Virus record (IMG/VR): IMGVR_UViG_3300020044_002979
Span: 1-24,331 of that record
DNA: 24,331 nucleotides
From: a virus
Taxonomy: Duplodnaviria > Caudoviricetes
Direction: 5' to 3' (one strand)
Part shown: in pieces, positions 1-24,331 of the stretch
How the letters are laid out: every line of letters starts with the position of its first letter
How positions within the stretch are numbered: position 1 is the stretch's first letter
Translations under genes and position numbers: made by a program
Notes under the pieces: generated by a model
The model's database searches: none
Told to the model about the DNA's origin: nothing
Seen by the model: only the letters and a program-made list of their open reading frames with translations

Positions 1-196
1 TTTTTCCCAGACCCGCTGATCTTTTGGCTTCATTGCTCGTTGACTTTTCACTTGAACACTCCTTAAGTTGTTCGAACATTCTAGCACGCTCATCAGCACG
101 AACGAGGGCTTCAAAGGCTTTGAGGTAGGTTTTGTGTTTAGAAGCAAACCACACATTCATGCCAGCCTCACGGGCCATGTCTATGGTGTCTCTCAT
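1..196 (-). CDS. Small phage hypothetical protein (MRDTIDMAREAG...ALVRADER), runs off the left edge
   Basis: Read manually. ATG at 196-194 overlaps the TGA of the upstream gene (ATGA coupling) and the frame is open to position 1. Confidence 0.6.
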   Translation of the reverse strand, partial: MRDTIDMAREAGMNVWFASKHKTYLKAFEALVRADERARMFEQLKECSSEKSTSNEAKRSAGLGK

Positions 197-363
197 AGCG
201 CTACCTTTGCCGTTGTTACCTCACGCATTTCCCAGCCCAACTGGAAATAGCTCCAACGCATTTGCAATGCAGGAACGTTATATTTGCCTGTTTTTGTCAT
301 GCTGAAGTCCGTGTGGCCTTTGACACGCATAGTGGCTTCAAAGATTTTTTGGCAATGTGTCAT
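193..363 (-). CDS. Hypothetical protein, 56 aa (MTHCQKIFEATMRVKG...)
   Basis: 3' part of ORF 193..552. ATG at 363 overlaps the glutaredoxin stop (ATGA). Confidence 0.65.
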   Translation of the reverse strand: MTHCQKIFEATMRVKGHTDFSMTKTGKYNVPALQMRWSYFQLGWEMREVTTAKVAL

Positions 364-590
364 AAGTTCACCTGGTTCAATGCTGCTTGCAGTCCAGCCA
401 GACCGCCTACAAACTGGTTGTTGATGTAGATTGCTGGCATCTGACGAATGTTGGCATCTTTCATCTTTTGCTCTGCAACGGGATTTGCATCTACCCAATA
501 CTCTGTATAAGGCAAAGATTTGGATTTCATCAATTGCTTTGCTGTTGTGCAATTAGGACAATTGCTTTTCGTGTAGATCGTGATGTTCAT
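360..590 (-). CDS. Glutaredoxin (NrdH/Grx-like)
   Basis: IYTKSNCPNC CxxC motif and MPAIYINNQFVGG cis-Pro/GG motifs. The start at 590 is coupled to the upstream stop. Confidence 0.9.
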   Translation of the reverse strand: MNITIYTKSNCPNCTTAKQLMKSKSLPYTEYWVDANPVAEQKMKDANIRQMPAIYINNQFVGGLAGLQAALNQVNL

Positions 591-871
591 TTTTTGTCCA
601 GCCAAATTGTGTAAGTTTTTAAACGATGGTCTTTTTTTCTGCGAAAGCTGTATTTACCAGTGATTTGATTGTTTTTGCAAAACCGATCAAACGTTCGTCT
701 TACCTTATCAAAGTCATCTTCAGGAATTACCAGAGCTTCATCGCTTGAAATCAGTCTTGTGAATTCATTATCAAGGCCAGTTGTTCCTTTTCCTTTTTTT
801 GGAATGGCTGGCTTTGATGTAAAACTGTATCCCTGGATGAATGGGTTTTTGCCTTGAAAATTAGTAGCCAT
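587..871 (-). CDS. Hypothetical basic protein (MATNFQGKNPF...)
   Basis: ORF 587..994 with the start trimmed to ATG 871, preceded by GGGAG and overlapping the upstream gene end. Confidence 0.7.
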   Translation of the reverse strand: MATNFQGKNPFIQGYSFTSKPAIPKKGKGTTGLDNEFTRLISSDEALVIPEDDFDKVRRTFDRFCKNNQITGKYSFRRKKDHRLKTYTIWLDKK

Positions 872-1094
872 TTTTAGACTCCCATGCAGATTCCCAGAAA
901 CCAAATTCAGCTTCCATTTCAATTTCAATTTGCGTTTCTTTGGAAAGAACTGGTGTAATGTCTGTTCCGTCAAAGAAAACAGATTCAAGACCAAGCTCAG
1001 TGTGCGTTCCGTCTTCGTCAGTTGCAGTCACGACTTTGAGGTAAACGGTGATAGGTGCGCCGTTCAGTGTGGTGACGAATTCATATTGAGTCAT
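861..1094 (-). CDS. Hypothetical acidic protein (MTQYEFVTTLNG...)
   Basis: AAGGA Shine-Dalgarno before ATG 1094. It lies directly downstream of the duplicated promoter cassette. Confidence 0.75.
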   Translation of the reverse strand: MTQYEFVTTLNGAPITVYLKVVTATDEDGTHTELGLESVFFDGTDITPVLSKETQIEIEMEAEFGFWESAWESKNGY

Positions 1095-1161
1095 ACAGTT
1101 CCTTGGTTGGTGAGCCTCTATTGTGGGGCTGATCGCCACTAATTTGTATTAGTAGAAACCC
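1092..1161 (-). promoter_or_regulatory. Promoter/leader cassette, copy 2 (GGGTTTCTACTAATACA-N20-ACAATAGAG...CAACCAAGGAACTGTATG)
   Basis: Near-identical blocks and identical 20-nt spacing to 4926-4996 on the opposite strand. Confidence 0.7.
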
Positions 1162-1478
1162 GTAGGTAGCGGCACATTTTCAGGCCACAATCCTTCAACC
1201 TGTAAAACTTTTACAGTAAAAAAGTGAGCATTAGACCAAAGTGCAATGCGCTCTGCCTTGCTGAGTTTTGATCCTTGATCCAATTGACTGTGGTAATGAA
1301 AGCACAGGCTTGCTATCAGGTTGTCATCAGCCTTAATGCCACGACCCTTGCCGCCACCCCAATTTGTGTGCGCTGCCACCACAGTTCCATCATCAGTGCC
1401 ACAGCTTTGGCATGGAATCATCCTGGCGTTTTCCAATAGCTTTTTGCTTCTGATGTAAGCGTGCTTAGGAAACATCAT
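1149..1478 (-). CDS. DUF1364/DUF968 (YbcO-like) HNH-related Zn-finger protein
   Basis: RSKKLL..AR..PCQSC..TVVAAH..GKGRGIKADD...ASLCFHYH..LD pattern. The start is coupled to the upstream stop. Confidence 0.7.
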   Translation of the reverse strand: MMFPKHAYIRSKKLLENARMIPCQSCGTDDGTVVAAHTNWGGGKGRGIKADDNLIASLCFHYHSQLDQGSKLSKAERIALWSNAHFFTVKVLQVEGLWPENVPLPTGFY

Positions 1479-1801
1479 TGCATTGTCCTGTCTTGTCGTC
1501 TGTCGTTTGCTGATTGTGTGCGCCAGATTTCCACTCTTGCTTGAGCAGCAATCAAATCCCACCGCAACTTTTCTTCAATGGCAACAGCTTCTTTTAATCC
1601 TTCCAGCAGCTTTGTGTAGTCTGGATGGCTGTATGCGTATTGCTCACGAGCATTTACTGTTGTGGCATCGCTTTCGTTCATTAGCAAAGCCTTTTGAGAC
1701 TTTCTGAATTCTTCCAAGTAAACGCGATTTGCTTTAGCCTCAGAAAACTTTGCAGCGTTCTTCAGTATGTAGTCAACAGCAGTGTTTGGATCAATGTTCA
1801 T
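1475..1801 (-). CDS. Helical coiled-coil protein, possibly UvsY-like recombination mediator
   Basis: TVNAREQYAYSHPDY and IWRTQSANDR motifs typical of a conserved phage family. The function is inferred. Confidence 0.55.
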   Translation of the reverse strand: MNIDPNTAVDYILKNAAKFSEAKANRVYLEEFRKSQKALLMNESDATTVNAREQYAYSHPDYTKLLEGLKEAVAIEEKLRWDLIAAQARVEIWRTQSANDRRQDRTMQ

Positions 1802-2214
1802 TCAAGTTCCTCACGGACGCAAACATGGACGCTTGAAATCGTGTCATATCGCTTTGTCACATGAAGGCTGACCACCTGAACATCGTCCTTGTAAACGATT
1901 CCATTCATGGCATCCAGGTATGCTTTAGCCACGTTATCAAGATCAGGCTTCTTTGGTCGCTCAAAACGATTTAAACAGGCTTCCTTGCGTTTTTTTGAGT
2001 AACTGGCAGGGATTGCATGGTTGATGTAGATGTAGACCGCCACAGGCGTTTCTAGCGGGATTGCTGGACACATTGCAGACAATGCTTGGCTGGCAATCAA
2101 CGACTCGTAATCTGTTGTTTTTTTTGGCGTGTAGGTGCGGCCAGTTTTTGTAAACCTTGGGCGTTGTTTCCCAACTGGATCGCCTTCAACGCTAAAGATC
2201 AATTGAAACGTCAC
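1798..2214 (-). CDS. rusA: RusA-family Holliday junction resolvase
   Basis: GDPVGKQRPRF..YTPKKT, and the catalytic KPDLDNVAKAYLDAMNGIVYKDDVQV motif. Confidence 0.92.
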   Translation of the reverse strand: MTFQLIFSVEGDPVGKQRPRFTKTGRTYTPKKTTDYESLIASQALSAMCPAIPLETPVAVYIYINHAIPASYSKKRKEACLNRFERPKKPDLDNVAKAYLDAMNGIVYKDDVQVVSLHVTKRYDTISSVHVCVREELE

Positions 2215-2420
2215 AGCAAAGCCTCACCAACTTCTTCAAGAACTTGATTGCCGTGATAGCGACTTGGCTGTTTAGTGCAATCAGACTTGTTAAACCACAC
2301 TGGAAAATCAGGCCACGGCCAGTCATCACGCATCAATGACAACAACAACTGTTTTTCATTCCTGCGAATTTCCAGACCTTTGCGGCCATCTTTTGTCATC
2401 CACATATCACCTTGGCTCAT
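2211..2420 (-). CDS. Hypothetical protein
   Basis: 69-aa ORF with 4-nt overlaps at both ends and a GGAG RBS. Confidence 0.7.
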   Translation of the reverse strand: MSQGDMWMTKDGRKGLEIRRNEKQLLLSLMRDDWPWPDFPVWFNKSDCTKQPSRYHGNQVLEEVGEALL

Positions 2421-2629
2421 TCAAGTTCTCCTGTTCGTAGTTTGTGCATTAGTTGTCGTATGCGCTGAGATGAACCGTATCCCAAACGCTTTTCAAGATA
2501 CTCAATTCGCTCTTTGGTCAAAACGCTTTGCTTTGTTGCTTGCCAAGTGCTGTACAAAAGCCGCGCTTCGCCAAGTTCAATTTGGTATCTGTCGCCATCA
2601 TTAGATCGCTGTTTTCTGTCGTATTCCAT
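2417..2629 (-). CDS. Hypothetical protein
   Basis: 70-aa ORF in operon tiling. Confidence 0.7.
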   Translation of the reverse strand: MEYDRKQRSNDGDRYQIELGEARLLYSTWQATKQSVLTKERIEYLEKRLGYGSSQRIRQLMHKLRTGELE

Positions 2630-2641
2630 TAGTGAAAACCC

Positions 2642-2749
2642 TTATTCCAAGTCACCAGTTAACCTTAGTGCCTCATCAATAATATGTTGTGGATAAGCAA
2701 TTCCTTCACGTACTTTGTCCAAGATTTGCATTGCTTTTTCATGTGTCAT
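2642..2749 (-). CDS. Small hypothetical protein, 35 aa (MTHEKAMQILDKVREGIAYPQHIIDEALRLTGDLE)
   Basis: Read manually. It fills the gap, has an AAGGTG RBS, and its ATG overlaps the upstream TGA. Confidence 0.7.
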   Translation of the reverse strand: MTHEKAMQILDKVREGIAYPQHIIDEALRLTGDLE

Positions 2750-3084
2750 TTTTTCACCTTTGAAATCAACTCAGCAATCCGCTTTTTGTTCGCTGCCATT
2801 TGTTCTGCTGTAAGTTTGTTTTCCAACATAACGACTGGCTTGTCTGGTGCTTTACGACACATTGCTCTGAACTCCAAGACAGTTGGCGGTTTGATTCCTT
2901 CAGGCATATTCTTCAAAGCGTAAGCAATCGAGTCTGCGTGATCCCTGAAGCCAGCCAGCTCATGCGCCCAATCAGCTTTCACTTCGTCAATGTTTAAGCC
3001 TTCCCAACGACCCAAGAACTCACGGCCATAGATCATGGTCAGCTTTGTGAAGATTCGATCAACCCAAGGCATTGGCAAGCTCAT
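2746..3084 (-). CDS. Replication protein, lambda P-like helicase loader candidate
   Basis: Immediately downstream of the initiator. VDRIF..L...YG..F..RW...W..EL and PPTVLEFRAMCR motifs. Confidence 0.6.
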   Translation of the reverse strand: MSLPMPWVDRIFTKLTMIYGREFLGRWEGLNIDEVKADWAHELAGFRDHADSIAYALKNMPEGIKPPTVLEFRAMCRKAPDKPVVMLENKLTAEQMAANKKRIAELISKVKK

Positions 3085-3863
3085 TTTTTGTCTCCAATGA
3101 GTTGAACCGTAGATTCCATGTCTATCGTTCTAAAGAAGTCAGCAGCGTCCTGGTAAGGCTCTGGAGCTTGTTTGGCAATAGAAGGTACAGCCTCTTGCAT
3201 CTTCAAGCGCATTGATCGTTGGTAAACAGTCTCAGACTGCTGTTGCTTTTCAGCTATCCATTCAGCCTTCAATCCTTGGCTTCCACGAGTACACCACTCA
3301 ACAAGAAACTTCTCCAATGGCCAATCAAGTTTGAAAGCCTCTTTTCTTGCACCTTCAATGACTGTTTGAGTGACAGCAGCCTTCTTGCTTTTCCTGAGCG
3401 ACAACCAATCAGACCAAACCTGTTCTGAAACATCAAGTGGGCAAGCAACGACAGTTGCCTTCTTTTTGTGTTCTGTGTCTTGTGTTATGTGTACTGTGTT
3501 ATGTGTAGCATTGCCTTCGGATTGCGTTGGCAATGCGTTCGCATCCTTTTGCTTTGACCAACGAGCCTTTGCACTTTCACTAGCCTTTTGTGATTTGTCA
3601 CCAGCTTTTGCCAATTCTTTGTTAGCTCTGTGATGAATCCATCCATCCGCTGTACGCTCGAAATACTCTCGCAATACAACTGCAATGCAATCGCTATGCG
3701 AACGCATCCTTATTTGTCTTGCAACCTCTATTTCATCAAGAGGAATTGGACTTTCATGAAGATAGTACCAATCAAGCAAACGCCGATAAGTAAGGTCTTC
3801 CATCTCTGAAAGATGCTCAGTATGGCTTTTGTAATCGCCAATGTTGAACTGGTAATAGTGCAT
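3081..3863 (-). CDS. DUF1376/YdaU-family replication initiator (O-like)
   Basis: N-terminal MHYYQFNIGDY...HLS..EDL.YRRLLD.YY..E.P, a low-complexity repeat linker, and C-terminal W.DW...RK.KKA. GGAG RBS 6 nt before ATG 3863. Confidence 0.85.
   Translation of the reverse strand: MHYYQFNIGDYKSHTEHLSEMEDLTYRRLLDWYYLHESPIPLDEIEVARQIRMRSHSDCIAVVLREYFERTADGWIHHRANKELAKAGDKSQKASESAKARWSKQKDANALPTQSEGNATHNTVHITQDTEHKKKATVVACPLDVSEQVWSDWLSLRKSKKAAVTQTVIEGARKEAFKLDWPLEKFLVEWCTRGSQGLKAEWIAEKQQQSETVYQRSMRLKMQEAVPSIAKQAPEPYQDAADFFRTIDMESTVQLIGDKK
3467..3709. repeat. Iteron-like repeats inside the initiator gene (putative origin)
   Basis: Six tandem 7-mers TGTGTNN (3467-3508). Two arrays of three degenerate 11-mers, each ending in GCATCC (3508-3546 and 3671-3709). 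Confidence 0.65.
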
Positions 3864-3873
3864 GAGGCACTCC

Positions 3874-3982
3874 AAAAGAAAAAACCCTTGAAAGCTGGTG
3901 GGTCAAGCACCAGACCTTCAAGGGTCAGCCTATGACGGCTTAGATGTATTAGCGTCTTGACCACGCCACATCTAAACCGTCT
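3874..3982 (-). ncRNA. Structured 5' leader: two hairpins with complementary loops, the second being an intrinsic terminator
   Basis: Hairpins at 3934-3981 and 3884-3925, loops GGUCAAG and CUUGACC, a U-tract at 3884-3874, and G-U pairs that work only on the - strand. Confidence 0.75.
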
Positions 3983-3988
3983 GAGCAA

Positions 3989-4017
3989 ATCATATCACTT
4001 CTTTGGCGGTTTTCCAA
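3989..4017 (-). promoter_or_regulatory. Sigma70-type promoter for the replication leader
   Basis: TTGGAA (4017-4012), 17 nt, TATGAT (3994-3989) with extended TGn. The predicted +1 near 3982 coincides with the start of hairpin 1. Confidence 0.65.
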
Positions 4018-4219
4018 AGTATTGCTTAGTGCCGTTGTTGTTGTCTTTACGCAACACTGTCCACAGGTGCTCACGTTCAAGACGAGCCAGCTTACTGTGA
4101 GGGCTGGTTGTCGGAAGGTATCGTGCTATCTCCGCTGCTGTCGCTCCCTCTTTGCGGGACAGGATCAGCTTCAATCGAGCCATTTGGCCCACTGGTTTCT
4201 TTTGGAACAGATTTATCAT
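3995..4219 (-). CDS. Small winged helix-turn-helix DNA-binding protein
   Basis: LKLILSRKEGATAAEIARYL...HSKLARLERE helix pattern followed by a beta wing (TVLRK...TKQYF). Confidence 0.6.
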   Translation of the reverse strand: MINLFQKKPVGQMARLKLILSRKEGATAAEIARYLPTTSPHSKLARLEREHLWTVLRKDNNNGTKQYFGKPPKK

Positions 4220-4313
4220 TTGAAATACCCTTCTTTGAAAAAATAGCATCCCAACGGGACGAAAAATCCTCTGCGGTTACAGAGTACGGACGAGGACTTG
4301 AACCTTTGCCCAT
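4092..4313 (-). CDS. Small conserved phage protein (MGKGSSPRPYSV...FSSRWDAIF) with a disordered tail
   Basis: Recognisable N-terminal motif of small phage proteins. It starts 1 nt after the upstream stop and its tail overlaps the wHTH gene. Confidence 0.6.
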   Translation of the reverse strand: MGKGSSPRPYSVTAEDFSSRWDAIFSKKGISNDKSVPKETSGPNGSIEADPVPQRGSDSSGDSTIPSDNQPSQ

Positions 4314-4314
4314 A

Positions 4315-4725
4315 TCAAGCCCTTGAATACACGGTTACAGGGTAGTTGTTTGGCTTACCCTTGTTGGACATATTTGCGATCTCCCTGGTGGAGAAAATTC
4401 CCTTAGATTTGCTCAAGTCAAACGCATTGCCCGAAGATTTTTTTGTACCACAAGGCCAAAATTCATCAATCACAACTGACTTGATTTGCTCAGTCTCAGG
4501 AACATATTTTTTGTTTGTCAAAACATAAAAATGGTTGTTTTTTTGAGTCTGCCCCATTCGGACAACTTTGTTCAACTTTATATAGCCATCCGCCAAAAGC
4601 TCGTCTTTGATTTCAGCAGCACTCACTTCAAATTTTGTAGTGAGGCGGTTGGCAATGCGGCGGTGATGATCTTTGGTTGTACGCAGTTGCTCAATATAGA
4701 ACAACTTAGCGAGTGATTTGCTCAA
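4315..4725 (-). CDS. Hypothetical basic protein, possible wHTH N-terminus
   Basis: 136-aa ORF, GTG/TTG-free operon tiling with a GGAG RBS upstream. Confidence 0.65.
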   Translation of the reverse strand: MSKSLAKLFYIEQLRTTKDHHRRIANRLTTKFEVSAAEIKDELLADGYIKLNKVVRMGQTQKNNHFYVLTNKKYVPETEQIKSVVIDEFWPCGTKKSSGNAFDLSKSKGIFSTREIANMSNKGKPNNYPVTVYSRA

Positions 4726-4888
4726 TGTAAATTCTCCGATTAAAAAGTGATTCCAGCGTAACGATCAAAAGAGCTTTAGTGGCCGCATCTATGTCACCAG
4801 GATGGTCGACATATTGTTTGACAAGCGAAAAAGCATAGTCTAGCAATGCGTCACTTGCTTTGAGTTCGTCATGGTCATATTGGTTCAT
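4706..4888 (-). CDS. Hypothetical protein, first gene of the leftward operon
   Basis: 60-aa ORF. The ATG lies 6 nt after a -10 box and has no SD. Confidence 0.65.
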   Translation of the reverse strand: MNQYDHDELKASDALLDYAFSLVKQYVDHPGDIDAATKALLIVTLESLFNRRIYIEQITR

Positions 4889-4894
4889 AAGGTG

Positions 4895-4922
4895 AGATTA
4901 CCACCAAAAAAACATCAATCAA
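4895..4922 (-). promoter_or_regulatory. Leftward sigma70-type promoter
   Basis: TTGATT (4922-4917), 16 nt, TAATCT (4900-4895) with extended TGn. Confidence 0.55.
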
Positions 4923-4996
4923 TTAGGGTTTGTACTAATACACAACAATGTTTTTTGGGTTAACAATAGAGTCTCCAACAACCAAGGAAATGTATG
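4922..4996 (+). promoter_or_regulatory. Promoter/leader cassette, copy 1, with ATTAG-N8-CTAAT inverted repeat
   Basis: GGGTTTGTACTAATACA-N20-ACAATAGAG...CAACCAAGGAAATGTATG, duplicated at 1092-1161. Confidence 0.7.
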
Positions 4997-5146
4997 AATA
5001 CATCACTTCTCAAGTACGCTCGACAGCTTTTTAAGACGTACAATGCATCCCCCGAGGTCATTCGCAGCTACCAACTCAAGTGGGCACGATCTGTTCACCA
5101 GCTTGGTGACAAATGGCTTTTGGCACAACCTGTAACTCGCAACTAA
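4994..5146 (+). CDS. Small hypothetical protein, 50 aa (MNTSLLKYARQLF...KWARSVHQLGDKWLLA)
   Basis: Read manually. AAGGA RBS, first gene of the rightward operon. Confidence 0.75.
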   Translation: MNTSLLKYARQLFKTYNASPEVIRSYQLKWARSVHQLGDKWLLAQPVTRN

Positions 5147-5158
5147 CAAGGAATTGAA

Positions 5159-5737
5159 ATGCAAAAAATCGCATCAGCATTGGTCAAAGCACAAAAAGCA
5201 TTTGGTCCAGCACTCAAATCATCTACTAATCCACACTTTAAAAGCCGCTATGCTGATTTGTCAGCCTGCGTTGAAGCTGTTGTTGATTCACTGAATGAAA
5301 ATGGCATCATGCTCATGCAGCCAACGCACGAATGTGAGTCTGGCGTTACAGTTGAGACATTGTTCATTCATGAGTCTGGTGAAACATTTAGCGCTGGTCG
5401 TCTTCATGTTCCAGCATCAAAGCAAGATCCTCAAGGATATGGATCTGCACTGACTTATGCAAGACGCTATTCGCTCATGTCTGCCTGCGGCATTGCACCA
5501 GAAGATGATGATGGTAATGCAGCAAGCAAGCCAAAACAAGAGCAAGCACCTGTAATCACAAAAGATCAAGCAGCCGAAATTGAAGCGTTGATTAACGAAG
5601 TCAAAGCAGACAAAGCAGGATTGCTCAATTGGGTTTCTCAGAACACCAACAGCACAGTCAAGACAATTGCACAAATCCCAAATGTGGCATATGTCCATGT
5701 TGTCAAGATTCTTGAGAAAAAACGGGAGCAAGCATGA
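5159..5737 (+). CDS. erf: ERF-family ssDNA-annealing recombinase
   Basis: NPHFKSRYADL, HESGE, QGYGSALTYARRYSL..ACGIAPEDDDGN motifs. Confidence 0.93.
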   Translation: MQKIASALVKAQKAFGPALKSSTNPHFKSRYADLSACVEAVVDSLNENGIMLMQPTHECESGVTVETLFIHESGETFSAGRLHVPASKQDPQGYGSALTYARRYSLMSACGIAPEDDDGNAASKPKQEQAPVITKDQAAEIEALINEVKADKAGLLNWVSQNTNSTVKTIAQIPNVAYVHVVKILEKKREQA

Positions 5738-6243
5738 CACTGCCAGCACTCTATCAACTGCGTACTGAGTATGTTGAGCTGATGACTAAGTTGGCTGACA
5801 TGGATTTGGACGCTCAAACCATTGCAGACACAATTGAGTCAACAGGTGTTGTTGAATCATTCAACGACAAGGCCGCTAACGTGGTCATGGTGGCCCGTCA
5901 ATTTGATGCCCACTGCGATGCTATTGATTCAGAGATTAAGCGCCTACAAGCCCTTAAATCAAGCCGCAAGAATACCGCAGACAAGTTGCGTGATTACTTG
6001 CTAAACAACATGATGGCAGCTCAGATTGAATCTATTGAGCATCCTTTGATGACAATTAAGATCAGGAACAATCCAGAAGCTGTTGAGGTAACAGAAGAAA
6101 GTTTGATCCCACAAGAATACATGGACTGGCCTGCAATGCCACCTCCAAAACCTAACAAGTCGCTCATCAAAACTACTTTGAAATCTGGCGTTGAAATACC
6201 TGGATGCCGCTTGTCTCGCTCTAAATCACTCACAATCAAATAA
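5734..6243 (+). CDS. Siphovirus Gp157-family protein
   Basis: LYQL..EY, DTIES, EIKRLQALK, KSLIKTTLKSGVEIPGCRL...SLTIK pattern, located next to ERF. Confidence 0.85.
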   Translation: MTLPALYQLRTEYVELMTKLADMDLDAQTIADTIESTGVVESFNDKAANVVMVARQFDAHCDAIDSEIKRLQALKSSRKNTADKLRDYLLNNMMAAQIESIEHPLMTIKIRNNPEAVEVTEESLIPQEYMDWPAMPPPKPNKSLIKTTLKSGVEIPGCRLSRSKSLTIK

Positions 6244-6250
6244 GGAACTT

Positions 6251-6631
6251 ATGAACAACATCTCTATCGCTGGTCAACTTGGAAAAGACGCTGAAGTGCG
6301 TTTTATGCCTAATGGTGATCCAGTCTCTAACTTCTCGATTGCTGACAGCCAAGGCAAGAACAAAGACACAATCTGGTGGAACTGCCAGTTGTTTGGTAAA
6401 CGAGCCGAGTCTCTTGCTCCTTACCTGGTCAAAGGTCAATCACTGACTATCTCTGGCATTGTTGTTCAGCGCAAATATACCGACAAGCAAGGTCAAGAAA
6501 AAATTGCAACCAATGTCAATGTAAACGAAATTGCATTGCAAGGTGGTCGCAAAGATTCTGGACAAGGACAGCCAGCAAAGAAGCCTGAAGCAAGTGTCTT
6601 TGACGGCATGGACGACGACATCCCTTTTTGA
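6251..6631 (+). CDS. ssb: Single-stranded DNA-binding protein
   Basis: IAGQLGKDAEVRF..NGDPV.NFSIA OB fold and an acidic DDDIPF tail. TAAGGA RBS before ATG 6251. Confidence 0.95.
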   Translation: MNNISIAGQLGKDAEVRFMPNGDPVSNFSIADSQGKNKDTIWWNCQLFGKRAESLAPYLVKGQSLTISGIVVQRKYTDKQGQEKIATNVNVNEIALQGGRKDSGQGQPAKKPEASVFDGMDDDIPF

Positions 6632-6636
6632 TTTTC

Positions 6637-6722
6637 GGGCCGAAAGCGGATGCTGTGATCCCGTAGGCCGAGCGGTTGCCCCGTTCTTCCGTTAGCCGGA
6701 AACAGACGCAGAGAGTAGGCCC
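6637..6722 (+). ncRNA. Candidate structured RNA (multibranch, loop-E/sarcin-ricin-type internal loop)
   Basis: GC-rich intergenic island with nested stems GGGCC/GGCCC, GCG/CGC and CUGU/ACAG, plus two inner hairpins. GAA opposes AGUA. Confidence 0.55.
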
Positions 6723-6740
6723 AACTTTTAAGGAAATGAA

Positions 6741-6890
6741 ATGCAATACTTTATCGGATTAGCTTGCTTTTTCGCATGGCTTACACACGTTTTCACTTGC
6801 TTTGCACAAGGTCTTTGGGGCTTTCTCGTTGCAGGTGCTCTTTTATTTCCTCTTGGAATTCTTCATGGTTTTTATCTCTGGTTTAAATAA
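6741..6890 (+). CDS. Small membrane protein, 49 aa (MQYFIGLACFFAWLTHV...LHGFYLWFK)
   Basis: Read manually. TAAGGA RBS and an almost entirely hydrophobic sequence. Confidence 0.8.
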   Translation: MQYFIGLACFFAWLTHVFTCFAQGLWGFLVAGALLFPLGILHGFYLWFK

Positions 6891-6902
6891 AGGAACTGAT
6901 TG

Positions 6903-7211
6903 ATGTCGTATGCAAATGTTGAGATGAAGATCATTCAATGGGCTGAGGATCGCAAAATCATTCCAAATGCCAAGCCACACACACAATTGATGAAAGCAGT
7001 TTCTGAAATGGGTGAGCTGTGTGACGCTGAACTCAAAGGCAATCTTCCAATGATTAAAGATGGTGTTGGCGATGTCTTGGTCTGTTTGATTAACTACTGC
7101 GCTTTGAAGGACATTAACCTGGTTGATTGCCTTAAAGAAGCGTATGACGAGATCAAAGATCGCAAAGGCACAACATTGCCTAATGGAACTTTTGTAAAGG
7201 AAACAGCATGA
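6903..7211 (+). CDS. MazG-like nucleotide pyrophosphohydrolase
   Basis: QLMKAVSEMGELCDA...IKDGVGDVLVCL (ExxE..DxxD) and AYDEIKDRKG....GTFVKE. Confidence 0.88.
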   Translation: MSYANVEMKIIQWAEDRKIIPNAKPHTQLMKAVSEMGELCDAELKGNLPMIKDGVGDVLVCLINYCALKDINLVDCLKEAYDEIKDRKGTTLPNGTFVKETA

Positions 7212-7474
7212 GTTCAATTGCTCAAATTCTTGAACAGCGTAAAAACCAACATGGTGATTTGCTGGCTCAATCAACAATTAGCCAAGGAATGAAGGATGCA
7301 ATGCGATTCACTCCCAAATGGAATGATCTAAAGCAAGACCAGAAAGAATGCTTGGAAATGATTGTTCACAAGATCGCTCGAATCTTGGCTGGTGATCCAA
7401 ACTTTGTGGATCATTGGGATGACATCTCTGGTTATTCAATCCTGATCTCTAACAGGCTGAACTCAATAAAATGA
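7208..7474 (+). CDS. DUF6378-like protein
   Basis: ILEQR...HGD and HKIARIL.GDPN..DHWDDISGYS motif. Confidence 0.75.
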   Translation: MSSIAQILEQRKNQHGDLLAQSTISQGMKDAMRFTPKWNDLKQDQKECLEMIVHKIARILAGDPNFVDHWDDISGYSILISNRLNSIK

Positions 7475-7668
7475 TGCCATTACCGTTTGATGTTGCTAGA
7501 TGTGATCCTGAGCATCCAGATCACTATTGCAATAATTGCAAGTTGTATATCAAACACCCAAAACAGCAAATGGGCCAGAGAACACCTGTCATGCTAGTTG
7601 AGACAAGTGCCTCTGAGTCCTGCTGCTACAAACCAGTTAGCCACCTATCACAGCCAAAGCGTGTGTAA
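7471..7668 (+). CDS. Small Cys-rich hypothetical protein
   Basis: LPFDVARC...CNNC...C pattern, translationally coupled to the upstream gene. Confidence 0.65.
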   Translation: MMPLPFDVARCDPEHPDHYCNNCKLYIKHPKQQMGQRTPVMLVETSASESCCYKPVSHLSQPKRV

Positions 7669-8236
7669 TGTGTTTAACACGGTCATCTAAACCAATTACA
7701 CCACCATTGATCTTCTTGGTCATGGCGGTGTAGTCTTTTGCATCGGCTTCTTTGTTGAGGCCACGCTTGTTCCAGTACCAACCAGCACTCAAAGCGGCGT
7801 ACCTGGGAGCCAACAGCAGATCAGGACTGTGAATCAGGTCGACAGAGATGGCATCACCACACAATGTGTAGTTGTCTTTGCCAGTCAACTGAATAAGCCC
7901 CCTCCCCTTATACAAACTGCCTTCCCCTGTTTCTTCAGTACCGTTACCCATACGGCCACCATAGACCTTATTGGCGATCTTGTCAGGGTTGCGGTGATAA
8001 GGTTGTGCAGCCTCCAAAGAAGGAAAGCGAGAAGGCCAAACCTTGCACAAACTTTCAGCAGAATAGTTCAGGTTCTCTTGCAGAGTTTTGAAGTTGCCAG
8101 ATTCGTGTGAGCACTGACCAATAAAAGCAGCCATCCGCAATGGAGTATTGATCTCATAACGATGAAAGACCTCATTTAGTGGTTCAAGCCATTCTTCACC
8201 AATATGCAGGGCTTTGAGTTGTTCAGCAGTAATCAC
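7637..8236 (-). CDS. Endolysin, glycoside hydrolase family 19
   Basis: AAFIGQCSHESG, ENLNYS, IANKVYGGRMGN, YKGRGLIQLTGKDNY, TKKINGG..GLDDR. Confidence 0.95.
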   Translation of the reverse strand: MITAEQLKALHIGEEWLEPLNEVFHRYEINTPLRMAAFIGQCSHESGNFKTLQENLNYSAESLCKVWPSRFPSLEAAQPYHRNPDKIANKVYGGRMGNGTEETGEGSLYKGRGLIQLTGKDNYTLCGDAISVDLIHSPDLLLAPRYAALSAGWYWNKRGLNKEADAKDYTAMTKKINGGVIGLDDRVKHITHALAVIGG

Positions 8237-8658
8237 TTCATACCTTTCATAAGAGCATCAGTTTTGGCTTGGCTTCCAGCAGATGAGCCGAAGTAATAGG
8301 CAATGATTCCACTCCAAGCTGTGCCTAGAGAGCCAAGCATAATCATCAATTCATTGGATGGCTTTGCAAATCCCATCATCAATGCATAAAGAATTCCAAA
8401 AAATCCAAATGTTACCAAGACAGCCAAAATTGCTGGCATTTTTGATTTTGTGTTGGCCTGCATTTCTCGTGCAGATTTTCGATCTTCAACCTCTGTTTTA
8501 AACAGTTCGGTATCGTTTGCCATCTTTGCCAGTTCGCCGTTTTGCTGCATCTGAGCAAGTTCGGCTTTGGCTTTTTCAGCAGCAACAGGGTCAGGCAAAA
8601 AGCGGTCAATCAATTTACCGCCAATTGCAGTCAGTGGATTCAAATCACTCAGGTTCAT
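8233..8658 (-). CDS. Putative holin (3TM/GTA-type)
   Basis: KLIDRFLPDP...KA.AEL, DRKSAREMQ, two hydrophobic helices and YYFGSS. It is adjacent to the endolysin. Confidence 0.75.
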   Translation of the reverse strand: MNLSDLNPLTAIGGKLIDRFLPDPVAAEKAKAELAQMQQNGELAKMANDTELFKTEVEDRKSAREMQANTKSKMPAILAVLVTFGFFGILYALMMGFAKPSNELMIMLGSLGTAWSGIIAYYFGSSAGSQAKTDALMKGMK

Positions 8659-8929
8659 CGCCACTCAACTTTTTAGCAATAGCGTTGGATGCTTTGCGAC
8701 CAGAGATACCACCCAATGTACCAACACCCATGAAAGCAATAGCTTTTAGGATCTCAAGGAAGATGGCATCAATAGGAGCCAACACTTGAGATTGTTCTTC
8801 AAAAGCAATGGCATACATCAGGCCAATAGCAATACAGAACACCATGCTGGCAATCAACTTGACAACAAAAGCCCAGACCCTGACTTCGATGTCTTCTGGA
8901 CTCATATCTTTGTAACTGTTAATCATCAT
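8645..8929 (-). CDS. Two-TM membrane protein of the lysis region
   Basis: Two hydrophobic segments. The start is uncertain (8965, 8956 or 8929); GAAAGG precedes 8929. Confidence 0.7.
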   Translation of the reverse strand: MMINSYKDMSPEDIEVRVWAFVVKLIASMVFCIAIGLMYAIAFEEQSQVLAPIDAIFLEILKAIAFMGVGTLGGISGRKASNAIAKKLSGDEPE

Positions 8930-8945
8930 TTGCCTTTCAAAGAAA

Positions 8946-9482
8946 TTATCTTCCATGATTTTCATGAAAGTTTAAAGCACGTTCTTTTTCAGCACGTGCA
9001 GCACAAGCATCATCAAAATTTTCAAACCATCCAATGTTAGTTCTTTTGCCTTGTGATGTGACGTATGCGTGCCACCTATTGCAATGCTTTGCAAAAGAAA
9101 CACCAATCCTTCCTGACGTATTGTCTTTAGGAGTTTTCATATTCTTCATGTTTTCACTTCTAGTTGCAACAATTCTGATGTTGACTTTGCGGTTATCGTT
9201 TCTTTTACCGTTAATATGATCTACAAATTGAACCTCATCAGTTTGAAAAATCAAAGCAGCAGCAACTCGATGTGCAAAAGCCTTTTCATTCATAATTGAA
9301 CCTGACAAATAACCAGTGCCATGTTCAGCACAAAGAGCTGGAGTGTTTGCATAACGTGTATTCCATATTTTCATGGCGCGAATATCGCCATTAAAACAAT
9401 CGGCATCACGAATTTTCCAAAACAGTTCTCCTGTTTCTGGGTTGTATGAAATAAGTTTTTCCAGCTCTTTGTATGACAACAT
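8946..9482 (-). CDS. HNH homing endonuclease with C-terminal AP2-like domain
   Basis: YNPETGELFWK, AHRVA, VDHINGKRNDNRKVNIR, NTSGRIGVSF...RWHAYV...IGWFENFDDA. Confidence 0.92.
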   Translation of the reverse strand: MLSYKELEKLISYNPETGELFWKIRDADCFNGDIRAMKIWNTRYANTPALCAEHGTGYLSGSIMNEKAFAHRVAAALIFQTDEVQFVDHINGKRNDNRKVNIRIVATRSENMKNMKTPKDNTSGRIGVSFAKHCNRWHAYVTSQGKRTNIGWFENFDDACAARAEKERALNFHENHGR

Positions 9483-9485
9483 AGA

Positions 9486-10028
9486 TTACCTCTTAAGACC
9501 ATTGGCCCCAAGAGTATCTATTGCATTCCACGTGCTGTCAACATCTTTCTTAAGAGTTGAAAAATCTTTTTCGATTCCTGTAAGTTTGACTCTAATGTCT
9601 TGAACATCACGAGTGAAGACCTGCACACCGTCAACAGTAGTCTTCAAAGTAGCAATAGCACCTTGAAGTTTGCTAACGTCATTGGCTTCAACCAACGTTT
9701 GGATGGACCGCAAATCTTGTGTTAACTTTGAACCAATGGCTTGGTTCTCAGCAATGGCTTGAGATAGGTTGACAGTCGTCTCATCCAACTGTTTAACCTT
9801 CTCTGAAAGTTGAACAAGTGGTTCAAGATCAGGTGATTTGAACTCAGAGACAAAGTTCTTTACCCGCTGATACTTTTCCCATTCGCTACCAACAAGCATG
9901 ATAGAGCCAGCGATGGAGCCAGCAATAGCCAAGCCCCACACGATATAGCTACCCTTTAGAGTAACACCACCTACTTTAAGTTCGGTGGTTTCTAAAGAGG
10001 CTTTGCCTGGTTTATCGTCTTCCGCCAT
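9486..10028 (-). CDS. Membrane-anchored coiled-coil protein
   Basis: One N-terminal TM (YIVWGLAIAGSIAGSIMLVG) followed by about 120 aa of heptad pattern. Confidence 0.75.
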   Translation of the reverse strand: MAEDDKPGKASLETTELKVGGVTLKGSYIVWGLAIAGSIAGSIMLVGSEWEKYQRVKNFVSEFKSPDLEPLVQLSEKVKQLDETTVNLSQAIAENQAIGSKLTQDLRSIQTLVEANDVSKLQGAIATLKTTVDGVQVFTRDVQDIRVKLTGIEKDFSTLKKDVDSTWNAIDTLGANGLKR

Positions 10029-10846
10029 TATTGGCTGAAGTTAACAACACTGGTATAAAAGGAATTGGAACCTTGAGTAAACTGGTTCAACATACCTTCT
10101 TGCGTGATTTGCAAACCATCTTGCCAAGCCAAAGTGATTGCTGTGTTGGCATAAGCAGCAGTGGTCTGAACATAGTTCAAGTCTTTTGCATATGTGTTGA
10201 CAAAGTTGTCCACGTTCTGCGTCAAGGTTTGGTTCTGAGCAGCCCTCATAAACAAAGCAGCTTGAGATGCGTAACTGTTCACGTTAGCCAAACTGGTGTT
10301 GTAAGCAGCAACCTGAGAGCCAGTTACATCAGTGCTAAGACCAGCGTTCAATATGGCAGTTTGAGTAACCTTAGCAGTAGGAACGTCAGTGATAGATGCC
10401 ATCATCTGATTAACCGTTACAACCTTTTGCAGATCAGCAGTAGCAGCAGCCAAGTTAGAAATCGAAGTTCTCATGCTTGCCAAGTTGTTGGCAGCTTGAG
10501 TTTCAAAATACTGACGAGAACCATTGAAGTTCGCAGTATTGAAAGCAAGTGCGGCAGAGTTGTATGTTGTACGCTGACCTTCACTAATCGTAGCTGTCTG
10601 GTAGGCAGTAGGATCAACAATAGTGCCACCACTTGCGGCAACAGACAGAGATGTACTGTAACGAGCACCAAGAGCCAATTGACCCTTAATCGCATCACTG
10701 GCATTGGCCAAATTAGTTACCACCTGACGCTGATTCGGCAGGAGCGTTTGTGCGCTTACTTGCCCGATACCTGTCAGATAAAGACCCAGAATCATTGCCA
10801 GAGCTGGCGATGCCAAGCGATATTGGCTTGAGTGGTTTGATTTCAT
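10028..10846 (-). CDS. Exported Ala/Thr/Asn/Gln-rich helical protein, 272 aa
   Basis: GGAGG RBS before ATG 10846, a signal-peptide-like N-terminus ending QVSA-Q, and no Cys. Confidence 0.75.
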   Translation of the reverse strand: MKSNHSSQYRLASPALAMILGLYLTGIGQVSAQTLLPNQRQVVTNLANASDAIKGQLALGARYSTSLSVAASGGTIVDPTAYQTATISEGQRTTYNSAALAFNTANFNGSRQYFETQAANNLASMRTSISNLAAATADLQKVVTVNQMMASITDVPTAKVTQTAILNAGLSTDVTGSQVAAYNTSLANVNSYASQAALFMRAAQNQTLTQNVDNFVNTYAKDLNYVQTTAAYANTAITLAWQDGLQITQEGMLNQFTQGSNSFYTSVVNFSQ

Positions 10847-11339
10847 AATCTGGCCTCCATTCAGGGTTTTGCTGCCACAACAACGTAGCTTGTTTACCAA
10901 TAGCCCCAAGATATGGACACGGAGTTCCCGCCATAGCCATACCTTGGAATACTCGCGTGTCTTGGCAAAGGATTGCAACAGCAGCAACCTTCAACCCAAA
11001 CTCATTCATTGTCTTTGCTAACTTCAAAAGCTCACACTGCTCATCTCTGCGATATGTACCGCCACCAAACCCAATGACTGATGACGATACAGATCCAGAA
11101 ACACCAATCAAACAACTGTCACTACCACCACCCATAAACGCTGGAGCAATGGCACTTGGAGGCGGTGTGTGGCTTCCAGGCGCATTGCCGTTGTACGTTA
11201 CTGAGTTGCTACTTGTTGGGTTATTTGAGTTGGAGTTGTTTGTTATGTTGCTTCCTTGCTGGTTTGTAGATAAGTTATCTACTGTTGCCGAGTTCTGTGC
11301 AAACGCCATAACTGGAACCAGAAGGAATAACCATTTCAC
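10713..11339 (-). CDS. Exported Cys-containing protein of a conserved uncharacterised phage family
   Basis: Signal peptide MKWLFLLVPVMAFA-Q, an Asn/Ser-rich linker, and PPPSAIAP..C..GVSG..C..LKLAK..G.KVAAV..LCQD.RVF..M.MAGTPCP. Confidence 0.8.
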   Translation of the reverse strand: MKWLFLLVPVMAFAQNSATVDNLSTNQQGSNITNNSNSNNPTSSNSVTYNGNAPGSHTPPPSAIAPAFMGGGSDSCLIGVSGSVSSSVIGFGGGTYRRDEQCELLKLAKTMNEFGLKVAAVAILCQDTRVFQGMAMAGTPCPYLGAIGKQATLLWQQNPEWRPDYEIKPLKPISLGIASSGNDSGSLSDRYRASKRTNAPAESASGGN

Positions 11340-11560
11340 GCCTTGTCAGCCTTCCCATCCAGCTTATCAAAAATCTGTTTCAAAATTTGCTTTACTTCTG
11401 CAATGTCTGATCGGTAATCGTCTTTTGCAACATAAGTGTGTGGAAGTTCATTAACCTTATCTTCCATTTTTTGAATCGTGCGTGTCAATTGGTTAATGAC
11501 ATAAATAGCCAAAAACCCTGCAACTGACACAACCAAATTAAAAAGCTGTTGGTTATCCAT
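11336..11560 (-). CDS. Small single-TM coiled-coil protein (holin/antiholin-like)
   Basis: N-terminal TM, then LPHTYVAKDDYR.DI...IFDKLDGKADK. It is the first gene after the tail fibre. Confidence 0.7.
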   Translation of the reverse strand: MDNQQLFNLVVSVAGFLAIYVINQLTRTIQKMEDKVNELPHTYVAKDDYRSDIAEVKQILKQIFDKLDGKADKA

Positions 11561-11574
11561 ATTACCCTACCAAT

Positions 11575-12582
11575 TTAAGAAGCAGATTCAAGTGCCGCAA
11601 TACGAGCAGTCAATGCCGTGATGGTGGCTTGTTGTTCTTGGATGGCCTTAGTCAGCACAGCAACAACAGCGTCCATGCGAAGCGATTGAACTTGATTGGG
11701 GTCATCTTTTTCGCCATCAACACCACTTGGGATTACAGCTTGCAGTTCGTGAGCAATAAAGCCTTCACGTTGCTTTCCGTCTGCTTTAAAAACAGTTCCG
11801 TAGTCAGTGATCTGGTACGTCACTGGACGCAATTGCATAACACGCTCAATAGCGGGAGCAGTCTGCGTCTCAACGTCTTTCTTGATGCGGTAATCAGATG
11901 TGAGGCTGATAACACCTACATTGGTTGTGTCTACCCACAATTGCGCTTGTGATCCTGTCCACCAGAAGTTGAAGTTACTGCCGTTGCTTGTGCCGCCAGT
12001 GCCTTGTCTTCCAAGAATACTGCTTGCACTTATGGGGCCATAAACGTGAAGTTGGCCGCCTTGGCTTCCCGAAGATGAACCGTTAACTACAACTTTGCCA
12101 TCGTGCTGAACATGAACTCGAATTGCGCTGTTTGTTCCAATAGAAACAGAGCCGGTTGCTGTTGGGTTGTTTAAGCCAATGCTGTCGCCATAGCCAGTTA
12201 GAACACCGATTCCTAAATCAGTGATGCCAACATTGCTGTCGTTGATTTGCACAAACCGATTGCCTGCACCAGTCATCTGGACGCTGTTGTTAAATGTTTT
12301 TAAGCCTGTAATGGTTTGGTTTCCAGTGGTGTAAACACCATTAGTAACTGTATCTGCGTTACCAGTGACGTTGCCAGTGACGTTGCCAGTGACATTGCCG
12401 ACAACATTGCCATTAAACGCATCGCCAGCAGTGCCAGCCTGGAAATCTTTAAGCTGAGCCATCAACTCACGGATAGCATCATTGATTCCGCTAGGAGCGC
12501 AACCTTCAGCAATGTTGATGTTGTCAATGTCTGTGTTGTTTGCAGGGTTTGCGGAAAATTCGCTGATCTTTGTCTTTGCCAT
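11575..12582 (-). CDS. Tail fibre/spike with C-terminal intramolecular chaperone (Peptidase S74)
   Basis: N-terminal virion anchor (INIAEGCAPSGINDAIRELMA), GNVT repeats, S-DYRIKKDV cleavage motif, GFIAHELQAVIP and a coiled-coil end. Confidence 0.88.
   Translation of the reverse strand: MAKTKISEFSANPANNTDIDNINIAEGCAPSGINDAIRELMAQLKDFQAGTAGDAFNGNVVGNVTGNVTGNVTGNADTVTNGVYTTGNQTITGLKTFNNSVQMTGAGNRFVQINDSNVGITDLGIGVLTGYGDSIGLNNPTATGSVSIGTNSAIRVHVQHDGKVVVNGSSSGSQGGQLHVYGPISASSILGRQGTGGTSNGSNFNFWWTGSQAQLWVDTTNVGVISLTSDYRIKKDVETQTAPAIERVMQLRPVTYQITDYGTVFKADGKQREGFIAHELQAVIPSGVDGEKDDPNQVQSLRMDAVVAVLTKAIQEQQATITALTARIAALESAS
12358..12411. repeat. 12-bp tandem repeat (GTTGCCAGTGAC x about 4.5) encoding GNVT repeats
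   Basis: Seen directly in the sequence. Confidence 0.85.
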
Positions 12583-12591
12583 GATTAGTCC

Positions 12592-14586
12592 TTATTGAAG
12601 AAGCGAACGCAATGCCGCTGTGAATGGTTCTGCTGCTGGCACAAGTTGCGAACCAATGATTCCGCTTGTTATGCCTTGTGCTTCTTGTTCTTTTTTCATT
12701 CTGTCAATGACGTTACGCAGAATCTTGACTTCATCTGCACTTGTAGCTCTTGACATCAAGATGCGACCAATTTCATCACGAACAGGCTCTGGAACAGACG
12801 TTCTTTTCATCGTGTTTGAAAGCATATTCACCAAAGAACCAACATCCATTGTCTTGGCGGCAGCAGCAAGATTTGCTGTGTCTTTCAAAGTTTCAAGGCC
12901 AACATCTTCCATTCGTGCTTCACGACCAGCAGTTGAAGAACCACGACCAACAGACTGAATCTCTTTCTTACGTGCTTCAGCAGCAACATCAGAAGCAAAC
13001 ACACGGAAAGCTCGTTCGCTTGGGAAGATTTCTTTCAGTCGCTCTTGAGTCGATGGTTCTTTCCACATATTTAGCAATCGAGTTTGACCAGACTGTGTAC
13101 CAGCCAAATCACGCAAACCCTCATAAGCACCAACACGGAATGATTCAAGTTCAGAATCACTCATGTCTTTAACAAGTGCCTTTATGGTTGATGCTGGCTT
13201 ATTCAACACTGTGCGACCAAGTTCAGCAGCAGAGATAAGTGCGCTTGGGCCAGCGTATGCGTTACGTGCGTTTTTATACAAAGATGTGCCAGTGTCTTGG
13301 TCAACCGTTGCGTCATCAAGTCGCTTAAGCAAATCTTGTTTCAGTTTTACAACAGAACGACCAAACTCGTTTATTTCGCCACGCTCGTTTGTTGCGGCCT
13401 TGCTGCTGAGAATGTCATCAATGCCACGCTTGACTTTATCCAAGTCAGTCATTGATGCATCAGTAGCTTTCTTAAAGTCTTTCAAAGTGAAAGGCTCACG
13501 CAAACCAGTAGAGATTTTTTCGGCACGACCAAATGCGCCAAGTTTGTTGGCAGCGTCAAGAATCTGCTTCAAGTCATCATCAAGCGTTACAGTCACAGTC
13601 TTCAGTTGGTTATACAAAGGGGTTGCTTCTACATCACGCTTTGTAAGCAAAGACTCCACTGAATCAGCCAAACGAGCGCCAGTTGGAGACAGTTGTTGTT
13701 GTGCAGAAGTTACAAGGCGACCACCACGTTGTGCTTGACGCTGACGGATCAAATCTTCAGTGTAGTTTTTAGTGCGGCCAGGCAGCGTTGCCATCGTGTC
13801 CAGCAAATCGCGGGTGTTGTAACCAGCAGATTCAGCAAGAATCGCATCATCTCCAAGTTTAGACATACGAGCAATGATTTGATCTGGTGTAGCACCATCA
13901 CGCAACATTGCCTGAGCAACACGGTTACGAGCAACATCAATAGACGAGCCGCCAACAAGTCCTTTAATAGCCTCTGGCACTACTCGACCAGCCTGTGTCT
14001 TAATCATTGAAGAAACAGGACGAGCAACCTTCATTGCGCCTTCAGTAGCGCCACCCAACACAGCACTTGTTGCAGCAGTTTTCAAGGCTTCTTCTGGAAT
14101 CTGAGCAGTAGTTTCAGCCTCACCAGCACCAGAGACAGCGCCAAACAAACCACCAGCGCCAACAGATCGCAAAACAGGGCCAACTTGTGGCAATACAGCA
14201 CGACCAACATTCACCATCCCCAATGGCAGTGATGCAACGCCTTGAGCAACAGCAGAACCGATTGGTTGTTCTTGTTTATAGCTTTCTACCCCAGAGCGAT
14301 AAATGTCACGACCACGGCTGTAAGCATCAGCAATTGGCTCTCCTGGCTTGGCAATAAATGGAGCCTGAAGCAAACCAGCCAATTCATCAGCAAAACCAAG
14401 TGTCGGGCCTTGTGCTGCTGTCATGGCAAGACGAGCAGCTTTTGGAAGCGCTGCGCCTTGAGTTTCTTCCGAGGTAATCGCAATCTCTTTAGGCAAAGGC
14501 AAGCCGTTGCTAAGATACAAGGCACGAATTTCTGGAACGCTATAACCAGCGTCCAAGGCTTCTTTGATGCGTTGGCTTTCGTCCAT
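12592..14586 (-). CDS. Internal virion/DNA ejection protein (large)
   Basis: Ala/Gly-rich helical protein with a QGPTLGFADEL motif, third of three genes after the tail hub. GAGGGG RBS before ATG 14586. Confidence 0.7.
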   Translation of the reverse strand: MDESQRIKEALDAGYSVPEIRALYLSNGLPLPKEIAITSEETQGAALPKAARLAMTAAQGPTLGFADELAGLLQAPFIAKPGEPIADAYSRGRDIYRSGVESYKQEQPIGSAVAQGVASLPLGMVNVGRAVLPQVGPVLRSVGAGGLFGAVSGAGEAETTAQIPEEALKTAATSAVLGGATEGAMKVARPVSSMIKTQAGRVVPEAIKGLVGGSSIDVARNRVAQAMLRDGATPDQIIARMSKLGDDAILAESAGYNTRDLLDTMATLPGRTKNYTEDLIRQRQAQRGGRLVTSAQQQLSPTGARLADSVESLLTKRDVEATPLYNQLKTVTVTLDDDLKQILDAANKLGAFGRAEKISTGLREPFTLKDFKKATDASMTDLDKVKRGIDDILSSKAATNERGEINEFGRSVVKLKQDLLKRLDDATVDQDTGTSLYKNARNAYAGPSALISAAELGRTVLNKPASTIKALVKDMSDSELESFRVGAYEGLRDLAGTQSGQTRLLNMWKEPSTQERLKEIFPSERAFRVFASDVAAEARKKEIQSVGRGSSTAGREARMEDVGLETLKDTANLAAAAKTMDVGSLVNMLSNTMKRTSVPEPVRDEIGRILMSRATSADEVKILRNVIDRMKKEQEAQGITSGIIGSQLVPAAEPFTAALRSLLQ

Positions 14587-14587
14587 A

Positions 14588-15862
14588 TCATTGACCCCCT
14601 CTTGGGCGACCAAAACCTAAAATTTCTTCTAGTGTTTTTGGTTGTTTGACCATATCAAACGGATTGGTAATTGATTCATCATCACCACCAAGACGCTTAT
14701 TAATTCCTTGATATGTTTTCAATGAAGGCTCAATCATTTTCTTACGCTCAACAACAAGCGTATCAATGATTTTCTTCATGTTGTCGCGCTCTTTTGGTGT
14801 AAGTGTTCCACCTGTTGTCAATTTTTGGGCATAACTCTTAATGTTCTCAGGGACAGACCTAGAACCCAAAACAGTGGAAACATCACCAGCTTGCACAGCT
14901 CCAGCAGGGTCATAGACCTTTGCCACGTTGTAAATCATCGCGCCATCAGCGTTTGTGTTGCCCTTTTTGGCTTGCTCATAAGCAGCGTAGAAGCCTTGCG
15001 CTCTCATTGCTGTCTCGGCAGCGCCAGAGTCCTTCAACACACCTTCCCATTGGTTAATGGTCTTCAGTTGCTGAGTTTGAACAGCAGTTGGGTCAGCCAA
15101 GTTAATTTGTGGCTGTTCAGCTTTACGCTGTGTTGTTGCTTCAATGCGAATCTTGTCAACAGCGCCTGGAATGTTGCGAAGCTGGCTAACATCATCAGTG
15201 CCATAAAACAACAATGCGGCATTGCCTTCTTTGCCTGTTAGCTTGGCGACCTTTGGAGCGCCAGTGGCAACTACTTCTTGTTCATTTGTCAGAGGATTGA
15301 TGCGAATCAATCGTTCGTTTTCACCAACTTTTGTAAGTTCGCCTTGCATTGCCTTTTGAGCAGTCACCAATTCAGCCAATGTTTTGCGACCCTCTGGGCT
15401 TGCCATCAACACAGGTGAAAGTGATTGCAAATCAAGACCAGCAGCACGACCAGCCACAGCAGGAGTTTCACCGATATAGCGGCCATCTTCTTCAACCATC
15501 TGAGCAGGGATGCCAGCAACTGCTGGCTGATACGAACCAGCAACAGCACGGTCAATCAATTGCTGACGGGCCAATGCTTCTTTCTCACGTTTGCGCTTCT
15601 CCAGCAAATCTTTCATCTGAAAGCCTTGCACCTGCTCTTGCAGTTGGTTTTGCATCGCAGACGAATACAGTTTCTGGCCTTGTTGCAAGCCTTCAGCGAT
15701 AGATTGACCAGTGTTGCCACCTTGGAACAGTCGAGCAGCCAAGCCATACAAAGCCTGTGCTTGTGCGTCATCACGGTTGCGCTGAATGTCCTCTGGACTC
15801 ATACCCAACAAGCCAAGAGTCTGAGTGCCACCAGTGCCGAAAATGTCAAGTAGTCCAGCCAT
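14588..15862 (-). CDS. Internal virion/DNA ejection protein
   Basis: MAGLLD N-terminus, Gln/Ala-rich helical composition, and position in a P22-like ejection cluster. Confidence 0.7.
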   Translation of the reverse strand: MAGLLDIFGTGGTQTLGLLGMSPEDIQRNRDDAQAQALYGLAARLFQGGNTGQSIAEGLQQGQKLYSSAMQNQLQEQVQGFQMKDLLEKRKREKEALARQQLIDRAVAGSYQPAVAGIPAQMVEEDGRYIGETPAVAGRAAGLDLQSLSPVLMASPEGRKTLAELVTAQKAMQGELTKVGENERLIRINPLTNEQEVVATGAPKVAKLTGKEGNAALLFYGTDDVSQLRNIPGAVDKIRIEATTQRKAEQPQINLADPTAVQTQQLKTINQWEGVLKDSGAAETAMRAQGFYAAYEQAKKGNTNADGAMIYNVAKVYDPAGAVQAGDVSTVLGSRSVPENIKSYAQKLTTGGTLTPKERDNMKKIIDTLVVERKKMIEPSLKTYQGINKRLGGDDESITNPFDMVKQPKTLEEILGFGRPRGGQ

Positions 15863-15871
15863 GATTAGTCC

Positions 15872-16768
15872 TTAGTAGCCACTGATGTTCGCATAGTCAT
15901 ATTGCGAAAGATTTGCGTAAGGGTCAGATACAGCGGGTGAGCCAAAACTACCAAGCCAATTGCCAATGCTAGACAAACCAGCAGTACCGCCAAGATTCTT
16001 ATACAAACCGCCAACTGTTGCAGCAGTACCCAACAAGTTTTGCAAGGTAGATGTATCAGCAGAACCAGTTTGAGTTTGGCTTTTCAATGTCGCCATTGGG
16101 TTGCCGTACACGCTAGACAAGAAGGTTGCCAAGTTTTGTTGTGGTGCTTGCTGCTGAAAATTGAACCGTGCAATGTCAGACTGCAACTGTTGGCCTGTGT
16201 AGCCTTCACGGGCTTGACCAGCAGCCAGCAAGTTCTGAATGTCTTGGTAATCAGCTTGAGCCATACCTGGTGCAGCCATCGTTGCTGCTTGCTGTCGTGC
16301 GCGTTCATCAGCATAGTTCTGATAAGACAGTTGACCAGCAGTGTTGCTCAGTTGTTGCGCCAATTGACCAGAGGCACGGTCTTGCAGCGTACCCATTGCA
16401 CCAGAGCCATATCGACCAGCTTTAGAAGCAGCGGAGCCAATGTCACCGATTGCTGTCTGAAACTGTGTTATAGCAGCTTGTGCAGCAGGGGCAAACGCAC
16501 CTTGGAAGAATGGATTGCCTGACAGGTAATTGCCACTAATGGTGTTGCCAATTTGCTGCTGTGCCTGACTGACTAATGGACTGCCTTGCATTGCACGTTG
16601 CTCAAGCGCCTGAAGACCAGTTTGAGTAGTCTGAGATGGAGCAACATAGCTTTGACCTGGGTAGTATTGAGGTCCACCAGCCTGATACAGACGCTGCGCC
16701 TCACCCAATCCGTAGCTCAGAAATGGCTGGATTGTTGGATCAATTTGTGTGGAGGTAGTGACCGCCAT
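15872..16768 (-). CDS. DNA transfer/pilot ejection protein
   Basis: Gln/Ala/Gly-rich, with GRYGSGA and YQNYADERARQ motifs and a Gly-rich hydrophobic C-terminus. TAGGAG RBS. Confidence 0.7.
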   Translation of the reverse strand: MAVTTSTQIDPTIQPFLSYGLGEAQRLYQAGGPQYYPGQSYVAPSQTTQTGLQALEQRAMQGSPLVSQAQQQIGNTISGNYLSGNPFFQGAFAPAAQAAITQFQTAIGDIGSAASKAGRYGSGAMGTLQDRASGQLAQQLSNTAGQLSYQNYADERARQQAATMAAPGMAQADYQDIQNLLAAGQAREGYTGQQLQSDIARFNFQQQAPQQNLATFLSSVYGNPMATLKSQTQTGSADTSTLQNLLGTAATVGGLYKNLGGTAGLSSIGNWLGSFGSPAVSDPYANLSQYDYANISGY

Positions 16769-16831
16769 GATTAACTCCTAAAAGTTTTGGATTCCATAGC
16801 GGGTGATCCGTTGGAACCGATTATAAACACT

Positions 16832-17623
16832 TTAGCCAATAACAACATACGCATATGTCTTATCAGCCGTTGAATTTGCAAAATGCGTGATTGTTGCAGA
16901 TCCCTTGCCTTGGGAACTTATGTAAACATTGGAATAAGCCATTGGCGCAATGTATTGGACAGAAATGATTGCAGCAGGGATTGATGGTCTAGGGATTACA
17001 GAGTCTGCTGGGTAGTGTTCCAACGTCACACCAGTGTCTGAAACAGAACCTGCAATTTGAATGTAATCATTTGCGTTTAGGTCAAGAAAAATACTCATGT
17101 ATCCAATCATTGCTGCTGGATCACCAGTTGATTTTCTTGGTGGAATACCAAATCTTGATCCCGAACGAACAATGTCAGTTCCATTCACACGATACCAAAC
17201 ATCAGCATACTGATGATCGTTTGTGCTGTTTTGCAATTGAAGCGAAAAATTGACGTTATAAATACCGCCATTTCTTACATTTATCCGTGTTGAATTTGAA
17301 AGATATACGCCATTTGAAATTTCTGTTGTATCCCATGTAACAACAGCAGTAGACCCAACACTAGGAGCAGATTGATCTGTGTTATTTGAAAACTGACCAT
17401 AAGGCGCAGCATCTTCTTCAGCAGCATCTGAAAATGGAATCAGAATGATTTTGCTATCAGGACTGATGCGCTCATCGTAGAGCATTGTCGTTGTAGCGTT
17501 ACCAGTAGCCAGGGTTATTGTTCCCGTATTATTGGTTTTGCCATTCATGATGCCATTGACAATCTCAGCAACTGCCCGAGGATCTTGACCAAATGGAGGT
17601 AATGTTCTGAACATCGTTGCCAT
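16832..17623 (-). CDS. Tail needle/tip-like virion protein with C1q/BclA-like beta domain
   Basis: Follows the hub gene. The central VTWDTT..SNGV..INVRNGGIYNVNFSLQL...LDLNANDYIQI segment is a jelly-roll pattern. Confidence 0.55.
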   Translation of the reverse strand: MATMFRTLPPFGQDPRAVAEIVNGIMNGKTNNTGTITLATGNATTTMLYDERISPDSKIILIPFSDAAEEDAAPYGQFSNNTDQSAPSVGSTAVVTWDTTEISNGVYLSNSTRINVRNGGIYNVNFSLQLQNSTNDHQYADVWYRVNGTDIVRSGSRFGIPPRKSTGDPAAMIGYMSIFLDLNANDYIQIAGSVSDTGVTLEHYPADSVIPRPSIPAAIISVQYIAPMAYSNVYISSQGKGSATITHFANSTADKTYAYVVIG

Positions 17624-19071
17624 TAGCGAACTCCTTGTCCAGCCAAATCAACATCCAAAGAAACAGCAGTTGACCAATTGTTCCCAGTGGGCACAACCTT
17701 AAACCGATGGTAGTTACCGTTTGAGCGCAAAGACACACGGTTATCAGAATCTGCTGCCACCTGAGAACCAAACGATGGCACTTGGCTCAAAAGCGTCCTG
17801 GATGCCACGGAAACGGTCGCAGAGCCGTTATCTATCTGCGGCCTAGCCAATGTCACCACCGAGCGCCCACCAGCGTTCAAATCGCCTGTAATCAGTTGGC
17901 CTGTTGCTGGTTGGCCGTTGTACGTTACAACATAAGCACCAGAAGTTCCGCCAAGGAAATACTTGCCGCCAACGTATAGGATCGAGTCAAGACTTACGGG
18001 CAAAGCATCAATGCTGGCAGAAATAGAATCCAAATTCTCAAGCGTTGTTGCAGCAGTTGAAGCATCAGAGATGTAATCAGCGCCAGCATCTCCATATGTC
18101 CACTTTTGTGTCTTGAAGTTGTAAATGATGAGTTGACGCTGTGCAAAAGTTGTCTTGAAGTTCCAGATAATCAACTTGCGAACAGGGTCGACAGCAGCAC
18201 TCATTGTGGAGAATGCGCCTTCATCAGCGTTTGTAAAGAACCAGCGGTCAACCTTTTCCGCACCAATCGGCAGAATTTGCTGACCATCGCACATATAAAA
18301 ACCATCGTCAGACAAGAAAAAAGTCACGCCTTGAGTCTGAACAATAGACCCTGCTGCGATACATCCCTTGCCACGGCTAATGTTGTCAAACTGAAAGATG
18401 AAAGGCGTTCCGACATAGCTCATGCGGCTGATGCCTTTTTCCATGAACACTAAGCCAAATTCACCACCACGGATGCCAACAATCTGACCGCCATCAGCAA
18501 TGTCTTGGAAATCTGCTTGGGTTACTTGGCTAGATCCCCATGTGGTTTCATCATTGATGCCAGACCAACGAACCCGCGAAGGGTAAGTTGTGCTTGACTC
18601 ATTGGTAAATGCCGTGACAACAAAATCACGAACAACAGTGACAAACTTGCAAACTGGAGCGCCAGCAGCAAGATCAGCAAATGCTGTTGATGTACCCAGC
18701 GTATAGGCTTGCATCGGGTCACTGAAGTTTGTGCCAATAATCACATTGCCAAACTGAGTAAAACGAAAACGATCAGCGTTCGCGTTAGGAGTGTAGCCAC
18801 CAGACTTCGAGACATTGGTCACAACACCAGTACCACTTATGTCAAAAATCTTTGTTGAACCAGCAGCAAACAGCTTTGTTGCGTTAGCAGGAGTTTTACC
18901 AGCCACCAGCGTGACAAGACTTTCAGAAGCGGCTTGAGAAAACACAGCAGCAGTCGGCAAAGGACCGTAACCAATAGCCTGAGAAACAACGTTCTTGGCA
19001 TCAGTTAGCGCACCAGAAATACCAGGTTGATCTGGCATCCATTCGCCAAAGGTCAGTTTTGTAGTAGCCAT
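17623..19071 (-). CDS. Tail hub/packaged-DNA stabilisation protein (P22 gp10-like beta-propeller)
   Basis: FGEWMPDQP N-terminus, RVRWSGIND, GKGCIAAGSI and FFLSDDGFY motifs, 482 aa. Confidence 0.8.
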   Translation of the reverse strand: MATTKLTFGEWMPDQPGISGALTDAKNVVSQAIGYGPLPTAAVFSQAASESLVTLVAGKTPANATKLFAAGSTKIFDISGTGVVTNVSKSGGYTPNANADRFRFTQFGNVIIGTNFSDPMQAYTLGTSTAFADLAAGAPVCKFVTVVRDFVVTAFTNESSTTYPSRVRWSGINDETTWGSSQVTQADFQDIADGGQIVGIRGGEFGLVFMEKGISRMSYVGTPFIFQFDNISRGKGCIAAGSIVQTQGVTFFLSDDGFYMCDGQQILPIGAEKVDRWFFTNADEGAFSTMSAAVDPVRKLIIWNFKTTFAQRQLIIYNFKTQKWTYGDAGADYISDASTAATTLENLDSISASIDALPVSLDSILYVGGKYFLGGTSGAYVVTYNGQPATGQLITGDLNAGGRSVVTLARPQIDNGSATVSVASRTLLSQVPSFGSQVAADSDNRVSLRSNGNYHRFKVVPTGNNWSTAVSLDVDLAGQGVR

Positions 19072-19601
19072 GTGTTATTCCCAGTTGATTGCTCAGTCCA
19101 AACATTTGAGTTTGAGCTTACATCAGTCCAAACATTTTCGTTTTCTTCAACATCAGCCCAATTATCGCCAATTCTTACAGCGTCTATTGTGTAGCTGGCA
19201 ATGCAGCTTACGCTTGCTGAATCACTATAAGTGGCGTTGGCAAGAGCTGAAACAGTGCAAGTTCCAAGAACAGAAGATGAACCAGATGCCGTGATTCGAG
19301 CACTTGCAGTAGCAGATGCAATGCCGTTAACGCTAGAAGATGATGACCTGATCCTTGAGTAAGTGACAGACAGATATGCTTCACATCCAGCAGTACCACT
19401 ATCAGAAACCAAACGTGTATTATTTAGAACTGCACTTGCAGAGCAAAAAACACTAGCTGATGATGACTTTGTTGTTGAACCAATGGCCGTGACCGAAGCA
19501 ACGCCAACAACAGACGCAGACGAATCTTCATAGTCCGCATCGTATGTTGTATAGCCTGGGACCCAGTAGCCTGATTCAACGTAAAAGTCTGAGATCATCA
19601 C
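19053..19601 (-). CDS. Ser/Ala-rich repetitive virion-associated protein
   Basis: YVESGYWVPGY N-terminus, roughly 20-aa S/A repeats, and C-terminal W-x-x-V/N-x-W repeats. Confidence 0.65.
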   Translation of the reverse strand: MMISDFYVESGYWVPGYTTYDADYEDSSASVVGVASVTAIGSTTKSSSASVFCSASAVLNNTRLVSDSGTAGCEAYLSVTYSRIRSSSSSVNGIASATASARITASGSSSVLGTCTVSALANATYSDSASVSCIASYTIDAVRIGDNWADVEENENVWTDVSSNSNVWTEQSTGNNTWLLQN

Positions 19602-19639
19602 GCACCGCCAATAGTTTTACCACGTTGGTATTTTAAAAA

Positions 19640-20134
19640 TCACGCGCCGTTGACGCTATCAAATGTAACTTGGAAATCGTCAAATTCAGAAGAAATAACA
19701 ACGGCCTCATGTTCTGCAACTAATGGAACAGGCTCCACATACTTATTTTTGATTTCTTCGACCTTAGCCAGCCATTCTTCCATCGTAGCTTCACCACGCT
19801 GAGCTTTGAAGAACAGAGGATCTGACTCGGTGCGATATGCCTCTGCACGAGCAGCTTTGTTAGCAGCAAGGACAGCGGCAGCGTCAGCATCCAGTTCCTC
19901 TTGTGTCTTAGCCTCTACCTGAATGGTGAAGACTTGATTGTCCTCAACATATGCAAGGCAAGCCACAAGTTTCTCTGTTGCATGGTCATAAGGCTTCCAC
20001 AGAGTTACCTGAAGGTAGCCTAGTTCCTCGATCTGAGCCAAGGTAGGGCCACCAGCACCAAAGGAGGTGTTAGGTAGCATGGAAGCGTGATCGGCAATAT
20101 CAATGCCTGTTTCAGTTACTTTTGCAATAAGCAT
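19640..20134 (-). CDS. Putative fibre assembly chaperone
   Basis: Follows the LamG gene. YDHATEKL and RAEAYRTESDPLFFKAQRGE..W...VEEIK.KY motifs. Confidence 0.6.
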   Translation of the reverse strand: MLIAKVTETGIDIADHASMLPNTSFGAGGPTLAQIEELGYLQVTLWKPYDHATEKLVACLAYVEDNQVFTIQVEAKTQEELDADAAAVLAANKAARAEAYRTESDPLFFKAQRGEATMEEWLAKVEEIKNKYVEPVPLVAEHEAVVISSEFDDFQVTFDSVNGA

Positions 20135-20137
20135 TTA

Positions 20138-22165
20138 TTACCTCGTTGGAAATGGTGCTGTTGGGACGCTGAAGTTGGAAGTGTAACGAGCGTAGCCTTT
20201 GGTGATGCGCAGGTCTTCCATGTAGCCTTGTAAATCAACAGTGCTGTATCTTCCAACAAGGTTTGGAGATGCACTGCCAATTGATGCGCTTACAGTTGCT
20301 GTTGATCCTGTTTGAACACCGTTTACAAACATTCTCAAACTTGTTCCTGACCTGCACCAAGCTAAATGCGTCCAAGTATTTGTAGTCACTGCTCCGTTTG
20401 TGCCTGTTGCTACGTTTGAGGAGCCGTTAAAAACAAGCATTTGCCCAGCGCTGCCAACGTAAAACAAGTATGCGTTGGAAAATACAGGCGCATAGTTTGC
20501 ACCGCCTAAGCTGCCAAAGTTAACCCATGCTTCAACAGTAAAGTCACCTGTTCCAAAAGAAAATCTATCAGAACTTATGGCTGTCAAATAATCCCCACTC
20601 CCATCAAACGCCATCGAGCTACTGCCAAACTTAGCCTGAGCCGTGGACACCTGAGCATTACCCACAGTCACCAGATCGTTCAACGTAGCAGCATCGTAGA
20701 TACCAGCGTTGGTGCAGTTCAGCAGCAGGGATGTGCCTGTGATTGCTGTGACAGGGGATGTGGGTGGGGTGAAGGCTGCTGTGTAGACGGCGGTGCCTTT
20801 GACAATTCGGAGATTGCTCACATAGCCATTTAGTTTTGAATACGTAGTGGTTTGGTTTGACCCTGCCGACCAGTTACCAATACCTGTTTGAATTGACGCA
20901 CCAGCCCACACAGTATTAGTTGAGGATACTTGTTGGACGCCGTTAAGAAATAATCGTGTTGTAGTTCCAGAACGTGTCACAGCAACATGGTTCCATGCGT
21001 TTCTTGTCAATGCTGCGGTAGACAAAATTTCCCAGAAACTTCCACGAGATGACGTAGACCAAGTAGTAAACTTAACAAGTCCTGCCGAAGTGTAAAGAAG
21101 CTGGAAATTCTGACTTCCTGAGTTCCCATCGTCCTGCATTGCAATGAAGTTATATGCGTTGAACGCATTTGGAAATACCCATGCTTCAATTGTGAAATCA
21201 CCACCGAGCACGTTGGTTGCAGTGTTTGCAGGTATTGTCATCCAATCGGAGACACCTCCAAAGTAAGCACTACCGCCAACACTCGTTGCATAGCTCGAAG
21301 CAGGCTCAAACGGCTCAAAAGCCTGAACAGTTGGAGTCCCTGTAACAGTGATAGCAAAGTTGTTGCTGCTGTTGTCTTTGAAGCGGTTGCTCTGGCAAGT
21401 CAGCAGGGATGTTCCGCTTACTGCAGTCAGAGGTGTGGTTGAGGGTGTGAAGTTGCTGGTGTAGAGGGCAGTGCCTTTGACGATGCGAAGGTTGCTGATG
21501 TAGCCGGGGAAATAATGAGTATATGACGATTGCGTCAACGCACCTACTCTGAAAGTAGGCGTAGAAGGAGCCACCCAAGCCCAGTTATTTGTTGTCAGTG
21601 TTACCGAAGTTCCATTGACATATATAGCTCCTGTTGTCCCGTTATAAACAGCAGCTATGTGTACCCACGTATTTAAAGGAACGTTAAAAGAACCAGTTAT
21701 GCCCACTCCTGATTGATTTCTACCAAAGAAAATTAAGTTATCTGTTTTGTTGATATGTAATTGATAACTTGAAGTGCTGCCTGATTGATAATAATTACAG
21801 ATATTGGCCCTTGCTTTTCCATCTGCGTCATTAGCAGGCGTAGCGGTCAGAAAAACCCAAGCCTCGACAGTAAAAGAGCCATCAAGCACAAACGCTGTAT
21901 TTGCAGAAGCTGACAAAAAAGTGTTTGAGCCGCTGAAGTAATTACTCCACTGACCCTCAGGCCAGTACGGAGTCACAGAACCCTGAGTGGGCGTACCGTT
22001 GCGGGTGATGGTGAAGTTGTTGGTGCTGCTGTCCAAGAACGTGTTGTTCTGCTGTCCATTGGTTCCTGTGTCGTTCAGGAGCAAAGAGACATAGTTGAAC
22101 TGGGGATCACTGGACGCTGGAGGAGCAGCAGATACTGCGCCAGCAGTTTTAGAAGCAGCAAACAT
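20138..22165 (-). CDS. Concanavalin A-like/LamG triple-repeat virion protein (adhesin/fibre)
   Basis: Three repeats of (G/D)FT(V/I)EAWV...W.H.A......(L/I)(F/Y)(V/L)NG...GY...LRI.KG.A.YT..F..P. Confidence 0.88.
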   Translation of the reverse strand: MFAASKTAGAVSAAPPASSDPQFNYVSLLLNDTGTNGQQNNTFLDSSTNNFTITRNGTPTQGSVTPYWPEGQWSNYFSGSNTFLSASANTAFVLDGSFTVEAWVFLTATPANDADGKARANICNYYQSGSTSSYQLHINKTDNLIFFGRNQSGVGITGSFNVPLNTWVHIAAVYNGTTGAIYVNGTSVTLTTNNWAWVAPSTPTFRVGALTQSSYTHYFPGYISNLRIVKGTALYTSNFTPSTTPLTAVSGTSLLTCQSNRFKDNSSNNFAITVTGTPTVQAFEPFEPASSYATSVGGSAYFGGVSDWMTIPANTATNVLGGDFTIEAWVFPNAFNAYNFIAMQDDGNSGSQNFQLLYTSAGLVKFTTWSTSSRGSFWEILSTAALTRNAWNHVAVTRSGTTTRLFLNGVQQVSSTNTVWAGASIQTGIGNWSAGSNQTTTYSKLNGYVSNLRIVKGTAVYTAAFTPPTSPVTAITGTSLLLNCTNAGIYDAATLNDLVTVGNAQVSTAQAKFGSSSMAFDGSGDYLTAISSDRFSFGTGDFTVEAWVNFGSLGGANYAPVFSNAYLFYVGSAGQMLVFNGSSNVATGTNGAVTTNTWTHLAWCRSGTSLRMFVNGVQTGSTATVSASIGSASPNLVGRYSTVDLQGYMEDLRITKGYARYTSNFSVPTAPFPTR

Positions 22166-22173
22166 TTATTACC

Positions 22174-22620
22174 TCAAGGTGTGTAGTTCTGACCAACAGT
22201 CGTGCCGTACCAGTTTGTGCCGTCACTGAAGAAGGAATAGATGTCCATGCGAGAGGCAGTGCTTGTCACCGTAGGAGCAGTGCCAGATGGCCACTTCACA
22301 GTGGTCCAAGTCACACTGTAACCGCCAGAGCCAGTCTTCAACTGGATCAGGAACGACTTACCAGCCACTGCTGCTGGCATCGTGATCGTTGCACTTCCCG
22401 TCAACGTCAAAATCTGCACCGTGCCATTGGCCAGGCTAAGCGTGATGGCCGTGCTGGTGTTGGCCGTGTACGGCGTTTCAATGTAGTTGGTAACAGTGGG
22501 GTTGGTCAAAGCACCGTTAGTGCTTTCAACCTTGCCACTGTTGAGGTTTGTAAAGTTCGCATCGACCTCATTATGAGTTAGAGGCGAACCCTTCCCAGAA
22601 CGAGTTACGATGGTTGTCAT
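22174..22620 (-). CDS. Virion structural protein
   Basis: MTTIVTRSGKGSPLTHNEVDANFTNLN anchor plus a beta-rich domain ending VKWPSGTAPT..DIYSFFSDGTNWYG. Confidence 0.7.
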   Translation of the reverse strand: MTTIVTRSGKGSPLTHNEVDANFTNLNSGKVESTNGALTNPTVTNYIETPYTANTSTAITLSLANGTVQILTLTGSATITMPAAVAGKSFLIQLKTGSGGYSVTWTTVKWPSGTAPTVTSTASRMDIYSFFSDGTNWYGTTVGQNYTP

Positions 22621-23003
22621 GCAAATGTTACCGTTAAGTTGCTAGAAGCAATGCGGAAAACATCGCCGTTATCAATGGTTTTGGCAGTTGTCAGTGCGCC
22701 ATGAATCAACAGATTGCCACTTGTAGAAGCGTCCAAAATGCCGAAATAAGCAACAGTGCCCCAAGATCCAGTGGCTTGTGGAAACTCAATCGTTGCTGAA
22801 GTAGTAGACGCGCCGTTAGAAGGTGTAGCAAATGTCGCAGCTTGACGGGCATAGCCATTGCCAGAGACTTCCGTGCCCGTATTAGCGTCTGTTGGATCGC
22901 TTGTATAAAGTCCGACATAAACAGTCGTTGGGCTGGTGTAGGCAGTATTGCGCAGCACTGCGTTAACCAGAGCGTTCTCAAGATAGTTAGACATTGCTGC
23001 CAT
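22617..23003 (-). CDS. Virion structural protein (fibre-base/decoration type)
   Basis: MSNYLENAL, VYVGLYTSDPTD, EVSGNGYARQ, FPQATGSWGTV..FGILDA.TSGNLL motifs. GAGGTG RBS. Confidence 0.8.
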   Translation of the reverse strand: MAAMSNYLENALVNAVLRNTAYTSPTTVYVGLYTSDPTDANTGTEVSGNGYARQAATFATPSNGASTTSATIEFPQATGSWGTVAYFGILDASTSGNLLIHGALTTAKTIDNGDVFRIASSNLTVTFA

Positions 23004-23011
23004 GATTCACC

Positions 23012-23629
23012 TCACAAGGTTGTTTTGATTGAAAGTGGGACGCCTGAATACTGACCTTGTTCGTCAGAGCGCGTAATAGATGCCATAGCGCGATCAAACA
23101 TAGTTCCCCATGTGTTGATCCGTGCGTCATCCATAAGATATGGTGCAGCCTCAAGCAACGATCCGTAAAGCAAAGCATCAGGCACGTTAGCCAGGAAAGC
23201 ATTGCTTGTGTTCGTGCTGCTCAAGAATGTAGGTGCAGCAAAGTAAAACAGCTTCAATGTATATACAGAGTCTGGGATTGGAGCCAACTGAAAGTCGTTA
23301 GCCAGCACCGTGTAATTAACAGGCTTACCAAGTTCCCATGTGGGCGCGTTTCGGTTAAAGGCTGAAGGACTGTAATAAGTCAGAGACTGAACAGGGTTAC
23401 CAACAACCACGAAATCACGCACCTCAAGGAAGTCAGTTGGCAATTCAACTGTCTCGTCACTGGCGACAGTTGCTGTGGTCACCGACTTCAGCATCTGACG
23501 AATACGCAGGTCACGCCGTAGACGCAATTCAGCCAGCCGAATAAAGTCAGGAATCTGCGCTGTCAGGTCAGACCGAGCCAAGTAACCAGCAATGGTGGTC
23601 TGCAAATCAGCATAACTGGTAAAGCTCAT
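23012..23629 (-). CDS. Head-tail adaptor protein
   Basis: YADLQTTIAGYLARSDLT..IPDFI.LAE, LPTDFLE, PDALLYGSLLEA.PYL motifs, located after the capsid gene. Confidence 0.8.
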   Translation of the reverse strand: MSFTSYADLQTTIAGYLARSDLTAQIPDFIRLAELRLRRDLRIRQMLKSVTTATVASDETVELPTDFLEVRDFVVVGNPVQSLTYYSPSAFNRNAPTWELGKPVNYTVLANDFQLAPIPDSVYTLKLFYFAAPTFLSSTNTSNAFLANVPDALLYGSLLEAAPYLMDDARINTWGTMFDRAMASITRSDEQGQYSGVPLSIKTTL

Positions 23630-23941
23630 TTAAATCACTCCTGGGCGCGTACGCCATGCACGGTTGTCTGGGTTGTTTAACCACATTGCAAACCGAGCGT
23701 TATCAATAACATGGAAGCCGCGCATGATGCCTTGGTTGTTTAGTTCATCAATGGCAGTCAAAGGGATTGACGCTACCTTATTGCCATAGATTTCATCAGA
23801 CCACTTGGCACGTTCGTCATAGCTGTTGAATTCTTGCTTGTTGCGCTCAACAATTGCCGAAACATCTTGAGCAGTTTGAATGACCAAACCACCATTGCCA
23901 TCAGCGTGAGCAACAGATTTGCGAAATGTAGGGTTTTCCAT
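23630..23941 (-). CDS. Conserved hypothetical protein downstream of the capsid gene
   Basis: QDVSAIVERNK, KVASIP, WLNNPDNRAWRT. The start is trimmed to ATG 23941 because the longer ORF runs through the terminator. Confidence 0.8.
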   Translation of the reverse strand: MENPTFRKSVAHADGNGGLVIQTAQDVSAIVERNKQEFNSYDERAKWSDEIYGNKVASIPLTAIDELNNQGIMRGFHVIDNARFAMWLNNPDNRAWRTRPGVI

Positions 23942-23948
23942 AATTGCA

Positions 23949-23957
23949 ATTCTAGCA
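23949..23957 (-). promoter_or_regulatory. Extended -10 promoter (TGCTAGAAT)
   Basis: TGn-TAGAAT lies 7 nt before ATG 23941, just after the capsid terminator. Confidence 0.5.
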
Positions 23958-23971
23958 TTGGCAGTGTAAAT

Positions 23972-24005
23972 AAAAAAGCCCCCCAAGGTTTCCCAAGGAG
24001 GGCTT
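23972..24005 (-). terminator. Intrinsic terminator after the major capsid gene
   Basis: GCCCTCC-TT-GG-GAAA-CC-TT-GGGGGGC followed by TTTTTT on the - strand. Confidence 0.85.
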
Positions 24006-24023
24006 CGGCTAGCTTACGCTATA

Positions 24024-24331
24024 TCAAGGCGTGAGGTCTGCCATGATGCCATGAGCAGCTTGGTTCTTGACTTCCAGAGTCAATTCAGCCAACAGTTGGG
24101 TCTTTTCGCTGTCACCAGTCTTAGCCAGTTCGATTGTCTCGAAAGGACGCAGGTAAGAAACTGCGGCCATGTCAGGATCAACCAAGAAAGCAACTTCGTT
24201 GCCGCCGTTGGTGCTGTTCATGAAGCGGTTAGGCACAACCGAGATAGTGCCGAAATCGCTCATGTACACATCAGCAGCGCCGATGATGGTGGTTGGCTCG
24301 TTGGAAGGAGCCATGTAACGCTGTGCAGCGA
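24024..24331 (-). CDS. Major capsid protein, C-terminal part (DUF5309-like), truncated by the window edge
   Basis: ADVYMSDFG...VPNRF, YLRPF...ELAKTGDSEK..L.E.TLEV.N..AHG..ADL. The frame is open to the right edge and a strong terminator follows. Confidence 0.88.
   Translation of the reverse strand, partial: AAQRYMAPSNEPTTIIGAADVYMSDFGTISVVPNRFMNSTNGGNEVAFLVDPDMAAVSYLRPFETIELAKTGDSEKTQLLAELTLEVKNQAAHGIMADLTP

Follow-up and report, generated by a model that had tools for sequence, protein, structure and literature searches.

What keeps the replication initiator of a small phage in check when no CI-type repressor is in sight? This question is raised by a leader that precedes a DUF1376 gene in the window, by which we mean the whole 24,331-nt stretch of DNA analysed here, a linear virus record that is 72% complete. 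The recombination genes of the window lie on one strand, and the initiator, RusA and nin-like genes lie on the other. The DUF1376 gene product is predicted from its sequence matches to be a replication initiator or primosomal protein, and its gene is the one that the leader would gate (Table 1).

Table 1. Positions in the window of the leader elements and of the two adjoining genes
Feature	Position	Strand	Remarks
73-aa gene upstream of the cassette	3995..4216	-	3' end overlaps the promoter
-35-like hexamer TTGGAA	4012..4017	-	weak; TTG at the same spacing in only 35/83 homologues
Extended -10 box TGnTATGAT	3989..3997	-	hexamer TATGAT at 3994-3989; TG extension in 44/83 homologues
Hairpin 1	3934..3981	-	14-bp lower stem, 3-nt bulge (3950-3948), 5-bp upper stem, 7-nt loop
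Loop 1 GGUCAAG	3956..3962	-	5' partner of the kissing helix
Linker AUAGGCUG, 8 nt	3926..3933	-	GGC at 3930-3928 invariant (85/85 homologues)
Hairpin 2	3884..3925	-	17 bp; predicted intrinsic terminator hairpin
Loop 2 CUUGACC	3901..3907	-	exact complement of loop 1
U-tract	3874..3883	-	adjoins hairpin 2; at least 7 T in 8 nt in 85/85 homologues
Shine-Dalgarno GGAG	3870..3873	-	SD-like motif in 82/85 homologues
DUF1376 gene	3081..3863	-	260 aa; PF07120, E 3e-20; PHROG primosomal protein and initiation O-like

Anatomy of the two-hairpin leader

The original prediction had described two hairpins separated by an 8-nt linker, with 7-nt loops that are perfect reverse complements of each other, set between a promoter and the ribosome-binding site of the DUF1376 gene. 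All coordinates of the hairpins, linker and loops were verified on the minus strand, as were the promoter (TTGGAA-17-TATGAT, with the TG of its extension supplied by the upstream TGA stop codon) and the order of U-tract, GGAG and ATG (3863-3861). The fold of the element has a z-score of -5.5, and none of 200 shuffles was equally stable. The transcribed strand folded better than the opposite strand for both hairpin 1 (-26.9 vs -18.8 kcal/mol) and hairpin 2 (-25.5 vs -23.1 kcal/mol). Across 85 homologues, hairpin 2 averaged -24 kcal/mol and had a GC base and an abutting U-tract in every case. Furthermore, the geometry of the element is tight, with a loop-to-loop distance of 52-57 nt and a bulge of 3 or 4 nt among the homologues.

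All three non-Watson-Crick pairs of the window element are G-U on the transcribed strand, which had been taken as a sign of selection at the RNA level. The homologues bear this out. Their stems contain 186 G-T against 5 A-C oppositions and the sense strand folds better in 85/85, indicating that selection acts on this strand as RNA. The kiss does not grow into a long duplex, as the pairs flanking the loops never permit extension into the stems (0/84). We also observed that the invariant GGC of the linker is able to pair with the GCC of the hairpin 1 base (3926-3939). The resulting hairpin would be closed by a GNRA loop in several short-linker variants, a pattern confounded by stem pairing, and in the window it is 9 kcal/mol worse than the full hairpin 1.

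By itself, the TTGGAA-17-TATGAT promoter is not above chance within the window (4 found vs 6.1 expected). The -10 box lies at an equal distance from the element in 83 of the 85 homologues, whichever gene is upstream, and the transcription start is predicted at about 3982, at the base of hairpin 1. No -10 box is conserved inside the element among the 85 homologues, and the start codon usually follows 15-23 nt from the start of the U-tract. With a -10 box upstream, no internal promoter, a U-tract and a Shine-Dalgarno motif, the downstream gene appears to need read-through. In this layout, a transcript from the promoter runs into a terminator-like hairpin before it reaches a gene that the phage needs.

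An analogy had been drawn with antisense-driven attenuation of the pT181/pIP501 type, in which a counter-transcript from the other strand would act in the manner of plasmid rep control. Hairpin 2, copied in antisense, would indeed bear the loop 1 sequence, but the opposite strand has no conserved -10 box from -30 to +200 nt (at most 7/85 homologues in any bin) and selection on the fold concerns the sense strand alone. We therefore consider this explanation extremely improbable and set the analogy aside.

The 73-aa gene whose end overlaps the promoter had no match in Pfam and PHROG searches. Its look-alikes in the Atlas carry HTH_39 on 12-22% of members, and its product is probably a helix-turn-helix protein, judging from these resemblances. 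Most of its 42 relatives lack the kissing element, and the gene is not a dedicated or fixed partner of the cassette. Elsewhere in the window, a GC-rich hairpin-like stretch lies 3' of the SSB gene (6631-6900), with a small unlisted ORF starting from near 6738.

Loop complementarity and turnover of loop codes

Conservation of the loop-loop complementarity was examined by three search routes. A sequence-blind scan for kissing loops covered the window and 121 loci that had been fetched via neighbouring proteins or by DNA similarity. It recovered the element once in the window and in 7 of the loci, with six different loop pairs and 1 false hit. The second route was a pattern describing hairpin 1 only, devoid of any information on the linker (including its GGC) or hairpin 2, which was run over viral and metagenome collections (55/64 parts of the latter). 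In the viral collection, 62 of 64 unique matches folded, and an exact 7-nt complement of the loop was found 20-45 nt downstream in 60 of these 62, both misses being contig ends. Among 95 unique metagenomic matches, 47 folded and 44 of them had the exact complement; of the three others, one was truncated, one was not an element and one (L747) had a true single mismatch. By comparison, a downstream complement followed none of the 50 non-folding matches. Finally, patterns built on the linker side retrieved 21 loci, 7 of which fold as two long hairpins, all with complementary loops. These 7 elements added four codes, one of which alters even the first loop pair. The prediction that complementarity is kept in homologues was thus confirmed, with 20 loop codes in total and variation at five of the seven loop positions.

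A loose version of the hairpin 1 pattern (6/64 parts) returned mostly noise, with 4 real elements in 120 matches. In bacterial genomes (loose pattern, 5/64 parts of the collection), a profile search of 121 loci yielded no element, and the exact hairpin 1 pattern was found in 0/401 genomes of one betaproteobacterial family chosen as a host guess.

The homologue set comprises 85 unique sequences, namely 84 with complementary loops and L747. Covariation was assessed in an alignment of 72 of them, near-duplicates having been removed by eye. The loop-loop helix was 99.8% paired, with 107 double-sided changes, no one-sided change and no G-U pair. Double-sided changes also occurred at 12 of the 19 pairs of the hairpin 1 stem and at 12 of the 14 counted pairs of the hairpin 2 stem. 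The two-hairpin structure scored above all 500 shuffles and all slid controls. Columns fixed by the search pattern (the G and AG of loop 1 and the GGYTTA/TAAGCC base) are uninformative in this respect. Covariation between the loops, proposed as a check on the kissing interaction, is therefore well supported.

Loop codes can differ between very similar phages. L784 and L813 have flanks that are 97% and 100% alike, and their elements differ by four loop letters and one other letter. In 19 comparisons between sequences whose two flanks are each at least 80% alike, which are not independent of one another, the rate of change was about 3 times higher for loop pairs (19 changes at 4 pairs) than for stem pairs (36 changes at 24 pairs). 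On a tree, 17, 15, 3 and 18 changes were counted for the loop pairs, which falls inside the range spanned by the most variable stem pairs, and the means per pair were 7.7 for kissing pairs vs 6.7 and 8.6 for the stems. Because these tree counts are no higher than those of the most variable stem pairs, the fast turnover of loop codes is suggestive only. Five genomes with two copies carry two different codes each, one of these records being possibly two phages joined; the chance that two copies share one code is only 13% per genome, so that this difference is not significant. Many codes are only one letter apart (28 of 190 code pairs), and their orthogonality is thus limited.

The same data bear on a rival explanation, in which the element is a fixed-ratio attenuator acting purely in cis: kinetic competition between kiss and terminator would set a constant read-through fraction and the codes would drift neutrally. 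The anatomy and the covariation fit this scheme equally well, and the loop-pair counts on the tree fall inside the stem-pair range. However, a weak terminator would be a simpler way to the same end, four-letter code switches without wobble intermediates occur between near-identical phages, and an int-alpA-like RNA equipped with target boxes can occupy the same slot (see below). A fixed-ratio attenuator is in our judgement unlikely.

Gene context and an alternative RNA in the same slot

The sequence comparisons delineate a portable cassette consisting of a -10 box, hairpin 1, the terminator-like hairpin 2, a U-tract and a Shine-Dalgarno motif. The first gene after the cassette is an initiator in 39 of 85 cases, and an initiator lies within 700 nt in 26 more. 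In the remaining cases it is further off (4), none was found (12) or the contig is too short (4). The reference initiators match either DUF1376 or PHROG families of initiation or replication. In other cases, the first gene codes for an HNH nuclease, a methylase-helicase, an Ant-like regulator or a small unknown protein. The proposed link to replication initiators therefore holds in general (65/85 within 700 nt), but it is not specific to DUF1376, as only 2 of 80 DUF1376 relatives carry the element.

A stable RNA of about 105 nt has been another candidate for the product of the locus, cis-kissed or assembled head to tail into rings or chains and serving as a decoy or scaffold, with the initiator expressed through leakage. 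Such a product would fit a unit that has its own promoter, starting at the stem base, and its own terminator; the tight loop distance and bulge size agree with it as well, and the invariant stem base and linker GGC could form a binding surface. It accounts poorly for a start codon with a Shine-Dalgarno motif placed typically 15-23 nt on, for the position of most copies before initiators and for the fact that none of the 85 cases is a free-standing copy without a downstream gene. This possibility seems to us quite unlikely.

No CI/Cro pair had been visible in the window, and in searches of carrier genomes the complete relatives had neither a CI-type repressor nor an integrase. An S24 repressor was found in 0/27 carrier genomes. 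A tyrosine integrase was found in 0/17 complete genomes and in 1/27 overall, an incomplete one; among genes of a temperate lifestyle, the search covered tyrosine integrases. MW202710, the one annotated carrier, which comes from a spring, has neither S24 repressor nor integrase in its annotation. The copy in the single integrase-bearing genome (L668/G022) has, by eye, no -10 box.

Several individual loci deserve mention. A gene for a methylase-helicase of about 730 aa lies between two cassettes 2.3 kb apart (G006:C1:15207-17649, G007:C1:27310-29752 and G009), placed as if inserted via recombination between cassettes. A divergent copy with the code ATAAGAG precedes an Ant/Rha-like regulator (L829:12244-13055, G015), with neighbouring structural genes on the opposite strand. 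A conserved ORF of 38-39 aa is found directly 3' of the cassette in L613, L616, L622, L682, L723, L743, L746, L781 and L796, often between cassette and initiator; one member tested in each of Pfam and PHROG gave no match.

Most DUF1376 relatives have another RNA in the same place. At least 66 of 80 carry an int-alpA-like RNA between the -10 box and the ribosome-binding site, followed by a U-run (L001-L080, about 100 nt upstream of the DUF1376 match, e.g. L020:2272-2346). This module is a three-way junction that matches Rfam int-alpA (RF02996), with CUA, GAAAA and CU joints; its sequence and fold are unrelated to those of the kissing element, and the window element gave no match to RF02996. The second loop of the int-alpA-like RNA is complementary to one or two boxes that lie after the U-run and before the start codon, changes in loop and boxes being matched, and in 49 of 53 unique cases it pairs better with its own boxes than with swapped ones. 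Pairing of a loop with boxes by the ribosome-binding site recalls the logic of C4 and CI RNAs, and these sequence patterns suggest that int-alpA RNAs are C4/CI-like regulators. Furthermore, the place of the second kissing module of G006 and G007 is taken in their relative G009 by an int-alpA-like module, and from such arrangements the two modules look interchangeable. An apparent tandem of cassette and int-alpA-like RNA in L688 and L856 proved on inspection to involve only a truncated int-alpA-like fragment; the one 3' of the kissing cassette in L856 (1465-1495, minus strand) may be a scar of module replacement. In L048 and L049, a third type of leader is found 130 nt upstream of the DUF1376 match, made of a long inverted repeat enclosing small hairpins.

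A candidate attenuator with trans feedback and its relation to known RNAs

By analogy with known leaders, the cassette likely acts as an attenuator. Our best explanation, to which as a whole we give about an even chance, is a ligand-free transcription attenuator with trans feedback. Loop 1 would pair with loop 2 as the latter emerges from RNA polymerase, and this kiss would keep the base of hairpin 2 from closing, allowing polymerase to read through the U-tract into the replication initiator gene. Transcripts without the kiss would end as an RNA of about 105 nt, whose fully zipped hairpin 2 would leave both loops free. As this RNA accumulates, its loop 2 could capture loop 1 of new transcripts in trans, blocking the cis kiss and favouring termination. 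Initiator would thus be made in an early burst and then shut off, with the loop code as address and no repressor protein required.

That the kiss corresponds to the read-through state appears fairly probable, based on the guanidine-IV riboswitch and on a crude rod model. In this model, ring closure was achieved in 0-5% of trials when the lower stem of hairpin 2 was fully zipped, and in 24-100% when 6-8 basal bp were open. The model uses assumed bend angles and free azimuths, and with minimum distances within reach it also permits the finished RNA to kiss in cis; mutual exclusion of the kiss and the full terminator stem is supported by it, though not proved. The earlier notion that similar stem lengths let the loops meet was thus too simple, as in this model the kiss fits well with the base of hairpin 2 open and poorly with it fully zipped. 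As described for the guanidine-IV riboswitch, an ON switch, a hairpin loop kisses the terminator loop and hinders formation of the full terminator, and the kiss is itself hindered as the terminator stem grows (PMC7736828, PMC11611296). More generally, structures just upstream of terminators are described as suppressing termination (2026 preprint, 10.64898/2026.06.17.733018).

The trans feedback by the 105-nt RNA is the weakest part of the proposal and is put forward tentatively, the evidence on this step being mixed. In its favour we counted the code switch between L784 and L813, the roughly 3-fold loop turnover, the slot shared with the int-alpA-like RNA, the precedents of P4 and Gifsy-1 (see below), and the lack of integrase (0/17 complete genomes) and S24 repressor (0/27). 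The absence of any ligand pocket in the loops makes the terminated RNA itself the most likely OFF signal. Against the best explanation, we counted that the invariant linker GGC and stem base remain outside the model and that a ligand-free 7-bp kiss could be a mere fixed dampener. In its fullest form, the proposal is a self-addressed RNA feedback switch that needs neither protein nor ligand, in which a single 100-nt leader would be antiterminator (cis kiss), terminator and diffusible repressor (trans kiss) at once, with incompatibility groups defined by the code; we consider this version less likely than not.

The closest mechanistic precedent is the guanidine-IV riboswitch (GGAM-1/mepA), in which, by its published description, the loop of an intrinsic terminator hairpin (here a predicted one) likewise finds its complement in the loop of a hairpin further upstream. 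In contrast to guanidine-IV, whose conserved loop letters bind guanidine, the element described here has a perfect 7-bp helix, 20 codes and no evident ligand. It also has longer stems, and it is found in phages before replication initiators instead of guanidine exporter genes. This topology nevertheless raises the question of a riboswitch or protein sensor, with a metabolite or protein bound to the conserved stem base and linker tuning the balance between kiss and terminator, and the GGYUU/AAGCC base and the linker GGC are indeed kept in divergent copies found without the hairpin 1 pattern. However, five of seven loop positions vary where guanidine-IV, as described, requires conserved letters, no metabolite theme unites the downstream genes, the cassette has no fixed partner gene upstream, and no Rfam riboswitch matched the element to E 10. 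We regard a sensor as improbable.

The original prediction had also invoked the put RNA of phage HK022. Like putRNA, described as a protein-free two-stem RNA that follows an early phage promoter and affects termination (PMC9378689), the element has two stem-loops right after what would be an early promoter in a lambdoid-type layout, and it could conceivably bind RNA polymerase and cause processive antitermination of the early operon. The anatomy differs and does not sustain the analogy. PutRNA is reported as V-shaped, about 70 nt long and conserved in sequence, with stems joined at one nucleotide and a triplex, binding the beta-prime zinc domain and acting processively; a variable loop code, loop-loop pairing or a terminator role for the second stem does not figure in the available description (PMC9378689). 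Here, the hairpins are separated by an 8-nt linker, the stems are variable, and in all 85 homologues the base of hairpin 2 is GC and the U-tract adjoins it. A put-like function is very improbable.

The C4 RNA of P1 and P7 is a leader-derived phage RNA that acts in trans, and is grouped with the CI RNA of P4. No match between the element and the Rfam C4 models was found at gathering score or to E 10. The likeness proposed here to P4 CI RNA with its seqA/seqC sites and to Gifsy-1 IsrK is that of a short phage-leader RNA acting in trans on its own transcript, to control replication or antirepressor genes without a protein repressor (PMC4825925). According to the same source, CI arises by processing of the leader, its pairing targets are separate boxes, and IsrK activates translation (PMC4825925), whereas both partners here are hairpin loops in one 100-nt unit, one of them the predicted terminator. 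The PeSL cassettes of T4-like phages are similarly described as portable units of promoter, stem-loop and Shine-Dalgarno motif before exchangeable genes, but with a single stem-loop upstream of the promoter (PMC4122927); here, two hairpins and a U-tract lie between promoter and ribosome-binding site, downstream of the -10 box in 83/85. By these comparisons, the element stands outside the guanidine-IV, put, PeSL, C4 and antisense-attenuator classes, with a predicted expression platform like that of guanidine-IV.

As the check proposed by the original prediction, Rfam was searched and gave no match in the window at gathering score, nor over the element to E 10. Fremin et al. 2023 list anonymous aquatic, mostly freshwater phage RNA candidates (DNAVirus_4653, 124 nt; DNAVirus_4859, 106 nt; DNAVirus_187; DNAVirus_230) located before DUF1376 or another initiator domain; each of the four bears a 'no terminator' label, and the word kissing is absent from the main text (PMC10690425). 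Compared by listed description only, the element may be one of these candidates. No description of the element was found in the literature by title or abstract beginning, in a search that covered largely non-subscription journals. The cassette is a real phage RNA, strongly conserved and absent from Rfam, and it is apparently undescribed.

Even without the trans step, these results define a strongly supported RNA family absent from Rfam. In small lambdoid-type phages that have no CI repressor or integrase, the cassette is an RNA-only candidate for limiting the initiator. The principle of a kiss that blocks a terminator, known from one class of riboswitch, would thereby be extended to a ligand-free form that has at least 20 codes in nature. 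Should the self-addressed switch be true, a phage with neither integrase nor repressor could count its own genomes or block co-infecting kin of the same code. The trans step, if true, would represent a new kind of phage incompatibility and provide a ready set of addressable transcription switches.
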